A DNA stretch of 55,310 nucleotides, taken from the IMG/VR virus record IMGVR_UViG_3300023097_000001, positions 1 through 55,310 of that record. One strand, written 5' to 3'. Shown here piece after piece: positions 1 to 55,310 of this stretch. The notes beneath the pieces are model-generated. The model did not search any database and had not been told where the DNA came from. It saw only the letters and a list, made by a program, of their open reading frames with translations. The DNA comes from a virus. Lineage: Duplodnaviria; Caudoviricetes. Made by a program: the position numbers and the translations under genes. Position 1 is the stretch's first letter. Every line of letters begins with the position of its first letter.

Positions 1-21
1 ATGCCCGCGAGGCGGGGCGGG
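1..21. repeat. 21-bp direct terminal overlap (copy at 55290-55310)
   Basis: ATGCCCGCGAGGCGGGGCGGG is identical at both ends, typical of circular contig overlap. Confidence 0.95.
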
Positions 22-416
22 GGGATCACCCCCCTACCACACCTCACGCTACATTGCAAGTTAAGTTGTGTCACCACCCTACCCACAACAGGGTCCCACC
101 CGCAAGCCCAATCTGTGTGTGCCACACCACACCCGTGTGCACTGTACAAACCCACCCCTGTGTGCTAGTACGTGTGCCCGTTCCTCACCCCACCCCCACA
201 CACCCACCTACCCACCTGCACACACCCCCATACACACCCCTGAGGTCCACGCTAAGCCCCTATATGCACCCCACCCATACAGACACCCCATGTGGGGGGT
301 AAACCCTCTCAGATTGCCCCACAGAGGGCTTAAACGCGTTTTCCCAGGTAGCCCCCTGTATAGACCCCCCTCCCATAGCACCCTATATAGGCCCTGACCT
401 GGAGGTTTGAGCCGAT

Positions 417-446
417 TTGACATCGGTTTGGGGGTGCGCGTAGTGT
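417..446 (+). promoter_or_regulatory. sigma70/SigA-like promoter
   Basis: TTGACA-18 nt-TAGTGT. Confidence 0.55.
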
Positions 447-615
447 TCTCCTTGTCGCCACCACGGGACACCAGGAAAGCCCCCGAAGTTGGGGGTTGCG
501 GGTCAGAACCCCGCCTGGTAAGGTCTTGGCTATCAACTCCACATGGTCCCGAGGACAACCCGCTTAGGGCGGGGGATGGTACGGACCAGCCTTTCCGGGT
601 TCCCCGGAAACGGAG

Positions 616-644
616 TTGACAAGCTGGACCAGGTTTGATAAGCT
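616..644 (+). promoter_or_regulatory. sigma70/SigA-like early promoter
   Basis: TTGACA-17 nt-TAAGCT, followed by ACAACTACATG at 658-668. Confidence 0.8.
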
Positions 645-779
645 TCACCTAGCTCGAACAACTACATGACTCACAGGTAACCGGTGAACCGAACCCGGTA
701 GGCGCTTTCGATGCCTACCGTCGAGAAACTGTTGTTACGGTTTGTTAGATAGTGGGATGACCCACCGGAAACCTGAGAG

Positions 780-808
780 TTGACAACCCGCAAGGGTTGA
801 GGTAAGGT
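780..808 (+). promoter_or_regulatory. sigma70/SigA-like early promoter
   Basis: TTGACA-17 nt-TAAGGT, followed by ACAACTACATG at 815-825. Confidence 0.8.
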
Positions 809-904
809 TCGACCACAACTACATGCCAACCCAGGCCGTCCGGTTCGCCGGCGTTACCAAGTCAGGCGGGGCTTAAATCCCCGTAGGCGTCCAAGGGTTG
901 AGGG

Positions 905-933
905 TTGACACCCTCTCGGCAACGTGGTAAGCT
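905..933 (+). promoter_or_regulatory. sigma70/SigA-like early promoter
   Basis: TTGACA-17 nt-TAAGCT. Confidence 0.8.
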
Positions 934-1271
934 TTGACCAGAACGGCACACGGTCACTGAACCGGGTAACACCGGGAACGGGCTGGAAGTGCTTGTACCT
1001 TGATAACTCCATATGCAAGTGTTGAGCCTGGAGGTGGCGCAGTAAGCGCCCACTCAACAGTGAATCTTGCACAACCCACTGATAGACCCGGTGGAAATCC
1101 TGTAGAGTCTCCTAGACTGTAGAGCCATAGCTGGTGGTGACTTGTCCCACATGAGGTTTGGCGATACAAGTAATCAAAGTTGAGGCTTACAGGGCGATCG
1201 AAATGCTTCCCTTGGGGAGGAATGATTCTGTTCCTCCCCTCTGGGTGGCACTTCGAACTAAGGATTGAGAC

Positions 1272-1550
1272 ATGGAAGCAACTCTCATCGGCCACACGAC
1301 CCTTGACGCCATGCCGCGAACCGGTGCTTACCTGCGAAGGATTCACGTCTTCGTGGGGTACCAGAACGCCATGGACTCGATCATCGGGGACCATGACCTC
1401 GCCTGGTGGGTGGTCGTCAACTTCGTTGACGGTCTCCTGTTGGAGGAAGGCATGAGCGTCAGGGCATGGGACCTGATCGAAGACTTGGACAACACCCTGC
1501 ACGGGATGTTCCCGCACTGGGACAAGTTCAGGACTGCGAACGGCGAGTGA
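1272..1550 (+). CDS. hypothetical early protein
   Basis: AAGGA RBS and ATG start; first ORF after the promoter array. Confidence 0.75.
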   Translation: MEATLIGHTTLDAMPRTGAYLRRIHVFVGYQNAMDSIIGDHDLAWWVVVNFVDGLLLEEGMSVRAWDLIEDLDNTLHGMFPHWDKFRTANGE

Positions 1551-1699
1551 GTCTTGAGTAGGGGCTTAGGTCCCTACTCTGGGCTGAACCACCGTTTGAG
1601 GATTGAGAATAGACATGCTGAATGCATTCCTGATCGTTGTTGGATACCTGACTCTCTGGAGTCTGGTAGCACGCTACTCCGAGCTGAAAAGGGCACACA

Positions 1700-1918
1700 A
1701 TGCGGATCGCTGAAGCATTGAGGCGGATCGTTCTGGCACCCGTTCTTGCGGGAGCCTTGATCGTGACCACGGGGTTGGCGCTGATGAATGCGCCCGAACC
1801 CCACGTCCCTGTTTACGACAACGCCTGCAATGTCCTGTTCTTGGGCAATGCGGACTGCCCCGAAGACACCATCGGTTGGATCGGTTCTTCGGAGGATGAC
1901 AGGGTGAACAAGGCATGA
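1700..1918 (+). CDS. hypothetical membrane/secreted protein
   Basis: N-terminal hydrophobic segment; ATGA overlap with the next gene. Confidence 0.7.
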   Translation: MRIAEALRRIVLAPVLAGALIVTTGLALMNAPEPHVPVYDNACNVLFLGNADCPEDTIGWIGSSEDDRVNKA

Positions 1919-2151
1919 GGCTTCGTGATGTCTTGTCCAGTGGTTTCAAGATGGCGGCCCGCATGGTCAATGTGGGCCTTGACGAGTACACCATCTACGT
2001 ATACCTGAGCTACCAAGACTTCAAAGATGGTCATTGGTGCTTCAAAGAGGTGCACACGGATTACGACATGGCCGTGAGGCAACTCGAAGAGTTGGAAGCA
2101 CTCCACGGTGACGAGTGGTTCTTCAACAATGACTTTGAGTCTCTTGTCTGA
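1915..2151 (+). CDS. hypothetical protein
   Basis: Translationally coupled ORF, phage-like composition. Confidence 0.7.
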   Translation: MRLRDVLSSGFKMAARMVNVGLDEYTIYVYLSYQDFKDGHWCFKEVHTDYDMAVRQLEELEALHGDEWFFNNDFESLV

Positions 2152-2208
2152 TAGGGTGAGGCCTACGGGCCTCCCCCGTTGGATTCTTCACTCAAAGGAG
2201 AGCAAGTC

Positions 2209-2592
2209 ATGAGCGAGATTTCATCTTCGGTCTACCGCGACGGAGACTTGGAAGTCTTGAGGGTGCGATGCACGGGTGGGACCCGACGCGAACGAGGCAG
2301 CAAGATCGGAGCCTTGATCCGCGCGGAGTCTGGTGGGTGGGAGAGGTTCCACATCTCCTACTCCGAGACTTATGGGTTCCTGTCCTGCACGTACGCCTTG
2401 TACAGGCGTATGGTGAAGAAAGAGCCAAGCTTTGAGGCTCACACGGGCCGTCCGTCATGGCACCAGGCAAGGGCCGGTGCGATTTCCTCGGGAATCGTGA
2501 GCTTTGGCACGAAAGAGGAAGCCGAAGCGTACGTAGAGAAGTACAAGGCTTCACATCCTGGTGAGCCTGCTTTCGTGATTACCAAGGATTGA
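2209..2592 (+). CDS. hypothetical protein
   Basis: AAAGGAG RBS before ATG 2209. Confidence 0.75.
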   Translation: MSEISSSVYRDGDLEVLRVRCTGGTRRERGSKIGALIRAESGGWERFHISYSETYGFLSCTYALYRRMVKKEPSFEAHTGRPSWHQARAGAISSGIVSFGTKEEAEAYVEKYKASHPGEPAFVITKD

Positions 2593-2655
2593 GCGTTCTT
2601 GTTTGGTACCACACTGTGGTGCCATTCATCTACCCTCAAGATTTGGAGTAGTGCC

Positions 2656-3123
2656 ATGGGTGCTGTCAAAGCGTTGGAAATCAGCCGAGACGATTTCTTG
2701 GAGGCGTTTGACTCCGAGTTCACCTGGGACGAACAGGTCTACATGGACAACGGTTCCGGCTACGTGGATGTTCACGTGGAAGTAGAGAAGTTCGGCGGTG
2801 GAACCGTGGGTGAGCGTTATGAGGGCCTGTGGATCTACACCGTGAGTGTTGACGGTGAGGTCAAGGCTTGGGGCAAGGACTTCCGGACCGGAATCGCCCA
2901 CACCCACAAGTACGTGGCCAAGATGGTTGCCACCATGTACGCAGAAGGGTCGATCCAAGACATGGACCCCGGTCCCTTCCACGTGAGCTACCCCCACACC
3001 CCAGGTGGGTTGTACGACTGCGGGCTGTGCGAGTCCGAGTGTTTCTGCGAGGACATGCGCAAGGGATTCGCTCCCGAGGTCGCAGCGGACATCGAATGTG
3101 TCTACTGCGGCTTGCAAGGTTAG
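2656..3123 (+). CDS. hypothetical protein with C-terminal Cys cluster
   Basis: GGAG RBS; CxxC-x3-CxC and CxxC motifs. Confidence 0.75.
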   Translation: MGAVKALEISRDDFLEAFDSEFTWDEQVYMDNGSGYVDVHVEVEKFGGGTVGERYEGLWIYTVSVDGEVKAWGKDFRTGIAHTHKYVAKMVATMYAEGSIQDMDPGPFHVSYPHTPGGLYDCGLCESECFCEDMRKGFAPEVAADIECVYCGLQG

Positions 3124-3194
3124 AGGCTTGATTTGGTGGGGACAGAGTGTGACTGTCCCTCGCCATGTTAGGCCCCTACGGAAGGTTTGAAGAC

Positions 3195-3458
3195 ATGGAC
3201 AACAAGCGATTCACCGTTGAGCCCGCCGTGGTGGACCAGTTCACGGACTCGTTCGTGGGTTGGTTCGTCCGCGACAACTTCAGCGGTCTGCCGGTCGGTG
3301 ATGGCAAGGGTGGGTTCATCCACGTCTACGGGTCCCGCGTGGGACTGGCCGTGGACATCTGCGAACAGATGAACACCGCAACCAACGGCATCACGCGAGA
3401 CGAGTCGGCCGTGAACACCCCCCGAGACTGCGAAGACTCGGGGCTGCTGGCAGCCTAG
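3195..3458 (+). CDS. hypothetical protein
   Basis: GAAGG RBS before ATG 3195. Confidence 0.7.
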   Translation: MDNKRFTVEPAVVDQFTDSFVGWFVRDNFSGLPVGDGKGGFIHVYGSRVGLAVDICEQMNTATNGITRDESAVNTPRDCEDSGLLAA

Positions 3459-3518
3459 TAGCTTTGGTGGGGGAGAGGCTTCGTCTCTTCCCTGCCATCT
3501 CTACTAGGAGGTTTGACC

Positions 3519-3830
3519 ATGTGTGACATCTGCAAAGAGCCGACCTTGACCATCGAACAGGCACGTGAGTTGGTGGCCAAGGGTGTGGAGTTCCTGAACG
3601 CCGACCAGGGAAAGGGTTGGGAGGTCCACATCGATCGTGATGAGTTCGACATCGGCTACGTCGCCTCGTGCATCGGCGGACAACTCTACGGCGACTACTA
3701 CACCCTGCGGAACAAGCTGGGCAGCGAGTCCGACGCCGTCGAGCACGGGTTCAGCGTGTGGAACACCAGTGACGCAGAACCGCTGAACGAGGCGTGGAAC
3801 GAGTACTTCGATACCGTTCTGGCTGTGTGA
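3519..3830 (+). CDS. hypothetical protein (paralog of 3890-4243)
   Basis: GGAGG RBS; shares G-x-[ED]-FL, GW, C-x2-GQLY and EHGF motifs with the next gene. Confidence 0.8.
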   Translation: MCDICKEPTLTIEQARELVAKGVEFLNADQGKGWEVHIDRDEFDIGYVASCIGGQLYGDYYTLRNKLGSESDAVEHGFSVWNTSDAEPLNEAWNEYFDTVLAV

Positions 3831-3889
3831 TCTTCTTCGGAGAGGGAACCACCCTCTCCGTTGATCTTTACCCAGACGGAAGGATTACC

Positions 3890-4243
3890 ATGTGTGAAGA
3901 GTTTTGCGGAGACGTGGAAGACGTCAAGTGGACTGCGGAACTCGCGGCGGAGCGAGTTCAGCGCGGGGCTGACTTCCTGACCCAGGAATTCGGTAGCGGG
4001 GGTTGGGCGTTCGACCTCAGTCCGTCGAACCTCCAGCTCTCCAACACCCAACGCTGTGTCATCGGGCAGCTCTACGCCTCTCGTCCTGGTGGATTGGACG
4101 GGTGGAGCAAGTTCATGAACAAGGAATGGCGCACCACGGGTTGGATGTGCGAACACGGGTTCGACAGCATCGAAAGGGAAGGTTACGACTTTCTCGACAC
4201 GGCATGGCGTGATCTGATCGCGAACATGACCGCACCTGTGTGA
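3890..4243 (+). CDS. hypothetical protein (paralog of 3519-3830)
   Basis: GAAGGA RBS; GADFL, CVIGQLY and EHGF motifs. Confidence 0.8.
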   Translation: MCEEFCGDVEDVKWTAELAAERVQRGADFLTQEFGSGGWAFDLSPSNLQLSNTQRCVIGQLYASRPGGLDGWSKFMNKEWRTTGWMCEHGFDSIEREGYDFLDTAWRDLIANMTAPV

Positions 4244-4304
4244 TCTTGTTCGGGGGAGGCTTGACCTCCCTCGTTCATCTTTACACAGACGAAAGGTTAG
4301 AGCC

Positions 4305-4631
4305 ATGTGCTACGAAATGTGCGGTCCCGAGACGTCCGACGACCCTGAGATCCAGGCCGAAATGGACAGGGACTACGCGGCGTGGATCCAAGAGCAGTTC
4401 CCGGAGGACGACGAGGAAGATGGCGCAGAAGAGCTTTCCGAGTCCGAAGCCGACGAGAAGTTTCAGGAGTTCGTGAACGAGACGCACGAGACAATCACGG
4501 TGATGGGGTTGGACTACGACCCAGCACGGGTCCTGAAAGACGTGGACCCCATCGCGTACCGTCAGGAGTTCCTCAACTGGGTGGACTCCGAAACCCAGGA
4601 GGGTCGTTACACGTTCCCATGGAACGAGTGA
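4305..4631 (+). CDS. acidic hypothetical protein
   Basis: GAAAGG RBS; very D/E-rich, with a DPIAYR motif. Confidence 0.75.
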   Translation: MCYEMCGPETSDDPEIQAEMDRDYAAWIQEQFPEDDEEDGAEELSESEADEKFQEFVNETHETITVMGLDYDPARVLKDVDPIAYRQEFLNWVDSETQEGRYTFPWNE

Positions 4632-4641
4632 GGGAAAAGGC

Positions 4642-4821
4642 ATGAGAGTAGCATCGAAAGAGTTCGGTGACACGGTTGTGGTCACCGACAGTGTTGTCGA
4701 GGGTCGTGTACACGTCATGGTGCGCACCAACGATGACCTGAACAGTGGCGGACTGGCAACGTTGGATCAGAAAGAGTTGAAAGAGCTGATCGACGGGCTG
4801 AAAGTGTTCGTGATCGAGTAG
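4642..4821 (+). CDS. hypothetical protein (59 aa, not in ORF track)
   Basis: Translated by hand: MRVASKEFGDTVVV...GLKVFVIE. Confidence 0.65.
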   Translation: MRVASKEFGDTVVVTDSVVEGRVHVMVRTNDDLNSGGLATLDQKELKELIDGLKVFVIE

Positions 4822-4901
4822 AGACAGGCTTGAATCTGGTGCACGGTGTGCAGAACGCCGTGTTCCGGGTTGAACCCTGATGTCTACGAAAGGTAAGAGC
4901 A

Positions 4902-5441
4902 ATGACTGTCAAGAAGAGCGTTGTCGACCTCATCGCGGCCCTGCGTTCCGGCGAGTACCTGAAGGGTACCGGAGCGCTGCGAGTGCGGAACGGACTGGAC
5001 CAGCCCTTCCAGTACTGCTGCGAAGGGGTCATGTGCGAAATCTCGGAAGCCCCGATCGTGAAGGAATCCGGGACGTTCAACAACAAGTACCTCACGACCA
5101 GGTTCTCCAAGACCCCCGTGATCGACCTGAACCCGGACATGTACACGCCTTACTCCGACGCGTTCGCTCCGTCCTACGTCTGGGAAGGCAGCGGCATGAC
5201 CACGACGGATGACGGTGAGGTGGCCGTCATCGAACTGCCGTACTACGGCGCGGAGTACAACTACGACACGGAATCGTACGACATGGTTCCGGGTGGGTGG
5301 CAGCTCCAGTCGTTGGCCAGCCTGAACGACTACCAGTCTCGGAGCAAGGAGCCTGAGGTCAAGGCGAAGAACGAGTTCACCTTCGCGCAGATCGCGGACC
5401 TGTTGGAATGGGCCATCGTGCGGGACTACGGCAACAAGTGA
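4902..5441 (+). CDS. hypothetical protein (paralog of 20986-21480)
   Basis: ALR...GAL...YCC-x-GV and F-x2-IAD motifs shared with 20986-21480. Confidence 0.8.
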   Translation: MTVKKSVVDLIAALRSGEYLKGTGALRVRNGLDQPFQYCCEGVMCEISEAPIVKESGTFNNKYLTTRFSKTPVIDLNPDMYTPYSDAFAPSYVWEGSGMTTTDDGEVAVIELPYYGAEYNYDTESYDMVPGGWQLQSLASLNDYQSRSKEPEVKAKNEFTFAQIADLLEWAIVRDYGNK

Positions 5442-5526
5442 TCTGAGAGCATTGTTTGTGCTAGGAGCTTTGGTTCCTAGCACGAATTGTCCACTCAGGG
5501 CACACAAGACATGAGGAGAAAAAGAC

Positions 5527-6024
5527 ATGACGACCACCGAAATCAAGCTGACCCCGGCCATGACCACGGCTCTCAAGTTGGCCGAAAAGATCGGCGACAA
5601 CGTGTACCTCCCGGACGGTACCAAGGCGCAGACCATCAAGGGACTCGTGTCCCGAGGTCTGTCGAACGAGTTGGGCGTGCTGACCCCGGAAGGCGCGGAA
5701 GCGTCGTTCCAGCTGGGTGCCGACGTCTCGATCGAGAGCGTTCAGGTCCAGGAGGAGCCCTTGGCTGACTGGGAGCGTGAGCTGCTGGGGACTCCGGAGT
5801 CCATCGCTACCCCGATCGCGGACGAGGACGCGAAGCCCCAGCCCCCGCAGGACAAGCTCACCAAGGAACTCGTCAAGATGCTGGACACCCCGACCCCCGT
5901 CCAGAACCGTGCGGACCGTAGGTTCGCCAAGTTCTCCCTGCGAGGGATGATGGCTCGTCGACAGGAGCGCAAGCGCGTGAAGGAGATCAAGAAGTACGGC
6001 ACCCCGAACAAGGTCGCCGCGTGA
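5527..6024 (+). CDS. hypothetical protein
   Basis: GAGGAG RBS; basic C-terminus. Confidence 0.75.
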   Translation: MTTTEIKLTPAMTTALKLAEKIGDNVYLPDGTKAQTIKGLVSRGLSNELGVLTPEGAEASFQLGADVSIESVQVQEEPLADWERELLGTPESIATPIADEDAKPQPPQDKLTKELVKMLDTPTPVQNRADRRFAKFSLRGMMARRQERKRVKEIKKYGTPNKVAA

Positions 6025-7090
6025 ACTACTACTTCCTGAGTGATGAGCCGCTGACCAAGGCAGAAATCCTGATCACCTTCGGGGTATTGATCTTGACAGT
6101 TCTGCTGCTGGGAAGAATCTTCAGAAAGAAGTGATCATGTCACCCAACGAAGGTGTTCTAGGTCTGTTCGCGCTGTGCATTGGCCTGTTCATACTGGCCT
6201 ACGTCGTCAGCGGGCAGTGGGAAGACGAGTAAAGGCATCATGAGAAGGCATCAGGTAACCCCTGATCACATGTTCCAGCTTGCGGACCGGGGGGTTGACC
6301 CCCGGTCCGAGTTGGACCTGATCGGCAACATTGGTGCGTATGTCGATGACGCGCACGAGTTCTCTCGTGCCTATGCCAACTACGCACAGACCGTGTTCGA
6401 CCTCTGTACGGGCTCTCCAGAGCCGGTGAGCAGGTTCCTCCAGAGGTGGCCGCACAGAAAGGTATTGCTATAGAAATCGCGATAGAACTTCTTAGGACCC
6501 TGTCCGTCATATTTGGCTTGATGCCATTGTGGGCATGGATGTTGTTGGTGTTCGGGGTCATCATCTTGTCGGAACTAGCGGATTACCTAAGGAATAGGTG
6601 ATGCAATGTGAGACCTGAAATCATGATAGCAATCGGCGCGTGCTTCACACTCGGACTGATCTTCGGAAAGAAGAACCCGGTTGTGGCAGGCGCGTGGTTT
6701 GCTGTCGCGTTCATCCTGACCATGTGGGCACCTGGAGGCTTGCTGTCATGACCACCGGATTAGCCAACGGGATAGGCTTCGGTCTGGCCGTGTTCGCAAG
6801 CGCAGTCATGTTCAGCAAGAGGCCGACCAACGCGATTCCGATCTACTTGATTGCGTTGGTGTTCATCGCTTGGGGGTGGGGTATCAGTGGCACCTAGGAA
6901 GCCTGCACCCAAGGCAAAGGGCAAGCTCCCACGTCATGACCGAAGCAAGCAGCTTCCGGTCCGCACGGGTTGGGGCTTGTGGAAGACGCTAGCTGTGGCG
7001 GTTGCGGTTGGTGTGGCTGTGTGGATCGTGCATGGTCCGGACATCCCACCCACGGTACCGGCACCTCCTACGATTGTTGAGCCGAGGTAA
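6021..7090 (+). other. run of small ORFs, mostly 1-2 TM membrane microproteins
   Basis: Hand translation gives MNYYFLSDEP...ILITFGVLILTVLLLGRIFRKK, MSPNEGVLGLFALCIGLFILAYVV..., MRRHQVTPDH..., IEIAIELL..., MRPEIMIAIG..., MTTGLANG... and MAPRKPAP...; the ORFs are closely packed or overlapping. Confidence 0.6.
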
Positions 7091-7364
7091 GGCATGTGAA
7101 GTGCAGGGCTGTGCGTTTGATGTCCCTCGGGGACGGTAATGGCTGGACCACGACCGCGTGTGTCCGGCATGGTTGGTGGCACCTGAGGCATGTGGATGTC
7201 TTCGGGTTTCACTGGTATGGGAAGGTAGGGAATTAGATGGGTGGCAAGTCGCACGAAGAGCAGCAGGCCGAGTTCGAAGAGCGAGTGCGAATCCAGACGG
7301 AAAAGGCAGCAGAGGCCGCGAGGGTGGCAGAGGCAGCCGAGAAGATCGCGAACGAGGGCAACTG

Positions 7365-7577
7365 ATGTTCGTCCAGATTCAGTTTGAGGGTTGGACTTTC
7401 TCCCTGGATGGTAAGGGAAATCTGACCATCCACACGGAAGGTGTGACCCTCAAGCACAAGCACGAAGGCATGAGCCCCGACGAGCTGAAAGGCTTCGCTC
7501 AGGGTTGGGCTGCCAACCACAATCGGATGACCCGAGACAGTGACTTGGTAGCCGCACCCATGCCCGCATTCCAGTAA
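7365..7577 (+). CDS. hypothetical protein
   Basis: MFVQIQFEGW... coupled to a short upstream helical ORF starting at 7237. Confidence 0.6.
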   Translation: MFVQIQFEGWTFSLDGKGNLTIHTEGVTLKHKHEGMSPDELKGFAQGWAANHNRMTRDSDLVAAPMPAFQ

Positions 7578-7726
7578 ATTTCAGAAAGGCATGACGAGAT
7601 GCTTGGTCTTGCGATTTTTCTGATCTTGTTGGCAACGTTCATCTTGCTGATGCTGTAAAAATTGAATAGTCACCTGTGATGAGCCCGCATAGGGTCGGGG
7701 CTACGTCTTGCACAACACAGGGGCAC

Positions 7727-7799
7727 GTCACCATAGCTCAAAGGGACAGAGCAACCGCCTCCTAAGCGGAAGATCCGAGTTCGAGTCTCGGTGGTGACA
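7727..7799 (+). tRNA. tRNA-Arg(CCU)
   Basis: Full cloverleaf: GTCACCA acceptor, anticodon loop CTCCTAA, T-loop TTCGAGT; no encoded CCA. Confidence 0.92.
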
Positions 7800-7837
7800 C
7801 TCAAAAAATGAGAACACTAGACCCTAAGGGGAACACA

Positions 7838-8251
7838 ATGGCTACTCGTACGATCATGGTTGACGACATCGATGGGACCGAAGCGACCGACACCCTCGAA
7901 TTCTCTTGGGGTGCCGACGACTACACCATCGACCTGAGCGAGGTCAACGCGGAGGAGTTCCGGGAGCTGATGGCCAAGTACATCGGTCATGCCACCAAGA
8001 AGGTGGCTCCTGTCGTTCTGGAGCCCCGGAAGCGTGCTGCGAGGGGTACATCTACCCCCAAGCCCGGCAAGCGCTCCAGGGACGAACTGAGCAAGATCCG
8101 TGAGTGGGCGGGTCTGAACGGTCACCAGGTGTCGCCCAAGGGCAGGATCGCGGAAGTCGTGATCGCTGCCTACGACTCTGCGATGGCAGAGGAGTTGGAC
8201 GACGCCAAGGCTGAGGCTGAGATTGTGGCCAAGGTGACCAAGTCTGAATAG
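7838..8251 (+). CDS. lsr2: Lsr2-like nucleoid-associated DNA-bridging protein
   Basis: VDDIDG, Y-x-IDLS dimerisation domain and IREWA-x2-NG-x2-VS-x-KGRI DNA-binding domain. Confidence 0.93.
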   Translation: MATRTIMVDDIDGTEATDTLEFSWGADDYTIDLSEVNAEEFRELMAKYIGHATKKVAPVVLEPRKRAARGTSTPKPGKRSRDELSKIREWAGLNGHQVSPKGRIAEVVIAAYDSAMAEELDDAKAEAEIVAKVTKSE

Positions 8252-8394
8252 GAGGGGAGGTAAGGAATAGATGATTTTGGCAGATGCCGAATACGTAACC
8301 GACCATACTGCTGCTGTAGGTCTTATTATCGTAGTCGGTTTCATTCTGGTGGTGTTGTGGTTGGCTTTCGGACCACGGGATTAGTAAGGGCGAT

Positions 8395-9165
8395 TTGATG
8401 GGAGTAGCATACAGGTCGGTTTCGCAGGCAAACCAAATGAACCGATGCGGTGAGGCGTACCGCCTCGCACGCCTTGAAAAGGTCTGGCAGAAACCGTCGG
8501 CATGGCTCCCTCAGGGTTCGGCCGTGCACTATGCGGCCGAAGTCTGGGAGAAGTCGGGCCGCACAATGAGTTTGGCGGACGCTCAAAAGGCGTTCGATCA
8601 GTCGTACAGTCAAGAGGTAGGCAAGTACGCAGCCATTACGCCCAACTTCCAGTACTGGGAGCGTTCGGGTCCGTACGACGCAAGGACTGATATCGAACGG
8701 CGTTGGGGCATCGGGATGGCTCAGGTAGCAGCCTACGTCAAGTACTACCAAGAACACCCCGAAGAGGTTCCGTCCGAGTATGACGGGACTCCTGCGGTAG
8801 AGTTTGAGTTTGACGTCGAGTTCGGAGACGTCCAGGTTCGGGGATTGATCGACATGGTTGTCGACGACAAGCCTCGTGATAACAAAACAGGCAAGAAGCC
8901 TGGAGACGACTTTCAGCTAGCCACCTATGCGGGTGCACTAGCAGTGAAGTACGACATTCCGTTCACTCAGGGCGACTACTGGATGGCACAGCAAGGCAAG
9001 CCCACACGGCCCTACGACTTGTCGCAGTGGTCGGTGCAAAGGCTTGCTGATGAGTACGGGGAGGTTGACCAGAAAATCAAGGCGGAAGACTTCGTGCCCA
9101 ATCCATCCACAGAGAATTGCATGTTCTGTTCGGTCCGAAATTCATGTTCGTTTGCTATGGCATAA
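8395..9165 (+). CDS. Cas4/RecB-like PD-(D/E)XK exonuclease
   Basis: RSVSQ-x5-C, GSAVH, RGLID, D-x-KTG, QL-x2-Y and C-terminal CxxC-x5-C. Confidence 0.88.
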   Translation: MMGVAYRSVSQANQMNRCGEAYRLARLEKVWQKPSAWLPQGSAVHYAAEVWEKSGRTMSLADAQKAFDQSYSQEVGKYAAITPNFQYWERSGPYDARTDIERRWGIGMAQVAAYVKYYQEHPEEVPSEYDGTPAVEFEFDVEFGDVQVRGLIDMVVDDKPRDNKTGKKPGDDFQLATYAGALAVKYDIPFTQGDYWMAQQGKPTRPYDLSQWSVQRLADEYGEVDQKIKAEDFVPNPSTENCMFCSVRNSCSFAMA

Positions 9166-9173
9166 GGAGAGGC

Positions 9174-9476
9174 ATGGACAAGATCGACGAACTGAAAGAC
9201 GACCTGGTCTACGAGACCAACAAGGTCAGAAACGCAAGTATCACCCTGGGTTCGGGCTGGGCACTGTTCGTGTTGTCCTTCTTCCCGTCGGAACCCTGGG
9301 GGCTGGCCATCGGCTTGCCCGGAATCTTTGCCGCTTTCATCGGCTTGGTTGCGCACCTGGTGATGTTCATGGGCAACCAGTGGTACGACGTTAATGGGAG
9401 CCGGACCAGCCTTCACGGGCGAATCCGGAGCATCCGGAAGCAGATCCGTAAGTTGGAGGATCAGGTTGCCAAATAA
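9174..9476 (+). CDS. membrane protein with two TM segments
   Basis: AAGGAG RBS; two hydrophobic helices and a coiled-coil tail. Confidence 0.7.
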   Translation: MDKIDELKDDLVYETNKVRNASITLGSGWALFVLSFFPSEPWGLAIGLPGIFAAFIGLVAHLVMFMGNQWYDVNGSRTSLHGRIRSIRKQIRKLEDQVAK

Positions 9477-9897
9477 CGCTGACGAGCTGGACCGGCTGCT
9501 GAAGTTCTCATTCTCTCTCGTGGGACGCAGTGAATACCCCCTACAGTTCGGTGTCACAGGGTCCAGAGGGTTCACAGACCTGAGCGTGGTCAGCTTCGCT
9601 ATCGGGGCTGTGGGGATGTTCCACCACGATGCGATCATGCACAACGGTGGGGCAGGCGGAGCCGATGCTCTGTGTCTTGAGGTGTGGCAGCACTACGGAG
9701 CCAACACGTTCATCCATGCCCCTAGGTTGGAGATCTACGGATCTCCGCGTGCCTACCACGTTCGTAACCAAGAGATCGTGGACCGGGCAGATCTTCTGCT
9801 GGCATTCAAGCGTGGGGAGACCAACGGAACACTAGGAACCATCAAAAAGGCGGAAGAACGAGAAATCCCCGTCTTCGTGTTCAACCAAGATCTCTGA
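9466..9897 (+). CDS. SLOG-superfamily (YspA/DUF2493-like) protein
   Basis: VTGSR, GGAGGAD, RNQEIVD and GT-x2-TI motifs; TTG start after GGAGG. Confidence 0.8.
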   Translation: MPNNADELDRLLKFSFSLVGRSEYPLQFGVTGSRGFTDLSVVSFAIGAVGMFHHDAIMHNGGAGGADALCLEVWQHYGANTFIHAPRLEIYGSPRAYHVRNQEIVDRADLLLAFKRGETNGTLGTIKKAEEREIPVFVFNQDL

Positions 9898-9938
9898 TTC
9901 ATTCATAGATGTCAAAACAAAACGAAAAGGAGCGCAAG

Positions 9939-10412
9939 ATGCGTAAGGTTTACAAGGTCACGGGTCAGTCCACCTCCAAGCCCAGCAACCTTCCCGAGGG
10001 CTTCCTGATCAAGGAAGAGCTGGTGCCGGTGGATGTCACGGTGTTGTCCAAGTACGGCGTTCAGTTCCGTGTGCAGAGCTACTCGGGTGATCCTGAGGAC
10101 GCGATGACTCTGGAGATCATCCCGAGTCCGGCTGGCACCTCGGGTTGGGCGGCGTACAACAAGATTTTCGACAAGGAGAACGCGACCAAGCTGCGTGACG
10201 CCCTGAACGAGATCTTGAACGACAAGAAGGGTCGTCGGGTCATCCACGACGCGACCGACAGCCTGAGCGACCCCGCGCGTTGGTACGAGTGCGACAACGG
10301 GAAGTTCTACTACACCAGCTCCAGGCAGATCCCGTCGTCTGCCATCGGGGGTACGGCCACGTACGACTACATCAAGGAGACCTACGGCATCCGGACCGAA
10401 ACCACCATCTGA
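9939..10412 (+). CDS. hypothetical protein (paralog of 10734-11204)
   Basis: KV-x-G-x-S-x2-KP-x-NLP-x-G, KLRD-x-LNEIL and RWYE shared between the two genes. Confidence 0.8.
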   Translation: MRKVYKVTGQSTSKPSNLPEGFLIKEELVPVDVTVLSKYGVQFRVQSYSGDPEDAMTLEIIPSPAGTSGWAAYNKIFDKENATKLRDALNEILNDKKGRRVIHDATDSLSDPARWYECDNGKFYYTSSRQIPSSAIGGTATYDYIKETYGIRTETTI

Positions 10413-10741
10413 TGAACGAAGACAAGGGCTTGTGTCCTGGTTGTGGGGCCTCCGATGTCGGAGGCCCCATTCCCGAAGACATCGTGCATAACTACGTTCC
10501 TTGGGATGTGTACAAGGGAGGCAAGAGCGCGGTAAGGGAGTGGTTGAAGACCAACCCGTGGCCCACGTGGCGTAAGTTCCTCGGAATTGAGGTACGTGGT
10601 GTCTACGACGGAGTTCTGATCTGGAAATGCGAAGACTCTAATCACCAATGGCCCCGTTTCTCTCGTGAGGGATGGGAAAGACTTCACGTCAAGGCACTAG
10701 AAATCATCGAGAACTGGAATAAGGAGAAAAGCAATGGGTAA
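10412..10741 (+). CDS. hypothetical Zn-ribbon-like protein
   Basis: CPGCG and YDGVLIWKC motifs; coupled overlap. Confidence 0.7.
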   Translation: MNEDKGLCPGCGASDVGGPIPEDIVHNYVPWDVYKGGKSAVREWLKTNPWPTWRKFLGIEVRGVYDGVLIWKCEDSNHQWPRFSREGWERLHVKALEIIENWNKEKSNG

Positions 10742-11204
10742 CCGAGTCAACTTCAAGGTGCAGGGCACGTCCAAGACCAAGCCGACCAACCTTCCGGATG
10801 GTCTGACCGTGGAAGAGGTTGAGGTCCCGATGAAGGAGGTTTTCCCGATGCTCTTCGGTCGGGAGCTGACCGTTCAGGAGTCTTCCACCTTCGGGTCCAC
10901 GCACTTCAAGCTGACCGCACCGAGCACGGCTATCGGTAGCAAGGAGATCGCGGGGTACCTCGTGAAGGAGGACGTGGTCAAGCTGCGGGATCTGCTCAAC
11001 GAGATCCTTTCGGGTGGGAAGCGCGTCTTCCAGGACCGTGACAAGTCGACCACCAACCGTTGGTACGAGGTTGCCGACAACAAGTTCAACTACGCGGCCG
11101 ACCGTGAGCGGGCTGAGAAGGCCTACGACCGGTACCCGTCGGACTCCTGGGACCTCACCAAGGTCGAGCAGTTCTACGGCCCGCTGACGCTGGTTCAGGA
11201 CTAG
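10734..11204 (+). CDS. hypothetical protein (paralog of 9939-10412)
   Basis: Same shared motifs as 9939-10412; AAGGAG RBS. Confidence 0.8.
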   Translation: MGNRVNFKVQGTSKTKPTNLPDGLTVEEVEVPMKEVFPMLFGRELTVQESSTFGSTHFKLTAPSTAIGSKEIAGYLVKEDVVKLRDLLNEILSGGKRVFQDRDKSTTNRWYEVADNKFNYAADRERAEKAYDRYPSDSWDLTKVEQFYGPLTLVQD

Positions 11205-11210
11205 TAACAC

Positions 11211-11972
11211 ATGCCGACTCTCGTGGTCGGCTCCACGGCGATGGCGCGCTTCGTTTCCGGGGCGCGCTACCCCAAGGATGTCGACGTTTTCAGTGATAAC
11301 CCTGCCGATTCAGAATGGGATTGCTTCTGGCACGAGTCGCTACGAGAGTGGATCGGCGACGTGTTCAGATTCGCAACCCTGGACGAGCTGTACACCATCA
11401 AGGTTTCCCACGCACAATGGGATCTGAAGAACGGCACTTGGGATAAGCATGTCTACGACATTGTGAATCTCAAGAAGGCAGGTGCCGTACTGGACCTTGA
11501 TCTGCACAAGTTGCTCTACAAGGTGTGGGAAGACACCCACGGTAAAAAGGTCATGGACCTTGATCAGGACAAGCGAGACTTCTTCGATGACGCAGTCAGG
11601 CGTACCTACGACCATGACTCGCTTCACGACTCGGTTGCCTACGGAGAACTGCCGATCTACACGGAAGTGCTGAAGGATGGCGCTGAAGTGGACATCGACA
11701 TGAAGAAGATGAAGGCTTTGCCGCTCCTGAAGTTTGTGGATCTCATCAAGGAAGAGATCTTCGTGACCGCGCTTGAGAGGATTGTGGTCCCCAGGAACTA
11801 CCGAGTCAGCCCCAAGGCTGCCTACTGGTGGGCTTTGAGGCGCACAGCAACGTCACTGACCAAGGGGTGGACCGCAAGGACCATCATGGACAACATCGAG
11901 TTGTTCTTGGAACCGGGCTCCGACTACATCGGACGCCACAAGGAGAAGTCACACAAGCTGGTGAGGGTGTAA
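11211..11972 (+). CDS. putative Pol-beta-superfamily nucleotidyltransferase
   Basis: N-terminal hG[GS]-x15-D-h-D signature (VVGSTA...KDVDVF); also LYTIKVSH and YDHDSLH motifs. Confidence 0.6.
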   Translation: MPTLVVGSTAMARFVSGARYPKDVDVFSDNPADSEWDCFWHESLREWIGDVFRFATLDELYTIKVSHAQWDLKNGTWDKHVYDIVNLKKAGAVLDLDLHKLLYKVWEDTHGKKVMDLDQDKRDFFDDAVRRTYDHDSLHDSVAYGELPIYTEVLKDGAEVDIDMKKMKALPLLKFVDLIKEEIFVTALERIVVPRNYRVSPKAAYWWALRRTATSLTKGWTARTIMDNIELFLEPGSDYIGRHKEKSHKLVRV

Positions 11973-12209
11973 CAATGGACGAAGACGAGGACGCCTTTTA
12001 CGGTGCGTTGGCTGCTGGTATAGCCTTCGCTGTCATTATCGCCATGGTAGTGGCCCTGGGATTCATTCTGGGAATGTGGGCGTGATGGAAGATTTCAAGA
12101 AGTTTATCGGAAGCGTGATTGCATCGTTCCTGATGCTGTTCATGTTCTGTTTCTGCGTCCTGATTCTGTGGGGACTCGCAGAAGCCATCGCTTGGATTGG
12201 GAGGCAGTA

Positions 12210-12599
12210 ATGGAGTGCATGACCTGTAAGTACCAGAATTTGATCCTGGAGTGTTCCTACGACTGGGATACGATCTTTTCTGGTGAGTACTCGTATCGGT
12301 ACAACACGGGATCTCACACGCCGGTCGCGGTCAAGCTTGGGAACGGTGCGGTCCTGAGCGTGGAAGCCAAGATCGACATGGACAAGGAGTGGGGTCCGAA
12401 GAGCTACGACGATGCCTACGAACAGGGTTTCGAAGGCGCGGCGTGGATGGTCCTCAAGGTGGTGGGGGTCGACAAGACCTTGTTCTTCCGCAAGTGGGGA
12501 ACGGCCAACTCCTACGGGCACGTTGCTTGGGACGGTAAGTTCGAGCAGGTGACCGGAACTGAGAAGCAGGTTACGGTTTTCGAGTGGGAAGGCGTCTGA
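12210..12599 (+). CDS. hypothetical protein, G-x3-SY paralog family member 1
   Basis: FRKWGTANSYGHVAWDGKFEQV-x3-EKQVTVFE. Confidence 0.8.
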   Translation: MECMTCKYQNLILECSYDWDTIFSGEYSYRYNTGSHTPVAVKLGNGAVLSVEAKIDMDKEWGPKSYDDAYEQGFEGAAWMVLKVVGVDKTLFFRKWGTANSYGHVAWDGKFEQVTGTEKQVTVFEWEGV

Positions 12600-12976
12600 T
12601 GAGCGAGACGTGCAAGACCTGTGGTCAGGAACTCCCGGACGGAGACACCAACCTGAGTGTTCTGATCAGGGACTCCTGCAACGACATCAGTCAGTTTGCC
12701 GAAGGTTGGGATGCTGTCTGGACCAAGTGGTCGGTTGGCGAGACCAAGTTCCTGGGTGACGACAAGTTGATGATCGAGAAGGTATTCGAAACCAACTGGG
12801 AAGATCTCGATGGTTACGACACCCTTCCGATCGAGATGGTTTTCCAGGTTGCCAGGGGTTACGACTCCGAGTTCTGGAAGATCTGCGGTGAGTGGGACTC
12901 GTACGACGGTAAGAAGTGGAATGGCATGTTCGTCAAGGTCGAGAAGAAGGAAAGGACGTCGGTCTACTATGGCTGA
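12599..12976 (+). CDS. hypothetical protein, G-x3-SY paralog family member 2
   Basis: WKICGEWDSYDGKKWNGMFVKVEKKERT. Confidence 0.8.
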   Translation: MSETCKTCGQELPDGDTNLSVLIRDSCNDISQFAEGWDAVWTKWSVGETKFLGDDKLMIEKVFETNWEDLDGYDTLPIEMVFQVARGYDSEFWKICGEWDSYDGKKWNGMFVKVEKKERTSVYYG

Positions 12977-13364
12977 TCTTACCCCGCAGCAAGTCACCGA
13001 GCTTCTGGAGAACCACGTGTTCTCTGGTTACGTGGAGCCCCGAGAGAATTACCGGGGTGAAACGATCCCAGGATACACCTGGGAGGATCAGGGCTGGGAG
13101 ATGTGGACCACCACTGGGGTTCCGAGTGGGGTTGCCATTCCCGTAGAGGGTCTTGGTCTGGTTCGCCTGATCGATGACTACTACGAGACGGGTGACTACT
13201 CCGGCGAGATGTCCAAGATCTTCCAGGTCGAATCGGAAGACGGTACCAAGACGTACTACTGCCTGGAGGGTACCTGGAGGTCGTACGATGGTTCCGAGTG
13301 GAACGATCACGTCTTCGAGGTCAACCAGCAGCCCGTGACCAAGATCGAGTGGGTTGCTGTCTGA
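12969..13364 (+). CDS. hypothetical protein, G-x3-SY paralog family member 3
   Basis: YCLEGTWRSYDGSEWNDHVFEVNQQPVT. Confidence 0.8.
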   Translation: MADLTPQQVTELLENHVFSGYVEPRENYRGETIPGYTWEDQGWEMWTTTGVPSGVAIPVEGLGLVRLIDDYYETGDYSGEMSKIFQVESEDGTKTYYCLEGTWRSYDGSEWNDHVFEVNQQPVTKIEWVAV

Positions 13365-13630
13365 TGCCATTCGCCAGGAAGAAGCCAATCGAGATCGAGT
13401 ACCGGGTTTTCGATGGTACTAACTGGAAAGAACTAGCAGAGTGGACCAACTACCGGTTCAGGTTGGGAGAGCGTGAACCGGGGTATCCCGCCCCGGAGGC
13501 TGAGGTTTACGACGAACTACACGACACCTGGGTCAAGGTGTTCAAGGGCCAGATCGTCATCAAGGGTGTTGAGGGCGAGTTCTACCCTCACGCTACCGAC
13601 CTGTTCTACCAGAACTACGACCTTCTGTAA
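13364..13630 (+). CDS. conserved phage protein of the KKP...GEFYP family
   Basis: RKKPIEIE and IKGVEGEFYP-x3-DLF-x3-Y, a motif pattern recognised from many phages; function unknown. Confidence 0.75.
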   Translation: MPFARKKPIEIEYRVFDGTNWKELAEWTNYRFRLGEREPGYPAPEAEVYDELHDTWVKVFKGQIVIKGVEGEFYPHATDLFYQNYDLL

Positions 13631-13712
13631 GTATCTTGGCCGTGGTCTTGCACCACGGCCTTGAGGCCTATAGAAATATGCCAAAATTTTGGACCCAAAG
13701 TGAGGAATTGAC

Positions 13713-14270
13713 ATGGGAAACATTTTCACCAGCCTGATCAACAAGCTGAGCAAGCGTCGCCAGAAGAAGGGCAAGCCCGTGCCGGTTGTTCCGGTGCCTG
13801 TGACGGTTCCTGCGGAGCCCAAGCTGCGGGCAGTGACCTACAACCGTGTGGACGGCGTTGTCAGTGGTGGTCGGATCGAGGCCGTTCGTCCCCCGGTCCA
13901 GCAGCGTCCGCGACCGGTGTCCCGTCCGGTGCCGCAGTCGCCCAAGACTGCCAGCCGCAGGCACGATCGGGACTACGACGACGAGATCCGCTACGCGGAG
14001 GTCACCACGTTCTCTCCAGAGTGGTACCGCATGAACGAGGACGCCTCAGGCCCATTCTCCGGGGGCAACAGCAATTCCGGGAGTGACTACACCCCGGAGC
14101 CGGTTTCGTCGTCCTACGTGGCTCCTAGCACCTCGTACGAGGGAGCCTCGTACTCTGCGCAGTCGTACTCTTCGGACAGCGGGTCGGGTGGTAGCTCGTT
14201 CTCTTCCGGCTCCTACAGCGACAGCGGTTCGTCGTCGTCCAGTGGCGGGGGATACGGTGGTGGTGAGTGA
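13713..14270 (+). CDS. hypothetical protein with basic N-terminus and Ser/Gly-rich tail
   Basis: GAGGA RBS; low-complexity SSYS/GSGG C-terminus. Confidence 0.7.
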   Translation: MGNIFTSLINKLSKRRQKKGKPVPVVPVPVTVPAEPKLRAVTYNRVDGVVSGGRIEAVRPPVQQRPRPVSRPVPQSPKTASRRHDRDYDDEIRYAEVTTFSPEWYRMNEDASGPFSGGNSNSGSDYTPEPVSSSYVAPSTSYEGASYSAQSYSSDSGSGGSSFSSGSYSDSGSSSSSGGGYGGGE

Positions 14271-14638
14271 TCACCAAGGATGAAGTGGAATCCCTTCTTG
14301 AGGGTTTGGGCGGGGAAGCAGACGAAGACTCCGATAACTACGAGCGGGTTGGGTGGGGCTACTGGCTGTACGAAGGTACGGCAGAGTTCACCCTTCTCAA
14401 CGAGGAGTACATGGCTCGTACGGTCCAGACCAAGGGCGGATCTGAGGGTGGTGGTTCCGAGGTTGTGGTGATCGTGGAGTTCACGCCCCACGTCAACGGA
14501 ATCAAGAAGATGTCGATGGAGTCCAGGTACTTCGAGAAGCTGGGCTTCTACGGTTCGTACTACGGCGTGGATTTCGACGGAACCTTCACCGAAGTGTTCC
14601 CTAAGCAGAAGACGGTTACGGTTTACGAGAAGAGTTGA
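14267..14638 (+). CDS. hypothetical protein, G-x3-SY paralog family member 4
   Basis: FEKLGFYGSYYGVDFDGTFTEVFPKQKTVTVYE. Confidence 0.8.
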   Translation: MITKDEVESLLEGLGGEADEDSDNYERVGWGYWLYEGTAEFTLLNEEYMARTVQTKGGSEGGGSEVVVIVEFTPHVNGIKKMSMESRYFEKLGFYGSYYGVDFDGTFTEVFPKQKTVTVYEKS

Positions 14639-14639
14639 C

Positions 14640-15746
14640 ATGAGGGTCGATGATGTTTTCGACCCGGCATTGTATGTCGAGATGGAAGGGGCGGGGATGA
14701 TTCGCACTCAGATTCACCCCTCCCTTCCCTTGGCTATCGCCACCTACACCAAGGACTGTGTTGTTGCACGGTGCTGGAATGAGGTGACGTTGCAGTGCCG
14801 TGGTTTGATTTACAACTACGAGACGCAAGAACTTTTGGCTCGTCCCTTTCCGAAGTTCTTCAACCTGGGTGAACCACTTGCCCGTGAGGACTACGAGGCT
14901 GATGTAGAAGTCAGTGACAAACTGGATGGCTCGTTGGGCATCGGTTACGTCTGGGAAGGAAAGCTCTACATTGCCACCAAGGGCAGCTTTGCCAGTGAAC
15001 AAGCTGTCGAAGCCAACAAGATCCTCCAGGAGACCCACCCCAACTGGCTTCCGCCTGAAGGTCTAACCCCGTTGTTCGAGATCATTTACCCCGAGAACCG
15101 TATCGTGCTGGACTATGGTCAATCACGAGAGCTTCGGTTTCTTGAGGCTATTGACATAGAAACGGGAAAGACTTTCGACTGGGGTTCAGACGATAAGGGT
15201 CGTGATAGTGTATGGATTTCGTGGCCCGGACGAACCGTCGGGTTCACGGGGTACCAAACCCTACGACAAGCCGTATCTGCTCTCCCTCGGGAGAACGCAG
15301 AGGGTTTCGTGGTGCGGTACTTGGACACGGATGAGAGAATCAAGATCAAGCAGCAAGACTATCTGGACAAGCACAAGATGGTGTTCTTGCTGTCTCAGAA
15401 GACCATCTGGGAATCACTGAAGAACGGTAGGTTCCACGAGTACAAGTCGGGGATGCCCGATGAGTTCCATGATTGGATGGATTCCGAGGCTTCAAAATTT
15501 ACTGCAAAATTTGAAGACCACCTTTCGATTATCGATGATTGCGTAAATTCCCCTGACCTGAGCTATCTCATTGAGTGTGCCCAGAACGGTGAGCGAGAAG
15601 CACGTCTGATGATCGAAGAACTCATCAGTGACCTGCCTAGGTGGGTGTGGGGTGCCATCTGGTGTGTGGTGGATGGCTACGACTACACCAAGATTATCTA
15701 CAAGCAGTTCGAACCCAAGGGACAAACAAAGGTGGCCAAGCCATGA
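14640..15746 (+). CDS. RNA ligase, T4 Rnl1 family
   Basis: CRGLI, RPFPKFFN, motif I KLDGS, FEII-x-PENRIV and EGFVV. Confidence 0.92.
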   Translation: MRVDDVFDPALYVEMEGAGMIRTQIHPSLPLAIATYTKDCVVARCWNEVTLQCRGLIYNYETQELLARPFPKFFNLGEPLAREDYEADVEVSDKLDGSLGIGYVWEGKLYIATKGSFASEQAVEANKILQETHPNWLPPEGLTPLFEIIYPENRIVLDYGQSRELRFLEAIDIETGKTFDWGSDDKGRDSVWISWPGRTVGFTGYQTLRQAVSALPRENAEGFVVRYLDTDERIKIKQQDYLDKHKMVFLLSQKTIWESLKNGRFHEYKSGMPDEFHDWMDSEASKFTAKFEDHLSIIDDCVNSPDLSYLIECAQNGEREARLMIEELISDLPRWVWGAIWCVVDGYDYTKIIYKQFEPKGQTKVAKP

Positions 15747-15924
15747 CCATGACACCAGAACAACATCGAGCAGAGGCAGAGCGTCTGCTGTCGGACCCCA
15801 TGCCAGATAGCATCGTGGTTCAGCGGACGCCAAGGGGGTATGTCGCACGGAGGGCTACGTCAGAGGATCACGCGAACATCATTGCTCTTGCAAGGGTGCA
15901 CGCAATTCTTTCACAGGAGAAGCG

Positions 15925-16218
15925 ATGAGAGAATACCCCGAAGGTCAGTGCGACAACCCGGAGTTCCACCTCCAACACACGACATTCCTTGAGGACGAAC
16001 TGAGGACGTGTCCTGGAGTTGGTGAGGGTCAGGAGTATGTGTACCGCTTGGTTGACGAGAAGACTGGCACCCACTTGCAGGCTTACGGGGGTCAGTACGT
16101 CTACACCGAGAGGTCACAGGCTCGTGCTCAATGCACGAAGTTCAACAAGAAGTCGTGGCGAAACGAGAAGGCGGTGATTCAGCGTGGGCTCATCCAGTGG
16201 AGTACCGACCCCGTGTAG
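15925..16218 (+). CDS. hypothetical protein
   Basis: AGGAG RBS; ATGA-coupled ORF. Confidence 0.6.
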   Translation: MREYPEGQCDNPEFHLQHTTFLEDELRTCPGVGEGQEYVYRLVDEKTGTHLQAYGGQYVYTERSQARAQCTKFNKKSWRNEKAVIQRGLIQWSTDPV

Positions 16219-16456
16219 GTGTGGGTACGACGATGATGATCTGGAGTTCTGCCTGGACGGTATCGTTTACTCCGATATCTTCCGAGGTATCCAGGAGAAC
16301 GTGTGTGAATGTGACTGCCATAACCTGGTTGCTGCGGTCATTCCGATCAAGCCCAAGGTTATGGTGTGCCACGAGTGTCGGATGCACAGTGGCCACAAGA
16401 TGGACTGCACCAAGGGCCGCGTGGTCTACGAAGAGAGGGAGTTGGTAGCAGCATGA
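16184..16456 (+). CDS. Cys/His-rich Zn-binding hypothetical protein (start uncertain)
   Basis: CECDCH and CHECRMHSGHKMDC (C-x2-C-x5-H-x3-C). Confidence 0.55.
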   Translation: MGSSSGVPTPCRCGYDDDDLEFCLDGIVYSDIFRGIQENVCECDCHNLVAAVIPIKPKVMVCHECRMHSGHKMDCTKGRVVYEERELVAA

Positions 16457-16559
16457 GTGAGGACGCAGGAATCAGGGATATCCGCCAAGCCCTGGACGAG
16501 GCAATCGAGAACACCGATCCTGACTGGGTTCAGAAGATCCTGGACGCGCCGGAGGGCAA

Positions 16560-17489
16560 GTGAGTGCACCAGTGCTGTACTTCACGGTCGGCCTGCCGGG
16601 GTCAGGGAAGACCCACTACGCCAAGTGGTTGCGGACTCTTCACTCCCCCGGAAAGGTGATGACCATTTCCCGTGATGGTCTGCGGGATGAGTACTTCGGT
16701 ACTCGTGATGGATTGATCGGTGACCAGGAGGTGATGATCACTTCTCTCCAACACGCACAGATCCGCAGGGCACTGGAGCGTGGCATTACCGTGATCGTGC
16801 ACGACTGCAATCTTCGGATGCAATACCGCAAGCAGCTTGCACAGATCGCGGAAGACATGGGATTCAAGTGGGTTCAGGTAGACCTGACTCACATCTCTCT
16901 GGAGACGTGCCTCGAAAGGAATGCCAAGCGGGGAAACCCTGTTCCCGAAGAGGTCATCCGGAACATGTTCGATCGTTACATCAAGGCGAACAAGGGTGAG
17001 GCGATGGCACTGCCTCAGCCCAAGGCGAAGGCGGCTCTTCCGAAGCGTGAGATGTACGTTCCGGACACGTCCAAGCCCAAGGCTGTCATCGTGGACATCG
17101 ATGGGACTGTGGCTCTCCACGAGGGTGTGAGGGGTGTCTACGACACGTCCAAGTACCACCTGGACAAGCCCAACCTTCCCATCATCGACATGGTGAGGCA
17201 CGAGGCCTACGACTTGGGGAACAAGATCTTGTTCACCTCGGGTCGTCACGTGAACTTCTTTGGTGTGACCGAAGATTGGTTGTACCAGGAAGTGAAGGTC
17301 CCCATCGAGGGGCAGTTCATGCGTGAGAACCACGGTGTCAGTGACGACATCGAGAAGTTGGATCTCTTCGACAAGTACATCAGGCACAACTACAATGTGG
17401 TTCGTGCATACGACGACCGAAACCGAGTGGTCAAGGCCTGGCGTTCAATCGGCCTGACTTGCTTGCAGGTAGCCGAAGGCGACTTCTGA
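16560..17489 (+). CDS. pnk: polynucleotide 5'-kinase / 3'-phosphatase (T4 PseT-like)
   Basis: P-loop GLPGSGKT, RD-x-LR, HAD motif DIDGT, TSGR and DDR-x2-VV. Confidence 0.93.
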   Translation: MSAPVLYFTVGLPGSGKTHYAKWLRTLHSPGKVMTISRDGLRDEYFGTRDGLIGDQEVMITSLQHAQIRRALERGITVIVHDCNLRMQYRKQLAQIAEDMGFKWVQVDLTHISLETCLERNAKRGNPVPEEVIRNMFDRYIKANKGEAMALPQPKAKAALPKREMYVPDTSKPKAVIVDIDGTVALHEGVRGVYDTSKYHLDKPNLPIIDMVRHEAYDLGNKILFTSGRHVNFFGVTEDWLYQEVKVPIEGQFMRENHGVSDDIEKLDLFDKYIRHNYNVVRAYDDRNRVVKAWRSIGLTCLQVAEGDF

Positions 17490-18063
17490 TGCTGATGGTC
17501 GCGGGGTGGATCTTCTTGTTTGCTGCGGCTTACAAGTTGTTCACCCACAGAAATACGCGTGACCTTTGGGTTGCGCTGGTGTTGGCTTTGTTCTCGGTAT
17601 CAATGCTTTTCTACAACTTCAACTAAAGGAGCACACAATGCACCAGGAAAGTGGAATCGTCGCTGTCATCCTGTTCAGCATCGGCCTCGCACTTCTGGCT
17701 ACGAAGGCCAAGGCTGTTGCCTACACCTTCATGGCTGCGGGTGCTGTGATGGTGGTTGCAGGAGTCAGCGGTTGAGGACTCTCATGATGGCGGTGTCCCT
17801 GGGGCTGATCGTTGGTTCGGTCTGGGCTTTCACCCAGACCAACCCAGCCTTGGGGCTACTGCTTGCCTCCCTGTCGATGGCTGTCACCCTGACCGCACGT
17901 TCTCGAAGGCGGGACAATGAATAAAGGTTGGGCTGCTGGTGGATTCTTCTTCGCGATGGTCGCCACGGCCTGTTTCGTAGCAAGACTTACCCCGTTCGCA
18001 GTCGGGTGTGGGATCATCGCACTCGTCATGTTCACCGAAGCTTTTGTGAATGAGGACAAATGA
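17489..18063 (+). other. four tandem ~45-aa two-TM microproteins
   Basis: MLMVAGWIF..., MHQESGIVAV..., MMAVSLGLIV... and MNKGWAAGGFFF...; each has two hydrophobic helices. Confidence 0.6.
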
Positions 18064-18290
18064 AGGTACTAGCAATAGGTCTGATCAGCCTGCTTGCTCT
18101 TGCGGGCTGTTCCATGCCGGAAAACACAGGAGGCACCCACGGGCAACGCGTGCTCAAGGAGTTCGATATCCCAGGCACCGAAGCTTCTGCCTCCTTGTTT
18201 TGCATAGATGACGACAAGTTCTTGTGGATGTCTGCTAGCCACAAGGGCTCGTTGCAGCTCGTCCGTGAAGATGACCCGAAGTGTAAGTAA
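18060..18290 (+). CDS. lipoprotein
   Basis: Signal peptide with lipobox LAGC. Confidence 0.75.
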   Translation: MKVLAIGLISLLALAGCSMPENTGGTHGQRVLKEFDIPGTEASASLFCIDDDKFLWMSASHKGSLQLVREDDPKCK

Positions 18291-18319
18291 GACCAACAAC
18301 AAGAAAAGGAATAAGAATC

Positions 18320-18601
18320 ATGGCTACCGTTAAGCGCAACGCTGCTGTCACCAAGACTGAGACTGTCGAGGTCACCCCGGCTCAGATCGTGCTGACCCTC
18401 ACGGAGGGCGAAGCCACTGCGGTCAAGGCCATCCTTGGTGGCATCACGGGCGACAGCTCCGGCCCCATCCGGTCTCTGACCAGCAAGGTCTACCGCGCGC
18501 TCCACAGTGCGGGTGTGGACCAGTACAACTCGTCCCCGCTCCGCAACGACATCATCCAGACCGCCAAGACCACCCCACCGGTCAACCCCTTCGCCTGGTA
18601 A
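18320..18601 (+). CDS. hypothetical protein (paralog of 18631-18891)
   Basis: MA-x2-KR, VEV-x-P, TLT-x2-EA-x3-KA and SGPIR shared with the next gene. Confidence 0.8.
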   Translation: MATVKRNAAVTKTETVEVTPAQIVLTLTEGEATAVKAILGGITGDSSGPIRSLTSKVYRALHSAGVDQYNSSPLRNDIIQTAKTTPPVNPFAW

Positions 18602-18630
18602 TCCAACCCAACTAACAAAGGATCAAAACA

Positions 18631-18891
18631 ATGGCTAACGCCAAGCGCACCCCGGCTTCCATGTCTTCCAAGGAAGTCGAGGTCTCTCCGGAGACCGTGA
18701 CCATCACCCTGACCCCGGACGAGGCTGAGATCATGAAGGCCCTGACCGGCAACGTGATCGGCTCTGGTCCCATCCGAGTCCTGGTAGACCAGCTCTACCA
18801 CCTTCTGGGTGACGGTACTGGCCTGTACGGCATGTCGAAGTACTCCAAGTACATCATCCACAGCATGGAAGTTTCCCCGACCTCTCGCTAA
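18631..18891 (+). CDS. hypothetical protein (paralog of 18320-18601)
   Basis: Same shared motifs; AAAGGA RBS. Confidence 0.8.
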   Translation: MANAKRTPASMSSKEVEVSPETVTITLTPDEAEIMKALTGNVIGSGPIRVLVDQLYHLLGDGTGLYGMSKYSKYIIHSMEVSPTSR

Positions 18892-19054
18892 GAAGGAGAA
18901 AAGATGTTCAAGCTCACCACTGCTCGTACGATCCTCGCGTGGATCGGCTTCGTTACTGTCGTGATCGTGTTCGGTGCTGCGGTTACCCAGGGTTGGGGTT
19001 TCGTGGCTCAGTACCTTCGTGAGATGGGTCTGGCCATCTAAGAAAGGAAGCACC

Positions 19055-19933
19055 ATCTATTCCCTCACTCAAAGCAAGAGGGCAAGAGGTGCGGGCGGGG
19101 AACCAATCCCCACTGGGTGGAAGAGTTTGGACAACGCGGGTATCGTGTTCCGCCGTGGTCAGCTAGTTCTGATCGCGGCGGGACCCGGTACCGCCAAGTC
19201 GGCTCTCACCTTGGCGTTGACTATCCAATCTGGGGTTCCCAGTATGATCTTCAGTGCTGACTCCGATGCCTTCACGCAGATGACACGTTCGATCTCCATG
19301 CTTACCGACATTCCTTTGACCAAGTCGACAGAGATGGTCCTAGAAGACAAAATCCCTGACGACGTAGCAGAGAACATGTCCGGGGTTCCGCTTCGTATTG
19401 ACTACGAGTCTTCTCCTAGTCCAGAAGACATTGAAGAGATCCTTGAAGCTTACTGGGAACTCTTCGGCGAATACCCCACGCTTATTGTCATCGACAACAT
19501 CACCAACGTCTCAGGCGTTGGCAACGTGGATGATGATTTCTCCGCAGGCCTCGAAGGCCTGATGGATTACCTACACTCAATGGCTCGTGAAACAGCAGCC
19601 TGTGTTATCGGACTGCACCACGTGAACGGGCCTTACAACGATGGCGACAAGCCAATCCCCTTGAGTGGGATCAAGGGTCAGATCGGACGAGTACCCGAGA
19701 TGATCCTGACCCTGCACAAGAGGAAGTTCGACGATGAGACCATGATCCTGTGTGTCTCCAAGGTCAAGGTGCGTGGGGGTCAACCAGACCCCTCGGGTAA
19801 CACCTGGGCTGAGTTGGAGTTCAAGGGATTCAAGATGTCCTTCCGAGATCCGGAACTCCAGGATATTCCTGCTCCGGAAATGGAGTGGGAAGACACCCAA
19901 CGCAGGCAGGAGGAAGAACTACAATGGGGCTGA
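19055..19933 (+). CDS. DnaB/RecA-like helicase, probable ATC start
   Basis: Walker A AGPGTAKS, FSADSD, Walker B IVIDN and LHHV; AGAAAGGAAG RBS precedes an in-frame ATC. Confidence 0.88.
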   Translation: MYSLTQSKRARGAGGEPIPTGWKSLDNAGIVFRRGQLVLIAAGPGTAKSALTLALTIQSGVPSMIFSADSDAFTQMTRSISMLTDIPLTKSTEMVLEDKIPDDVAENMSGVPLRIDYESSPSPEDIEEILEAYWELFGEYPTLIVIDNITNVSGVGNVDDDFSAGLEGLMDYLHSMARETAACVIGLHHVNGPYNDGDKPIPLSGIKGQIGRVPEMILTLHKRKFDDETMILCVSKVKVRGGQPDPSGNTWAELEFKGFKMSFRDPELQDIPAPEMEWEDTQRRQEEELQWG

Positions 19934-20467
19934 GGAAGGTCTCTGGGTATCTCCTCCTGTCTGCTGTGTTCGGTGGCTTCTTTGGTGCCATGTCTTACAA
20001 CATCGGGCTTGGTCCTGCGGTTGTGATCATAGGTACCGCAGCAGCGGCACTAGGGATAATGGAACTGGCTATCTACTTGATCTGGGAGGGTGACAATGGC
20101 TCAACCAAGCCTAAGGCTGAATGATCCCATCCTTATCTTGGGCACTGTCCACGGGTACTTTGACAGGTACATGGATGACCGTGACCACTTCGGTAGGATC
20201 ATGGTAGGAGTACCCAGCCTACGGGGTGGTGTTCCTGCGATCATCCCACGAGAGTGGGCGACCCCGAGAGAGGAGAAGGACGATGGTTAGGCGTGAGTAT
20301 GTGGACGTCTGCCCCGCTTGCCACACCGTGTACCGAGGGTACAAGGAGGCAACAGTGCAAAACCAAGCAGAGAACTGCGCCACGCGTTGTTCTCCCAAGG
20401 ATGAGTCCAACGAACCCTCTTTGGATGATGCCTTGAAGAAGGCACGAGAGGAACTAGGTGACTGGTA

Positions 20468-20989
20468 GTGGGCCGTGCAAGAAGGGCACGGAGCCCTGCG
20501 ACGAAGAAACCCTCTGCGAAGACGCAGAACGACTCCTCAACTACGACTGGTCCATCGAGTTCTTCTACCAAGCCATGCAAAGGGTGTGGCTCTACGACCA
20601 GGAAGCTCACGGCACCGGGGCCACGATGCGCGACATGCCACAGAGACCGCCGTACTACCGTCCAGTTAGCCCGCAGGCTGGCGTACGTGTCTAAGCAGTA
20701 TGGTTTGACCCCTGAGCAGTATCAGAAGCTTGTAGACGCTTGTAGGAAGAACTCCAAGGGTCAGCCAATCTGCTACATCTGTGATCGAAACCGGGGCAAC
20801 TGTGTGGATCACGACCATGCGTGTTGCCCCGGCAAGATCTCCTGCGGCAAGTGTGTCCGAGGACTGATCTGCAATCCCTGTAACAAGGGAGTGCTTGGTC
20901 ATTTCAGAGACGATGTCAAGTGTTTGATCCGTGCTATCACGTACATCAAATTTCCACCAGCCCAAATGCTCTTGAAGGAGGAAGCATGA
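20468..20989 (+). CDS. recombination endonuclease VII
   Basis: YGLT-x2-QY, CYIC, VDHDH and VRGLIC-x2-CN. Confidence 0.9.
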   Translation: MGRARRARSPATKKPSAKTQNDSSTTTGPSSSSTKPCKGCGSTTRKLTAPGPRCATCHRDRRTTVQLARRLAYVSKQYGLTPEQYQKLVDACRKNSKGQPICYICDRNRGNCVDHDHACCPGKISCGKCVRGLICNPCNKGVLGHFRDDVKCLIRAITYIKFPPAQMLLKEEA

Positions 20990-21480
20990 CCGGATACAAG
21001 CCCACTCAGTTGGTTCTGGACTGGGAGAAGGCATTGAGGAACCCGGAGTTGGAACAGACCACGGGTGCTTTGTGCAAGGTTGCAGATGGGCAGCGTTCCT
21101 ACTGCTGCCTGGGTGTGCTCCAGGAGGTGGCGGGTAACGTTGCCAGGCCGGACCCCATGGGCAACACCAACAACTGGAAGTACTACGGTGAAACCGCGTG
21201 GGGTGAGAGCGGACTGCCTGCTCTTGCGTTGACCCGACGCGTGACGGGTGAAGAAGGAGATCCCGACGAAGATATGTTCGAAGGGAACGTGCTGCTGGGT
21301 GTGGACTCCTACGGCATCCCCATGGAAGCAGCCGAACTCAACGATGATTACTACTGGACGTTCGAGATGATCGCGGACCAGGTTCGTAAGATCTACATCG
21401 AGGGCACCGGAAACCACAGGGACTACACCATCACGTCGGACGAGCTGTACTACCTGGAAGACGAAGACGATTGCGAGTGA
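20986..21480 (+). CDS. hypothetical protein (paralog of 4902-5441)
   Basis: ALR, GAL, YCCLGV and TFEMIAD. Confidence 0.75.
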   Translation: MTGYKPTQLVLDWEKALRNPELEQTTGALCKVADGQRSYCCLGVLQEVAGNVARPDPMGNTNNWKYYGETAWGESGLPALALTRRVTGEEGDPDEDMFEGNVLLGVDSYGIPMEAAELNDDYYWTFEMIADQVRKIYIEGTGNHRDYTITSDELYYLEDEDDCE

Positions 21481-21587
21481 CGTAGGGGGGGGGTGAGTGA
21501 ATGCCTAGGCAGTGTATCTTCGGTGGTGAGTGTATCGACGGGTGCGAGGTTGGCACCGAGGTAGACGAAGACACCGAAGAGTAAGCA

Positions 21588-21639
21588 GGGCGAAACGCCG
21601 GGAGGCGTCCACGGGTTGGTCCCGTGCCGATGAGCCCAA
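21588..21639 (+). ncRNA. type II hammerhead-ribozyme-like element (U4C core variant)
   Basis: GGGC-GAAA-CGCC[GGGA]GGCG-TC-CACGGG[TTGGT]CCCGTG-CCGATGA-GCCC: three stems and all core residues except U4. Confidence 0.75.
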
Positions 21640-21852
21640 GGAGGCAGCATGTTCGTCTTCATTTGTGCAGGGTGTCCACACGTTGACGACTGTGTCAACG
21701 GCAAGGAAGCTTGTATCAACCCTGATCCGGAGAAGAAGGAGGAAGAGTGAACTGCCCCAAGGGCGGTGAATGTCCTGATCCCGAAGCGTGCCAGCAAGGC
21801 GCACCATGTGAAGTAGTTGTCTACTGGACCGAAGTAATGAAGGAGCGACAGA

Positions 21853-22065
21853 ATGACGATCGATGATGGTAACGAGGCTCTGTCTGTCTTCTCTTCGTGG
21901 TTCGAAGAGGATCACCCTGCGGGATACCTCACTCGTGGTGAGGGGTACAACCACTCCTGGCAGTTCACCGTAGCCAGGGGTGTGGGAATACTGCGTGTGG
22001 TGATGGAAGATGTCAACACGCTGGACACTGCGGAGTTCGAATGGGAACTGATCCCCCGATCATAG
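21853..22065 (+). CDS. hypothetical protein
   Basis: GAAGGAG RBS. Confidence 0.6.
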   Translation: MTIDDGNEALSVFSSWFEEDHPAGYLTRGEGYNHSWQFTVARGVGILRVVMEDVNTLDTAEFEWELIPRS

Positions 22066-22415
22066 TCTTGCTGCGGAAGTGGTTCCCGGACTGGGAACCA
22101 CCCCGTGGTAATCGCGAATGGCTACCCTGTCTGTGCCCGTTTCATGCTGAGACACGGGCATCGGCTTCTGTATCCTTCACCAACAACGCATTCACCTGTC
22201 ATGGGTGTGCGATGAAGGGTGGAATTGTCAACCTGATCATGAGGAAGGAGGGATTGTCGTTTGCGGAAGCCCAGCGCTACGCAACTGAATTTCTTGATGG
22301 AAGCTACGTCCCGATACCACAAAAGCCTACCCGGAAGCCCAGCCGAAGAGTATTTGGAAAGGCGGGGGCTCAAGGGGGAAGAGCTAAAAAAGTACCGGCT
22401 TGGCGTGGTAAGTGA
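22041..22415 (+). CDS. DNA primase, CHC2 zinc-binding half
   Basis: CPFH-x5-S and F-x-CHGC-x3-GG; overlaps the TOPRIM half as in cluster A phages. Confidence 0.85.
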   Translation: MGTDPPIIVLLRKWFPDWEPPRGNREWLPCLCPFHAETRASASVSFTNNAFTCHGCAMKGGIVNLIMRKEGLSFAEAQRYATEFLDGSYVPIPQKPTRKPSRRVFGKAGAQGGRAKKVPAWRGK

Positions 22416-22920
22416 CCCACTGCCTGGTCATGACATGTACCGGGGATGGCTTGCCATTCCTTACTTGAGGTACAGTCCTGGTCAGGGTTGGTGTGTCATC
22501 ACCATGAGGTTCAGGTGCATCGAGAACCACGACCATGGTAAGCATGGAAAGTACATGGCTCACCCTGGGTCCGAGGTTCATGCTTTCAATACCATGTCGA
22601 TCCTGAAGACCGACGATGAGATCTGTATCTGTGAGGGCGAACTGGATGCTATTGCAGCCGAGTTGATCGGACTGCACGCTGTAGGTATTCCAGGTCGGGA
22701 GAACTGGAAGTCACACTTCCACCGGATGTTCCTCGGGTATGAGAAGGTATTCATCTTGGCCGATGGTGATCAGGCTGGTAAGGATTTCGCGTTTGATGTG
22801 ATGAAGACGCTGCCCCGTGGTCGCATCATCAACATGCCTGAGGGCAAAGACGTGAACTCCACCATCACTACCTTTGGTGCCGAAGCAGTACTGTCGAGAA
22901 TGGGGAAGAAGAATGCCTGA
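22261..22920 (+). CDS. DNA primase, TOPRIM half
   Basis: YL-x2-RG, IPY, ICEGELDA, DGDQAG and KDVN. Confidence 0.88.
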   Translation: MRKPSATQLNFLMEATSRYHKSLPGSPAEEYLERRGLKGEELKKYRLGVVSDPLPGHDMYRGWLAIPYLRYSPGQGWCVITMRFRCIENHDHGKHGKYMAHPGSEVHAFNTMSILKTDDEICICEGELDAIAAELIGLHAVGIPGRENWKSHFHRMFLGYEKVFILADGDQAGKDFAFDVMKTLPRGRIINMPEGKDVNSTITTFGAEAVLSRMGKKNA

Positions 22921-23161
22921 AGCAGTAATGGAAGCTCGTATCTCCATCACGTTCGACTGGGGTAATGTCTTCCTCACCGTGGCGGAAGCACGGGAGCTTC
23001 GTGACCAGTTGGACGACGCATTGCCACTCGAAGACGACGTGGTGTACAACAAGGGTGGGTCATTCGGGTTCGCCCCGGCCACCCAGAACGAAGAGGAGAA
23101 TGACTGTGAGTGAATACGGATTCGAAGCTACCAAGGCTGTTGGTAAGACCGTTGGTGATAA

Positions 23162-23902
23162 GTGAAGATCCTGACGCTGGATATCGAGACGGCCCCCAAC
23201 GGGGGCTGGGTCTTTGACCTCTGGAACCAGAACATCTCACTAGCACAGCTTCGAGAGAATGTGCGGGTCCTGTGTTTCGCTGCCAAGTGGTACGACGAAG
23301 ACAAGATTGTGTTCTTCTCCGAGTTCCATGATGGTGCTGATGTGATGATCCAGAACGCTTGGGATCTTCTGAACGAGGCGGACGCTGTTGTCACCTACAA
23401 CGGTGATGCGTTCGACCTCAAGCATTTCAACCGTGAGTTCTTCCTTCGGGAGATGGCTCCTCCGGCTCCTTACGAGAAGATCGATCTCTACAAGGCGGTC
23501 AAGTCACAGTTCAAGTTCGCCTCCAACAAGCTGGACCACGTCTCCGACCAGATCCAGATCGGTAAGAAGGTCAAGCACGCAGGGTTCGGATTGTGGATTC
23601 GTTGCATGAACAACGAAGCTTCTGCGTGGGAGGAGATGAAGACCTATAACATAGGGGATGTGGACCTAACGGAGAAGCTGTACAAGCGGCTTATCCCTTG
23701 GATCTCCAAGCACCCCAACATGGGTCTGTACGAGGAAGACACCGATGAGGACGTGTGCCCCAACTGCTCTAGTGTCAACCTTCAGCGTCGCGGATTCCGG
23801 CGGGTGGGGCTCTCTGAGTTCCAGCAATACCAGTGCCAAGACTGCTCGGCCTGGTCGCGGAGTGGCAAGGCCACGAACCGTGTCGACATCCGTCCCGCAT
23901 AG
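23162..23902 (+). CDS. DnaQ/RNase H-like 3'-5' exonuclease with C-terminal Zn ribbon
   Basis: DIET, YNG-x2-FD, YN-x2-DV, CPNC and CQDC. Confidence 0.85.
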   Translation: MKILTLDIETAPNGGWVFDLWNQNISLAQLRENVRVLCFAAKWYDEDKIVFFSEFHDGADVMIQNAWDLLNEADAVVTYNGDAFDLKHFNREFFLREMAPPAPYEKIDLYKAVKSQFKFASNKLDHVSDQIQIGKKVKHAGFGLWIRCMNNEASAWEEMKTYNIGDVDLTEKLYKRLIPWISKHPNMGLYEEDTDEDVCPNCSSVNLQRRGFRRVGLSEFQQYQCQDCSAWSRSGKATNRVDIRPA

Positions 23903-23916
23903 AAACGAGAACAACA

Positions 23917-24474
23917 ATGCACAACGATGATATCCCTAAGGAGTTCTACGACGCAGTAGAAACTGCGGCACGTGGGTCGGCTCGTAAGTGGCCGACCTTG
24001 GATTGGGAAGATGTCCGACAGGATGTTTGGGTATATCTTCTGGAACGACCCAATCAGTTGGATCAGCTTGTGGGAGAGGAAGATCCCTCAACCCAGCTTC
24101 GAAAGATCGCCGGACAGCAAGCGGCGATGGCGGCTGATGTCTACGAGTTCTTCTCTGGACAGTACGAGTATGGTACTGATGAGGTTCGTACTCTTCTGGA
24201 GATGGGTCTCATCACCAACCGAGAAGCAGCAACCCTGACTGAGTCCACGGATTTGTCTACAGGGATGCTGATGCTAAAGAGTTCCAACAAGAAGATGTTC
24301 GATGTGGTGGTCAACAAGTACGTCCACGGCATTGAGCCTAATCGCAGAGCAGATACCAGTGATGCTATCGACAAGCTGACGGTACTGATGAACCGGGCCA
24401 ACACCTCTGCAAGGTACGAAGATCACCAGGGACCGGGTGCAAGGACAGCCGGAGAATACCATGGCCGATCCTGA
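23917..24474 (+). CDS. sigma-factor-like / HTH regulator (cluster A type)
   Basis: WP-x4-EDV-x-QDVW-x2-LLE and Y-x-Y-x3-EVR; syntenic position. Confidence 0.55.
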   Translation: MHNDDIPKEFYDAVETAARGSARKWPTLDWEDVRQDVWVYLLERPNQLDQLVGEEDPSTQLRKIAGQQAAMAADVYEFFSGQYEYGTDEVRTLLEMGLITNREAATLTESTDLSTGMLMLKSSNKKMFDVVVNKYVHGIEPNRRADTSDAIDKLTVLMNRANTSARYEDHQGPGARTAGEYHGRS

Positions 24475-24585
24475 AGAAGTAGAAGATGAAGAGCAAGAAG
24501 ACTCACCTGTGGTTGCGACACAGGAGGAGTTGAACAAGAAGTACGGCTGGAACCGCTGACCATAACTAACAAAGGATGAAGCACA

Positions 24586-25122
24586 ATGGCTGTAAAGAAG
24601 AATGTGGACCCGTTCGAGACCGCCCCTTTTGACACCGAGCCTGACCAGAACGACACTGGTGGGGATGAGGCTCAGGCGGACATTGACTCCACGCCGGGTG
24701 TGGTGACCAAGACCAACCCGCTGGTAGTCGTTCCTCCTTCGGAGGGCAAGGTCACGGTCACCCTCAAGGGTGGCATTGGCTACAACGCGCCTTGGGTTGT
24801 GATCCACGGTGCGACTGTTGCTGATGCTCTGGAGCAGATCAACGACAAGGAGCTTGCGACGCTCCTGGAGCGCGCTCAGGCGGCTTCGAAGTACTTCGGT
24901 ATGTTCGGGGAAGCCAAGCCTGCTTCCACGACGCCTGCGGCTCCCTCAGGGCAGCCTACGGCGGCCACGCAGGCACCTGGTGGTCAGGTGAAGACCTGCC
25001 CTCACGGTGAGATGGTGTTCAAGTCTGGGGTTTCCCAGGGCACCGGTCGTGCGTGGAGTGGTTACTTCTGCCCAACGCCGAAGAACACTCCTGGACAGTG
25101 CAGCCCGCAGTTCAACAGGTAA
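24586..25122 (+). CDS. conserved replication-region protein with C-terminal C-x-H...C...C Zn motif
   Basis: TLKGG-x-GY-x-APWVVIH and CPHGEMVFKSG; resembles the cluster A gene near polA. Confidence 0.7.
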   Translation: MAVKKNVDPFETAPFDTEPDQNDTGGDEAQADIDSTPGVVTKTNPLVVVPPSEGKVTVTLKGGIGYNAPWVVIHGATVADALEQINDKELATLLERAQAASKYFGMFGEAKPASTTPAAPSGQPTAATQAPGGQVKTCPHGEMVFKSGVSQGTGRAWSGYFCPTPKNTPGQCSPQFNR

Positions 25123-25128
25123 CAACCC

Positions 25129-25156
25129 GGAGGGGGACCTTCGGGTCCCCCTCTTA
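25129..25156 (+). terminator. intrinsic terminator-like hairpin
   Basis: GAGGGGGACC-TTCG-GGTCCCCCTC followed by TT. Confidence 0.65.
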
Positions 25157-25168
25157 GAGGGGCGTGTC

Positions 25169-25840
25169 ATGAGAGAAAACATCAGTGTGCTTATCCCCTG
25201 GCGGGGAGGTGACCCCCAGAGAGAACGAGTCTGGGAGTTCATCAAGCAGCAGTGGCTAGACCTTGGAGTGGAACTCTGTGTTGGGGTTGATGATCCTGGT
25301 GCACCGTTCAACTGTTCTCGTGCTTTGAACCGTGCGTTCAAGCTGTCCACCAAGTCAGTCCTCATGCAATTCGGGGCCGACTGTATCCCGTCTGTCGACG
25401 CTATTGACGATGCCTACAGGGCATTGACGGAAGGGGGTCAGCAGTGGATTCCCTTGTATGACCGCACGGAGTACTTCAACGAGTACGCATCCATGGAAAT
25501 CATGCGGGGAATGCCGATGGTTACCCAGACCATTGACCCACTGCTTTCGGTGCCGTTCCAGACAGGTGTTCTCGGGTTCACCCGAGACGCTTTCATGGAG
25601 TCGGGTGGGTCTGACGAAAGGTTCTCGGGTTGGGGAGGTGAAGACGCAGCCTTCCGTATGGTGTTGTACCGGCTTTATGGCGAGGTTCTTCCTCTTCCCT
25701 ACACCTTGAGGTGTTTGTGGCACAATGGATCTCACAGGGTCCTGCCTCAACACAACCTGGATCTGTGTCGGGAGTACGAGGCTGTACAAAATCGAGCACA
25801 AATGCTCGATCTCATCGCCAGGAGAGGGTACTACGTCTAG
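25169..25840 (+). CDS. glycosyltransferase, GT-A fold (GT2/GT7-like)
   Basis: VLIPWR, FN-x-SRALN, GAD and GG-x-DERFSGWGGED. Confidence 0.85.
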   Translation: MRENISVLIPWRGGDPQRERVWEFIKQQWLDLGVELCVGVDDPGAPFNCSRALNRAFKLSTKSVLMQFGADCIPSVDAIDDAYRALTEGGQQWIPLYDRTEYFNEYASMEIMRGMPMVTQTIDPLLSVPFQTGVLGFTRDAFMESGGSDERFSGWGGEDAAFRMVLYRLYGEVLPLPYTLRCLWHNGSHRVLPQHNLDLCREYEAVQNRAQMLDLIARRGYYV

Positions 25841-25855
25841 GAAGTCAGGAACGGA

Positions 25856-27664
25856 ATGCAAACATGGACACTTCATGTCAGGGGTGATCCGGTCAAGATT
25901 CACCGTGTCGAATCTCCGGAAGACCTGGAACTGTTTAAGGAATTTGTTCGGAAGAACATCAAGGTCTTGGCGTTTGACACGGAGACCACAGGGCTCGATA
26001 TTTACTCCAGATCGTATCGGCTACGCCTAGTCCAGTTCGGTAACCAGCACGAAGCGTGGGTTATCCCGGTTGAACTAGGTGATCCGTACCTGACCGTGGT
26101 TGCTCAAACACTGATAGCAGTGGAGAAGATCGTCGGCAAGAACTTGTCGTTCGACTTCAAGGTTATCAACCGGTGTATGGGTATTCCCATGGAGAAGTTG
26201 TGGCCCAAGGCCATCGACACAGAAATTCAGGCCAAGCTCATCGATCCCCGTGCCCCTGAGAAGGGCGGGATTGGTGTCTCCCTGGAAGATCTGGTTCGAC
26301 AGTACTTGGACCCAGACTTGGCAGACAATGTCAAGGGTCTGATGAGTAAGTTGGCCAAGGAACACAAGACCACCAAGGCAAAAATCTTCGAGAAGATCAG
26401 CCTGGACCACCCGGAATACAACATCTATGCGGGGATGGACACCATCTTCCCGGCTCGGATTGTTGGTATTCAGGCCAAGTTGATTCCTGTGTCGTCGGCA
26501 CAACTCCTGGGCTTCGAACACGAGATCGCAGAGGTCTGCTCGTACATGGATCGTGGGGGCTTCCTCCTTGATCTGGAGTACACGCAGAAACTCTCGATGG
26601 AACTGCACGAGGAAGAGGAGAAGTACACGGAGATCGCACGTGGCTTCGGCTGCGAGAATGTGAACTCCACGGCTCAGGTTGCTGAGGTGCTGTTGCATCG
26701 TGGTGTCAAGCTAAAGGATCGAACTCCAACCGGCAAGCTCCAGGTGTCCAAGACGATCCTGGATAAGCTCGTCAAGGAGAACGACCCGTTTGCCATCGCG
26801 GTACAGCGCGCCAAGAAGGCGCTCAAGTGGCGAACCACATGGGTGGATGGGTTCCTGAACAACATGGACGACGAAGGTAGGTGCCACGCATCTATCAACA
26901 CGCTCCAGGCTCGAACTGGGCGTATGTCCATCACGGGAATCCCGGCTCAGACGCTCCCTGCGTCTGACTTCACCATCCGGAAGTGCTTCGTAGCCGAAGA
27001 GGGTCATTCGCTCGTCAGCGTGGACTACAAGGGGCAGGAACTACGTGTCCTGGCAGCCCTGAGTGGTGACGAGACGATGATTCAGGCCTTTGCCAACGAC
27101 TGGAACCTTCACCTCATGACCGCCAAGGCTGCTTTTGGTGATCACGTGGAGAAGGACACCAAGGAGTACAAGGCAGGAAAGATCACCAACTTCGCACGTG
27201 TGTTTGGTGGTGGTGCCAGGGTTGTTGCGGAACAAACTGGCCTCTCATTCGTACAAGCGAAGAAGGTTGTCGAGGCATTCGACAAGCGGTATCCCGGTGT
27301 AACCCGATACGCGGATAAGCTAGCCAAGATTGCTGAACGCGATGGGTTTATCGTAACCCACTTTGGTCGACACCTCCCGGTCGATCCCGACCGTGCCTAT
27401 TCCGCCTTGAACTACATGGTCCAGTCCAGCTCCAGGGACATCACGTGTCGGGGAATCCTGAGGGCATACCGTGCGGGCTTCGGTCCCTACATGCGCCTTC
27501 CGATTCACGATGAACTTCTGTTGTCCATGCCCACTAATCGAGCGCAGTGGGGTGCCAACGAAGTTGCACGACACATGTCAGAAAAGCTAGGGGTTGTCTT
27601 CATTGATACCGACGCTGAGGTTGGGCGTAGGTCTTGGGGCAGCTTGTACGGAGACGTCGATTAG
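25856..27664 (+). CDS. polA: DNA polymerase family A (3'-5' exonuclease plus polymerase)
   Basis: DTETTG, RTGRMS, DYKGQELR, motif B K-x2-NF-x3-FG, NY-x-VQ and IHDE. Confidence 0.96.
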   Translation: MQTWTLHVRGDPVKIHRVESPEDLELFKEFVRKNIKVLAFDTETTGLDIYSRSYRLRLVQFGNQHEAWVIPVELGDPYLTVVAQTLIAVEKIVGKNLSFDFKVINRCMGIPMEKLWPKAIDTEIQAKLIDPRAPEKGGIGVSLEDLVRQYLDPDLADNVKGLMSKLAKEHKTTKAKIFEKISLDHPEYNIYAGMDTIFPARIVGIQAKLIPVSSAQLLGFEHEIAEVCSYMDRGGFLLDLEYTQKLSMELHEEEEKYTEIARGFGCENVNSTAQVAEVLLHRGVKLKDRTPTGKLQVSKTILDKLVKENDPFAIAVQRAKKALKWRTTWVDGFLNNMDDEGRCHASINTLQARTGRMSITGIPAQTLPASDFTIRKCFVAEEGHSLVSVDYKGQELRVLAALSGDETMIQAFANDWNLHLMTAKAAFGDHVEKDTKEYKAGKITNFARVFGGGARVVAEQTGLSFVQAKKVVEAFDKRYPGVTRYADKLAKIAERDGFIVTHFGRHLPVDPDRAYSALNYMVQSSSRDITCRGILRAYRAGFGPYMRLPIHDELLLSMPTNRAQWGANEVARHMSEKLGVVFIDTDAEVGRRSWGSLYGDVD

Positions 27665-27691
27665 AGTCCGGGGCTTCGGCCCCGGCTCTTT
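27663..27691 (+). terminator. intrinsic terminator
   Basis: GC-rich hairpin with a TTCG loop followed by TCTTT. Confidence 0.6.
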
Positions 27692-27853
27692 CCAAAGGAG
27701 GAACAGTGCCTAATCTGAGACTTCTGAGCTGGGACGATACGGTAGAAGAAGCTACACGAAACCACAGAGCGTGGCAGCTAGCCCGCAACGAGCTAGACTT
27801 TCAGGAGGCGCTACTCTGGTACCTCCGAGCCATCGCAATTAAGGGAGAAACAC

Positions 27854-28075
27854 ATGAATGACACCGTAGTGACGCTGGAAGACTACACGGGTAAGTTCCC
27901 GGAGATTGCCGAGATGATCCGGGAGAACCTGGATGACTACGGCAAGGAGCTTGACGACAAGAACCCCGAAGATGCCATGGGAAAGGTCATGACCATCATG
28001 GTGGACATCGGCAAGATGCACGCACTCCAGGCGATTGCCCTGGGTATCCAGAAGCTTGCGAACAAGGAGAACTGA
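27854..28075 (+). CDS. hypothetical protein
   Basis: GGGAG RBS; helical. Confidence 0.65.
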   Translation: MNDTVVTLEDYTGKFPEIAEMIRENLDDYGKELDDKNPEDAMGKVMTIMVDIGKMHALQAIALGIQKLANKEN

Positions 28076-28527
28076 TGAACGAGAAGAGTGTTTGGGTTCG
28101 AGTCAAGTCGTACACCACGGAAGACTACTGGGATGGCGAGGCCTATGGCGATTGGCGCGTCACCAAGGAGTACAGCGGTGCAAGCGTGCACCTCACCCGT
28201 GACGGCGAAATTGGCTACCGCTTGGATGAAGTCGAGGTCCCCTTCGAGCCCAAGGCAGACCAGGTCGTGTGGGTCGTTGTTGTGGAGTACTCCACGGGCA
28301 ACACCTTCGGGCATGAGAGCGGCGCAACCCACGTTGTGGGTGTGTACGACGATGGGGTTGTCGCATCCATCGTGAAGGGGAAGATCGAGGACGACTACAA
28401 GAACAACTACCGGGGCAGCAATGAGATCAAGGTAGAAGGTCAGCCCGACATCTACACCTACACGTGGAAGGGCTACTTCGAGTCCCTCGAAAACGTCCAC
28501 GTTGAGCGAGTTCACATCAACCCCTGA
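28075..28527 (+). CDS. hypothetical protein
   Basis: TGATG-coupled ORF with AAGGAG RBS. Confidence 0.75.
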   Translation: MNEKSVWVRVKSYTTEDYWDGEAYGDWRVTKEYSGASVHLTRDGEIGYRLDEVEVPFEPKADQVVWVVVVEYSTGNTFGHESGATHVVGVYDDGVVASIVKGKIEDDYKNNYRGSNEIKVEGQPDIYTYTWKGYFESLENVHVERVHINP

Positions 28528-28538
28528 AAGGGATAACA

Positions 28539-29279
28539 ATGACGAACGCAGTGCATGAGGCTTGGGAACTCCTTTCCAATGTCTCGGATGGTGTCTGGGA
28601 GACCCAGTCTCCGCAGTGGCAGGTCGACACCGAAGCGTGGCGGGACCGCTACATGGGTAAGTCGAAGCACATGGGTGAGGTCGGGTTCATCAAGTGGCCG
28701 TCGACTCCGCGCTTCCACAAGTACCTGACCATTGCCGAGAAGATCAATGGCACGAACGCGGCCATTCGTATCCTGGACGGTAAGGTCACGACCCAGTCCC
28801 GCAAGCGGATCATCACGCCTGACGATGACAACTTCGGCTTCGCCAGGTGGGCGTACGACAACGCTGGTGCTCTTACGGATGTTCTGGGCTACGGTGTCCA
28901 CTTCGGTGAGTGGTTCGGTGAGGGCATCCAGAAGAACCCTCTGGGTATCGAGGGCAAGCGCTTCGCGCACTTCTCCCCGTGGAAGTTCAACGACGCAGAG
29001 AAGGAGCGAATCGAGAACTCTGGTCTTGTGGAGTTCGTTCCGATCCTCTTCGAGGGTCAGGCTGACTTCATGACGATTCCCACTGTGCTCACGAACCTGA
29101 GCCAGTTTGGTAGTCAGGTTTCTGGAGCAGCACGGTATGTCCCCGAATCTTTTGATGGTCCGGCGGGCGACTTCACTGTCGCCAACAAGGCTGAGGGCAT
29201 CATCGTGTGGCAGAAGGAGACTCAGCAGAAGTACAAGATCCTGCTGGAGAACGACTCCATCCACAAGGGGCAGCTGTGA
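28539..29279 (+). CDS. RNA ligase, Rnl2-like nucleotidyltransferase domain
   Basis: EKINGTN, QSR-x-R, DNFGFA-x-W, FGEWFG-x-GIQ, VP-x-L and EGIIV. Confidence 0.85.
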   Translation: MTNAVHEAWELLSNVSDGVWETQSPQWQVDTEAWRDRYMGKSKHMGEVGFIKWPSTPRFHKYLTIAEKINGTNAAIRILDGKVTTQSRKRIITPDDDNFGFARWAYDNAGALTDVLGYGVHFGEWFGEGIQKNPLGIEGKRFAHFSPWKFNDAEKERIENSGLVEFVPILFEGQADFMTIPTVLTNLSQFGSQVSGAARYVPESFDGPAGDFTVANKAEGIIVWQKETQQKYKILLENDSIHKGQL

Positions 29280-29597
29280 CCGATGCGGACCTGGAACGTG
29301 CTCTCACCAACGAGCTGGGTCCGCCTCGGGTTAGGCAGAAGCCTCCCACGTCCGGTCAGAGTTACGCGGTCAGCACGTGGATCTGGTCTGAATGGAACAG
29401 GATGAACGATCAGATCAAGAACATTCCTTGGTGGCGTGTAACCCTACGGGTACAGGCACGAAGGAAATCCAACCAGTTCCAGACTGCTCTAGGCGTGATA
29501 CACAACTACGTCCCATCGAGTGACTGATGAACTACGGTGAGATGTTCTTCATCGTATTCACCATCATGGTGATTGTGGGCATAGTCAAACTACCAGA

Positions 29598-29885
29598 ATG
29601 GATGCAATGAACACAGTGAATATCAACAGCGGTGGCAACGTGCAGTTTGCGGTTGGGTCCGACAATGTCGTCCAGATCCAAGGGCGAGACATGCTGCGTG
29701 AGTCCGAACTGAAGGAGTACGTGGCTCATCTCGTGCAGTCCAGGATGACCGGAGTCGAAGACTCTGATGTGTGGGAACTTGCCGATGAGTTCTTTGGTGT
29801 GGACCTGAATCAGAAGGAACTGGACCATGTGTTCAGGCTTCTGGGTTCCGCCAAGGTCGAAGTGGAGATCTCGTGGCCGTCGTAG
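29598..29885 (+). CDS. hypothetical protein
   Basis: ORF in the + strand operon. Confidence 0.6.
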   Translation: MDAMNTVNINSGGNVQFAVGSDNVVQIQGRDMLRESELKEYVAHLVQSRMTGVEDSDVWELADEFFGVDLNQKELDHVFRLLGSAKVEVEISWPS

Positions 29886-30065
29886 AACGAGAACGACTGG
29901 TCATCTATTTCGACAAGCCTGATAGCTGGGTTGGTGACCTCACCCTTCCGGCTGGGTTTGCGGAGATGGAATACGATGAGCAGAACGACATCATCGAGAA
30001 CATCGTGAAGAGCTACCAACTCCGAGAACTGTCCGTGGACTACTGGGACTACGTGTAAGGGAGTC

Positions 30066-30311
30066 ATGTTACCCACCTATTGGAGCTACGTTCTGTCGCT
30101 CGTGGGGGCCTTGGGTGTCTTGCTCATCATGAGCGGGAAGATAGCTGCGGGTGCGTGGGTGGGATTGGGCAACCAAGTACTGTGGGCTGCTTACGCTTGG
30201 GTTTCCAAGCAGGGTGGCTTCTGGTTCTCGGTTGCCCTTTACACCTCCATCAACTTGTACGGCCTGTACAAGCATTACAACAAGAGGGGCAAAGAAGATG
30301 TTGACGAATAA
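30066..30311 (+). CDS. small 3-TM membrane protein (PnuC-half-like)
   Basis: Three hydrophobic segments, W-x4-NQ-x-LW-x2-Y and N-x-YG. Confidence 0.55.
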   Translation: MLPTYWSYVLSLVGALGVLLIMSGKIAAGAWVGLGNQVLWAAYAWVSKQGGFWFSVALYTSINLYGLYKHYNKRGKEDVDE

Positions 30312-30774
30312 GCCAACCGTGCTGATAATCCTGGGCATCCTGATTTTGGTGCTGGTACTGAGCGCGGTGAACTAGCATGGTTCGAAACGTAGTGGGTGAC
30401 TTCAACACCTCAGGCCAGGAGAAGTGCTGGCACTGTGGAAGTTACTTCCCCGAAGCGTGGATTCACACCCACGCCGACAAGTGCGACAAGAACCCGGCCA
30501 ATCAGGAAGACGAAGAATGATGAAGCACTTGTACGATTGCCCTGTTTGCGGGGCGTTCAAGGGTGTAGGAAAGTGTCCTAACGGGCATGGCACGAAGAAG
30601 TTCCGATGACACTGCTTGAGCTAGCAAGAGAGATCGCTGTGCTTCAAGCCAAGGCTAGGTGCGGTGATTCTGTCTACATGGATGGGTCACATAACCCAAC
30701 CTTCCGAGAGTCCAAGGAAGCTGGTTGGTTGGTGGACGCTTTTGCGGCGTCCCATCCCGAACTGAAGGAGGAAC

Positions 30775-31275
30775 GTGAAGTACTGGTATGACACCGAGTT
30801 TTACGAAGACGGAGAGCGTATCCATCTGATCTCCTTCGGCATCGTCGCCGAAGATGGTCGAGAGCTTTACCTGGAGAACTCCGATTTCGACTGGAACACT
30901 GTTCCGGTAGACCATTGGCTGTGGGAGAACGTTCGTCCCCATCTCACCAATGATGAATGCCTGCCCAAGGCAGCTATGGCAGAAGAGATCCGCAAGTTCA
31001 TCACGATGGAAGGTACGGAGTTCGACAATCAGCTCTGGGGTTACTTCAGCTCGTACGATCATGTCGTGCTGGCCCAGCTGTTCGGGCGTATGGTCAACAT
31101 GCCAAAGGGCATCCCGTGGTACACCATGGATGTCAAGCAGGTTGCCAAGACCATGGGAGTCACGACTCTCCCGATCCAGGACGAGGTGCACCACCACGCG
31201 TTGTCTGATGCGAGGTGGACCAAGAAGGCTTACGAATACTTGGACAGTCTGTGGGTCGATAACAATGGCGGCTAA
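30775..31275 (+). CDS. 3'-5' exoribonuclease, RNase AS / Rv2179c-like DEDDh
   Basis: YDTEF, LISFGIVAEDGRE-x-Y, YDHV-x-L-x-QLFG and H-x-AL-x-DARW. Confidence 0.87.
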   Translation: MKYWYDTEFYEDGERIHLISFGIVAEDGRELYLENSDFDWNTVPVDHWLWENVRPHLTNDECLPKAAMAEEIRKFITMEGTEFDNQLWGYFSSYDHVVLAQLFGRMVNMPKGIPWYTMDVKQVAKTMGVTTLPIQDEVHHHALSDARWTKKAYEYLDSLWVDNNGG

Positions 31276-31557
31276 GGCTTATCTCCATGCGGGTGGGCCT
31301 CTTCATGGCAAGTTGGTCTTCCTGGAAAACCCAGGGCACACCTACGTCCACGCCAAGCTGCGGCCCATTGACGTTAGGTTGCACGGGCGATGGGATGCCG
31401 TGGACAACCTTGGTTATGACGAGTTCACTTACTACAGGGTCAACACCGACCTGTTTGGTAGGCCCATCACGGTGTATGTCTGCACGAAAATCGGCAGGGT
31501 TCAAGATCTGCTGTTCGATGTCCTGGTTTCCTCAGCAGCAAAGGCAGGTGTGGTCGA

Positions 31558-31824
31558 ATGAAGAAGGCTCTGAGAGCGTCTCTGGCGCTCGTAATGGCTA
31601 TGACCCTAGTTGGGTGTGGCAGTGTGGGTTCTGAGCCCGCAGGGGCGTCCTCAGCCCCAGCAATCACTACTCTGGACACCCACGAGTTCTACATGGAAGA
31701 GTACGGACTGGTGAAGGTCCGAACCTACTGTCGTAATGGTGACTTCTTCGTCGCCAGTTTCAGCTACCGAGAAGGTGGCGTCCAGATCGAACCAGAACTG
31801 AAAGATAGGTGTGTAGGCAAGTGA
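31558..31824 (+). CDS. lipoprotein
   Basis: Lipobox LVGC after a signal peptide. Confidence 0.7.
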   Translation: MKKALRASLALVMAMTLVGCGSVGSEPAGASSAPAITTLDTHEFYMEEYGLVKVRTYCRNGDFFVASFSYREGGVQIEPELKDRCVGK

Positions 31825-33248
31825 GTTGGACCTGTTTTACGTGTGGATTCAGCGTTGACTGTGATGATGCCGAGCTGTTCGCACGAATTGTGGATTCCCA
31901 TATGTCCAGGGCTCATTAAGGAGATTTAGACAATGACATGGACTTGTGTATGTGGCTACAGCGTGACAAACGACAACACATCGGTTGTGGAGAAGGCAAT
32001 GGATGCACACGTGAGGACGTGCATCATGCTCCAGGCCTAAGGATGGTGACATGAGCCCGTGGCCTCAGCCCACTAAAGACGGGGCGATGTGTTCGATCTG
32101 TCTTTACTGGTTTCACATCGACCTACTAGCAACAGACCCAGAAGACAACAGGAAGACCGACACCTGTGTTGCTTGTTGGCACTGGGAACAAGAGGAAATG
32201 AGGAAGCGCAATGCCTGACAACACTTACACCTGGGTCGTCATGAGAGAAGGCAACCCAATCCCGGAGTTGGTGTTCCAGAAGAAGTACGACCTCAGGTCT
32301 TGGATCAATGGTCAGTCCGAACCCGAGACTGCCGATATCAGGATCTTCCGCTTCCCGCCTTACGGGCGGGTTGGTGGAACCGAGGTGTTCATCTCGGACA
32401 TCCTATCCAAGTGAGTGAATGGGTGTGTGACCGGTGCGGGGGCCGCGATGCGGCCTCCTGCCCGGAGACCTGTACCGGAAGAACATGGGGAGACAAATGA
32501 TTTCAAGTTGGTGTTACACGTGCGGTAAGATCAAGGGCACTGGAGGTTGTACGCATGGCTGAGAAGAGGCTCACCGAGACGGATATCGAAGACATCCAAG
32601 CGACCCTTGAGGGTCAGGACCTTGGTTTCATCATTGGGGAGGACTGATGACTGACCCGAACGGTAACCCGCTCACCAAGGAAGAGCAGGAGCAGATCCGA
32701 GAGGTCTTGGGTGACCAAGCCGACGACTACATTTGGGATGAGGACGACTGATGTCGTACCACACCGATGACTTGGAGTTCCTGGAACTCCTGGACGAGAT
32801 TGACCCCGTATGGCCCAGAACTGATGAGGACGAAGACTAGTAGTGTGTAGAGACTGCGAGCAACGCTCAGCAGATGAAACACTGGACCAGATATTCGACG
32901 AGTTGGAGGAAGAACATGGGTAAGGGCAAGGGAAACGGCGAAGGTGAGTTCTCCGATGAGGAGCTGGACCGACTTTACGACGAGATGATCGAAGCTGAGA
33001 ACAAGGACCCAGAAGAGGACGACTAATGCCGATGCACCCGTGCCCCGGTTGTAATGGATCGGGGCTCCAAGGTGACTACATCTGCTCTGACTGTGGTGGA
33101 GAACGGTACTTCTACTCTCCCTACAGCAAACCACCGGACACAGGAGACGATGACGATGATTGATCCAATCGACGAAGAGGATCGCGCAAGCGACCTGGAC
33201 CTTGACGACTACATTGACGTCCTGAACGGCGACTTCTACATCGACTAG
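31821..33248 (+). other. array of 13 closely packed micro-ORFs (21-67 aa), Zn-finger and hyperacidic
   Basis: Hand translation; start/stop overlaps or very short gaps throughout (see findings). Confidence 0.7.
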
Positions 33249-33259
33249 CACAAAACAAG

Positions 33260-33294
33260 AAAAGCCCCCACCTCATCGAGGTGGGGGCTTTTTT
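33260..33294. terminator. bidirectional intrinsic terminator between the convergent arms
   Basis: AAAAGCCCCCACCTC-ATC-GAGGTGGGGGCTTTTTT. Confidence 0.9.
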
Positions 33295-33301
33295 GCGTTG
33301 C

Positions 33302-33520
33302 TTAGCTTACTACCGACGGGCTCTGGGGAGCACCGACGTTCTTCAGGGCCAGGCCCTTCAGGACAACCAGGACTGCGCCACCCAGGCCTACGCCCAGTGC
33401 AGCCTTGAAATCCAGGTTAAGGACATCGAGAACATCCAGCCCCGTAACACTCAGAACACCACCCGCGAAACCCTGTACGGTCTCTTCGGCTAGCTTCTTC
33501 CAATAGGTCGCGGTCCACAT
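33302..33520 (-). CDS. holin (r1t-like)
   Basis: 72 aa with two TM segments; YWK-x-LAE-x2-VQ-x-FA and a C-terminal SPS. Confidence 0.75.
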   Translation of the reverse strand: MWTATYWKKLAEETVQGFAGGVLSVTGLDVLDVLNLDFKAALGVGLGGAVLVVLKGLALKNVGAPQSPSVVS

Positions 33521-33533
33521 AATTTCCTTCTTC

Positions 33534-33830
33534 CTACTTGTTGGTCATGATGAGCAACGTCAGGGCAACAATGACCGGAAACACGAGGGAGGTCAAAATT
33601 GCCCAGAACGCCTGCTTCGAGGCCAGAGACCGACGAAGTTGTTCAGCTTCGAACTTTGTCTCAAGGACCGTGAGGTCTGCCCTGAGATCCGTGATCTGGT
33701 GACCATGCGTGGATGACTCCACGTCGTGTCTGTTGATGTAATCCGAGAACTTGTCACCTAGTGACCTTATCTCGGTATACAGTTCTGTCATACCGATGGA
33801 ATGCACGGTGACATCTCCTGATTCTGCCAT
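33534..33830 (-). CDS. membrane protein (coiled coil plus C-terminal TM), lysis-associated
   Basis: Position beside the holin; single TM. Confidence 0.6.
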   Translation of the reverse strand: MAESGDVTVHSIGMTELYTEIRSLGDKFSDYINRHDVESSTHGHQITDLRADLTVLETKFEAEQLRRSLASKQAFWAILTSLVFPVIVALTLLIMTNK

Positions 33831-33839
33831 AAGTTCCCC

Positions 33840-34412
33840 TTAGGTTGCCCCGATGTACTCCACGATCATGAAGCTGTGCTGGTCGGTGGCATTGGAGAAC
33901 GTAGCGATAGAACCACCAGAGTTCTGGTTGGTCCACATCTCGAAGTAGTCCGTAGAACCATTAGCAATCAACGTCGCCTGGCACACTGCGGTCAGGGCGA
34001 TGAAGGAGGAGGTATACAGCGCCTTCTCCTGGTACGTAGCGGACCCCAGAACAACAGCCCCGTTCTTTCGGAACTGGGAGATCACCGAGCCCGTGCCTGC
34101 GGCCGGAACACACACGCCACCGGTCAACCTGTATCGGCCAGCCGTTACCGGCGTAACCCTACTGATGTTGGTCACGGTGGAGTGCATGTTCTGTGGGTCG
34201 ATGACCTCCGCATTGAAGGTCACCGCCACAGGCGTAAGGTTGGAGATAGTCTGCGTTCCCGCAGCGTTCTGGTAAATGTGGCAGTAGGCCGTATTACCCA
34301 CAACCGCATTCATTCGAGCGTCAAGGTCGACTACGTTGGAGACAACCTTATTGTACTCGGACGAAGAGGCTACCTGACCTGTTACAGCAGGTGCCATTGC
34401 AACAAAAGCCAT
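33840..34412 (-). CDS. minor tail / receptor-binding protein (C1q/TNF-like beta sandwich)
   Basis: VTF-x-AE-x2-D, AG-x-Y and NGSTDYFE; last gene of the tail module. Confidence 0.65.
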   Translation of the reverse strand: MAFVAMAPAVTGQVASSSEYNKVVSNVVDLDARMNAVVGNTAYCHIYQNAAGTQTISNLTPVAVTFNAEVIDPQNMHSTVTNISRVTPVTAGRYRLTGGVCVPAAGTGSVISQFRKNGAVVLGSATYQEKALYTSSFIALTAVCQATLIANGSTDYFEMWTNQNSGGSIATFSNATDQHSFMIVEYIGAT

Positions 34413-36844
34413 TAGTAACCCCAAACAAGGTTGGTATCCCAGAGGCCGTACTGGGTGTCATCCCAGAGACCGCCGGTTACACGAGTCAACTGAACGGTAA
34501 GGACTTCAACAAGACCGGCTTCGACACTGAACGTCCTGTTGATGCCGTAAATCTGTGCGGCAAACCTCTCACCCAGACCCGAACGATCTCGGATCTCGAT
34601 GGTGTCTCCGCGCTGTAGCCGGGGGTCTCCCGGAATGGTGATGGTGTCTGCCAGAGGCACTGGTTCCAGCGTCTCCGTCATCAGACGGGTCACGATGCCC
34701 AGCTCGTTGTAGGTCTCGGTTACCCAGTTCCCACCCAGAGCCAGAGAGCGCGCGTTGTACTTCGTCACGGACGCCGTATCCAGGGTTGTGTTGTCCGTAG
34801 ACGGCCTGGAACGTGTCGCGGTACCTCCGATGTGCAGAGCAGCCTGTCCGCCGTCTGTGGCGAACCTGGCGGGCACGTTGTACCCGTTGTAGATCTGGAT
34901 CACCAGACGGTTCTGTGCGTCGAACCAGGCGAACACATCGACACCCGACAAGAATGCCTCGTCCTCAACCCACGTGTTGTTCACGTAGAACTGCACGACA
35001 TACCCATGGTGGACATCGTCGTACCACAGAGGGATACCGAAAGGCAGTGAGGGGTCCGTGGTGTACCTGGTGACGATCTCAGGAGACGGAGTCTGGGCTT
35101 CCGGAACATCGAACGTCCATGTGCGACGCTCACCCGGTCCGATGTAGAACTGGTCCACACCATCAGCCACAAAACACGCGTCGCCATAAGCCACCCTTGA
35201 AGTGCCGGCCACGCTTACCACGTTACGCACTGAATCCAGGGAGTTGGTGAACCCCAGTGAATTCAGATCATCGAGGTAGAAGTTCCTTACTGGCTTGTTA
35301 CGTAGCATTTGCATACGTTCCATGTTCCAGAAGTTGAACTTACCGTTCTCATCCCAAAACACAGAACCAAACTCGGCTTCAGCCACGTTCGAAATCAGAT
35401 CCCATGCGTCCACGTTACGGACCTGGGGGAAGAACGACTGCTTGATCAGACCCTTGTCGACGGTAGCCGCGTACTTCGGGGTACGGTTGCCCCACTGGTC
35501 TGCGATCGTTGGCCCGCTTGTGCCACCAAAGTTCGTGGCGGCCCAGAAGATGTCCTGAAGACCGACCCTACGGATGATCTGTGCCTGACCCTGGTATGGG
35601 TCATTCAATCCCACGAATGGAATCGGAGCACCAACCACGGTGTAGTCAGACCCAGTCTGGTTTGCACCAACCCTGACCCATGCCTTGACCCCGGAAGCGT
35701 GAAAAGCCTCCCAGGACACGTTGACACGCTGTGCCTGAGCACCACTGGGGATGTTCACCTTGGCGGTGATCTGAACCAGCGCGGTCAGGGGGCGAATGAA
35801 CCTGGACCAGATCTGTCCGGCACCAATCCACACTTCGATGTAGTACCCATCGCCCAGATTTACGGTCATGACAACCTGATCAGGGCAGTTGAATACGTAA
35901 GCAGCACCAGTACCCTGTGTGATCAGGGTGAACCCGAGGGTTTGCGCACCCAGGGCATTGATTCGGCTGCGTTCAGCACCCCAATACGTGTTCACGTTAC
36001 CCTGGACGTCTACCAAGGCCCTGAAAGCCTGTGGGTAGTTCGTGGGGTCTGGGGAATCCGTGTGGGTCCAGCCATTCTGCTCGTACATCTCCACACCATT
36101 GATTTCGGTGTTGGGGAACTCCTGTACGTTCCAGTTGTCGACCTGACCCACGTTGGGAATCCAAGAACCAGCCCCGGAGATCCAAAGCTGGAGGTTGGTG
36201 GACGTACCCTGCGGAAGACTGTTCTCGGTCAGCGTCGCAGGACGATACCTGGTCGTGGAAGCGTTACACATCTTCAAAGCGTGGTCGATAACCCACTGGG
36301 CGTCTGCCAACTGACCCTTGATGATGTTGAATCCGGCGTGGTACTCGAAAATGGCCCAGGTAGGCAGGTTTACAGGCCTGCGAAGCTGTTCCACACGGTC
36401 CAATGCCGTGATTTCGACCTCCCCGGTCCCCCGGTTTGGTGAAATCTGTCGGACATTGCCGATGAACTGGGGATACCACACGGTTCCGACAGCCGTCTTC
36501 AGACCAAGCTCGTACTTGATCTCCACACCGATGGTGTTGGTCGCGCTGATCGGAGATCCCGAGCGATATGGGCTGAAAATAGCGTCCAGAGACATCCCGT
36601 CGCGCTGTCCGGCCACCACGGCGGTGAGCTGGGCCGAAGAAGAGCCCTCAACCGTACTGAGTTCAGTAGGAAGAGAGCCCTTCAACGACGCATCTGTGTT
36701 CGCGGACTGGACATAAGCAGACATGTCTGACATTGCGTGGTTGTAGAGCCCATTACGGTTCCAGTCAACCAGGAGACGGACGCCAAAGCGTCGTTCCGGG
36801 CTTACAATAGCCGCGTAGGCGTCTGCACCTCCTTGCGTCTGCAC
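34412..36844 (-). CDS. minor tail protein (baseplate hub / central fibre)
   Basis: 810 aa after the distal tail gene; FWDENG-x-F-x-F and GDPRLQ-x-GD. Confidence 0.75.
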   Translation of the reverse strand: MQTQGGADAYAAIVSPERRFGVRLLVDWNRNGLYNHAMSDMSAYVQSANTDASLKGSLPTELSTVEGSSSAQLTAVVAGQRDGMSLDAIFSPYRSGSPISATNTIGVEIKYELGLKTAVGTVWYPQFIGNVRQISPNRGTGEVEITALDRVEQLRRPVNLPTWAIFEYHAGFNIIKGQLADAQWVIDHALKMCNASTTRYRPATLTENSLPQGTSTNLQLWISGAGSWIPNVGQVDNWNVQEFPNTEINGVEMYEQNGWTHTDSPDPTNYPQAFRALVDVQGNVNTYWGAERSRINALGAQTLGFTLITQGTGAAYVFNCPDQVVMTVNLGDGYYIEVWIGAGQIWSRFIRPLTALVQITAKVNIPSGAQAQRVNVSWEAFHASGVKAWVRVGANQTGSDYTVVGAPIPFVGLNDPYQGQAQIIRRVGLQDIFWAATNFGGTSGPTIADQWGNRTPKYAATVDKGLIKQSFFPQVRNVDAWDLISNVAEAEFGSVFWDENGKFNFWNMERMQMLRNKPVRNFYLDDLNSLGFTNSLDSVRNVVSVAGTSRVAYGDACFVADGVDQFYIGPGERRTWTFDVPEAQTPSPEIVTRYTTDPSLPFGIPLWYDDVHHGYVVQFYVNNTWVEDEAFLSGVDVFAWFDAQNRLVIQIYNGYNVPARFATDGGQAALHIGGTATRSRPSTDNTTLDTASVTKYNARSLALGGNWVTETYNELGIVTRLMTETLEPVPLADTITIPGDPRLQRGDTIEIRDRSGLGERFAAQIYGINRTFSVEAGLVEVLTVQLTRVTGGLWDDTQYGLWDTNLVWGY

Positions 36845-36846
36845 TT

Positions 36847-37674
36847 CTATGCCTCCAATAGTCCGATAGTTGCATTCATTAGTGGGTACCTAGGCGAGGA
36901 AGCCGGCATTTGGTCAACCAATACCAGCAAATCTCCACCACCCTGGTCCCATGGGGTAGCAGAAGATCCAATTTCCACCTGAGAAGCCGCAACACGGACC
37001 TCAACAGTGGAAGTGGAGTACATGGCGAAGTACCCCAGAGCCGCATTGGCTGGTGGAGTCGCCGTAAGAGGGAACCTGACCCACGACGTAGTCACGGAAG
37101 CACTCCCAGTGCTGGAAGATAGGTAAACCCCATACTTGTCGAACCAGTCGTAGGCCAATGTCATCGTGAAAGCCGAGTTACCCTTGAGGTAAACCGATGC
37201 TGTCACTGGCGTGCCCGCAGTACATACGAACTTCTTGTCCGCATCCCAGCGTGCCGTTGACGTGCCCGCACGGTTATACCACCGTGTCGACTGCCAGCCC
37301 GGCCCTGCTGCTGTAGGCCAATCGGCCACATAATCGACAACCCCAGCATCTACATAAAACCCACGGTTTTGCATGGGTTCAGGATTGCAGGATGCCGCGT
37401 AAATCGTCATCTTGTTCTTACGAAGCGGATTCACAAGGCGGTGAGGCCCCGGAATGTGCCGGGTGTGAAGAGCCTGGAGCCAACGATAGTCTGCCTCGTC
37501 GAGGTAGGTCATCGTCAGTTCCACGGTGGTCTTCACACCCGTGACGTCCATGGTCCTCGCGCCGTTGAGTCCCTGGTGAATGCCCCCGTATCGAACCTCG
37601 GTGATGTTGATCCCCGTTTCCGGGGTCACCAGTTCACGGAGGTCACCCGGTGGACCCAAAAGCCAAGCAACCAT
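36847..37674 (-). CDS. minor tail protein (distal tail with carbohydrate-binding-like insert)
   Basis: Directly follows the tape measure; TASVYLKG, W-x-R and QVEIGS-x-ATPW. Confidence 0.7.
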   Translation of the reverse strand: MVAWLLGPPGDLRELVTPETGINITEVRYGGIHQGLNGARTMDVTGVKTTVELTMTYLDEADYRWLQALHTRHIPGPHRLVNPLRKNKMTIYAASCNPEPMQNRGFYVDAGVVDYVADWPTAAGPGWQSTRWYNRAGTSTARWDADKKFVCTAGTPVTASVYLKGNSAFTMTLAYDWFDKYGVYLSSSTGSASVTTSWVRFPLTATPPANAALGYFAMYSTSTVEVRVAASQVEIGSSATPWDQGGGDLLVLVDQMPASSPRYPLMNATIGLLEA

Positions 37675-39962
37675 TAACGCCTCTCATTCCTTCGGTTTGT
37701 CCTATTTACCATTCGGGTCATGCCGTTCGCGTCTAGCTCAACCGACCAACCCTCAAGTGCGGTAGCAACCTTGTCACCAATCGAACCAAAGCCCTCAGAC
37801 GTTACCGCGGCTTCGATATCCATGGCGGACTGAGTCTGGCCCATGACATCGGAGATAGCAGCCAGAGCCCGTGGGGCTCCCTGTTCCATTCCCTTTGCCC
37901 AGTCTTCCATCAGTGCCCTACCCGAATAGGTGGTGTACCCCGTTCCGGAGAACGGACCAACCTTGGCGGGGGAGAACGGGAAGAAGTCTCGTACGGCCTG
38001 AACCACACTGGCAGCCTTGTCCTTGACCTTTTGGATCATGGACCCGATACCATCAATGAAGCCCTGCACCAGCTTACGACCGGACTCCGATAGAATCCTA
38101 CCCGTATCGCCGAACACACTCAGGATTCGTACTGGGAGTCCGATGAAGAACTCCACAACCAACTTCAGTGCGCCTTCGATAACGCCCAGCAGGATGTCAA
38201 GTGCACCCTTGGCCATGCTCTTGATACCGCTCCAGAATCGATCCCAGTCGCCTGTGATCAGACCAATGAACGTATCAATGACACCGCCGATGTACTCGAT
38301 CACACCACTAATGATGTCCTGGATAGGACCCATTACGGACTTCACGATGTCCAGGAACGACTGGAACGCGGGTAGCGTCTTGTCGATGATCCAGGACACG
38401 ATGTCCATCAAAGGTGGGATGAACTCGATCAGCTTTCCGATCACGTCAATCAGTGGTGGTACCAACTGCTTGACCACATCGATCACCAGTGGGAAGACCT
38501 CGGTGGCAATCTTCATCAGCTCCGGCATCAACTGGATGAGAATGTCGATGAGAGCAGCAAAGATGACCGTTGCGAGTTCGATCAATGGTGGGAGTAGCGG
38601 CATGAGTGCGGCCAGCAAATCAACAACGAACTTGACGAGCTGATCGAAGAACGGCATCAGCAACGTAATCGCCTGAAGCAGAGCCTCACCGATCACCGTA
38701 GCCAACTGCCCGAAGGCAGCCAGCAAAGGTGGCAGGAGAGGCTGTAGTGCGGTCAGCACCTTCAGGAGTACGTCACCGATGACCTGAGCCACGATGGTCA
38801 GCAATGGTGCCAGAGCCGTTAGGGCTCCATCCACCAACTGGAAGAACACTTCAGCCAACTGCGTAAACGCAGGCATCAACGCATCGATGATCGGGACAAG
38901 TGCCTTGAGGGCATTACCCAACAGGTTGAAGATTACCTCGGACAGAATCGTGAGAGCAGGCATCAGGGCTACCAGTGCATCTCCGAAACCCTGGAGCAGG
39001 TTCGAGATAGGCCCACCAAGGATGGTCATGGCCTGGAGGCCAGCACCAAACAGATCGGTGAACACATCAAGCAGGGTACCCGTGACGTCTGCCAAGCCCT
39101 TGATGGCCTTTTCGAAGGTGCCGGAGGCGACCGCCGAATTGATCATCTGTTCGAACGAGTTTGTGAACTCGTTGATGACATTGCCCAGCTCACCAAACAG
39201 CTTGGAACCTTCGCTTGCGAGGGTCAGCAGGATGCGGGTGAACGATTCAATGCCGGGCCTGATCTGTTCGAAGAACTTCCCGGTGTTCGCCAGGAACGTT
39301 TCGATCTGGGTCATACCCTCAGCCGAGGTCACCACGTTGGTGAACCCCTGGGCTACGCTGATAAGACCCTCAGCCACACGGTTCAGTCCCGTTTCCAGGA
39401 CTGGGAAGATCGTATTGAGCTGCTGGAAGACCGGAGTCAATCCCTGTTCAAACGTAGCCGACAGAGACGACTTCAGTCGTTCAATGGATGGTCCGAATAC
39501 TGCGGCTGCCTTGGAGATACCATCCATACCCAAGGCCACGGCCGCGAATGCGGCACCAAGCAGGAATACCAGTGATGGCAATCCGGCCAGCAGTGTTGCG
39601 ATCAGAGCGAGTGCGGGGGCAAGCAGTACGAGTACGGCAATACCGATGAGGGCATACCGACTCATGTTCGAAAAGCCCTGCCCCGCAGAGTTAGCAGAAT
39701 CCCCGATCTTGCTCAGCTTCTTACTGAGATCACCCGAAGAGTCCACGTCGATCTTGACGCTCTTGTCCAGGGCGTCAATCTTCTTCTTCAGAAGTGCAAG
39801 CTGTGCATTCGCACGCTTGGTATCGAAGTCGACCGGGATCTCAATCTTCAGATCCTTCTGGATCTTCTTGAGCTGAGCTAGGAGTTCCTGCTTGAACTTC
39901 GACGTATCCGGGACAACCTTGACGGACACGCGACCAATGGTAGAGCCGCCAGGGCTGCTCAT
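37674..39962 (-). CDS. tape measure protein
   Basis: GRVSVKVVPD N-terminus, amphipathic L/P repeats and FPFSPAK-x-GPFSG. Confidence 0.93.
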   Translation of the reverse strand: MSSPGGSTIGRVSVKVVPDTSKFKQELLAQLKKIQKDLKIEIPVDFDTKRANAQLALLKKKIDALDKSVKIDVDSSGDLSKKLSKIGDSANSAGQGFSNMSRYALIGIAVLVLLAPALALIATLLAGLPSLVFLLGAAFAAVALGMDGISKAAAVFGPSIERLKSSLSATFEQGLTPVFQQLNTIFPVLETGLNRVAEGLISVAQGFTNVVTSAEGMTQIETFLANTGKFFEQIRPGIESFTRILLTLASEGSKLFGELGNVINEFTNSFEQMINSAVASGTFEKAIKGLADVTGTLLDVFTDLFGAGLQAMTILGGPISNLLQGFGDALVALMPALTILSEVIFNLLGNALKALVPIIDALMPAFTQLAEVFFQLVDGALTALAPLLTIVAQVIGDVLLKVLTALQPLLPPLLAAFGQLATVIGEALLQAITLLMPFFDQLVKFVVDLLAALMPLLPPLIELATVIFAALIDILIQLMPELMKIATEVFPLVIDVVKQLVPPLIDVIGKLIEFIPPLMDIVSWIIDKTLPAFQSFLDIVKSVMGPIQDIISGVIEYIGGVIDTFIGLITGDWDRFWSGIKSMAKGALDILLGVIEGALKLVVEFFIGLPVRILSVFGDTGRILSESGRKLVQGFIDGIGSMIQKVKDKAASVVQAVRDFFPFSPAKVGPFSGTGYTTYSGRALMEDWAKGMEQGAPRALAAISDVMGQTQSAMDIEAAVTSEGFGSIGDKVATALEGWSVELDANGMTRMVNRTNRRNERR

Positions 39963-39965
39963 GTA

Positions 39966-40373
39966 CTATCCTCCCTTAGCCTTCTTGGCTGCGGCTAGGC
40001 GCTGTCGGAACGGGTTGTTCTGAGAAGCGCTCTTCTGGACTCGGTTAGGCCTGGGGGTAGGCTTAGGAGCCTTTGGCTTCCTCTTGGAGTTGGCCGCTGC
40101 GGTCACATACGCAACCTGCTGAACCGAGTCGATGAGGGTAGCCAGGAAGTACCTGTCCACGTCCCAGCCAATGAATTGTTCACCACCCCGAAGAGCGGCA
40201 ACGGTCCTAGACGCCAGGGGGAGTTGATTGATGAGAACGAGTATGGTGGACGGACTGTATCCAGACCCGTCCTTCATCAGTTCTACGATGTTGAGACCAT
40301 ACTCTTGCTGGAAGTCTGCAAGGATAGCCTCACCGGCCGTGTCAATTAGGCGGGCGAGGGCGAGGCTTCCCCC
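39966..40373 (-). CDS. tail assembly chaperone, -1 frameshift extension (gpGT)
   Basis: The -1 frame after GGGGGAA reads GSLALARLIDTAGEAILADFQQEYG... into ORF 39966-40277. Confidence 0.85.
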   Translation of the reverse strand, partial: GGSLALARLIDTAGEAILADFQQEYGLNIVELMKDGSGYSPSTILVLINQLPLASRTVAALRGGEQFIGWDVDRYFLATLIDSVQQVAYVTAAANSKRKPKAPKPTPRPNRVQKSASQNNPFRQRLAAAKKAKGG

Positions 40374-40702
40374 GGAGAGGTCACCTCAATCCACTTCTCC
40401 ATGAGAGTCTGTACACGGACCAGGTCGTGGCCCAGCAGCTCTACAAGAGCGTCACCCTTACCGTTGTCGGTTACGGTGGACAGTACCCTCTCCACGATGG
40501 CAAGGATCTTGTCCTCATCCATGTTGGCCTCGGTAACGCCTTCCAGTTCCTTAAGCTCGTTGTTCACGGTCAGTCGCTCGGACTTGTCCAGGCGAAGCAC
40601 CTGGCGGAGAACGAAGGTCTCATCACCGGCTCGGAAGTAGAATGGGGCGTACTTGGTCTCAATCGCGGCGTTCAGGTCATCAAGCGTAAATGCGTTAGTC
40701 AT
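40346..40702 (-). CDS. tail assembly chaperone (gpG)
   Basis: MTNAFTLDDL; slippery GGGGGAA at 40367-40373. Confidence 0.88.
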   Translation of the reverse strand: MTNAFTLDDLNAAIETKYAPFYFRAGDETFVLRQVLRLDKSERLTVNNELKELEGVTEANMDEDKILAIVERVLSTVTDNGKGDALVELLGHDLVRVQTLMEKWIEVTSPGEASPSPA

Positions 40703-40734
40703 GGCGAACCCTTCAAGTTGGTGGTGGACCCAGA

Positions 40735-40780
40735 GAAAAAAGGGGAGCACGGCGGGTCCGCCAGGAACCGTGCTCCCCCT
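40735..40780 (-). terminator. intrinsic terminator after the major tail gene
   Basis: GGGGAGCACGG...CCGTGCTCCCC followed by TTTTTT on the - strand. Confidence 0.8.
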
Positions 40781-40787
40781 AACCTAA

Positions 40788-41366
40788 TTACGAGTGGTTA
40801 ACCCCGGTGTCGGTGGACACCCATGCCAGCAGCGGATCGGTCGAGTTCTTGAGGAACGTCGCACGAAGTGGCATGTAAGCAAACTCGTCGATAGCCAGCT
40901 CCATCGCATCTTCACGACGAATCGCTACCTTTGGAGCCCACATTGCGATGTTGGTCGTACCATCGATGATCACGATCAGAATGGCACTCTCGGTAGGCGT
41001 AAGCGGGGCAGACTGCACCTCGAACACACCCTCGGTAGAACCACCACTCGCAACCGAGTAGTACAGGCCAAGAACCGTCTCATCGAACTGGTGGGCGTTG
41101 AAGGTCACGTAGTCCGAGGATACCTCGGTAACAACCTCACGGAGAGCCGCGTTCTGCCACGTGCCCTTTACTTCCGTGTCACCACCATCAAAGCCGAATA
41201 CCGGGAGTTCGTCCCGAGCCGTGTGGCCCAGCGAAACCCACGGGGAAAGCCCGGTGGCGGGATCGAACGAGTCGATAGCACCAGGCGTTGGTCGGGCCGT
41301 ACCGACAGGGGCGAGTAGAATGTACCCCCTTGCCGGTGTAATTACGGCGACATCATTTTCTGCCAT
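40788..41366 (-). CDS. major tail protein
   Basis: LGHT-x5-P-x-FGFDGGD-x-EVKGTWQ, cluster A-like. Confidence 0.9.
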   Translation of the reverse strand: MAENDVAVITPARGYILLAPVGTARPTPGAIDSFDPATGLSPWVSLGHTARDELPVFGFDGGDTEVKGTWQNAALREVVTEVSSDYVTFNAHQFDETVLGLYYSVASGGSTEGVFEVQSAPLTPTESAILIVIIDGTTNIAMWAPKVAIRREDAMELAIDEFAYMPLRATFLKNSTDPLLAWVSTDTGVNHS

Positions 41367-41378
41367 TCTGGCATACTC

Positions 41379-41798
41379 CTAATCTTCTCGTGCGGGACGG
41401 AGTCCCAACTGAATAAGGCCCTGAATACGCCAGGTGTCGTCGTAAGGGCTGTCGAACTGGGAAGGTCCAAACGTCTCGAAGTACGAATGGATGTAACCAG
41501 CAGTTGTCGTGGTCTGATTGAGCCACGCCTCATAGAGGACTTCACGGGCCTGGAGATACAGATCTTCTGTCTCCACCAAACCCACGTCCGAATACGCGGT
41601 CAGTTCGATAACGGGCTTGTCAAGCCTCTGGGGATCTACTGGGAGACCACCAAGACGGCGCACGTTGATGACAGGCCACTCACGGCCATGGTCAACGTCT
41701 GCCATCCAGGAACCGATCGTCACGGACGGGTCTAGCCTTGCCCGGAGAAGAGGCAGAACAACTGCCTGAACACGGGGCATCTTTGGCGTTACCGCCAT
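41379..41798 (-). CDS. tail terminator
   Basis: MPRVQ-x-VVLP-x-LR and WRIQGLIQLGLRP. Confidence 0.8.
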   Translation of the reverse strand: MAVTPKMPRVQAVVLPLLRARLDPSVTIGSWMADVDHGREWPVINVRRLGGLPVDPQRLDKPVIELTAYSDVGLVETEDLYLQAREVLYEAWLNQTTTTAGYIHSYFETFGPSQFDSPYDDTWRIQGLIQLGLRPARED

Positions 41799-41808
41799 GT
41801 TCCACCTC

Positions 41809-42117
41809 CTACAGAAGCCTGGACAGGATGTACAGCCCATGCACGTACCCGCCACCACGGTGATTGCGGTGACCAAACTCAACACTCATAGGGGCCGACC
41901 CAACCAAGGAGATCTCGTAATCCAGAAAGCCGTATTTCACGGACATGTTCTTCTTGATCTCGATCTTGTGATCACCTGTGTTGTAATGCCCTGCCAAGGC
42001 GCTATGCGCAATTCGACCCAGCCGATTGGCATGGGACTTCACAGCCCGAAGGACTTCGGGCTGCTGCGAGATCACCTTGTTCATCGCCCTTTGGCCGATC
42101 AGCCTCAAGGTGGGCAT
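41809..42117 (-). CDS. HK97 gp10-like neck protein
   Basis: SVEFGH and GLYIL; synteny. Confidence 0.7.
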   Translation of the reverse strand: MPTLRLIGQRAMNKVISQQPEVLRAVKSHANRLGRIAHSALAGHYNTGDHKIEIKKNMSVKYGFLDYEISLVGSAPMSVEFGHRNHRGGGYVHGLYILSRLL

Positions 42118-42470
42118 TAGTTGCGCCTGATGATGTAGTCTGTATGAGCCGTGTTGTTGGAGCCGTTGTACCTACGAGGCTTACCAATCACAGACCATCG
42201 CACGCCTAGCCACTCAACTTGGGCCTGAGCCCCCAGGTCTTCTGTCCAGGAGCGAGGTAGCCTGAGACGATATACCTGTTCGGATTCGAAACCTTCGTTG
42301 TCCTGTTCGGCACGCCTTGCGGACGTGCCGGACTGCGCGGCTAGCTGCACTGCGGCGATGGTCGAAACCCCGGTCGGTCCTGCCCGCGTAATGGTGTTGC
42401 CATCTGCGTCCGTGGTTTCGATCTCTTGAAAGATGATTACGGTCTCTCGACCCGTGTCTAGTAGGCTCAC
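42117..42470 (-). CDS. head-to-tail stopper
   Basis: SLLD, DADGN, SARRAEQDNEG and GAQAQVEW. Confidence 0.8.
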   Translation of the reverse strand: MSLLDTGRETVIIFQEIETTDADGNTITRAGPTGVSTIAAVQLAAQSGTSARRAEQDNEGFESEQVYRLRLPRSWTEDLGAQAQVEWLGVRWSVIGKPRRYNGSNNTAHTDYIIRRN

Positions 42471-42889
42471 GTGGGCCAGCTCCCAATGTCTTCCCATGGA
42501 TATGGGGGATAACAGCGTCCTGGATAAGGACCGATGTAGGGGCGGATGACATAAGCCCCCGCACGAACTCCGAGAAGAGCCCATTCGGATGCCAGAATAT
42601 CGATCCGCCCAGACGCGACCTTGACGCTGATCTGGTAGGAGTAGTTTCCGTCTGTTTCAGCGGTATAACCCTCCGGGTTTCGGATGAGACGCAGAATCGC
42701 TTCTGCCTCAACCATGATGACTACTTCGACATCCAGACTTCCGTCTGCCACACGGGCATCCAGATCTGGAATACGGCTTCGGATGAGGAGTTCCACGTCG
42801 TTGAGACGGGTCTGAACTACCGTGGTCTCCCCGGCTTCCAGTGGCCTACCGAGCCTGTCTACTACGTCTTGAACACTCGCGTATGCCAC
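42467..42889 (-). CDS. head-to-tail adaptor
   Basis: MAYAS-x2-DV and RNPEGY-x2-ETDGNYSY. Confidence 0.85.
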   Translation of the reverse strand: MAYASVQDVVDRLGRPLEAGETTVVQTRLNDVELLIRSRIPDLDARVADGSLDVEVVIMVEAEAILRLIRNPEGYTAETDGNYSYQISVKVASGRIDILASEWALLGVRAGAYVIRPYIGPYPGRCYPPYPWEDIGSWPT

Positions 42890-42898
42890 TGGGGCTCC

Positions 42899-43120
42899 TT
42901 AGAACGTGGTTGGCTTCAGCACGGAACGGATCAGCGCCATGAAACCGGTCTGGAGGTCGGTACGCGCGATGGCTGCCCAACGCTTGTCGGTCGCCTCACG
43001 GGCGAATACCTGGTCTACCTTCTCACCAACCTGAATCGCTAGTTCCTTCAGTTCGTTGGTCAGATCGATCTCGTCCGGGGACAGATCGCGGTATCCAGTG
43101 ATCGGGGCACTCTTAGTCAT
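42899..43120 (-). CDS. acb2: Acb2-like anti-CBASS cyclic-nucleotide sponge
   Basis: I-x-GYRDLS-x2-EIDL-x-N-x2-KE and RW-x-AIA-x-TDLQTGFMALIRSV-x2-P-x2-F match the Acb2/Vs.4 pattern as I recall it. Confidence 0.85.
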   Translation of the reverse strand: MTKSAPITGYRDLSPDEIDLTNELKELAIQVGEKVDQVFAREATDKRWAAIARTDLQTGFMALIRSVLKPTTF

Positions 43121-43295
43121 TGACAACCTTCTTGGGTCGGCCCGGCTTGCGCTTGGCAACAACGGGCTCTGAGACGTCTTCTACGGGCATGGGCTCGTCG
43201 GGGACACGCTTCCACCCGAAGTAGGAGGAAAGTCGCTCAGCAGACCTCTCAGAGGCCTCTACGACGATCCCAGCATCAGTCTTCATCAGTACCAT
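43113..43295 (-). CDS. small head-module protein with basic tail
   Basis: KRKPGRPKK tail; overlaps both neighbours. Confidence 0.6.
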   Translation of the reverse strand: MVLMKTDAGIVVEASERSAERLSSYFGWKRVPDEPMPVEDVSEPVVAKRKPGRPKKVVND

Positions 43296-44250
43296 GGACC
43301 AGCCTTTCAAGTTCGGAGACCCACTTGACCATTTCTGGCTTGGGGTCTAGTTCTGCCGACCTCTTACGGGCTAGCACTGAAGCTGCTTCCCACTCCTTGG
43401 GGTTGAGGAGACGTCGGATCTCGGATTCGTATGTGTCGATGTCGGCTCGGTCCACGAAGAGACCGAACACACCCTGGGACTCCTTGAGTCCTGGGGTTGG
43501 ATGCGCGATGACAGGGATGCCGGAAGCCAGAGCTTCAACACCTGCCATGCCATAAGATTCGTATTCCGATGGCATCAAGAGGATGCGGGTCTTGGCCCAC
43601 ACGTTGTTCTTCATGTCGTCGGACTGCTTGACGAACTCCACGTTCGTCAGATCCTCAGGGGGCATGATCTGAGTCCCGTGAGCACCTTCTACAGCCAAGA
43701 ACTCCACGTCCGGCATACGCCGGGCGAGTTGGTACAGAATCCCGGAGCCCTTGAATTCATTGAGGTTCACCAAGGTGACCTTGTTTCCTGGGGATGTCCG
43801 GTGTTGCTCTGCGAATACGGGTGGGTGGATGATGGTGTACTTCATCCCCGGCCGCTTCAGCTTCGCCATAAGCCATTCCGTGTTGAAAACAACGAAATCC
43901 GGATCGAGATCCAGGGTTCGGTGAATACCGGACAGGTCATTATGGGCGATGAACACGAACGGAATCTGTAGCTTGGCCGAAATCTGCTTGGCCCGCACCA
44001 CATTGTCATGGTGGGACAAGATCACGTCAGGCTTCCACAAGAGCATGTCCTGCCTGGCGTAAATCACATTGGTGGCGATGACTTCCACGCCCTCGTACTC
44101 ATAGTGAGGAGGGGCTTCGGGCAACACCGTTGCGTAGACGCGAACTTCGTGCCCCGCACTGATGAGTTCCTTCACCATTGCGTGAAGCATCGTTTCCGAG
44201 CCCGCGCAGCGGAAAGGAACGTAGAAATGAACAAATACTGCGACCTTCAT
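43276..44250 (-). CDS. glycosyltransferase, GT-B fold (GT4)
   Basis: GSE, VFN-x2-W, KG, LLMPS-x-YESYGM-x3-EALASGIPVI and GLKE. Confidence 0.9.
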   Translation of the reverse strand: MKVAVFVHFYVPFRCAGSETMLHAMVKELISAGHEVRVYATVLPEAPPHYEYEGVEVIATNVIYARQDMLLWKPDVILSHHDNVVRAKQISAKLQIPFVFIAHNDLSGIHRTLDLDPDFVVFNTEWLMAKLKRPGMKYTIIHPPVFAEQHRTSPGNKVTLVNLNEFKGSGILYQLARRMPDVEFLAVEGAHGTQIMPPEDLTNVEFVKQSDDMKNNVWAKTRILLMPSEYESYGMAGVEALASGIPVIAHPTPGLKESQGVFGLFVDRADIDTYESEIRRLLNPKEWEAASVLARKRSAELDPKPEMVKWVSELERLVHGTDED

Positions 44251-44334
44251 TGGCGGACTCCTTGGAGTGGGACACGGGCTGACGTGCCATATCATTTAAT
44301 CCGTCTGCCTGTGACGGAACCCGTGTCCTACGTA

Positions 44335-45333
44335 TTAGCTACCCGATGGGTTCGTGAACTTCACGAAGCCGTCCAGGTTACCCACGATCCAACCGAAGGT
44401 TACCTCGATCAGAAGGGCAATCTGGTTGGTCTGCCACATGGAGATGCTGTTAACACCATCCGTGAGCGTGGCCGTGTCCGAGATCTTGATACGGACCTCG
44501 TCAGCGAAACCCCAACGGAGCTGGGAGAAGTCGCCGCCGATGATCTGGGTCGTCGTAGCCGTAGCCGCGCCCAGGTCACCCTTTACAGCCTTACCGTACT
44601 CCGCAGGGAAGCCGAGAATGTTACCTCGGGTCGCCGTGAAGTTGATCCCAGCCGGATTGACCAGGTTGCCGTTGGCGTCGCGCTCGGCACCCTCACGAAT
44701 GAGGCGCGCACGGAAGCGAGAGTCAACCGCCCAACCATCGAAGTCGGTCTCAGGGTCAATCATCTCGTAGCCCGCGATCAGCTCGTCGTAGAGATTGCCT
44801 GGGCCTGGAACGGTGTCCAGGTTGACCACGTTGGTGGTGTTGTTCAGCACGTTGGTGGACGTGATACCCGCGAGGGCACCACCCGTCAGAGGCTGCTTAC
44901 CGTGGAAGACCGCGAGGTCGATACCACGACCGATTGCCAGAGCCATGTCGGACTGGATCTTGCTGTAGAAACCCTGTGGGTTCGTACGAGCAAACTCCTC
45001 AGACACGGTGACAATCGTGGCCAGCTTGATTGGGCTGAACGACTGCGTGTCCCACTGGACACCCGACAGTGGCTTCAAACCACCTTCACGCTGAGCGTTC
45101 GAAGTACCAGTACCTACCTGGCCAACCTCGGGACGCTTCGTCTGAACCGGGATAACGGTCTCACCGTACGAGACGGGGATACGCTCACCCAGACGCAGGA
45201 CAAGAGAGGTCTCCTGAGCCTGCTCGAAAATAGCGCCTACGATCTCCGGAGGCAGGAGGTCGTCTGGTACATACGCCAGACGGCCCTGGTGCCGATCGGT
45301 GGTATTCGGCGCGAGTTCGTTGATCATTGCCAT
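44335..45333 (-). CDS. major capsid protein (HK97 fold)
   Basis: PIKLATIVTVSEEF, GIDLAVFHG, GGDFSQL and WQTNQIALLIEVTFGW. Confidence 0.95.
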   Translation of the reverse strand: MAMINELAPNTTDRHQGRLAYVPDDLLPPEIVGAIFEQAQETSLVLRLGERIPVSYGETVIPVQTKRPEVGQVGTGTSNAQREGGLKPLSGVQWDTQSFSPIKLATIVTVSEEFARTNPQGFYSKIQSDMALAIGRGIDLAVFHGKQPLTGGALAGITSTNVLNNTTNVVNLDTVPGPGNLYDELIAGYEMIDPETDFDGWAVDSRFRARLIREGAERDANGNLVNPAGINFTATRGNILGFPAEYGKAVKGDLGAATATTTQIIGGDFSQLRWGFADEVRIKISDTATLTDGVNSISMWQTNQIALLIEVTFGWIVGNLDGFVKFTNPSGS

Positions 45334-45344
45334 TGTGGCATTCC

Positions 45345-45839
45345 TTACTTCTTGAGGTTGCTTTGGACCATGTCAGCAAACAGCTCGGCAGGGGTCTTCA
45401 CGCCACTTGCGTTGCCACCCGCACCCTGGGACTTGTCGGTTGCACGCTGCCTTCCGGCAGGAGTGCCAAACATCGACTTGAGCTGGTCGGCATGGGCCTT
45501 CAGCTCGTCCTCGGTGTTGCCCTTGAGCAAATCTGCAAATACCACGGCCTGTTCACCTGGAACTTCAGCCGCAATGGCTACCTTGAGCTTGGTGAGCCCA
45601 ATGTTTGCCTTGTCACGCTCTTCCGAAATGGAAGTCTTCTCGGAAGCTAGAGCCCGTAGCTGGTCATCGTAGGCCTTCTTGGTCTCAGCCTTTGCCTCTT
45701 CAGCAGCGGTCTGAGCCTTCAGGCGGTACTTGGCCGCTTCGGCGTTAGCATCGGAAATAGCCCGACGAGCCCAATCCGGTAGCGCATCAGTGTTCTGCGT
45801 GCCGGTGGTGTTCGTGGCGGACTGGTTGTCGTCGGACAT
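45345..45839 (-). CDS. scaffolding protein
   Basis: LPDWAR-x7-EAAKYR, coiled coil and SQG-x-GG. Confidence 0.85.
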   Translation of the reverse strand: MSDDNQSATNTTGTQNTDALPDWARRAISDANAEAAKYRLKAQTAAEEAKAETKKAYDDQLRALASEKTSISEERDKANIGLTKLKVAIAAEVPGEQAVVFADLLKGNTEDELKAHADQLKSMFGTPAGRQRATDKSQGAGGNASGVKTPAELFADMVQSNLKK

Positions 45840-45884
45840 TGAATGCCTCCTGGGCATGTAAAGGAAGATCAGCACCGGGCTGAC

Positions 45885-46679
45885 CTATTTGACTACTGCA
45901 AACTCTTGTGGGTCTACGTGGTGATCCTCGATAGCCCGGCGGAACGCGTTGAGAGCATCCCGCCCGGAGAGGCCCTTCGTGACTTGCTTCCACGTTTCCT
46001 GTGCGGCTAGGTAATCGTCTCGTCCTTGCCAGTCATTCCTGTCAAAGACTGGAACTACCTTGCAGTCACAGTTGGGGTGGAACCTTGTCATCAGCTCGTT
46101 GAACGCTTCCGTGTCATTCTCATCCAGAATCTCCAGGGCGGTTGTGTCGTCCGCGTTTAGACCAGCCGACTCTGCGGACTGGTAGACCGGACCTCGTGAC
46201 ACAAGCATCAAGCAGAAGCCACAGGTTTCGCGCCCGGTAGCTACCCGAGCCCAACCCACTGCGGAGCTGTCACGGTCGACAGCATTACGGATGGTCCTGC
46301 GACCACCGTTCTCCACTTCCTTGATCGCCCTGAAACCTGCCTGGATAGCCTGACCCGTGCTGGTATCAATGAGCTGAAACGACTTCTTGGCCGGAAGCAT
46401 CGCTTCGTAGAACCAGTCGTATTCGTATGGTGGAAGGTCAATGTCGAATCGGTCGTCCTCATCGACATGCTTCACACGCTGGGTGTCGTAGTACTCCCTC
46501 GCCAGCTTGGCGCTTTCCGAGCGTGCCTCATAGACAAGCGGGAAAATGCTCCGGATGATATCCCCCCACACCTGCGAAGTGAGGGGGATCGCCAGAAACG
46601 GGAGTAGTACCTGCAAGACGACCCGCATTACACGGGCCGAAATGCTACGTTGCCTTCTGTGAAGTTCCGTTAGCAGCAT
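45885..46679 (-). CDS. capsid maturation protease / MuF-like protein
   Basis: GWARVATGRETC-x-FC-x-ML-x-SRGPVY and FHPNCDC-x-VVPVF. Confidence 0.85.
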   Translation of the reverse strand: MLLTELHRRQRSISARVMRVVLQVLLPFLAIPLTSQVWGDIIRSIFPLVYEARSESAKLAREYYDTQRVKHVDEDDRFDIDLPPYEYDWFYEAMLPAKKSFQLIDTSTGQAIQAGFRAIKEVENGGRRTIRNAVDRDSSAVGWARVATGRETCGFCLMLVSRGPVYQSAESAGLNADDTTALEILDENDTEAFNELMTRFHPNCDCKVVPVFDRNDWQGRDDYLAAQETWKQVTKGLSGRDALNAFRRAIEDHHVDPQEFAVVK

Positions 46680-48048
46680 TAGGATCAACCTTGCCAATCT
46701 GCTCATTGGTCTTCGCAGTACCATCAAGCAGTAGGGCATTCATCTGTGCTACCGGATCATCCTTGTCCCACTCACGCATCTGCTTGCGCTGGACATCCGA
46801 GTAACCCATTTCGATACGTGCCTGCTCCACTGGAATGATTCCAGCCTGCTGAAGCTTCACAACGCCATCGGACTTGGCCGCGAACGTTGGAGTGGAAGGA
46901 TCACGCCATACCGATTCGAGCTGGTAAGCATCCTTGGGGATTTCACCATCCATGACCAGCATCCCGAGACGCATGACATCTTCCCATGCCTGCCCGAACA
47001 TACGGGCCTTGCGTTCGGTCTTCTTTACCAGTCGCGATTCGGCCGACTTGATGGCTTCGGCACTTGCGGGGTTCTCGGATGAGAACGAGAGATACTGAGG
47101 TGGAAGACCCGTGTACGAGGCTACCTGCTTGGCAAGTTCCTGGAGGGACTCGGTAAAGTTCCGCAGATCCGCAGCAGAAAATTGCATACCCTTGCCGTTT
47201 TCGTTCTCGAACGCCAGGATGCGGGCCATGTAGGCTTCCATCGCAGCGCCGGGATTTTCAGGGTCGGTAGGTAGCTCGTCACGATCAATACCAAACAGCA
47301 CACGCTGAGGAATTGCCATCAGCTCGGAAGCAGTCTGAAGGTTCATCATGATCCGGGAAGCAGCATCCGTTGCCGAACGAAGCTCCAGGGTGATCTCAGA
47401 CTTGCCGTAAGCCTCTGTGAGGCGTTCCCGGTTCAGGAGTTGGGCAGCAAGTACCCGTCCCAAGTCGTGCTGGATAGTCTCATCGACCTTCCACTGAGCA
47501 AACGGACCACCACGGGCGAGATATACCGTCCTGTCGGGCAGGAGCAGCGTCGCCATGTCTTCCTTGGGAATCGTGGGGTGCTTGTAGAGCCTCAGTGCTT
47601 CGGTCAGCTTCTTGGTGCGCTTGTCCTGCTTCGCGATGAAATTGAACGGGGACTCCACGCGGATAATCGGGATGTCCGGGTTGTCATCGTCTTCAGCAGG
47701 GGCCGCGACCGTGATGTAGGAAACGCCATGAATCATTGCCTCAAGGTGGCCCAGTCCCGACTCGGCGTCCAGGAAGTTTGCCTGCCACCACGAGCGGAGA
47801 CGTTCGTCTACCTCTGCCTGGTCGGCATTGCGGAAATCTTCCAGGTCCAGCCTCTCTTCGAGACTGTCCAAGTACATACGAGGCCAGCCAATAGCGGCTG
47901 TCATATGACGTAGCTCTGGTGGGGTGCTCAGTCCCAGGGCCTTGAGACGGTATTCCGACTCGTAGTAGGCCTGATTCTCCTTCAACTTGCCCTTACGGCC
48001 GTTGAGTGCGTTGATCAAGTCGTCTACTGTCTTATCGTATTCGCTCAC
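46645..48048 (-). CDS. portal protein (SPP1 gp6-like)
   Basis: GWPRMY, WWQAN-x-LD, NPASAEAI and WRDPSTPT. Confidence 0.93.
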   Translation of the reverse strand: MSEYDKTVDDLINALNGRKGKLKENQAYYESEYRLKALGLSTPPELRHMTAAIGWPRMYLDSLEERLDLEDFRNADQAEVDERLRSWWQANFLDAESGLGHLEAMIHGVSYITVAAPAEDDDNPDIPIIRVESPFNFIAKQDKRTKKLTEALRLYKHPTIPKEDMATLLLPDRTVYLARGGPFAQWKVDETIQHDLGRVLAAQLLNRERLTEAYGKSEITLELRSATDAASRIMMNLQTASELMAIPQRVLFGIDRDELPTDPENPGAAMEAYMARILAFENENGKGMQFSAADLRNFTESLQELAKQVASYTGLPPQYLSFSSENPASAEAIKSAESRLVKKTERKARMFGQAWEDVMRLGMLVMDGEIPKDAYQLESVWRDPSTPTFAAKSDGVVKLQQAGIIPVEQARIEMGYSDVQRKQMREWDKDDPVAQMNALLLDGTAKTNEQIGKVDPNAANGTSQKAT

Positions 48049-49724
48049 CTTAGGATTGCCACCCCCTTCTTCTTGTTGTGCTTACCCATCAGGAACTCCT
48101 GTCGAGCCCCAAAAGCAAGAACGGCACAAACAGCAGCGTCGATCTTGCGGGAGCTGTCCTTGGTAGCCTTGCTGATGGAGATGCCAAAGTTGTTTGGACG
48201 CCGGATGGCGTTCAATACGTGGCGTCGTAGTGCTACGTCGCCGTTGTGCGTTACTTCTCGTTCCATGACCGCGTCCTGAAAGCGCTCGCAGTCGAGGGTG
48301 AAGTTCTTGATGTTGGAACGCATGTCGTATGCGATTGGGTGCTTGGCTGTAGCCTTGTGCTTCAGCTTCTTGCCGTACTTGGCTCCCCACGCATCCACAT
48401 ACGATTCGAACTCCTTGACGTCGGACCTGAACGCAACCACGTCATACTGAGCGAATGCCCAGTCAACCGTGTTGTTCACGTCTTCACGAGGAACCTCACC
48501 ACCATACTTCTCCGGGTTCCAGATCTTGATGGGGAACACAGCAGCGTCTTCGACTCGGCAAGCCACAAGGGCCGTCCAGTCCGAGGACTTACTACCATCG
48601 AATCCCATGGTGATACGGTCTCCAGGCTCAAGCCTGCGAACGTCAACCGACATGCACTTGTCCCACTCACGTGGAGAAACCCAAGCGTCTTCGGCGGCGT
48701 TGATCTGGTTCAAGAACTTACGACGCGATTCCGTGACATCTTCTCGGATGTCCAGGATGGACTGTACGATCGTTTCCGTGTCCAGCCAGTCTGCGTCACC
48801 CTTGCAGATCTCCAGGCCTTCTCGAAGCTTGTCAACCGCTGCTGCGTACGCCTCAGGGTCCTCGATCAGGTCTGCGATCTCGCCCACAGGCGTGTCTGCG
48901 GGTGCTTCCAGTGCATCGTAAAGGAATCCGTTGTCAGAAGCCTCTCCGGACTGAACAGCCTGCCACGCGTCCCAGTCTCGTTCTGCGTCGGATTCCTCAC
49001 CAGGACGGTGAGCGTTGCAGATCGAGAGAGAACGACAGGAGGCGTAAGCACCCTTGGTCACGTTGCCTCGGATGATGTTGGCCATCTCAAGACCCTGGTT
49101 GGATTCGATCCACCACTGGGTCTCATTCTTGATCACGAACGTAGGACGCTTGCCCTCAAGAGCGAGGGGGGAAGACGTTACGGACTCGATCATTCCACCC
49201 GCACGCGAGTAAATGATGGTCTTGTGGACCTCAAGCCCGAAATCTTCCTTCAGGGTCCTGGATGTCATGGCCGGAAACAGGGTAAACGTGTTTCGAGTCT
49301 GGTCCTGGGACACAGCCGCGATCTGAATCCAAGCGGACGCCTTGGGCTTACCCCTGGCCTTACCCGTCTGGGGGTCCCAATGGCTGAACTGAACAGGCCC
49401 GCAGAGTTCTGCGAGTGCCATTGCTGCGGCAAGGGGGTCCTTGCCCCATCCCTTAAGCCTACGGAGAAGCCCATTGCGGTAGATGAATCGACCCGTGTTG
49501 GGGTCGACTGCGTACCACCAGCACAGGAATCGGTACTGTTCGAATGTTACAACGAAATTATCTCCCGCATTTGGCCCGGATGGCTGAACAACATACTTCC
49601 ACATCCAGTTGACGATCTCGTCACCCAGAGTTTGTTCAGGTAGGTAGTACCCACCCGACTCGGTCTCTTGCCAGGTGGGGCCTACGATGTGGGCAGGTGC
49701 GGGAGCAAGAGTCGGCGAACCCAT
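48045..49724 (-). CDS. terL: terminase large subunit
   Basis: RLKGWGKDP, AAVSQDQT, NETQ, GFDGS-x3-DWT and KIDAAV. Confidence 0.95.
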   Translation of the reverse strand: MGSPTLAPAPAHIVGPTWQETESGGYYLPEQTLGDEIVNWMWKYVVQPSGPNAGDNFVVTFEQYRFLCWWYAVDPNTGRFIYRNGLLRRLKGWGKDPLAAAMALAELCGPVQFSHWDPQTGKARGKPKASAWIQIAAVSQDQTRNTFTLFPAMTSRTLKEDFGLEVHKTIIYSRAGGMIESVTSSPLALEGKRPTFVIKNETQWWIESNQGLEMANIIRGNVTKGAYASCRSLSICNAHRPGEESDAERDWDAWQAVQSGEASDNGFLYDALEAPADTPVGEIADLIEDPEAYAAAVDKLREGLEICKGDADWLDTETIVQSILDIREDVTESRRKFLNQINAAEDAWVSPREWDKCMSVDVRRLEPGDRITMGFDGSKSSDWTALVACRVEDAAVFPIKIWNPEKYGGEVPREDVNNTVDWAFAQYDVVAFRSDVKEFESYVDAWGAKYGKKLKHKATAKHPIAYDMRSNIKNFTLDCERFQDAVMEREVTHNGDVALRRHVLNAIRRPNNFGISISKATKDSSRKIDAAVCAVLAFGARQEFLMGKHNKKKGVAILR

Positions 49725-49736
49725 TGCGGTGCTCCC

Positions 49737-50924
49737 TTAGTTGTTGATGATGTCGATAGTGGAAGGATAAGCAGCAGACCCAAGGGTCATACCACTACCC
49801 GTTCGGTAGAGCAGCGTGAGAATCACGTTGCCCGAAACAATGTCCCCGGCCTGGACAACCCAAGTAACAGGTCGCATGGTGCGGGAATAGCCACCACCCA
49901 AGTACAGACCACCAAAGCCGTTGGCTGAAGGTGATGCGGTTCCGGTCGACTTGTAGCGGAGAACCGCGCCTGAGCCGTCAACAGCCACTAGGTCAAGTTC
50001 GTAACCCGAGTCACCAGGGTTGCAGATGACGTTGGGAATCCAGGTCAACACATTGCCGGTCGCAGCAGCAACACTCACTCGATATGCGGCCGGAGCAACA
50101 GTCCACGCACCACCACTACCCGACGATGCGGTGAAAGTGGATGTGATGAGGCCTGAAGTGGCAAAGCCCTTCAGGGTGTCGCTTGGCTTCGCGTCCAGGG
50201 CTGCCTGAAGGCCCGTGACGTTCGCAATCGTGTGGGTGTGTACCGTGTTTGCCTTACCGGCCAGACCGGAGGTCAGCGCCGTATTCGTGGCGTAATCCCC
50301 TACGTCCTGCTTTGTCGCTAGGCCATTGGACAACCCAGTGTTAGTAGCGTAGTCGCCAGACGGTTGCTTTCCGTCAAGCGCCGTGCTGAGTCCGGTGACA
50401 GATGAAATGGCGTGAGTGTGTACGAGGGCCGCGTAGCGGGCGTCGCCACGGGCGTTATTGAGGTACTGCGTATGATCGTCGTCAGCCAGTCCTGTAAGTT
50501 CACCGTGATCGGTGACTCCTTCTCCCCCACCGCCTCCGGGGACGAAGATGTTTCCGTACTGGTCGGGGAAGTGTCCATTGACGCTCCGTACTGGATCGTA
50601 GTAGTCGGGATCTGGGAGCAGCAGGCCTACCGCATCCGGCAGGTTTAGCGCTACACCTTCAACGATCTCAATGACCTTGGTAATCCGGTACAGCTCTGAG
50701 AGCCGCACGGAGACCATGTACATGCCCTCTGGGAGGGTTTGGTTCAGAACGCCTGCTGGGACGTCCACGACCGTCTTGACCGGGATTACGACCCCATCAG
50801 GGTCGTCTGGGACTTCGACGGATTCGAGAAGCAGGAACACGATGGTGCCAACAGCCAAGTCACCCTTGGGCGTGTACCACGTGCCGGTAACGGTCCCTGT
50901 GGGTACCGAGGCTGGGAGTGCCAT
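49737..50924 (-). CDS. minor tail / fibre-like structural protein placed upstream of the terminase
   Basis: VRSVNG, DHGELTGL-x-DDDH-x-QY and HTH-x-I-x2-VTGL repeats. Confidence 0.75.
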   Translation of the reverse strand: MALPASVPTGTVTGTWYTPKGDLAVGTIVFLLLESVEVPDDPDGVVIPVKTVVDVPAGVLNQTLPEGMYMVSVRLSELYRITKVIEIVEGVALNLPDAVGLLLPDPDYYDPVRSVNGHFPDQYGNIFVPGGGGGEGVTDHGELTGLADDDHTQYLNNARGDARYAALVHTHAISSVTGLSTALDGKQPSGDYATNTGLSNGLATKQDVGDYATNTALTSGLAGKANTVHTHTIANVTGLQAALDAKPSDTLKGFATSGLITSTFTASSGSGGAWTVAPAAYRVSVAAATGNVLTWIPNVICNPGDSGYELDLVAVDGSGAVLRYKSTGTASPSANGFGGLYLGGGYSRTMRPVTWVVQAGDIVSGNVILTLLYRTGSGMTLGSAAYPSTIDIINN

Positions 50925-50959
50925 CTGTTCACAACTTTCTATAGCATGTCGAATAAAAG

Positions 50960-51031
50960 TCAGGATGGGTGGGATCGAACCACCGGCCCCGCGCTTCCAA
51001 AGCGCTCACTCTACCTCTGAGCTACACCCTG
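50960..51031 (-). tRNA. tRNA-Pro(UGG)
   Basis: Cloverleaf; anticodon loop TTTGGAA. Confidence 0.88.
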
Positions 51032-51045
51032 ATTGTCTAACAAAG

Positions 51046-51117
51046 AGCCGCTACTAGGACTTGAACCCAGAACCACCCGCTTACGAGGCGGGTGCTCTTC
51101 CATTGAGCTACAACGGC
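51046..51117 (-). tRNA. tRNA-Thr(CGU)
   Basis: Cloverleaf; loop CTCGTAA. Confidence 0.9.
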
Positions 51118-51121
51118 ATTG

Positions 51122-51193
51122 CGGGGCCACGAGGTCTCGAACCTCGGACAGCTCTTTTGGAGAGAGCCGTTTTGCCTACTAAACTATGTCCCC
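51122..51193 (-). tRNA. tRNA-Trp(CCA)
   Basis: Cloverleaf; loop CTCCAAA. Confidence 0.88.
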
Positions 51194-51246
51194 TTGACTA
51201 GCAGGCGCAGAAGAAGCGCCCACAGTCCTTACACAAAAACACCATG

Positions 51247-51317
51247 CTGCCTGCCCTGGATTCGAACCAAGAACAGATGGTTCAGAGCCACCCGTGTTGC
51301 CGTTACACCAACAGGCA
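51247..51317 (-). tRNA. tRNA-Gln(CUG)
   Basis: U1-A72, loop CTCTGAA, G73. Confidence 0.9.
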
Positions 51318-51369
51318 TTGTCCGTGCACCCTCTTACGCAGGCGTCCCCACTCGCGAATACACGGATTG

Positions 51370-51441
51370 TCATCCATCCAGGATTTGAACCTGGAACCTA
51401 GAGCTTAAGAGGCCCTTGCTCTACCCTTGAGCTAATGGACG
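51370..51441 (-). tRNA. tRNA-Lys(CUU)
   Basis: Cloverleaf; loop CTCTTAA. Confidence 0.9.
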
Positions 51442-51442
51442 G

Positions 51443-51515
51443 TCGCTCGTCCTGGAATCGAACCAGGGACCTTCTACTCATCAGGTAGACGCTCTTACCA
51501 CTGAGTTAACGAGCT
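51443..51515 (-). tRNA. tRNA-Ile(GAU), atypical G37
   Basis: Cloverleaf; loop CTGATGA; 1:72 mismatch. Confidence 0.82.
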
Positions 51516-51521
51516 ATACTT

Positions 51522-51608
51522 CTACACGCAGTGACAGTTCGTCAAAGAGTCACCCGTGTTCATCTTGCCCGTACCATGACAGTCCGGGCAGTTGTACTTT
51601 GGTTTCAT
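51522..51608 (-). CDS. DnaJ-type Zn-finger microprotein (28 aa)
   Basis: MKPKYNCPDCHGTGKMNTGDSLTNCHCV; AGGAG RBS. Confidence 0.65.
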   Translation of the reverse strand: MKPKYNCPDCHGTGKMNTGDSLTNCHCV

Positions 51609-51616
51609 CGGAACTC

Positions 51617-51739
51617 CTACTCAGTGACGGTTCCGCTCCCGTGACAGGTGGGACAGACGATCTCGGTCTGACTTCCATCTGGATTACGCTGGTAAACCGT
51701 CTTTTCACCCTTGCAGGTGTAGCACTCTACTGTTGCCAT
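51617..51739 (-). CDS. DnaJ-type Zn-finger microprotein (40 aa)
   Basis: MATVECYTCKGEK...VCPTCHGSGTVTE; GAGAGG RBS. Confidence 0.7.
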   Translation of the reverse strand: MATVECYTCKGEKTVYQRNPDGSQTEIVCPTCHGSGTVTE

Positions 51740-51760
51740 TCCAACCTCTCGTACGTGGTC

Positions 51761-51832
51761 GGTAAGGACGGGACTCGAACCCGCTAAAACCGGTTTCACA
51801 AACCGGTGCCTCGGCCACTTCGGCATCCTTCC
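51761..51832 (-). tRNA. tRNA-His(GUG)
   Basis: Loop TTGTGAA, C73; the encoded -1 base is A rather than G. Confidence 0.85.
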
Positions 51833-51834
51833 TG

Positions 51835-51906
51835 CTCCCACAACTGGATTCGAACCAGTAACCCGCGCCTTAACAGGGCGCTGCTCTGCCGTTGAGCTAT
51901 ACGGGA
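51835..51906 (-). tRNA. tRNA-Asn(GUU)
   Basis: Cloverleaf; loop CTGTTAA, G73. Confidence 0.92.
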
Positions 51907-51998
51907 ATAACGTGGCCACTCGATACACTCCATAGACCGGAGCATCGCTGGACCAACGGACAGTTCCTACATGCGTGAGTGTACTGTCAACTAAACTG

Positions 51999-52074
51999 TC
52001 GCTCCTGAGGGATTCGAACCCCCGCAAACCCAGGTTCGTAGCCTGGTGCTCTGTCCGGACTGAGCTAAGAAGCG
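51999..52074 (-). tRNA. tRNA-Arg(ACG)
   Basis: Cloverleaf; loop CTACGAA. Confidence 0.9.
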
Positions 52075-52077
52075 ATA

Positions 52078-52148
52078 TTACCCGCCAGGGAATCGAACCC
52101 TGATCTCCTGGGTGTAGGCCAGGAACTCTTCCTTTGAGCTAGCAGGCA
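52078..52148 (-). tRNA. tRNA-Val(UAC), atypical C33
   Basis: Stem CCTGG/CCAGG; loop CCTACAC. Confidence 0.82.
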
Positions 52149-52151
52149 AAG

Positions 52152-52225
52152 CCGAAACGCTTGGATTTGAACCAAGAACCCGTGGCTTTTCACGCCACTG
52201 CTCTTCCAAGTTGAGCTACGTCCCG
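52152..52225 (-). tRNA. tRNA-Phe(GAA), atypical G32
   Basis: Stem GTGGC/GCCAC; loop GTGAAAA. Confidence 0.85.
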
Positions 52226-52229
52226 TTGA

Positions 52230-52303
52230 TCCCAGTTCAAGGACTCGAACCTCGAACTCCCGAGTTACAGTCAGGCCGGTTGCCAATTACCATACAAACT
52301 GGG
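52230..52303 (-). tRNA. tRNA-Tyr(GUA), no long variable arm
   Basis: Loop CTGTAAC; C1-G72, A73; 4-nt variable loop. Confidence 0.78.
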
Positions 52304-52307
52304 ATAG

Positions 52308-52382
52308 TACCCCTCCCCAGATTCGAACTGGGAACCTTCCGGGTCTGAGCCGGACGCCTCTGCCAGGTTGGGCTAGAAGGGC
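52308..52382 (-). tRNA. tRNA-Leu(CAG), no long variable arm
   Basis: Loop CTCAGAC; A73; 5-nt variable loop. Confidence 0.82.
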
Positions 52383-52458
52383 AAATACCACGTTTATCGG
52401 GCGCACCGGCCCACGGGATCGTACGATTCCCGACGCTGTCACACGTTTTACGAGGTAG

Positions 52459-52526
52459 TCGTGAGGCAGGGATTCGAACCCCACTCGTGGAGCTTATGAG
52501 ACTCCCGAGAAAACCGCATACTCACG
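52459..52526 (-). tRNA. tRNA with CAU anticodon (Met or Ile2), degenerate D-arm
   Basis: GGAGT-CTCATAA-GCTCC anticodon arm and TTCGAAT T-loop; the D region does not pair. Confidence 0.6.
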
Positions 52527-52587
52527 CTGTTCCCGTTTTGATTCCCAGACTGGATCTGAACTGGGTGGGGTCATTAGACCCTCAAAT

Positions 52588-53036
52588 CTATCGGCGTGGG
52601 CAGGAGAACATGTGTTGTCCGTTTTTGAGCCCGCAATCGGGGCACCCGTCGTCGCCTGGGGCAAACTGAATGTTACTCACCATGGCCTATTCGGGCAGGT
52701 TGGGCTGTGGTTGTCGCCTAGACCACCACACCACCTGCACTTGGTAGTCGTCACTTGTTCTCGTTCTGTAGGTCCTTGATCACGTCACACCACGAGGCGT
52801 GTACCCCGCCGCTGTTGTGGCAGGTGTCGCAGCGTTCTACGCCGTCTTCATCCTTGTACCTCAACATGCGGGCTGATCCCTATCCGGGTTGCGGATACAC
52901 CACGAAGCATGGTTGCCTCCGGAGTGTCCACATTCCCTACACTTGGTATCTGACACGTCTACTCCGTAGGACACTGACCGCCGGTCGGGCAATTCTCTAC
53001 CCGAGCACCACAGCCATCACAAATTTCTGGAGCCAC
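52588..53036 (-). other. five coupled Cys/His micro-ORFs (25-38 aa)
   Basis: 52959-53036, 52861-52956, 52751-52867, 52677-52754 and 52588-52683; the last four each carry C-x2-C-x6-H-x3-C. Confidence 0.75.
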
Positions 53037-53969
53037 TTACTTCTTCACCAATTCTACATCTAGATGTTCGATCAACGCATCTGCCAGAGCTTCAGCGTCG
53101 ACACCCCCGGAAGTAACCAGGGTCTTTAGTTCAATTACTGCTGCGGTAAGAGCGTCTACCTTCTTCTCGGTGTCTGCTGTGGTCTTACCGAGTGCTTCAC
53201 CAGACTCTACGAAGTTCTCGGCTACGACGTCGTATACCTGCGTGAAAGCAGCAGCAGGCGTGGTGCCCGTGCCCTGCTCGATACCGTCGTGCCAGTCCAG
53301 CCACTTCACCATGGCGTCGCCGAAAGGCACTCCGCGCTCGGTGTAGGTCTTGGAAACTTCGTTGTACATCTGCTGGATAAGTTCTGCTGAGGTGGCCAAT
53401 TCGTCCTCCTGGTTTAGTGCGTCTGCTCGGAACTTGTTCATATCGATCATGAGCCCCGAAGCGTAACCAGGGTCCCACTTGCCTTCTTCGCCCTTGCCGT
53501 TGACCTCACCATGACCTCGGATGTACTGGATGTTTCCACCACAGAACAGGTCGGCTACCGCCTTGGCGAACTTACCGGCGGTGATGTACTGCGCGTTGGT
53601 CATGGGCTGAGTCCCTGGATACACGATCTCCAGGCCTACGGTGTAGTAGTTCCGGTTCTGCGCGTATGGGGCCAGAGGCCCTTCGTTAGGACCGTTTCCG
53701 CCACCAGCGTGCCAGGCTAGGCCTGTGCCGATAACAGTAAGCGTCCCATCGGAGTTACCCGAGAAGTTGCAGAGCATTCCTGGAAGACCAGGACGCCCGG
53801 TTACCAGGGCTTGGAAGGCCGAACCGAAGTTCGTGCCTGTGTGATGGATGATCGCACCTCTGATGTCGATCTGGCCGATACCGTTTCCACGGCCGTACCA
53901 ACCACCCCACTCGTTGACAACGACTCCGCGCTGTCTTAGAAGCTGAACCAAATCGTAAACGTCGCTCAT
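53037..53969 (-). CDS. endolysin, N-acetylmuramoyl-L-alanine amidase (Amidase_2)
   Basis: IIHHTG, AWHAG, GLEI, GHGE and KWDPG. Confidence 0.92.
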   Translation of the reverse strand: MSDVYDLVQLLRQRGVVVNEWGGWYGRGNGIGQIDIRGAIIHHTGTNFGSAFQALVTGRPGLPGMLCNFSGNSDGTLTVIGTGLAWHAGGGNGPNEGPLAPYAQNRNYYTVGLEIVYPGTQPMTNAQYITAGKFAKAVADLFCGGNIQYIRGHGEVNGKGEEGKWDPGYASGLMIDMNKFRADALNQEDELATSAELIQQMYNEVSKTYTERGVPFGDAMVKWLDWHDGIEQGTGTTPAAAFTQVYDVVAENFVESGEALGKTTADTEKKVDALTAAVIELKTLVTSGGVDAEALADALIEHLDVELVKK

Positions 53970-54112
53970 ACGAACCCCCTTGGGGAATCTAGGACTAGGC
54001 TGTCCTGGCGTTTAACTCCAGCGGTATAGCCTAGATTGCGTTAGCGGACTGACCCCGGAGGGAGTCAAAGTGGAAAGGAGGACACCGCTCAACCTCCGGG
54101 ATCAGAACTTCT

Positions 54113-54541
54113 TTATGCCACCTTCTGTGCACGTTCCTTGAAGTACGCAGCGATATCCGTGATCTCTGCTTCCTTACCGTCTCGCTCAACTTCGATGCGA
54201 ACACGGCGTCGATCACCTTCGGTGACCAACAGATTGGAGAGTGCGGTATTGATGGCTGCGAACATAACCGCCGAAGGCTTCTCGCCTTGGCGGAGCAACT
54301 TGTTGATGAAGTACATGACGTACCGAGCGTATTCCCAATCGGATGGTTCATAGTACTTCGCTTGTGCCGACTCCTTCAGGGAGTCGTAGAAATTCACGAC
54401 CATTGGATGTGGATCATCCAATGCCAGTGCTGGTGCGATTACCAGTCCTGCGGCTGCTAGCTTCTCGATCGGAATGACTTCGGCATTCCGACGAATCCTC
54501 TCTTCGCTGCGCTTCGGTACTGGACCGGTGATGTTAGCCAT
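54113..54541 (-). CDS. terS: terminase small subunit
   Basis: GPVPKRSEERIRRN, YYEPSDW and LLVTEGDRRRVRIEVER (cluster A type). Confidence 0.88.
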   Translation of the reverse strand: MANITGPVPKRSEERIRRNAEVIPIEKLAAAGLVIAPALALDDPHPMVVNFYDSLKESAQAKYYEPSDWEYARYVMYFINKLLRQGEKPSAVMFAAINTALSNLLVTEGDRRRVRIEVERDGKEAEITDIAAYFKERAQKVA

Positions 54542-54557
54542 TTACTCCTCCTGGGAG

Positions 54558-54860
54558 CTATCTGGCCTTCCTGAGGCCAGGGTGTTGTTCTCTGGGTCGT
54601 TTCGTCAACCTCTTCCTTCGGAGACGTTCCCTCAAACCCTCGGAAGAGGACTTGATGGAGTGACAAGCAGCGCATACTGCTTGGAGGTTGGAAAGGTCAT
54701 GATCATCCCCTGGGATGATGTGATCTACTTCGGTTGCTCTTTGGGAGCAACCTTGGTATCGGAGTTGACATCTATGACCATCACGAACCAAAGCAGCCCT
54801 TCTCAGGGCTGCCCAGTTGGTTGGAAGATGAGAACTCCTTTGAGAGGAGTTCCAACTCAT
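54558..54860 (-). CDS. HNH endonuclease (cos packaging associated)
   Basis: RD-x3-C, EVDHI and NLQAVC-x2-CH-x2-KS; lies next to terS. Confidence 0.92.
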   Translation of the reverse strand: MSWNSSQRSSHLPTNWAALRRAALVRDGHRCQLRYQGCSQRATEVDHIIPGDDHDLSNLQAVCAACHSIKSSSEGLRERLRRKRLTKRPREQHPGLRKAR

Positions 54861-55310
54861 GGTGGTGTCCTTATCGAGTAGGACCGACGTAGGAGGTTCT
54901 ACTCTTAGGCATTGGTTTCACACAATGTCAGAAGAGGATCACCCCGAAGGTGATCCTTGTAATGGGTTTTGGAACCAGTCTGGGGTAACCCCCATAACCC
55001 AACCATCTTCCCAACGGGACCCTTGAGGTGTCCCTAGAACCACCAAAATTTTAAAAGAACACGTTGTACCCCCCTTACCCCCCAAACAGCAGGTAAAGCC
55101 GGGTTTTTGTCCTTCATAGAGTAAGTGCCCCGTCCCAGGGCGGATCTGTACGTATGTGTGACCACAGTCACACACGTAACTCTGCGTAAAATATATAGTT
55201 CCAGGTGCAACTACCTGCGGTTTTTCCCGCTGACCTGGGGTTTTGGCTTCAGCAACCCGTACCGGACCGGAGGGGCGCTATACGTTCCGATGCCCGCGAG
55301 GCGGGGCGGG

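Follow-up and report, generated by a model that had tools for sequence, protein, structure and literature searches.

A widespread phage gene pair consisting of a putative Pol-beta-type nucleotidyltransferase and small acidic partner proteins

The window, i.e., the whole stretch of 55,310 nucleotides analysed from the viral record IMGVR_UViG_3300023097_000001 (Caudoviricetes), carries on its plus strand a gene block that begins with a putative Pol-beta-type nucleotidyltransferase (NTase; 11211-11972, 253 aa), assigned from PF23940, phrog_6944 and an AF2 model. Two short hydrophobic ORFs, both possibly coding, follow it: one of 36 aa (11975-12085), outside the conserved core, which has a single hydrophobic stretch and an ATG 3 nt past the NTase stop, and one of 41 aa (12085-12210), whose ATG overlaps the preceding TGA and whose stop overlaps the ATG of the next gene. 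This gene encodes p1 (12210-12599; 129 aa, pI 4.7), a small partner protein with an N-terminal CxxC and a C-terminal G-x3-S-aromatic domain, and it is followed by those of its paralogues p2 (12599-12976; 125 aa, pI 4.4), which also has an N-terminal CxxC, and p3 (12969-13364; 131 aa, pI 4.1), which falls in the main cluster of the family. Then come a gene of the KKP...GEFYP family (13364-13630; phrog_1810, E 1.8e-15; phrog_419, E 6.8e-15) and a gene for a 185-aa protein (13713-14270) with a basic N-terminus and a low-complexity tail rich in Ser, Gly and Tyr, for which searches of Pfam and PHROG profiles gave no match. The last paralogue, p4 (14267-14638; 123 aa, pI 4.4), is the most typical family member, with the invariant Ser at S97, and precedes an Rnl1-type RNA ligase (14640-15746; PF09511, E 1.7e-15; phrog_562, E 7.9e-62) and a polynucleotide kinase-phosphatase (Pnkp, 16560-17489; PF25109, E 1.6e-38; PF13671, E 2.4e-18). 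The gene positions of the original prediction were confirmed, all on the plus strand, with stops and starts that overlap or abut.

The NTase matches PF23940 (DUF7275, helical domain) with E 1.6e-53 and 181.9 bits, the cut-off being 27, and phrog_6944 with E 1.3e-91. Its match to PF23942 (DUF7277, N-terminal core; E 4.6e-4, 21.3 bits) is under the 27-bit cut-off; both domains are precomputed on several of its homologues. The GS...DxD signature corresponds to G7-S8...D23-x-D25, and among 82 unique homologues G7 is kept in 81, S8 in 80, and D23 and D25 in all 82. The same alignment has K64, H135, D136, H139, E181, E182, E189 and R190 as further invariant residues. In the AF2 model (pLDDT 90.1), the hG[GS] motif sits between strand 3-6 and helix 7-11, and the carboxylates of [DE]h[DE]h, D23 and D25, are present at the start of strand 25-28. 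The third catalytic carboxylate is probably D37, which lies on strand 37-39 of the model and is at least 90% conserved in 38 close homologues; distant homologues have a D or E at this place by eye, in a region that is poorly aligned and where the T4-like forms carry an insertion.

When the model was compared with 48,161 PDB chains by VIA-align, ranks 1-10 were all occupied by NTase-fold or NTase-associated proteins (Z 4.4-7.2), with MenT1 at the top (Z 7.2, rmsd 3.3 Å, 104 residues aligned) and AbiEi (Z 6.6), MenT4 (Z 6.4) and TglT (MenT3; Z 6.0) also present, Z 6-7 being values that, according to the tool, models lacking a true match often reach. The most probable Foldseek match was again MenT1 (prob 0.77). 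At the sequence level, profile searches found no relation to MenT/AbiEii, RlaP or CCA-adding enzymes: PF08843 (DUF1814), PF10127 (RlaP) and the PADLOC and toxin-family profiles gave no match at E<=1, PF01743 (class II CCA-adding) gave no profile match, and a profile search of PDB sequences found no MenT chain. The protein is not basic (median pI 6.2). A Pol-beta-type NTase with an intact catalytic motif and a MenT/AbiEii-like architecture, the first part of which had been predicted from the GS...DxD signature, is supported by the modelled fold and by the conservation of the motif.

The four paralogues were recovered with an HMM built only from 189 domain sequences from outside the window, which matched exactly 4 of the 451 window ORFs (at least 45 aa, six frames): p1 (E 1.2e-14), p2 (4.9e-13), p3 (3.2e-14) and p4 (1.2e-15). 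No fifth window ORF matched, even at E<=10. Phrog_18295 is also matched by p1 (E 1.2e-5), p2 (9e-4), p3 (4.5e-4) and p4 (5e-11), and phrog_8206 by three of the four, p3 matching phrog_16046, phrog_8206 and phrog_18295; the paralogy first noticed by motif is confirmed by both kinds of profile. Identity to p1 is 31% for p2, 24% for p3 and 38% for p4; p1 belongs to a divergent sub-cluster of 10 members, and the main cluster of p3 has 120 members in 70 loci. At 50% identity, the family falls into 4222 clusters. Its members are about 100-130 aa long, share about 20-40% overall identity and are strongly acidic, with a median pI of 4.5 and a net charge of about -11; this acidity argues against their being RNA-binding forms of the "specificity adaptors" suggested earlier. 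Tandem two-domain forms occur in 20 of 150 cluster representatives.

The Ser after G-x3 is invariant, both in 193/193 unique domains and in the 170/170 domains of the 150 cluster representatives, and the motif Gly is kept in 181 of the 193. The residue after the Ser varies, being Tyr in 112, Trp in 35, Phe in 23 and His in 21 of the unique domains, and Tyr in 80, His in 45, Phe in 25 and Trp in 20 of those of the representatives. Thus, the shared SY motif of the original prediction stands for its Ser, and the proposal of an invariant Tyr as acceptor is not supported, since this residue is replaced by Trp, Phe or His in about 40-50% of the members. The AF2 model of p4 (pLDDT 89.5) has an alpha+beta structure, in which an N-terminal helix packs on a five-strand antiparallel sheet. 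Its comparison with PDB structures gave no clear match, and none to AbiEi or MenA; HEPN and PII profiles were not matched by the small proteins (HEPN none at E<=1). The leads from Atlas, Tad3 (0.81) and Phage_T4_Y04K (0.85), are weak and both under the tool's 0.9 bar.

The NTase and the small proteins form a widespread two-part phage module, with near-obligate synteny in both directions. In 77 of 80 related viral loci, 1-5 small-protein genes lie downstream of the NTase on the same strand, and the three without one are truncated, with at most 681 bp of sequence after the NTase; one locus (L043) has an additional copy just upstream of it. The pair is found in 17/17 bacterial-genome loci, and when the search was started from the small protein, 17 of 20 new contigs had the NTase upstream. 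The co-occurrence on which the original prediction hinged was therefore borne out. These 80 loci have NTase identities of 32-85%, and the pair also occurs in Vibrio phages (NTase identity about 35-37%). The first small-protein copy adjoins the NTase in 59 of the 77 loci and starts within -7 to +10 nt of its stop in 40 of them, an arrangement suggesting that the small-protein genes are often translationally coupled to the NTase.

Clustering of all neighbouring ORFs gave no further broadly shared gene besides the pair. The GEFYP gene, whose interspersed position had been described correctly, has a homologue in 1/80 related loci and the 185-aa gene in 3/80, and both are outside the conserved module. 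The NTase family is present in 706 of 50,697 deposited phage genomes (actinophages, T4-like, rV5-like and Vibrio phages) and is rare in cells, with 17 loci among 185,579 species genomes. For the NTase homologue of T4-like, rV5-like and Ac42-like phages, no partner of the small-protein family was detected, and searching T4 with the small-protein profile gave no match. Conversely, a small-protein pair in the loci L108/L109 has no NTase within 5.7 kb, and the Ser is kept in one of its two copies. The module is present in cultured phages, e.g., as genes 16-19 of Gordonia phage Smoothie and as genes 205-207 of Streptomyces phage Blueeyedbeauty.

Binding between the paralogues and the NTase, for which co-folding had been proposed as a check, obtained a median score of 0.53 (runs 0.53, 0.38 and 0.57) against 0.00 for the best control, which the tool grades as "weak support": of 80 solved complexes 58 attain its mark, as do 2 of 110 mismatched pairs, and the scores up to 0.60 hold only 7 of the 80 solved complexes and both of the mismatched pairs that passed. 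The runs have at least 91% of contacts in common, with a partner pLDDT of at least 76. One natural fusion of NTase and small protein exists, in Nocardia ninae, and the small-protein model also matches a 383-aa "DUF7275" protein encoded by an Alteromonas phage (E 2.3e-3). Direct binding of the two proteins is, on these models, weakly supported.

Of 50 contigs with the NTase, 45 carry genes for tRNA (RF00005) and 39 at least 5 of them, and such genes lie within +/-8 kb of the NTase in 54 of 80 loci, a link that is real but loose and that may be confounded by phage size or lineage. No CCA is present near the 3' end in 206 of 272 nearby tRNA genes and in 12 of the 14 window tRNA genes, 13 of which are on the other strand, 39 kb from the module. 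The canonical CCA-adding head (PF01743) is found in 3 of the 50 contigs and absent from 47. Rnl1 (PF09511, the sole ligase family surveyed) occurs in 20 of the 50 contigs; in the 80 loci, the +/-8 kb around the NTase include Rnl1 in 20 cases and Pnk in 17. Since Rnl1 is restricted to 20/50 contigs, the run of the block into ligase and PNK, rightly noted for the window, is a trait of the phage lineage and not of the module; likewise, the tRNA connection proposed at the outset holds for the tRNA genes, but loosely.

The reading preferred here, with somewhat less than an even chance of being right, is that the module is a MenT-like RNA/tRNA 3'-end NTase with dedicated small-protein partners. The small acidic proteins would bind the NTase, which, like its nearest structural relatives, would add nucleotides to an RNA 3'-OH, most likely that of the tRNA acceptor end. 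Phages that supply tRNA genes of their own, most of which lack CCA, would thereby mature or repair the tRNA pool, and the acidic partners may gate or direct the NTase by covering the face with which it would bind nucleic acid. In this phage, the module would be co-transcribed with Rnl1 and Pnkp, as fits an RNA-end-healing set. This reading draws on the fold, the motif, the synteny, the co-fold and the fusion, the tRNA-rich context, the rarity of a canonical CCA-adding head, the CCA-less tRNAs and the downstream Rnl1/Pnkp. It retains the NTase fold, paralogy and co-occurrence of the original interpretation and drops the invariant SY with its Tyr acceptor.

Several observations sit less easily with a tRNA 3'-end enzyme. 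The structural Z is modest (6-7), with no sequence-level link to MenT/AbiEii, RlaP or CCA-adding enzymes, and a median pI of 6.2 for the NTase and of 4.5 for the partners is unusual for tRNA-binding factors. Rnl1 (20/50) and Pnk (17/80) are far from general, the window tRNA genes are mostly distant, three contigs hold both the NTase and a canonical CCA-adding head, and the T4-like, rV5-like and Ac42-like homologues lack a detectable partner. Moreover, the absolutely invariant Ser and the presence of up to five diverged copies per genome are left unexplained.

These last two features are where protein nucleotidylylation, the idea of the original prediction amended to Ser and a possible but rather less probable reading, does better: the NTase would put an NMP or a short nucleotide chain on the invariant Ser of the small proteins, their conserved C-terminal hairpin would serve both for recognition and as acceptor, and the diverged remainder would address different targets, e.g., host defence proteins. 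A Ser kept in 193/193 and 170/170 domains despite about 20-40% overall identity, 1-5 copies strongly diverged within one genome, and tandem two-domain forms in 20/150 representatives are all in its favour, as are the weak co-fold (0.53 vs 0.00) with the one natural fusion, an acidity that suits a protein substrate or mimic better than an RNA binder, and the precedents of MntA-HepT, GlnD-PII and the phosphorylation by MenT3/TglT of its own Ser. However, the nearest structural relatives act on tRNA, the residence in tRNA-rich phages is left unexplained, the invariant Ser could be structural, and the L108/L109 pair keeps it in one copy with no NTase within 5.7 kb. The acidity is also accommodated if the small proteins are tRNA-end mimics, on whose Ser the NTase builds a nucleotide or oligonucleotide tail, so that the conjugates bait or jam host defences attacking tRNA acceptor ends or anticodon loops, each paralogue being tuned to a different defence; this is a long shot, even if it accounts at once for the MenT-like enzyme, its restriction to phages rich in tRNA genes, and the small proteins' acidity, invariant Ser and varying copy number.

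A toxin-like host take-over is an unlikely reading, in which a MenT-like NTase would block the acceptor ends of host tRNAs, phage tRNAs would replace the pool, and the acidic partners would be antitoxin-like antidotes or timers. The MenT-like fold, the translational coupling of two genes, one of them for a small acidic partner, the strong association with phages rich in tRNA genes and the rarity in cells (17 loci/185,579 species genomes vs 706/50,697 phage records) agree with it, but up to five diverged antidotes per enzyme are hard to justify, the partner is downstream and does not look like the MenA or AbiEi antitoxins, no PADLOC or toxin-family profile matches, and the window module sits among repair enzymes. 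Very improbable, finally, is the absence of any functional coupling, with both families as mere neighbours in a conserved early-gene block and the small proteins as, e.g., stand-alone anti-defence binders or sponges. The adjacency is kept in phages of Actinobacteria and of Vibrio while all other neighbours change, with NTase identities of 32-85% among the 80 viral loci and about 35-37% in the Vibrio phages. Many loci have overlapping start and stop codons, a natural fusion exists, the co-fold controls scored 0.00, and in T4 itself the small-protein profile finds nothing; what speaks for independence is the L108/L109 small proteins without a nearby NTase, the T4-like and rV5-like NTase homologues without a detectable partner and the Atlas leads Tad3 (0.81) and Phage_T4_Y04K (0.85), weak and under the 0.9 bar.

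A full-text literature search for DUF7275 and DUF7277 found no paper. New mechanisms of toxin-antitoxin action, anti-defence and RNA repair have been reached from signals of this type, a pairing that outlasts every other neighbour, and this one is directly testable, because Smoothie and Blueeyedbeauty are cultured. Such tests would either clarify how phages rich in tRNA genes handle or attack the tRNA pool or bring to light a new system of protein nucleotidylylation.

Among known systems, MntA AMPylates HepT, GlnD uridylylates PII, and the active site of MenT3/TglT phosphorylates its own Ser. Like MNT-HEPN (MntA-HepT) and GlnD-PII, the module has a minimal NTase beside a small protein, which in those systems is modified on a hydroxyl side chain. 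In contrast to HEPN, the partner is alpha+beta with an antiparallel sheet, gives no HEPN or PII profile match, and conserves a Ser and not a Tyr; its model does not show the all-helical HEPN fold with the Rx4-6H motif.

RlaP (PF10127; e.g., T4 NrdC.11) is, like the window NTase, a phage Pol-beta NTase beside an RNA ligase and a PNK. In the available text of the reports on it, RlaP appends 1-2 NMP to damaged RNA 3' ends, its distribution is reported to track RNA ligases, and no small-protein partner is mentioned (bioRxiv 10.64898/2025.12.29.696909; PMC7824862). The NTase described here differs by the lack of a PF10127 match and by the presence of Rnl1 in just 20/50 contigs. The class II CCA-adding enzymes (PF01743) are also of Pol-beta type, act on tRNA 3' ends and are carried by some tRNA-rich phages; by comparison, the NTase lacks about 150 aa, body and tail domains for tRNA binding cannot be recognised in it, and it has an acidic partner.

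The chromosomal MenT/AbiEii (DUF1814) systems differ from this phage-borne module in the absence of profile-level similarity (PF08843, PADLOC), in the many additional invariant His, Asp and Glu residues that the NTase has in its helical domain, and in the partner, which, unlike MenA/AbiEi, is beta-rich, present in 1-5 copies and, in each of the 77 loci with a partner, encoded downstream of the NTase, AbiEi/MenA-type antitoxins being upstream. Nevertheless, they provide the best structural matches, which span both the Pol-beta core and the C-terminal helical domain, and they share with the module the minimal size, the GS...DxD active site and the small cognate protein encoded alongside.

The 253-aa protein encoded at 11211-11972 (+) matches the Pfam family DUF7275 (E 1.6e-53) and phrog_6944, and a DUF7277 match at its N-terminus lies under the cut-off. 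PDB sequences, queried with both the sequence and a profile, yielded only chance matches to ankyrin repeats, NCBIfam and PADLOC had no match for any of the 7 proteins searched, and judged by its sequence the protein falls outside DUF1814, RlaP (PF10127) and the CCA-adding family; DUF6036, an Atlas lead (0.90), was not confirmed. Its AF2 model, built on an alignment of 38 homologues (pLDDT 90.1), gave no Foldseek match in the PDB at E<=0.001, the most probable one being MenT1 (probability 0.77). When the model was exhaustively aligned to 48,161 chains, ranks 1-10 were all taken by proteins with a nucleotidyltransferase (NTase) fold or associated with NTases. The matches to MenT1 (Z 7.2, rmsd 3.3 A, 104 residues aligned), AbiEi (Z 6.6), MenT4 (Z 6.4) and TglT (Z 6.0), below which rank other minimal NTases and the aminoglycoside/lincosamide NTases, have modest Z-scores, and values in that range can occur without kinship; the fold assignment is nevertheless credible because the match list is consistent and the sequence motif is present.

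The GS...DxD signature (G7-S8...D23-x-D25) is kept among 82 unique homologues (G7 in 81, S8 in 80, D23 and D25 in all 82) and is placed in the model as the fold expects, with GS after beta-1 and DxD on beta-2. Other invariant residues, K64, H135, D136, H139, E181, E182, E189 and R190, belong to the helical domain; an HD-domain reading of the invariant His and Asp residues was dropped, no HD-domain structure being found among the fold matches. Ranking and signature thus bear out the NTase fold of the original prediction, and the conclusion from model and sequence is that of a predicted active Pol-beta-type NTase with MenT-like architecture.

Downstream of the NTase gene lie four small-protein genes on the same strand, p1 (12210-12599, +), p2 (12599-12976, +), p3 (12969-13364, +) and p4 (14267-14638, +). 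The products of p2-p4 are 24-38% identical to p1, and all four match phrog_18295. Their paralogy, claimed from the outset, is upheld by an HMM built without the window sequences, which retrieved exactly p1-p4 among 451 window ORFs (E 4.9e-13 to 1.2e-15) and no other at E<=10. The conserved domain always closes the protein at its C-terminal end, followed by a median of 3 residues, and has the consensus WVVFKV...RYFRKDGYYASYDGSEWDGDLEEVEPKEKTVTVYE. Its Ser, which is S97 in p4 and S101 in p1, is kept without exception in all 193 unique domains of the phage loci and in all 170 domains found in 150 cluster representatives, and the following residue is Y, W, F or H; the proposed SY motif therefore stands for its Ser, not for its Tyr, and is better written S-aromatic.

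The AF2 model of p4 (pLDDT 89.5) is a single domain, an antiparallel sheet with an N-terminal helix packed on top. Foldseek found nothing for it in the PDB at E<=0.001, and because no convincing PDB relative of the small-protein model emerged (best GspK, Z 5.7; NTF2-like, probability 0.85, E 0.2), no fold family is named. The proteins are strongly acidic: for 210 members of the family the median pI is 4.51 and the net charge about -11. When 1.84 billion representatives were searched with the profile, 4222 clusters matched at E<=0.001, and 20 of the top 150 clusters are tandem two-domain proteins. By tblastn against phages, p3 had no match and p4 had 7 short matches only; Atlas suggestions that p4 is Phage_T4_Y04K (0.85) or Tad3 (0.81) were not confirmed, and the whole T4 record contains nothing matching the small-protein profile at E<=1. 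As a separate observation, p1 (12210-12260) and p2 (12599-12690) start with CxxC and one more Cys, possibly a small zinc knuckle; zinc-ribbon matches of p2 are faint (E 0.045-0.12), and the CxxC start is missing from p3, p4 and most family members.

In the 55,310-base window the + strand carries early and replication genes and the - strand the structural genes, and the block is a tightly packed + strand run with stop/start overlap at most junctions. Two tiny hydrophobic ORFs (11975-12085, 36 aa; 12085-12210, 41 aa; +), whose stops and starts overlap, separate the NTase gene from p1 and may encode membrane peptides. The KKP...GEFYP gene (13364-13630, +) and a gene for a 185-aa low-complexity protein (13713-14270, +), the latter with a basic, Pro/Val-rich N-terminus, a Ser/Gly/Tyr-rich tail and no family match, are local insertions, present in 1 and 3 of 80 related loci, respectively. 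Just 5' of the NTase gene are two paralogous genes (9909-10412 and 10734-11204, +; 36% identity over 129 aa, E 2e-20) that have no Pfam match and homologues in only 4-5 of the 80 loci. The gene at 9394-9897 (+), whose homologue in one related locus (L003) is a weak SLOG-family match under the cut-off (PF10686 YAcAr, E 9.3e-5), is again a neighbour of the module in 6 of the 80 viral loci and in 3 of the 17 loci from bacterial genomes. Past p4 come an Rnl1-type RNA ligase (14640-15746, +) and, three short ORFs further on, a polynucleotide kinase-phosphatase (16560-17489, +). Another ligase-type gene lies at 28539-29279 (+; PF09414 RNA_ligase, E 1.7e-9), and the phage therefore has two RNA-ligase-family genes besides the kinase-phosphatase. 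At the nucleotide level, 11000-17500 matched none of the deposited phages.

The pairing of the two families extends well beyond this phage. The best 80 of 106 confirmed NTase relatives in IMG/VR (32-85% identity) were compared, and 77 have 1-5 small-protein genes downstream on the same strand (no copy in 3 loci, one in 12, two in 21, three in 25, four in 18, five in 1); in the 3 loci without one, the sequence ends no more than 681 bp downstream, and one locus (L043) has an extra copy just upstream. The first copy adjoins the NTase gene in 59 of the 77 and starts -7 to +10 nt from its stop in 40. The same arrangement is seen in Gordonia phage Smoothie (NTase, gene 16; small proteins, genes 17-19), Streptomyces phage Blueeyedbeauty (gene 205; genes 206-207) and Vibrio phage R16F (E 3.1e-11), and in the KVP40-like phage PC-Liy1 the small protein is immediately upstream (E 1.2e-9). 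Bacterial genomes seldom encode the NTase (17 loci in 185,579 species genomes), and all of these loci have the small protein. A reverse search by two small-protein motif scans yielded 20 contigs outside the first 80; the NTase is directly upstream in 17, and one further contig ends 426 bp upstream. Two contigs with identical ORF hits (L108, L109) have no NTase within 5.7 kb; L108, from a low-GC phage, has two small-protein genes at 5365-6177, the first of which lacks the otherwise invariant Ser. When every neighbouring ORF was clustered, only these two families were broadly shared. The predicted co-occurrence holds for viral, bacterial and reverse-search loci alike.

The NTase homologues of T4-like (RB69ORF134c), rV5-like and Ac42-like phages are longer, and these phages show no detectable partner from the small-protein family. 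A 47-position small-protein HMM gave no hit in the loci of RB69, Mt1B1_P17 or Ac42, and RB69ORF133c, the Mt1B1_P17 downstream gene and T4 NrdC.9 were rejected as members (hhalign probability <1%). A Sir2-family gene lies 4-6 genes 3' of the NTase homologue in two distant phages, Escherichia phage Mt1B1_P17 (L084, 6032-6747) and Vibrio phage PC-Liy1 (L086, 5894-6634).

Whole-contig searches covered 50 NTase-bearing contigs. tRNA genes are present in 45, with at least 5 in 39, and a canonical CCA-adding head domain is found in only 3. At least one tRNA gene lies within +/-8 kb in 54 of the 80 loci, and at least 3 do so in 31; among the 272 unique tRNA genes nearby, 206 lack a CCA close to the 3' end. 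The window itself has 14 tRNA genes, 13 in one array (50959-52382, -) and one at 7727-7800 (+); by a generous test 12 of these lack a CCA close to the 3' end and thus need post-transcriptional CCA addition. The association of module and tRNA genes is suggestive, the counts covering NTase-bearing contigs and loci alone. Only 20 of the 50 contigs contain Rnl1, and 17 of the 80 loci have Pnk within +/-8 kb; the run of the block into RNA ligase and kinase is therefore a trait of the window phage lineage, true here and not of the module generally.

When NTase and p4 were co-folded from their respective alignments, the score was 0.53 (runs 0.53, 0.38, 0.57), and that of all three controls 0.00. Of 80 solved complexes 58 reach the mark, versus 2 of 110 mismatched pairs; scores <=0.60 occur in only 7 of the 80 solved complexes and in both mismatched pairs passing the mark. 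The runs have at least 91% of contacts in common, with partner pLDDT of at least 76, and the modelling weakly supports binding. In Nocardia ninae (L139, 4998-6185) the NTase stop is missing and both proteins form one 395-aa ORF, annotated by NCBI as 394 aa with both Pfam families; this fusion could be real or an assembly error, and its small-protein part, used as a query, returned only the fusion itself. In BFVD the small-protein model also matched (E 2.3e-3) a candidate fusion, a protein of 383 aa from Alteromonas phage vB_AmeM_PT11-V22 that is annotated as 'DUF7275 domain-containing protein'; a search for longer NTase fusions (444-2000 aa), weak evidence in itself, found none. Co-fold, fusions and frequent start/stop overlap together make a direct association probable, and mere neighbourhood of the two proteins is quite unlikely.

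As to function, the reading tentatively preferred, from fold, context and tRNA richness, is that the NTase would act on RNA or tRNA 3' ends and that the small acidic partners would gate or direct it. This leaves the invariant Ser and the multiple diverged copies unexplained, features better accounted for if the partners are themselves nucleotidylylated on Ser, an alternative that is possible and less probable overall. A toxin-like attack on host tRNA, for which the small proteins would be antidotes, seems unlikely.

No full-text literature on DUF7275 or DUF7277 was found, although paper supplements may mention them, and titles and abstracts on phage NTases, anti-defence and AMPylation gave nothing matching. 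The nearest structural relatives of the NTase, the MenT toxins, add to tRNA acceptor ends (PMC10435456). RlaP, including T4 NrdC.11, is an unrelated Pol-beta family; bioRxiv 10.64898/2025.12.29.696909 and PMC7824862 describe it as acting beside RNA ligases and adding 1-2 NMP onto damaged RNA 3' ends. Minimal NTases paired with a small cognate protein are a known kind of system, carried here by a large uncharacterised protein family.

Follow-up and report, generated by a model that had tools for sequence, protein, structure and literature searches.

Phage type II hammerheads are described as abundant and of undefined biological role, roles in product stability having been proposed but not established (review PMC6765202). 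Variant cores are on record among them. For example, the hammerhead of phage Bcep176 carries an A6C substitution and is active, though slow (k_obs below 0.1 per min; PMC3088659; Naghdi et al. 2020, PMC7151607), with a preference for Mn2+ reported for A6C. The hammerhead of haloviruses HF1/HF2 (HHphage), whose variant core has a 2-nt insertion near C3 that is linked to high salt, lies 13 nt upstream of the start codon of the helicase gene, and mapping placed a transcript 5' end no more than 3 nt from its cleavage site (PMC3088659). Position 4 belongs to the CUGA U-turn, whose single and double mutants showed low activity in pairwise mutagenesis (PMC9901934). Substitution of U4 by C 'considerably decreases activity in vitro' but sustains the infectivity of a viroid (Perreault 2011, PMC3088659), and the viroid hammerhead with a natural U4C (Ambros and Flores 1998, as cited in PMC3088659) is described there as having enough activity in vivo. 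The same paper speculates that slower phage variants might gain activity under appropriate conditions. A literature search returned no description of U4C in phage hammerheads and none of hammerheads in actinophages; supplementary figures S6 and S7 of PMC3088659, which compile core variants assayed as active or inactive, may include cases of the former, and the supplementary figures of that paper may also bear on the latter.

The DNA analysed here, termed the window, is the whole 55,310-nt stretch of IMG/VR record IMGVR_UViG_3300023097_000001, a complete virus genome of 55,310 bp with direct terminal repeats. It contains one intergenic element of the type II hammerhead kind with a U4C core. The viroid hammerhead has this same single core substitution but is a replication ribozyme, not an mRNA element of a DNA phage. 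The Bcep176 hammerhead shares with the element its phage intergenic setting and a natural single core substitution, which affects A6 and not U4; HHphage differs by its insertion, where the window has U4C in an actinophage-like genome. The phage of the window is an uncultured soil phage. Its genome is, to judge from its replication proteins, that of an uncultured actinophage-like virus, since its DNA polymerase I reaches at best 57.6% identity with the Mycobacterium phage counterparts and its primase resembles those of Mycobacterium and Gordonia phages only distantly. This primase similarity (64-70%) was the sole distant blastn match of region 20900-22500, for which megablast against phages gave zero matches.

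An earlier note on this DNA had described the hammerhead fold in the 64-nt gap, which lies between the TAA stop of a 27-aa ORF and the ATG of a 33-aa ORF, and all the features that it listed (gap, stems, core, C17 and ribosome-binding site, RBS) were found again base for base (Table 1). The element (21588-21637, + strand, 50 nt) begins 3 nt past the stop codon and ends 11 nt ahead of the ATG, abutting the RBS of the next ORF as the note had said. Its topology is that of type II, in which loops close stems I and III and stem II is left open. Stems I, III and II measure 6, 5 and 4 bp and stand at the expected places, all 15 model pairs being formed in the alignment to the covariance model R1 described below. 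The core agrees with the consensus at 11 of 12 positions: C3, G5, A6, G8, A9, G12, A13, A14, the A15.1-U16.1 pair and H17 are all present, and the exception is position 4, which is C (21628) where the consensus has U. The cleavage triplet at the predicted site is GUC. As for the pseudoknot between loop I and the tail that the note had proposed, UUGG and CCAA are indeed complementary, but the support is sequence complementarity only, and the CC of the CCAA tail is shared with the outer two of the four stem II pairs. The two pairings compete, so the pseudoknot and a full stem II cannot both form completely. In the alignment to the Rfam model RF02276 (Hammerhead_II), UGG of loop I and CCA of the 3' tail fall on the loop and tail positions of the model's pseudoknot. 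Of two near-twins with a canonical core, L048 carries the full ACCAA, displaced 8 nt downstream, and L043 only CCA.

Table 1. Coordinates of the element and of the surrounding features in the window.
Feature	Position	Strand	Remark
Rnl1-like RNA ligase (PF09511)	14640-15746		
Pnkp, polynucleotide kinase-phosphatase (PF25109 + kinase domain)	16560-17489		
DnaB-like helicase	18974-19933	+	Upstream of the element
Endonuclease VII	20468-20989	+	Upstream of the element
27-aa Cys-rich ORF (MPRQCIFGGECIDGC...)	21501-21584	+	Upstream; TAA stop 21582-21584, 3 nt before the predicted ribozyme
Stem II, 5' strand GGGC	21588-21591	+	C11.1 = 21591
Core G12 A13 A14	21592-21594	+	Invariant in 133/133 distinct rows (best 150 of 236 R1 matches)
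Stem III hairpin ACGCC[GGGA]GGCGU	21595-21608	+	A15.1 = 21595, U16.1 = 21608
Predicted scissile bond C17/C1.1	21609/21610	+	From homology with the hammerhead consensus
Stem I hairpin CACGGG[UUGGU]CCCGUG	21610-21626	+	
Core C3-C4-G5-A6-U7-G8-A9 (CCGAUGA)	21627-21633	+	
Stem II, 3' strand GCCC	21634-21637	+	G10.1 = 21634, pairs with C21591
CCAA, complementary to loop I UUGG (21616-21619)	21636-21639	+	Possible pseudoknot, sequence complementarity only
RBS AAGGAGG of the next ORF	21638-21644	+	GGGAGG at the same place in L001
33-aa Cys-rich ORF	21649-21750	+	Downstream; ATG at 21649
39-aa ORF	21747-21866	+	Follows the 33-aa ORF
Primase zinc-ribbon ORF	22041-22415	+	Downstream of the element
Primase Toprim ORF	22261-22920	+	Downstream of the element
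RNase H-like exonuclease		+	Downstream of the element
Pol I	25856-27664	+	Downstream of the element
Second RNA ligase-family protein (PF09414)	28539-29279		

The gap belongs to a + strand replication operon and the element lies on the same strand as the surrounding genes, which confirms the placement given in the earlier note: helicase and endonuclease VII lie upstream, primase and Pol I downstream. A 164-aa protein is encoded just upstream as well. The note had also put the element upstream of the primase genes; the primase is indeed downstream, but not directly, as three small ORFs of 33, 39 and 70 aa come first. A promoter and terminator scan of 19500-23500 found no promoter-like site and two terminator-like sites, neither of them at the element.

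Some features of this neighborhood are recorded for themselves. The 27-, 33- and 39-aa ORFs are consecutive, and all three are rich in Cys and have an acidic tail (CxxGxxCxDxC-like). A related lineage (L001) conserves the 27-aa and 39-aa ORFs, and the 33-aa ORF is an insertion specific to the lineage of the window: it is missing in the related loci L001, L130 and L131, where the homolog of the 39-aa ORF comes straight after the predicted ribozyme, and contigs of run X3 skip 21641-21756. The primase is split, its zinc-ribbon and Toprim ORFs overlapping by about 150 nt in different frames. Cluster A-like Mycobacterium phages have similar paired annotations ('DNA primase | DNA primase'), and the split could represent either two genes or a programmed frameshift.

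The type II descriptor used for the searches requires at least 4 bp in stem III, at least 4 bp in stem I, at least 2 bp in stem II and at most one mismatch over 12 core positions. On both strands of the window it found exactly one site, this element. Among 300 dinucleotide-preserving shuffles of the window, eight contained a match to this loose descriptor (0.03 per window) and none had stems as long as those observed. RF02276 aligns to 21588-21641 across all of its 66 model positions, at 28.1 bits and an E-value of 6.8e-4 for the 281 nt searched. The Rfam comparison that the earlier note had proposed as a check hence gave two answers, a full-length alignment in 281 nt, but a score under the gathering cut-off of 37 bits. 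Over the whole window, Rfam at its gathering threshold returned 13 matches, all of them tRNA and none a ribozyme, and 23 matches at E<=5, without a hammerhead or any other ribozyme class; an RF02276 profile search of the element's own record gave no match from 16 scored candidates. Both canonical CUGAUGA twins also score under the cut-off, with 32.4 bits (L132/L133, equivalent to L048) and 29.6 bits (L043), so the shortfall stems mostly from the compact architecture and not from C4, whose cost in the RF02276 score is about 4 bits. At L132, a second hammerhead candidate (572-640; RF02276, 26.5 bits) lies about 450 nt downstream of the canonical twin, and the two flank a single 140-aa ORF.

A covariance model suited to the compact form, R1, was built from eight canonical-core 50-nt compact hammerheads of other viral contigs, the window lineage being left out. 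With filters off, R1 gave the element 68.8 bits (E 2.4e-19). The next match in the window scored just 12.8 bits and lies in a tRNA array, which indicates that the window has exactly one hammerhead. When the window was searched together with 99 of the 133 collected loci (952 kb), R1 returned 236 matches at E<=1e-4, among which the element ranks 8th. The family alignment was made of the best 150 of these 236 matches, which gave 133 distinct rows. Paired cells amount to 98.5% in this alignment, against 69.1% after shuffling and 31-48% when the partner is slid, and double-sided changes number 510 against 151 in the shuffled control. All six pairs of helix 3 (stem I) have double-sided changes, and helix 2 (stem III) covaries too. 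The G10.1-C11.1 pair is a C-G pair in 133 of the 133 rows, the other conserved core columns being invariant or nearly so. Stem I of the near-twins differs from that of the window by compensatory changes (CGCGGG/CCCGCG in L043, CACCGG/CCGGUG in L048), and both have the canonical CUGAUGA core.

Hammerhead homology of the element is, on these comparisons, close to certain, and the full-length RF02276 alignment, the twins and the R1 score uphold the earlier identification of the element as homologous to type II hammerheads, with C in place of U4 in its core. The element resembles RF02276 by 11 of 12 core positions, the G10.1-C11.1 pair, the GUC triplet and its intergenic placement in a phage operon. 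It differs by C4, by its compact 50 nt with a 6-bp stem I and a 5-nt loop, and by a 4-bp stem II without a linker before CCAA. It is filed as a core variant because position 4 is not U and the score lies below the Rfam cut-off; as classified from sequence, it is a core variant and a homolog of the type II family, descended from the RF02276 hammerheads, and not a consensus member.

That the motif arose by chance, or reflects coding sequence, is very improbable. ORFs of 79 aa (+, 21530-21769), 115 aa (-) and 149 aa (-) do span the element. Long spurious ORFs are common in GC-rich DNA. A motif equal to the observed one occurred in no shuffle, and the R1 E-value argues equally against chance. The L001 sequence lacks 1 nt ahead of the element and has 2 extra nt behind it, which puts the spanning frame out of register with the flanks; the 79-aa ORF and the antisense ORFs were rejected as coding. 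The 27-aa ORF, which uses another frame, is also 27 aa long in its L001 homolog, and in the alignment its conserved core differs by synonymous changes only.

The hammerhead fold is the minimum free energy structure of 21588-21637 (-22.9 kcal/mol), and its helices have an ensemble probability of 0.73, a value that both canonical twins share. Inclusion of the RBS flank changes the minimum free energy structure to a different fold, at -24.9 kcal/mol for 21585-21648 (z-score -0.22) and -25.6 kcal/mol for 21588-21652. Single-sequence thermodynamics neither finds nor excludes the ribozyme, because the 64-nt gap alone takes a non-hammerhead fold with a z-score of only -0.22.

In the alternative fold predicted for 21588-21652, positions 21640-21644 pair with 21606-21610 (GGAGG of the RBS with the cleavage-site region GCGUCC), which raises the idea of a conditional ribozyme, or true switch. 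The C4 core would then be active only at high Mg2+, at a low pH protonating C4 or with a phage or host factor, and cleavage would control downstream translation. The speculation on condition-dependent slow phage variants in Perreault 2011 (PMC3088659) would fit such behavior. Nevertheless, the alternative fold is only about 2.7 kcal/mol better and has one mismatch, the order of transcription favors the hammerhead fold, already complete by the time the RBS is transcribed, and the 50-nt element has no ligand or aptamer-like extra domain. A conditional ribozyme is regarded as improbable, and the word 'switch' in the earlier note found no support.

Relatives of the locus are few. Searches through the upstream 164-aa protein found none, a two-sequence alignment retrieved the L001 contig only, a clade-pattern scan of genome contigs gave 0 matches, and a metagenome scan gave four loci, all of the L001 or L048 lineages. 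The sole related lineage in the collections searched comprises L001/L129, L130 and L131, and the evidence for conservation comes from only two lineages, that of the window and the L001/L130/L131 group, which have diverged from each other. Positions 21584-21641 match L130 and L131 perfectly over 58 nt, at an overall identity of 61% across the aligned 11-15 kb (gaps counted as mismatches). The protein encoded immediately upstream is 48% identical in these same relatives. Only two or three exact runs are longer, the 58-nt run being the third or fourth longest there, and the longer ones lie in the endonuclease VII gene. In contigs of runs X3 and X5, seven substitutions and one 1-nt deletion fall in 21539-21583 and none in 21584-21641. 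The seven sequencing runs listed included no RNA run, and contigs of four DNA runs had no piling up of starts or ends, a signal that contigs are in any case unable to carry. C4 is not an assembly error, since the identical element is kept in relatives and in run contigs with diverged flanks. It is kept together with what appears to be an otherwise intact ribozyme sequence.

A 195-nt block in the endonuclease VII gene (20473-20667) is nearly identical to the relatives as well, with exact runs of 80, 63 and 50 nt, far above the overall 61%, which could reflect strong constraint or recent exchange. The identity of the element across lineages would look the same if it came from a recently exchanged block, and such an exchange is a possible source of it because this coding block is conserved equally.

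The frequency of U4C was counted in several ways. A first scan of IMG/VR allowing a pyrimidine (Y) at position 4 gave 70 matches at 55 loci, 65 with T and five with C. Two of these five (L018 and L050) were judged regex artefacts, with a canonical CTGACGA just upstream. The second scan, which left positions 4 and 7 free and asked for a 4-bp stem II, gave 89 matches at 78 loci (T 84, C 3, G 1, A 1); the 70 well-formed ones divide into 68 T and 2 C. The least biased count allowed at most one mismatch at any of the 12 core positions and covered all 133 loci (1.19 Mb of phage DNA). It comprises 202 distinct type II elements, 196 canonical and six with one mismatch, and the mismatch is U4C in six of six. 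The same holds for the 98 elements outside the selection by scan pattern, with 95 canonical cores and three variants, all three U4C. One U4C element (L008-type) is identical in four related loci, and three further related loci have U there. Random decay would not repeat one position and one substitution, so U4C looks tolerated or selected. Two orthologs of the L008 C4 element, L023 and L039, have U4 but read CUGACGAAGCC, with an extra A, or an A at 10.1, beside the core; they represent an apparent natural core-adjacent variant.

This census bears on whether the element is a catalytically dead or nearly dead relic, in which U4C inactivated the ribozyme and the hairpins were kept for RBS context, cistron spacing or protection from nucleases. 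Position 4 is U in 131 of the 133 distinct rows (best 150 of 236 R1 matches), and such near invariance speaks for a relic, as does the low activity of U-turn mutants reported in PMC3088659 and PMC9901934. Decay would be expected elsewhere too, yet the 11 other core positions and the 15 pairs are intact and identical despite diverged flanks. Random inactivation would also not yield a pattern in which all six core variants among 202 elements are U4C, and the viroid U4C variant works in vivo, as PMC3088659 reports. A relic is thus considered unlikely, though worth keeping in mind.

Besides the core, the tail downstream of it varies between lineages. In 12 of 169 distinct type II hammerheads, the tail after the 3' strand of stem II complements core positions 3-7 (CUGAUGAGCCCAUCAG or CUGACGAGCCCGUCAG). 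Elements with such a tail lie at L043:1512-1575, L048:12342-12405 and about ten other loci (e.g., L005, L087, L088, L098). Covariation links the tail base to the free core position N7: C7 occurs with G in 7/7 cases, and U7 with A in four and G in one. At L113, a C4 core is matched by an AUCGG tail. These complementarities suggest an alternative hairpin that would sequester the core. Both canonical twins carry the core-complementary tail, and the window lineage is without it. One could count this loss in favor of a relic, as regulation of an active core could be no longer needed. On the slow-allele proposal given below, the coincidence of U4C with tail loss in the window lineage would suggest two alternative ways of damping the same ribozyme.

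At a probability of about 0.6, the favored reading is that of a compact type II hammerhead in the + strand replication operon, self-cleaving, slowed by U4C and separating cistrons; in short, the element probably serves as a site of attenuated mRNA processing between cistrons. Stems III and I would form as hairpins during transcription, and the 4-bp stem II would close the three-way junction. The RNA would then cut itself between C21609 and C21610. The upstream product would carry the helicase, endonuclease VII, the 164-aa protein and the 27-aa ORF, and its 3' end would be the stem III hairpin, bearing a 2',3'-cyclic phosphate at 21609. The downstream product, which carries the small ORFs, the primase and the polymerase, would start with a 5'-OH at 21610 and the stem I hairpin, its RBS standing 28 nt from the new end. 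Processing may be slow, or may concern only a fraction of the transcripts, because U4C most likely lowers the cleavage rate; the 'possibly attenuated' of the earlier note agrees with what PMC3088659 says on U4C. We infer cleavage itself, its attenuation by U4C, and a purpose, which would be to uncouple the stability or the translation of neighboring cistrons.

A bolder proposal, which we put forward tentatively and at less than even odds, is that U4C is a selected 'slow allele' and not damage. U4C would be the only core substitution tolerated, would have arisen independently in at least six phage lineages, and would stay unchanged while flanks diverge. It would give partial or delayed cleavage at cistron boundaries, here at the entry to primase and polymerase, with full-length and processed mRNAs coexisting.

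The genome also encodes RNA repair enzymes, as the earlier note had stated: an Rnl1-like RNA ligase, Pnkp and a second RNA ligase. Together with the tRNA genes, these make up the classic tRNA-repair set, and the three enzymes form a T4-like RNA repair set in an actinophage-like genome. Rfam finds 14 tRNA genes in the genome, 13 of them tightly packed in an array at 50960-52382 (-) and one more at 7727-7799 (+). For the functional link that the note had drawn between ribozyme and repair enzymes, nothing was found beyond shared end chemistry.

Related elements occupy comparable places in other phages. In Streptomyces phage Paedore (L134, NC_054671.1, 45620-52743), R1 finds seven matches in 7.1 kb, each in an intergenic gap of its own, and all seven are on the gene strand and start 1-40 nt past a stop codon. 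The element of the window is likewise intergenic, on the gene strand and shortly after a stop. Several metagenomic relatives have an RBS directly 3' of the ribozyme, as in the window. Hammerhead-like elements were seen in the cultured Streptomyces phages Paedore, Loofah, R4, phiELB20, Yara, VieEnRose and Spernnie. Among the 11 Streptomyces phage records listed, no annotated feature lies under the match in four, and a protein-coding or ribosome-binding-site annotation does in seven. The metagenomic contigs L019, L053 and L055 have 8-10 hammerhead elements per locus.

Overall, the census of 202 distinct elements suggests a rule, namely that U4C is the only single core variant. This rule could help ribozyme annotation, because the Rfam cut-off misses the whole compact subfamily. 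A conserved natural core variant at a single cistron boundary of a replication operon is a clean test case for asking whether the cleavage rate is tuned by selection and how processing affects the neighboring genes, and cultured Streptomyces phages with many unannotated copies of related elements, such as Paedore and R4, provide a laboratory system for such tests.

Follow-up and report, generated by a model that had tools for sequence, protein, structure and literature searches.

What is encoded in the terminal 1.4 kb of the replication operon of this uncultivated soil phage? The window, by which we mean the whole 55,310-nucleotide stretch that was analyzed, is a complete 55.3-kb actinophage-like virus genome with terminal repeats, and its TerL is 64% identical to that of Rhodococcus phage RGL3 and of cluster-A-like mycobacteriophages. 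On the plus strand, an operon for DNA replication and RNA repair encodes DNA polymerase A, a DnaB-like helicase, PNKP, two RNA ligases, and an Rv2179c-like exonuclease, and the region in question is the distal end of this operon. An exonuclease 46% identical to this one is encoded in a Nocardia genome, which makes the Mycobacteriales candidate hosts. A hairpin 12 nt past the last stop codon also closes the converging minus-strand (late/structural) operon. Besides the exonuclease, the flanks contain a lipoprotein-like gene, a holin, and tail genes; of the flanking ORFs scanned, only the Rv2179c-like exonuclease and the holin (r1t-type) have a Pfam name, the others being without a family. Rfam finds only tRNAs in the window and nothing in this region.

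The original prediction was that the region is tiled by 13 microproteins, zinc fingers first and then mostly acidic peptides. All 13 ORFs are present where they had been placed, with in-frame starts and stops and with the peptides that had been quoted (Table 1). They encode 21–67 residues (mean 36), four of the 13 being shorter than 30 aa, and 10 of them start with ATG. The tiling also holds: the 12 junctions across 31821–33248 comprise nine overlaps of 1–8 nt and three gaps of 2, 10, and 13 nt, and the reading frame switches between neighbors at every one. The division into two classes holds in part. ORFs 1–6 (net charge −3 to +2) mostly carry single-zinc-site patterns, but ORF4 has no cysteine; ORFs 7–13 are indeed acidic (net charge −7 to −11, pI 4.1), but ORF10 and ORF12 bear a CxxC motif as well.

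Table 1. Positions and features of the micro-ORFs and of the hairpin that follows them
Feature	Position in window	Strand	Length (aa)	Description
ORF1	31821..31919	+	32	GTG start; possible C2H(C/H) zinc knuckle (WTCxxCG...H); ORF2 paralog
ORF2	31933..32040	+	35	WTCxCG...H...C mini-protein
ORF3	32051..32218	+	55	CxxC-x21-CxxC zinc-finger-like, unnamed family
ORF4	32211..32414	+	67	No Cys, near-neutral; single-gene cassette missing from closest relatives
ORF5	32411..32500	+	29	GTG start; CxxC...C...C mini-protein
ORF6	32497..32562	+	21	CxxCGxxKGxGxCxHG zinc-knuckle-like peptide
ORF7	32555..32647	+	30	Net charge −7
ORF8	32647..32751	+	34	Net charge −10; C terminus ...DDYIWDEDD
ORF9	32751..32840	+	29	Net charge −11
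ORF10	32843..32923	+	26	GTG start; CxxC, then acidic amphipathic stretch; net charge −8
ORF11	32916..33026	+	36	Net charge −11
ORF12	33026..33163	+	45	Zinc-finger-like head CPGCNGSG...CSDCGG, poly-Asp tail
ORF13	33156..33248	+	30	Net charge −11; final gene of operon
Bidirectional intrinsic-terminator-like hairpin	33260..33292	.		15-pair stem, T runs on both strands

Dinucleotide shuffling, repeated 300 times, never produced a run of 13 ORFs over all 1428 nt (mean 3.1, maximum 8); chains of at most 4 were seen in 68 antisense windows taken from this genome as controls, and of at most 6 elsewhere on the sense strand. An SD core lies upstream of 11 of the 13 starts, compared with 181 of 1282 (14%) other ATG/GTG codons (p 2.6e-8). 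It is GGAG for ORF2, ORF7, and ORF13 (9 nt upstream in each), ORF11 (7 nt), and ORF6 (4 nt), and the TGATG junctions of ORF8 and ORF9 are preceded by GGAG at 5 nt and by GAGG at 7 nt, respectively. Most of these cores are embedded in the final codons of the preceding gene. The two starts without one, ORF1 and ORF5, are GTGA stop-start overlaps, that of ORF1 being with the stop of the upstream gene. The codon score is highest or tied for highest in the called frame for 11 of the 13 ORFs (in-frame scores of 0.41 for ORF4, 0.68 for ORF7, 0.48 for ORF9, 0.81 for ORF11, and 0.73 for ORF13); the +1 frame is slightly above in ORF10 and ORF12, and an antisense frame is above in ORF5. Among sequencing runs, none recorded as RNA contains the stretch; three labeled as RNA-Seq contain only small shares of it, all as contigs, and two of them are marked "probably DNA."

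To the reading that the ORFs arose by chance in noncoding DNA, or that a 174-aa antisense ORF (32727–33251) is the real gene, we give almost no credence. The long antisense ORF is present both here and in the related locus L004, and the Cys-rich ORFs have codon scores near zero, as this reading would have it; the shuffle test, the SD enrichment, the excess of third-position differences described below, and an antisense dN/dS of 0.92 all argue against it. The antisense ORF, with that dN/dS and a codon score of −0.06, was rejected as spurious, and in L004 it crosses the reverse complement of the inserted DUF3310-like gene. As far as sequence analysis goes, the comparative data have already refuted this reading, and the 13 ORFs are very probably genuine coding micro-genes.

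The original prediction depended on the frames being preserved in related genomes, and 11 of the 13 ORFs recur in-frame. In the relative represented by loci L003 and L004, where the flanking exonuclease is 75% identical, these 11 stand in the same order, every one an independent ORF closed by a stop of its own. The pooled dN/dS of the micro-ORFs is 0.20, compared with 0.19 for the neighboring exonuclease, so that for 11 of the 13 the peptide is conserved while the DNA varies, the pattern by which the mycobacteriophage gene Hammer gp103 was recognized. Pooled differences at the three codon positions number 84, 65, and 162 (162 of 311 at the third; chi-square p 8.5e-12). Between L003 and L004 themselves, which are 97.7% identical, the micro-ORFs other than ORF5 differ by 20 synonymous and seven nonsynonymous codon changes. 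The comparative support for this particular set of genes amounts to about one sister lineage because L003, L021, and L022 share a single sequence, which L004 matches at 97.7% identity; the additional contigs examined were only L004-like variants and recombinant fragments.

Conservation is uneven along the array. ORF2 is 91% identical in L004 and L003 (dN/dS 0.16; codon-position differences 4/1/8), ORF3 is 85–87% identical in L003 and L004 and 64% in L020 (dN/dS 0.10), ORF10 is 85–88% identical in L004 and L003, whose copies begin with ATG (dN/dS 0.13), and ORF12 is 84% identical in L003 and L004 (dN/dS 0.07; 4/4/18). ORF5 is 79–86% identical in L003 and L004 (dN/dS 0.31), a 1-nt indel extending its C terminus in L004 to give 38 aa, and ORF6 is 71–76% identical in L004 and L003 (E 1e-9 to 2e-10; 5/4/10). 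In L004, identity is 66% for ORF8 (dN/dS 0.15), 62% for ORF11 (dN/dS 0.23), 61% for ORF13 (E 5.7e-9; dN/dS 0.33), and 57% over 30 aa for ORF1 (E 2.8e-10; pN 0.35 versus pS 0.75). ORF9 has a borderline homolog there (E 0.001, 13 of 28 residues identical). Comparative support is weakest for ORF7, which has no tblastn match in the relatives; its position in L004 is taken by a 27-aa acidic ORF that shares just 7 of 25 aligned residues with it. These substitution patterns show that purifying selection maintains the micropeptides, with ORF7 and ORF9 poorly conserved.

The same comparison bears on the idea that the ORFs are fragments of a larger gene, or of a few such genes, or else a single protein made by recoding across stops. 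Resemblances below threshold, of ORF1/ORF2 to DUF1059 and of ORF12 to the Cys-rich domain of DnaJ, both of them longer domains, would fit such an origin. However, the frame changes at every junction, the stops and starts are kept as separate ORFs in L004, 11 of the 13 have their own SD, and selection acts within each frame, which makes this origin very improbable.

The content of the array is variable. Relative to L003 and L004, ORF4 is a clean indel of ~205 nt between ORF3 and ORF5, and a word-index protein search places three homologs on other contigs (80–93% identity). A back-translated scan of viral contigs with ORF4 gave no match; its sequence is present in the protein atlas (model pLDDT 0.71) with no named relatives, and ORF4 and ORF12 matched only unnamed clusters there, with scores below 0.9. 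L004 in turn carries an extra ORF of 26 aa as well as a gene whose DUF3310 match (22.5 bits) falls short of the cut-off of 24. The more distant loci L005–L008 have other micro-ORFs at this site, again acidic and Cys-rich, and none of the 13 was found in them; between L006 and L007, two homologous micro-ORF pairs have pN well below pS. In L020, an ORF3 homolog follows the DNA polymerase and is itself followed by other Cys-rich micro-ORFs. These alignments show the gain and loss of genes as single cassettes at gene boundaries. A few pairs, moreover, look like diverged duplicates. The paralogy proposed for ORF1 and ORF2 is borne out within the window (39% identity over 28 aa, E 3e-5), ORF6 has a paralog at 30517–30609 (pairwise E 4e-5), and ORF10 and ORF11 are weakly similar (pairwise E 5e-4). 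Paralogy of ORF7 and ORF8 was considered and set aside, being without BLASTP support.

Known families offer little guide to function. A nucleotide search of 50,697 phage records with the array, in near and distant modes, gave no match, and tblastn of ORFs 2, 3, 8, and 12 against the same records gave none that was significant. No curated Pfam threshold is reached by any of the 13 peptides, and neither PHROGs nor PADLOC gave an E-value that convinces; the PADLOC scan, which covered ORFs 2–4 and 7–13, returned no significant match for any of these 10 and one weak row (E 0.018).

ORFs 1, 2, 3, 5, 6, 12, and perhaps 10 probably each form a 20–55-residue fold held together by one zinc site, zinc binding being read here from Cys/His ligand patterns and their conservation. 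ORF1 resembles Pfam DUF1059 (PF06348) in having a Cys pair followed by a His and aligns to profile positions 11–37 of 56, but its score of 16.1 bits lies under the cut-off of 21.1, ORF2 has no DUF1059 match at E ≤ 1, and both peptides are about half the length of the family. The original prediction called ORF12 DnaJ-like, which proves to be a resemblance of motif only, its match to Pfam DnaJ_CXXCXGXG (PF00684) having E 0.0068 and 17.1 bits versus a gathering cut-off of 32.7. The cysteine-rich domain of DnaJ has four CxxCxGxG repeats and two zinc centers. ORF12 has one full repeat (CPGCNGSG) and a partial one (CSDCGG), thus two motifs rather than four, and it is a stand-alone 45-aa protein with a poly-Asp tail and without a J domain. 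Its AF2 model is poor (pLDDT 64).

ORF3 is, on sequence grounds, a member of an unnamed metagenomic CxxC...CxxC family that comprises 34 representative clusters at E ≤ 1e-3, three of them at E ≤ 1e-10; contigs of 50–56 kb encode the ORF3 cluster. Cys14, Cys17, Cys39, and Cys42 are invariant in an alignment of 26 members, and the family has no common counterpart in Pfam or PHROG, each library giving one weak match to one of the 26. A word-index protein search with ORF3 returned the window's own protein alone, a profile search of genome contigs gave no match, and a sequence search of the PDB with ORF3-family and ORF12 profiles gave none at E < 0.09. The AF2 model of ORF3, which is confident (pLDDT 89) and contains no metal, has four short strands and a C-terminal helix. 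Foldseek found no match to it at E ≤ 0.001. The weak rows of Foldseek and of a wide fold search (VIA) were mostly zinc-finger domains; VIA gave at best Hpy99I (Z 4.1) and the Bacillus subtilis sigma-G inhibitor CsfB (Z 3.8, rmsd 4.0 over 46 residues), both below any meaningful level.

Could these peptides be regulators internal to the phage, the zinc peptides controlling its own expression or replication and the acidic ones modulating them or phage DNA-binding proteins? Possible models for such a role are P2 Ogr and Mu Com, both late activators, together with CsfB and other small anti-sigma factors that bind zinc. The position of the array, at the end of the replication operon and converging on the late/structural operon, would suit regulators, as would the CxxC-x21-CxxC spacing of ORF3 and, for what its score is worth, the CsfB row. 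However, cassette swapping would be unexpected for core regulators, yet L005–L008 lack all 13; ORF3 is located elsewhere in L020; and no helix-turn-helix or known regulator family was detected among the peptides, the fold matches being nonsignificant. We consider this role quite unlikely. Many short Cys-containing peptides side by side might also recall RiPP precursors, with Cys-rich cores and acidic leaders, but this identity is scarcely credible: no modifying enzyme, protease, or exporter was recognized in the flanks, and the peptides have no common leader.

The hyperacidic peptides (ORFs 7–11 and 13) have the size and pI of acidic mimics (26–36 aa, pI 4.1) and retain conserved aromatic and aliphatic residues amid Asp and Glu, in a hydrophobic pattern that, by eye, spans just 2–3 helical turns. 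Complex prediction with two copies of ORF11 returned no answer (score 0.02). In ORFs 8, 9, 11, and 12, the acidic fraction is 0.67–0.83 in the last six residues compared with 0.10–0.33 in the body, and the C-terminal acidity of the acidic peptides coincides in large part with embedded SD/start motifs such as GAGGACGAC-TGATG. Part of it arises because the ribosome-binding site of the next gene sits inside the coding sequence. ORF13, by comparison, has the most acidic body (0.42), though no gene lies downstream. The plus strand in the array is purine-rich, with a GC skew of 0.14 and an AT skew of 0.16.

These features raise the possibility that the end of the operon, ahead of its terminator, simply tolerates insertions and duplications, such that harmless short ORFs arise and persist there, their acidity and purine richness stemming mainly from embedded SDs and from unstructured mRNA suited to reinitiation rather than from protein function. 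The gain and loss of cassettes at this site, the other contents in more distant relatives, the possible tandem duplicates (ORF1/2 and ORF10/11), the repeated junction motifs, the purine-rich plus strand, the concentration of acidity in C-terminal residues, and the fast evolution of ORF7 and ORF9 are all consistent with this view. It is harder to reconcile with a pooled dN/dS at the level of a bona fide enzyme gene, with proteins of ORFs 2, 5, 6, 10, and 12 that are 76–91% identical while their synonymous sites are 23–78% different, with the acidic body of ORF13, and with an ORF3 family widespread enough to fill its 34 clusters. On balance, we regard it as unlikely, though it carries some weight.

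We modestly favor, as the overall best explanation, a translated micro-gene array that encodes accessory binders. Ribosomes probably move from gene to gene by coupling or reinitiation, and all 13 peptides would therefore be made together from a single transcript. The hyperacidic peptides of ORFs 7–11 and 13 are probably short amphipathic segments that fold on a partner, and they would work through charge or acidic-tail mimicry; the zinc peptides would serve as small protein- or nucleic-acid-binding modules. Their most likely role would be to titrate or block nucleic-acid-handling proteins of the host or of competing phages during infection. This binding or inhibitory role is a tentative assignment, somewhat short of even in our estimation, and the description of the array as a peptide-effector library, which the original prediction had offered with mimicry of nucleic acids or inhibition of defenses in mind, is a plausible hypothesis.

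Other small phage proteins that can be compared with these peptides are Ocr, T7 Gp2, and T4 Stp (26 aa). More generally, the array peptides fall in the same broad class as phage small proteins of <100 aa without an assigned function. Two known cases are close in size or charge. According to Ko and Hatfull (2020; PMC7474061), cluster A mycobacteriophage genes of 25–26 aa (Hammer gp103, 26 aa, and LHTSCC gp56, 25 aa) are toxic to the host and were annotated only through conservation of the peptide across genomes in which the DNA varies. As in those phages, genes of ~25 aa occur here among the small nonstructural genes of an actinophage, and the terminase of the present phage is most similar to the cluster-A-like group. 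The differences are that no sequence similarity was found (ORFs 2, 3, 8, and 12 by tblastn) and that 13 genes stand here in an unbroken run at the distal end of an operon, not downstream of the early promoter (PMC7474061). The second case is T7 gp5.9, a small protein (pI 4.0) whose mimicry of DNA blocks RecBCD (PMC9836394). Like the peptides of ORFs 7–13 (pI 4.1), it is a small, extremely acidic phage accessory gene product; unlike them, it forms a parallel coiled-coil dimer with ~49 ordered residues, compared with 26–36 aa for the acidic ORFs here, whose hydrophobic pattern is much shorter than that of gp5.9 and which have no sequence similarity to it (PMC9836394).

A more specific form of the binder explanation would be that the operon end is a dedicated site of fast cassette turnover, where this phage lineage assembles minimal binding modules and reshuffles them as a combinatorial set. 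Each module, whether a knuckle with one zinc or a single amphipathic segment of acidic character, would be close to the smallest size at which a protein can function; the recurring SD/stop-start junction (GAGGACGAC-TRATG and similar) would act both as translation coupler and as recombination microhomology; and several of the peptides would specifically inhibit host proteins of defense or DNA repair. If true, the expression signal and the gene-shuffling signal would be the same sequence. We put this form forward as a speculation that, taken whole, is unlikely to be right.

On comparative evidence, the array shows that genes of 21–36 codons can stand 13 in a row, each kept by purifying selection. 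Many small accessory genes in actinophage nonstructural operons, including toxic peptides of ~25 aa, are already described (PMC7474061), and the array therefore illustrates, in extreme and well-supported form, something known rather than a new principle. It also offers, in compact form, minimal zinc folds and acidic peptides that can be tested, among them the widespread unnamed family of ORF3, and any that proved to inhibit actinobacterial proteins of defense or repair would make very small tools. In an index of 5.8 billion proteins, none shares three 5-residue words with ORF12, so ORF12 and its 84%-identical homologs are absent there as called proteins although such copies exist in four loci. 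Routine gene calling therefore misses at least part of the array, and with parts of it invisible to routine annotation, phage "dark matter" may exceed what protein catalogs suggest. A crude gene call finds further runs of micro-ORFs, membrane-like and Cys-rich, in the same genome, where the array is thus not unique.

The 13 consecutive micro-ORFs of the array (ORF1–ORF13) are genes, a conclusion on which four independent lines of evidence agree. All 13 were found at the positions of the original prediction, the peptides quoted there were reproduced, and the ORFs do tile the region by overlaps or very short gaps: nine junctions overlap by 1–8 nt (as ATGA, GTGA, or TGATG), and three have gaps of 2–13 nt. 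The products are 21–67 aa long (mean 36), four of them <30 aa. With chains defined by an ATG or GTG start, a length of 20–70 aa, gaps of <=15 nt, and overlaps of <=8 nt, a chain of 13 spanning all 1,428 nt was obtained in 0/300 dinucleotide shuffles (mean 3.1, maximum 8), and the longest chain in 68 antisense control windows was 4. That the ORFs are products of chance is extremely improbable. A GGAG, GAGG, or AGGA core lies 4–12 nt upstream of 11/13 array starts, compared with 181/1,282 other ATG or GTG triplets in the operon (p 2.6e-8); ORF1 and ORF5, which lack this SD core, start with GTG within a GTGA stop-start overlap. A codon model, for which 17 long genes served as training set, placed the called frame best or tied for best in 11/13 ORFs; the +1 frame was slightly higher in ORF10 and ORF12, and an antisense frame was higher in ORF5. 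Scores were strongly positive for ORFs 4, 7, 8, 9, 11, and 13 and near zero for the Cys-rich ORFs, as expected given the scarcity of Cys in the training set.

Positions in the window of the array ORFs and of other features considered
Feature	Position	Strand	Description
ORF1	31821-31919	+	
ORF2	31933-32040	+	
ORF3	32051-32218	+	
ORF4	32211-32414	+	
ORF5	32411-32500	+	
ORF6	32497-32562	+	
ORF7	32555-32647	+	
ORF8	32647-32751	+	
ORF9	32751-32840	+	
ORF10	32843-32923	+	
ORF11	32916-33026	+	
ORF12	33026-33163	+	
ORF13	33156-33248	+	
Upstream gene	31558-31824		88-aa protein, lipoprotein-like signal peptide with Cys (LVGCGS)
Antisense ORF	32727-33251	-	174 aa; rejected as a gene
Hairpin	33260-33292	both	15-pair stem, T runs on each strand; meeting point of two operons
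Hairpin loop	33275-33277		
ORF6 paralog	30517-30609		
Putative micro-ORF runs	6021-7090; 17489-18063		26-67 aa, one hydrophobic membrane-like segment each
Putative micro-ORFs	21501-21866; 30377-30609		27-47 aa, Cys-rich, acidic
RNA ligase	14640-15746		T4 Rnl1-type
Polynucleotide kinase-phosphatase	16560-17489		
Second RNA ligase	28539-29279		
tRNA array	50959-52382	-	13 genes
tRNA-Arg(CCT)	7727-7800	+	alone in early region

The frames are also preserved in related genomes, a point on which the original prediction depended. In L004 and in a second sequence recovered three times (L003, L021, and L022), loci whose flanking Rv2179c-like exonuclease is 75-76% identical to that of the window, 11/13 ORFs have homologs in the same order, as separate ORFs with their own stops. 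ORF9 has a borderline homolog (E 0.001), ORF4 has no counterpart there, and the only analogue of ORF7 is positional: an acidic ORF of 27 aa with 7/25 residues identical. The 12 alignable micro-ORFs have a pooled dN/dS of 0.20, compared with 0.19 for the exonuclease, and 162/311 differences fall on third positions (chi-square p 8.5e-12); substitutions thus follow the pattern of protein-coding DNA. With ORF5 left out, the micro-ORFs of the two sister sequences (97.7% identical) differ by 20 synonymous and 7 non-synonymous codon changes. This comparative support for the window's own peptide set comes essentially from one sister lineage. Decay of former genes is a reading to which we give almost no weight. 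The ORF5 homolog carries a 1-nt indel near its end (L004 position 7212, relative to L003) that extends it from 29 to 38 aa, so that it now overlaps the ORF6 homolog; this indel reflects either natural variation or faulty assembly. A 174-aa antisense ORF was rejected as a gene, with a codon score of -0.06 and a dN/dS of 0.92, indicating neutral evolution. Its frame is open also in L004, there crossing the reverse complement of an inserted gene, and is an artefact of the Asp/Glu-rich sense codons.

With its 55,310 bp and direct terminal repeats, the window is a complete virus record. Its large terminase shares 64% identity with the Rhodococcus phage RGL3 protein and 63% with those of cluster-A-type mycobacteriophages, and was matched in 1,723 phage records, the majority from actinobacteria phages; nucleotide searches of 50,697 deposited phage genomes gave no match to the array region. 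Genes on the + strand span ~1 kb to 33.25 kb and encode a family A DNA polymerase, a DnaB-like helicase, a polynucleotide kinase-phosphatase, two RNA ligases, an RNase H-fold protein, and the Rv2179c-like exonuclease, while structural genes and an r1t-type holin on the - strand converge on the array end. Because the + strand gene run ends there, at the converging-operon hairpin, the array is the final 1.4 kb of a replication/repair operon. One promoter-like site lies 1.5 kb upstream, a terminator lies at the array end, and no internal terminator-like site was found on the + strand of the array. The array would be co-transcribed with the replication operon, and its translation would be coupled. 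In one metagenomic contig, the three bases of the terminator loop are reverse-complemented with both stems unchanged, which looks like a flipped hairpin loop. The gene directly upstream of the array has a dN/dS of 0.52, above all others in the neighbourhood, and its product shares only 35% identity with the sister-lineage counterpart.

Compared across loci, the array genes behave as cassettes. ORF4, which differs from the rest in being 67 aa long, near-neutral, and without Cys, is a clean ~205 nt indel exactly between the ORF3 end and the ORF5 GTGA start, and has three homologs (80-93% identity) on other contigs. L004 carries genes that the window does not, namely a 26-aa acidic ORF and a DUF3310-like gene that is sub-threshold (22.5 bits, cut-off 24). 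The same site in more distant loci (L005-L008, exonuclease 59-65% identical) holds other acidic micro-ORFs of 37-54 aa, Cys-rich micro-ORFs of 24-28 aa, a 76-aa ORF, and a ~140-aa ORF that is deaminase-like by eye; in a comparison of L006 with L007, pN is far lower than pS for two homologous micro-ORF pairs and for the 76-aa pair. In a further locus (L020), an ORF3 homolog (64%) sits after the DNA polymerase and is followed by further Cys-rich micro-ORFs. A crude gene call on the window yielded other putative micro-ORF runs (see table), suggesting that the whole genome has this habit and that the array is its extreme.

The Cys-rich peptides may each hold one zinc site. ORF1 and ORF2, described as paralogs in the original prediction, are indeed related (E 3e-5) and share the invariant pattern W-T-C-x(1,2)-C-G ... 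D-x-H; a DUF1059 match of ORF1 is below the Pfam threshold. When 1.84 billion representatives were searched by profile, ORF3 (CxxC-x21-CxxC) retrieved 34 clusters at E<=1e-3, whose proteins mostly have 44-90 aa. All ten clusters looked up came from metagenomic assemblies, with five of them located on 25-53 kb contigs. No column other than the four Cys is invariant in the family alignment (n=26), and the family is recognised by neither Pfam nor PHROGs. A confident AF2 model of ORF3 (pLDDT 89) combines four short strands with a C-terminal helix; fold searches with it gave no significant match, the weak rows being mainly zinc-finger domains (best Z 4.1). ORF5 (CxxC...C...C) and ORF6 (CxxCGxxKGxGxCxHG, 21 aa) are 71-86% conserved, and an ORF6 paralog (pairwise E 4e-5) lies just upstream of the exonuclease, with a similar copy ahead of the exonuclease in L003 and L004. 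That such peptides are RiPP precursors is most improbable. The "DnaJ-like" label of ORF12 holds insofar as the peptide contains a full DnaJ-type motif and a partial one, but the Pfam threshold was missed. Its AF2 model is poor, and an index of 5.8 billion proteins contained zero relatives, indicating that the public gene calls on which the index draws miss at least part of the array.

ORFs 7-13 are as hyperacidic as predicted (pI 4.1, net charge -7 to -11), and the conserved residues of the acidic peptides are largely aromatic or aliphatic amid Asp/Glu, as in YIW of ORF8, F..LD.L of ORF11, and DYIDVLNG.F of ORF13. The SD and start of each next gene sit within the last codons of the preceding one. 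The motif GA(T/A)GAGGACGA is found at three gene ends, a 20-nt repeat (85% identity) is common to the ORF8/9 and ORF11/12 junctions, and acidic residues make up 67-83% of the final six positions in ORFs 8, 9, 11, and 12, compared with 10-33% of the body. Since the SD and start motifs read in frame as Asp/Glu, the hyperacidic tail is partly a dual-coding constraint. The main rival reading builds on this kind of constraint, taking the operon end as a tolerant nursery in which composition is set more by translation signals than by protein function; we regard it as unlikely, and low dN/dS speaks against it for most of the 13. Dual coding explains the acidity only in part, because 29-42% of the residues in the bodies of ORFs 7-11 and 13 are acidic, and because the highest acidity belongs to ORF13, a gene with none downstream of it.

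The array thus comprises 13 separate coding units, with selection on each and an SD or overlap signal at each start. As the likeliest role, we tentatively propose that they are dispensable accessory binders that would titrate or block proteins of the host or of rival phages, the acidic peptides perhaps folding on their partner. This role is supported by two precedents: genes of 25-26 aa in cluster A mycobacteriophages are toxic to M. smegmatis (PMC7474061), and T7 gp5.9, a small coiled-coil dimer of pI 4.0, blocks RecBCD via DNA mimicry (PMC9836394). Phage-internal regulation ranks slightly below even the nursery reading. Small accessory genes, ultra-small ones included, are established in actinophage non-structural operons, according to PMC7474061 and a review (PMC11323111). 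What stands out here is the density and size (13 consecutive genes, mean 36 aa), together with the strength of the comparative support and a zinc-finger-like family, that of ORF3, which is widespread and unnamed.

A Nocardia genome (L041, 4001-4477) encodes an Rv2179c-like exonuclease 46% identical to that of the phage, a weak hint that the host may belong to Mycobacteriales. The two RNA ligases and the kinase-phosphatase resemble a tRNA-repair kit, as used by T4 against anticodon nucleases. The phage has 14 tRNA genes, all but tRNA-Arg(CCT) in the one array that adjoins the structural operon.

Follow-up and report, generated by a model that had tools for sequence, protein, structure and literature searches.

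Five adjoining zinc-knuckle-type microORFs at the head of a phage tRNA array: coding evidence, relatives and a probable accessory role

Five short open reading frames (ORF1–ORF5, 25–38 residues) lie on the minus strand between the endolysin gene and the tRNA array of the window, i.e., the whole stretch of 55,310 bp analysed here, a tailed-phage record (IMGVR_UViG_3300023097_000001) that is complete and carries direct terminal repeats. Judged by comparison with related loci, they are genuine protein-coding genes under purifying selection, which is established short of direct detection. The preferred reading, at a probability of about 55%, is that they are translationally coupled zinc-knuckle genes in a mobile accessory cassette and that their products are zinc-stabilised binding modules for host takeover or counter-defence.

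The right end of the genome is read on the minus strand in the following order: HNH endonuclease (54558–54860), small terminase (TerS, 54113–54541), endolysin (N-acetylmuramoyl-L-alanine amidase, 53037–53969; Pfam Amidase_2, E 7.7e-13; phrog_880 endolysin, E 6.5e-32), the five microORFs, 13 tRNA genes, a tail-fibre-like protein of 395 aa, large terminase (TerL, 48045–49724) and portal. Likeness to cultured phages at the DNA level was almost nil; the sole matching part was the terminase segment (71–78% identity, Gordonia phages), and blastn of the microORF locus against cultured phages gave no match. The weak relatives of the endolysin were actinophage lysins; the endolysin used as bait in IMG/VR retrieved no locus. 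Between lysin and array the minus strand showed neither a sigma-70-like promoter nor an intrinsic terminator, the test being a weak one.

The TAA stop of the endolysin abuts the GTG start of ORF1 (52959–53036, 25 aa), a four-Cys variant with the pattern C-x2-C-x6-C-x5-C. ORF2 (52861–52956, 31 aa, 'H-x-x-W-C' subtype) starts with GTG at 52956, 2 nt past the ORF1 stop, and GGAG is located 5 nt upstream; ORF3 (52751–52867, 38 aa, ATG start), a close paralogue of ORF2, overlaps the preceding ORF by 7 nt, ORF4 (52677–52754, 25 aa, GTG start, 'H-S-P-T-C' subtype) by 4 nt (GTGA), and ORF5 (52588–52683, 31 aa, ATG start, 'H-M-F-S-C' subtype, containing CPDCG) again by 7 nt; the run of five cistrons reaches to about 60 nt from the first tRNA-like gene. 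ORF2–ORF5 share the exact spacing C-x2-C-x6-H-x3-C, and the net charges of ORF1–ORF5 are −3, 0, −3, +2 and 0, mostly neutral or acidic. The six-frame scan of the window gave four occurrences of the exact motif, all of them ORF2–ORF5; chance expectation was 0.072 per window from composition, and in 200 block shuffles the motif averaged 0.06 occurrences and never exceeded 1, i.e., the excess is about 60-fold. The sequence-only reading of this DNA had listed five coupled ORFs between endolysin and tRNAs, four of them with a CCHC spacing unlikely to arise by chance; all were present on the minus strand with the peptides exactly as given, and the count of four against 0.07 expected agrees with the second statement. 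Of the five, only ORF3 is represented in protein databases (P0001; 15-billion-protein collection). Two other gene models were tried and rejected. A start of ORF2 at TTG 52992 was discarded (the frame of the extension is altered at 3 of 13 residues relative to the related locus L004, and the overlapping ORF1 frame is kept there), as was serial −1 frameshift fusion of the five ORFs: the junctions are offset by −1, yet they are ordinary 4- or 7-nt overlaps, and no slippery heptamer was seen by eye.

The terminase was used as bait and 46 related loci were obtained (TerL identity 63–94%). Three of them, L004, L048 and L049 (93% TerL), have all five ORFs. Over ORF1–ORF5, 29 of the differences between window and L004 are synonymous and 10 non-synonymous (pN/pS 0.09); the identical DNA read in the two shifted frames gave 2.49 and 2.70. 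Individual ORFs: ORF1, 8 synonymous and 4 non-synonymous changes; ORF3, 3 and 0; ORF4, 2 and 0. Start codons vary but are retained: for ORF5 the window has ATG where L004 has GTG, and for ORF1 it has GTG, against an ATG overlapping the lysin stop (TAATG) in L004, L048 and L049.

The exact motif was found at the syntenic place in 7 of the 46 TerL-related loci; one locus had an off-locus chance match. In an alignment of 10 homologues (mean column identity 44%) no column is invariant except those of the ligands C, C, H and C; Gly follows the second Cys in 9 of the 10 sequences, and ORF3 has His there. The conservation of the motif foreseen in the earlier reading was borne out by these columns and by the purifying selection. 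Diverged copies are kept in the same place in phages of 88–89% TerL identity: in L011 there are three, one of ORF2 type, one of ORF4 type (orthologue, 65% identical) and one of ORF5 type in which the second Cys is replaced by Tyr; L043 and L047 have ORF2-type and ORF5-type copies; the ORF2 orthologues of L011 and L043 show 53% identity. From two equally close relatives, L044 and L009, the genes are absent, and a SAM-methyltransferase gene is followed there by a 5-codon remnant of ORF5 and then by the conserved hairpin described below. The sole match of the family profile A5 in the window is this locus, and the same holds in 2 further complete relatives; in three more complete genomes the profile gave no match. 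More distant relatives (74–77% TerL) carry further CCHC microORFs whose loops are shorter or longer, for example a 20-aa ORF immediately before the array (L014, L015, L018 and L019) and, in L021, one of 26 aa exactly occupying the tRNA-Lys/tRNA-Ser spacer; the ending 'H-S-P-x-C' of ORF4 is common to several of these.

Within the window's group, identity is no more than 50% for the lysin, against 93–98% for TerS, TerL and portal; the lysin was exchanged, yet the microORFs are still about 90% identical, and contigs of related strains part from the window precisely at the lysin/ORF1 boundary. The gene before the knuckle genes is the lysin in the window's group and a methyltransferase in L011 and L043. 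The constant neighbour of the knuckle genes is the tRNA array, not the lysin. Scans of IMG/VR and JGI metagenomes with the subtype alignments A4 and A3 gave matches in this clade only, the patterns being narrow enough that wider relatives may be missed, and tblastn of ORF3, ORF2, the 40-aa ORF described below, P0005 and P0017 against cultured phages gave none at E < 1 or no match.

The array comprises 13 canonical tRNA genes (50959–52382, minus strand; ARAGORN, and 13 matches of Rfam RF00005 above the gathering score); tRNA-Cys is absent from the ARAGORN set. Its first member is an additional, atypical tRNA-like gene with CAU anticodon and reduced D-arm (52458–52527, minus strand), which escaped both ARAGORN in default mode and Rfam (E ≤ 1) and was detected by ARAGORN -mt in the window and by -ps80 in L004, L011, L043 and L044; its anticodon arm is invariant across the aligned loci. 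Between ORF5 and this gene there is a hairpin, CCCAG-N12-CTGGG (52544–52565, minus strand), that is kept in 6 of 6 aligned loci, including L011 and L043.

Two DnaJ-type fingers and a 15-aa Cys peptide had been reported among the tRNAs, and the three ORFs were located on the minus strand. The first (51617–51739, 40 aa, between tRNA-His and tRNA-Ile) has two CxxC pairs, the second being CPTCHGSG of DnaJ type; it scored 25.4 bits with DnaJ_CXXCXGXG (PF00684), below the cut-off of 32.7, and a homologue of 69% identity occurs in L004, L006, L048 and L049. The second (51522–51608, 28 aa) reads CPDCHGTG...CHC; similar CxxCxGxG...CxC microORFs are found in the arrays of L043, L044, L009 and L008. The third (51198–51245, 15 aa, C-x2-C-x4-C-x-C) occupies the spacer of 52 nt between tRNA-Gln and tRNA-Trp; its ATG begins at the base directly following the tRNA-Gln 3' end, and it is kept in L004 with one substitution.

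Inter-tRNA spacers of 60–700 nt were surveyed in 14 non-redundant loci of the clade; the loci are phylogenetically non-independent and represent perhaps five lineages, with which reservation the spacer ORFs showed 34 CxxC motifs on the coding strand vs 1 on the opposite strand (Cys 6.8% vs 3.0%), and many of them begin 0–19 nt past a tRNA 3' end. When Cys microORFs anywhere upstream of TerL were counted, the 14 array-bearing loci gave 47 on the coding strand vs 13 on the other, and nine loci with 0–4 tRNAs gave 9 vs 12. In L012, L045 and L046 the arrays are large and Cys microORFs are scarce or absent. For comparison, seven unrelated arrays of cultured phages were taken (GodonK, pSt2308, Stella, Magritte, Big4, Moby, RcXuper): no Cys microORF of ≤60 aa was found in their spacers, and their CxxC spacer ORFs are five in number, 88–180 aa long, three of them annotated HNH genes (GodonK, Magritte, Big4). 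A phage-wide 'tRNA plus zinc-finger' module was therefore rejected and the tRNA link is regarded as clade-specific, not general; the linkage proposed in the sequence-only reading holds at the head of and inside the arrays of this clade and fails in the seven unrelated ones.

Relatives of the knuckle were sought at the protein level. An exhaustive profile search of 1.84 billion representatives gave 26 proteins at E ≤ 1e-3; a word-indexed protein search with profile A5 gave ORF3 itself as the sole match. The top matches of the exhaustive search are long proteins with 6–18 tandem copies of C-x2-C-G-x2-G-x-H-x3-C (overall range 2–18), and the short ones include 2-knuckle proteins of 64–128 aa and P0022 (77 aa), which clearly resembles the ORF2 subtype. 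In many of the long proteins the repeats are joined to regions like homing-endonuclease PHROGs; P0003 matches PHROGs of homing/HNH endonucleases (phrog_3339, E 2.5e-26; phrog_559, E 3e-27); a weak GIY-YIG match was obtained for one of five tested knuckle-repeat proteins (P0024, E 0.0013, under cut-off); some are predicted to lie at the surface and contain beta-helix and VWA domains. None of ten matches looked up had a usable name, and nine of ten proteins tested matched no Pfam family, the knuckle repeats being without a model.

No Pfam match above cut-off was obtained for the five ORFs. PF00098 (zf-CCHC) matched none of them even at E ≤ 10, and PF00684 likewise gave no match for ORF1–ORF5. 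Sub-threshold scores: ORF4 with zf-CCHC_6 (PF15288), 16.9 bits, E 0.0059, gathering cut-off 22 (the other four ORFs, no match); ORF5 with zf-tcix, weak, 17.2 bits vs cut-off 31.2; ORF1 with Fer4/Fer4_6 (4Fe-4S ferredoxin type), 10.1–11.7 bits, E 0.27–0.75, below the 21–25-bit cut-off. The ligand spacing x2/x6/x3 of profile A5 is present in ORF2–ORF5; ORF1 differs in that Cys replaces His and the last spacing is x5. ORF2 matched phrog_7051 weakly (E 0.068 in the library; E 0.0047, 13.3 bits, in its own genome, at a loose threshold matching 13 of 14 control genomes), and ORF1, ORF3, ORF4 and ORF5 gave no match; the same PHROG matched P0003 (E 1.1e-27), P0005 (E 6.4e-18), the ORF4 orthologue of L011 (E 4.8e-4) and the 26-aa inter-tRNA ORF of L021 (E 7.2e-4).

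The AF2 model of ORF3 (17-row alignment, no metal; mean pLDDT 71.5) has a beta-hairpin (3–5/11–13) and a helix (28–36); with moderate confidence, this hairpin-then-helix prediction is compatible with a knuckle or treble-clef arrangement. Foldseek of the model against the PDB gave nothing at E ≤ 0.001, VIA-align wide reached a best Z of 2.1 with no structural match at Z ≥ 2.2, the best hit of the PDB sequence profile (E 0.093) was generic CxxCG only, and the best ESM Atlas score was 0.85, below the useful range.

Several known systems resemble the locus in part. phrog_7051, a phage family of 37 positions annotated 'unknown function', is of about equal size and covers the C-x2-C-G-x2-G-x-H-x3-C knuckle, but the ORFs of the window match it only weakly (ORF2) or not at all. 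The tandem-repeat proteins P0002–P0026 have ligand spacing and Gly positions identical to those of the microORF knuckle, including the Gly after the second Cys; they differ in that 2–18 knuckles are fused in one chain and joined to endonuclease-like or surface-protein domains, whereas the window has one knuckle per cistron, and in that their repeats are lysine-rich while the knuckles of the window are not basic. The retroviral/CNBP-type CCHC knuckle (PF00098) has the spacing C-x2-C-x4-H-x4-C; it shares the CCHC ligand set and the form of a single small knuckle, often in tandem, but the spacing in the window is x6/x3 and the peptides are not basic. With neutral or acidic charge and a spacing unlike the retroviral one, a role as RNA chaperone is unsupported and cannot be transferred, and the analogy to retroviral RNA-binding knuckles drawn in the earlier reading was abandoned, the missing PF00098 match pointing the same way. 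The Cys-rich domain of DnaJ (PF00684) has a similar glycine-rich CxxC knuckle, and the true CxxCxGxG occurs in the 40-aa and 28-aa inter-tRNA ORFs; the five ORFs have CxxCGxxG, one position out of register, and His as a ligand. T4 Stp, a phage micropeptide of similar size (26 residues), acts in the conflict around the anticodon nuclease PrrC, a tRNA-targeting defence, and is a conceptual precedent for a tRNA-directed role; it is not known to be a zinc peptide of the Cys/His kind.

Haloarchaea and haloviruses of the HF1 group have many small CxxC/CPxCG zinc-finger proteins, unevenly placed and of unknown function (PMC7230728). ORF5 shares the CPxCG type (CPDCG) with these small viral CxxC proteins; the latter belong to archaeal viruses and are mostly larger (<100 aa), and neither tandem single-knuckle cistrons nor a link to tRNA arrays is reported in the accessible portion of that paper. 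The kind of protein is thus already known, because small CxxC zinc-finger proteins of viruses are numerous (as described in the same portion of PMC7230728) and a PHROG for the knuckle exists. Text searches of the literature found no description of zinc-microprotein genes interleaved with phage tRNA arrays, and the accessible part of PMC10264068 makes no mention of interspersed ORFs in tRNA arrays. What appears to be new is the set of single-knuckle cistrons coupled in a row of five, a knuckle family that has no curated model and occurs in both fused and split forms, and, throughout the clade, the alternation of tRNA genes and zinc microORFs. The module had been put forward as possibly undescribed; this stands for the arrangement and has to be withdrawn for the knuckle, a widespread uncurated repeat with phrog_7051 as a near PHROG.

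According to the preferred reading, each ORF would encode one small zinc-knuckle-type domain, predicted with moderate confidence as a CxxC beta-hairpin and, after it, a short helix that opens with H-x3-C. One zinc per peptide is probable; 25–38 residues can hardly fold without bound metal. Three subtypes (H-x-x-W-C, H-S-P-T-C and H-M-F/L-S-C), found in conserved order in phages with only 88% terminase identity, would be old, ORF3 would be a recent duplicate of ORF2, and ORF1 a four-Cys variant; since the three subtypes were kept as orthologues, distinct, non-redundant partners are suggested. The knuckle genes, the hairpin, the atypical tRNA(CAU) and the array would together form a cargo cassette between the TerS and TerL genes, which probably recombines as a unit and was gained, trimmed or lost between close relatives. 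Expression with the TerS–lysin (lysis/packaging) transcript is presumed. The peptides would bind host or phage macromolecules, as yet putative targets, in the course of host takeover or counter-defence, and would be accessory partners of the tRNA array, which would keep translation going. The gain and loss, and the hypervariable cargo position beside tRNAs, fit with accessory binders for host takeover or counter-defence; the function was read from the context alone, because Pfam, PDB sequences and the ESM Atlas gave nothing significant. As a class, accessory binders for host takeover or counter-defence are put forward tentatively, at somewhat less than even odds, the counter-defence part drawing on location and turnover.

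A bolder and unlikely version unites the zinc microproteins and the array in a 'tRNA-punctuated' operon: tRNA processing would release micro-mRNAs, which would be leaderless because several ORFs start 0–1 nt after a tRNA 3' end; the knuckle peptides would neutralise defences aimed at tRNA or translation, and the phage tRNAs would replace the losses. If true, this would make the locus a counter-defence cassette of two layers, a type so far undescribed.

Other readings were weighed against the accessory-cassette one. The knuckles may be directed at tRNA, binding phage tRNAs or their precursors (chaperoning, protection) or inhibiting host nucleases of tRNA-cleaving defences. The peptides adjoin the array whichever gene is upstream (lysin, or methyltransferase in L011 and L043), inter-tRNA spacers are filled by Cys microORFs across the clade, genes for Ro-like, RtcB-like and peptidyl-tRNA hydrolase proteins in other phage arrays give a precedent for guilt by association, and phage tRNAs were proposed or shown to counter tRNA-targeting defences (PMC10264068, PMC13096335, accessible parts of both), recent work treating tRNA arrays as counter-defence loci (PMC13096335, same part). 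The charge of −3 to +2, unlike that of basic RNA chaperones, the non-retroviral spacing without PF00098 match, the seven unrelated arrays without such ORFs and the array kept without CCHC genes in L044 and L009 all speak against this reading, and the link may be simple co-inheritance; it is judged improbable. Another alternative is that the peptides are DNA-binding modules akin to the knuckle arrays of homing-endonuclease-like proteins, which would be small regulators or would shield the array DNA from homing nucleases. The endonuclease-linked knuckles are lysine-rich and those of the window are not basic, the same knuckle in beta-helix/VWA surface proteins indicates a general scaffold rather than a DNA-specific one, and no nuclease domain lies near the five ORFs, so that this reading is quite doubtful in spite of the following: the best profile matches are long proteins with 6–18 copies of this knuckle, P0003 also matches homing/HNH PHROGs (P0024 giving weak GIY-YIG under cut-off), HNH genes occur inside the arrays of L015 and cultured phages, and SegB cuts within tRNA genes of T-even phages (PMC13096335, accessible part).

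Translation itself, and not the peptides, might matter if Cys-codon leader ORFs sensed charged tRNA-Cys or kept ribosomes on the transcript and so prevented premature termination before the array. The tight coupling from the lysin through the five cistrons up to the array is in line with this, and Cys-codon stalling on small ORFs is reportedly known in mycobacteria; but His is as strictly conserved as Cys and Gly nearly so (9/10), purifying selection acts at the amino-acid level over whole ORFs, three subtypes are retained as orthologues across groups, the same motif forms a domain inside long proteins, and the array has no tRNA-Cys, which leaves the leader-ORF explanation very unlikely. A link to lysis, the peptides delivering or buffering zinc for the coupled amidase endolysin, is suggested by the stop/start abutment with the Amidase_2 lysin in the window, L004, L048 and L049; amidase endolysins of this type are generally Zn-dependent. 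It is considered most improbable, as a methyltransferase precedes the knuckle genes in L011 and L043 and exchange of the lysin left the microORFs about 90% identical. Chance ORFs or decaying gene fragments without function are disfavoured outright: in their favour are the very short length of the ORFs, their absence from L044 and L009 and the loss of a ligand Cys in one L011 copy, but pN/pS is 0.09 in frame vs >2 in the shifted frames, the motif exceeds chance about 60-fold, and the genes are conserved across phages with 88% TerL identity.

Genes of 15–38 codons are invisible to standard annotation, and the comparative data show an entire group of such genes to be under selection. The locus offers a test bed for phage microproteins, i.e., a minimal metal-folded domain found both in stand-alone cistrons and in long repeat arrays, and a lineage that physically interleaves its tRNA arrays with zinc microproteins. 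Should the link to tRNA conflict prove true, a protein layer would be added to the view of phage tRNA arrays as counter-defence cargo; otherwise, the locus remains a record of a zinc-knuckle family so far uncurated and worth a curated model.

Among the sequencing runs matching the DNA, no RNA run containing the locus was found; the runs that contain window DNA are soil and leaf-litter metagenomes, their contigs led back only to the L004-like strain, and an ORF5 variant with an in-frame 3-nt insertion was present in one sequencing run.

Inter-tRNA microORFs were located in the window at 51198–51245 (minus strand) and, among the TerL-related loci, at L021:3711–3791, L014:3821–3907, L015:4447–4512 and L018:3642–3761; each starts 0–1 nt past the 3' end of the upstream tRNA, so that, judging from this 'tRNA punctuation' layout, tRNA processing would be expected to yield leaderless micro-mRNAs. 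A single tRNA-Arg(CCT) gene (7727–7800, plus strand) lies far away from the array and on the opposite strand.

At the head of the array, ARAGORN -mt found a tRNA-like gene (52458–52527, minus strand) whose anticodon is CAU and whose D-arm is reduced; it was detected neither by default ARAGORN nor by Rfam (E ≤ 1). Locus comparison with its counterparts in relatives indicated an identical anticodon arm and differing acceptor and T arms; the T-loop of the L004 counterpart is non-canonical. A hairpin, CCCAG-N12-CTGGG, followed by AATCAAAACGGG (52544–52565, minus strand), is kept after the last microORF and before tRNA(CAU) in 6/6 aligned loci and may be a processing signal; a terminator was ruled out because the T-run is absent.

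On the other side of the five coupled knuckle ORFs (ORF1–5), a mosaic breakpoint was placed at 53035/53036, between the lysin stop and the ORF1 start: related-strain contigs match the window across the microORFs and diverge exactly at this point. Between the window and L004, the lysin is 50% identical, against 93–98% for TerS, TerL and portal.

Other genes were found in or beside the arrays. A 196-aa SAM-dependent methyltransferase (L044:2790–3380; Methyltransf_23, E 2.1e-7) sits between lysin and array in the 88–89% TerL group (L044, L009, L011, L043) and is absent from the window. Two HNH-type ORFs of 99 aa each are inserted between tRNA genes at L015:2546–2845 and 3561–3860; the arrays of the unrelated cultured phages GodonK, Magritte and Big4 likewise contain HNH genes. 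At 49737–50924 (minus strand), the window encodes a protein of 395 aa that contains a phage tail repeat (PTR, E 2.8e-10) and matches tail-fibre PHROGs; it is 43–58% identical among relatives in full-length matches and up to 82% in partial ones. Its gene separates the tRNA array from the large terminase gene, an odd location for a tail gene.

Knuckle variants: in the third knuckle ORF of L011 (3938–4000) the second ligand Cys is replaced by Tyr, and this ORF may be decaying or re-purposed. Database proteins P0002, P0016 and P0018 carry the ORF2–5-type unit in 4–6 copies near the N-terminus; all three are large, are predicted to be surface proteins, and combine beta-helix/VWA domains with an anchor-like C-terminal tail, a predicted extracellular setting that is unexpected for a Cys/His knuckle. 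Two CCHC-like plus-strand frames of the window, distant from the microORF locus, have spacings differing from ORF2–5: a 105-aa ORF (16131–16448; C-x2-C-x4-H-x3-C), without match in Pfam or PHROG, and a 49-aa open frame around 30425 (C-x2-C-x9-H-x5-C).
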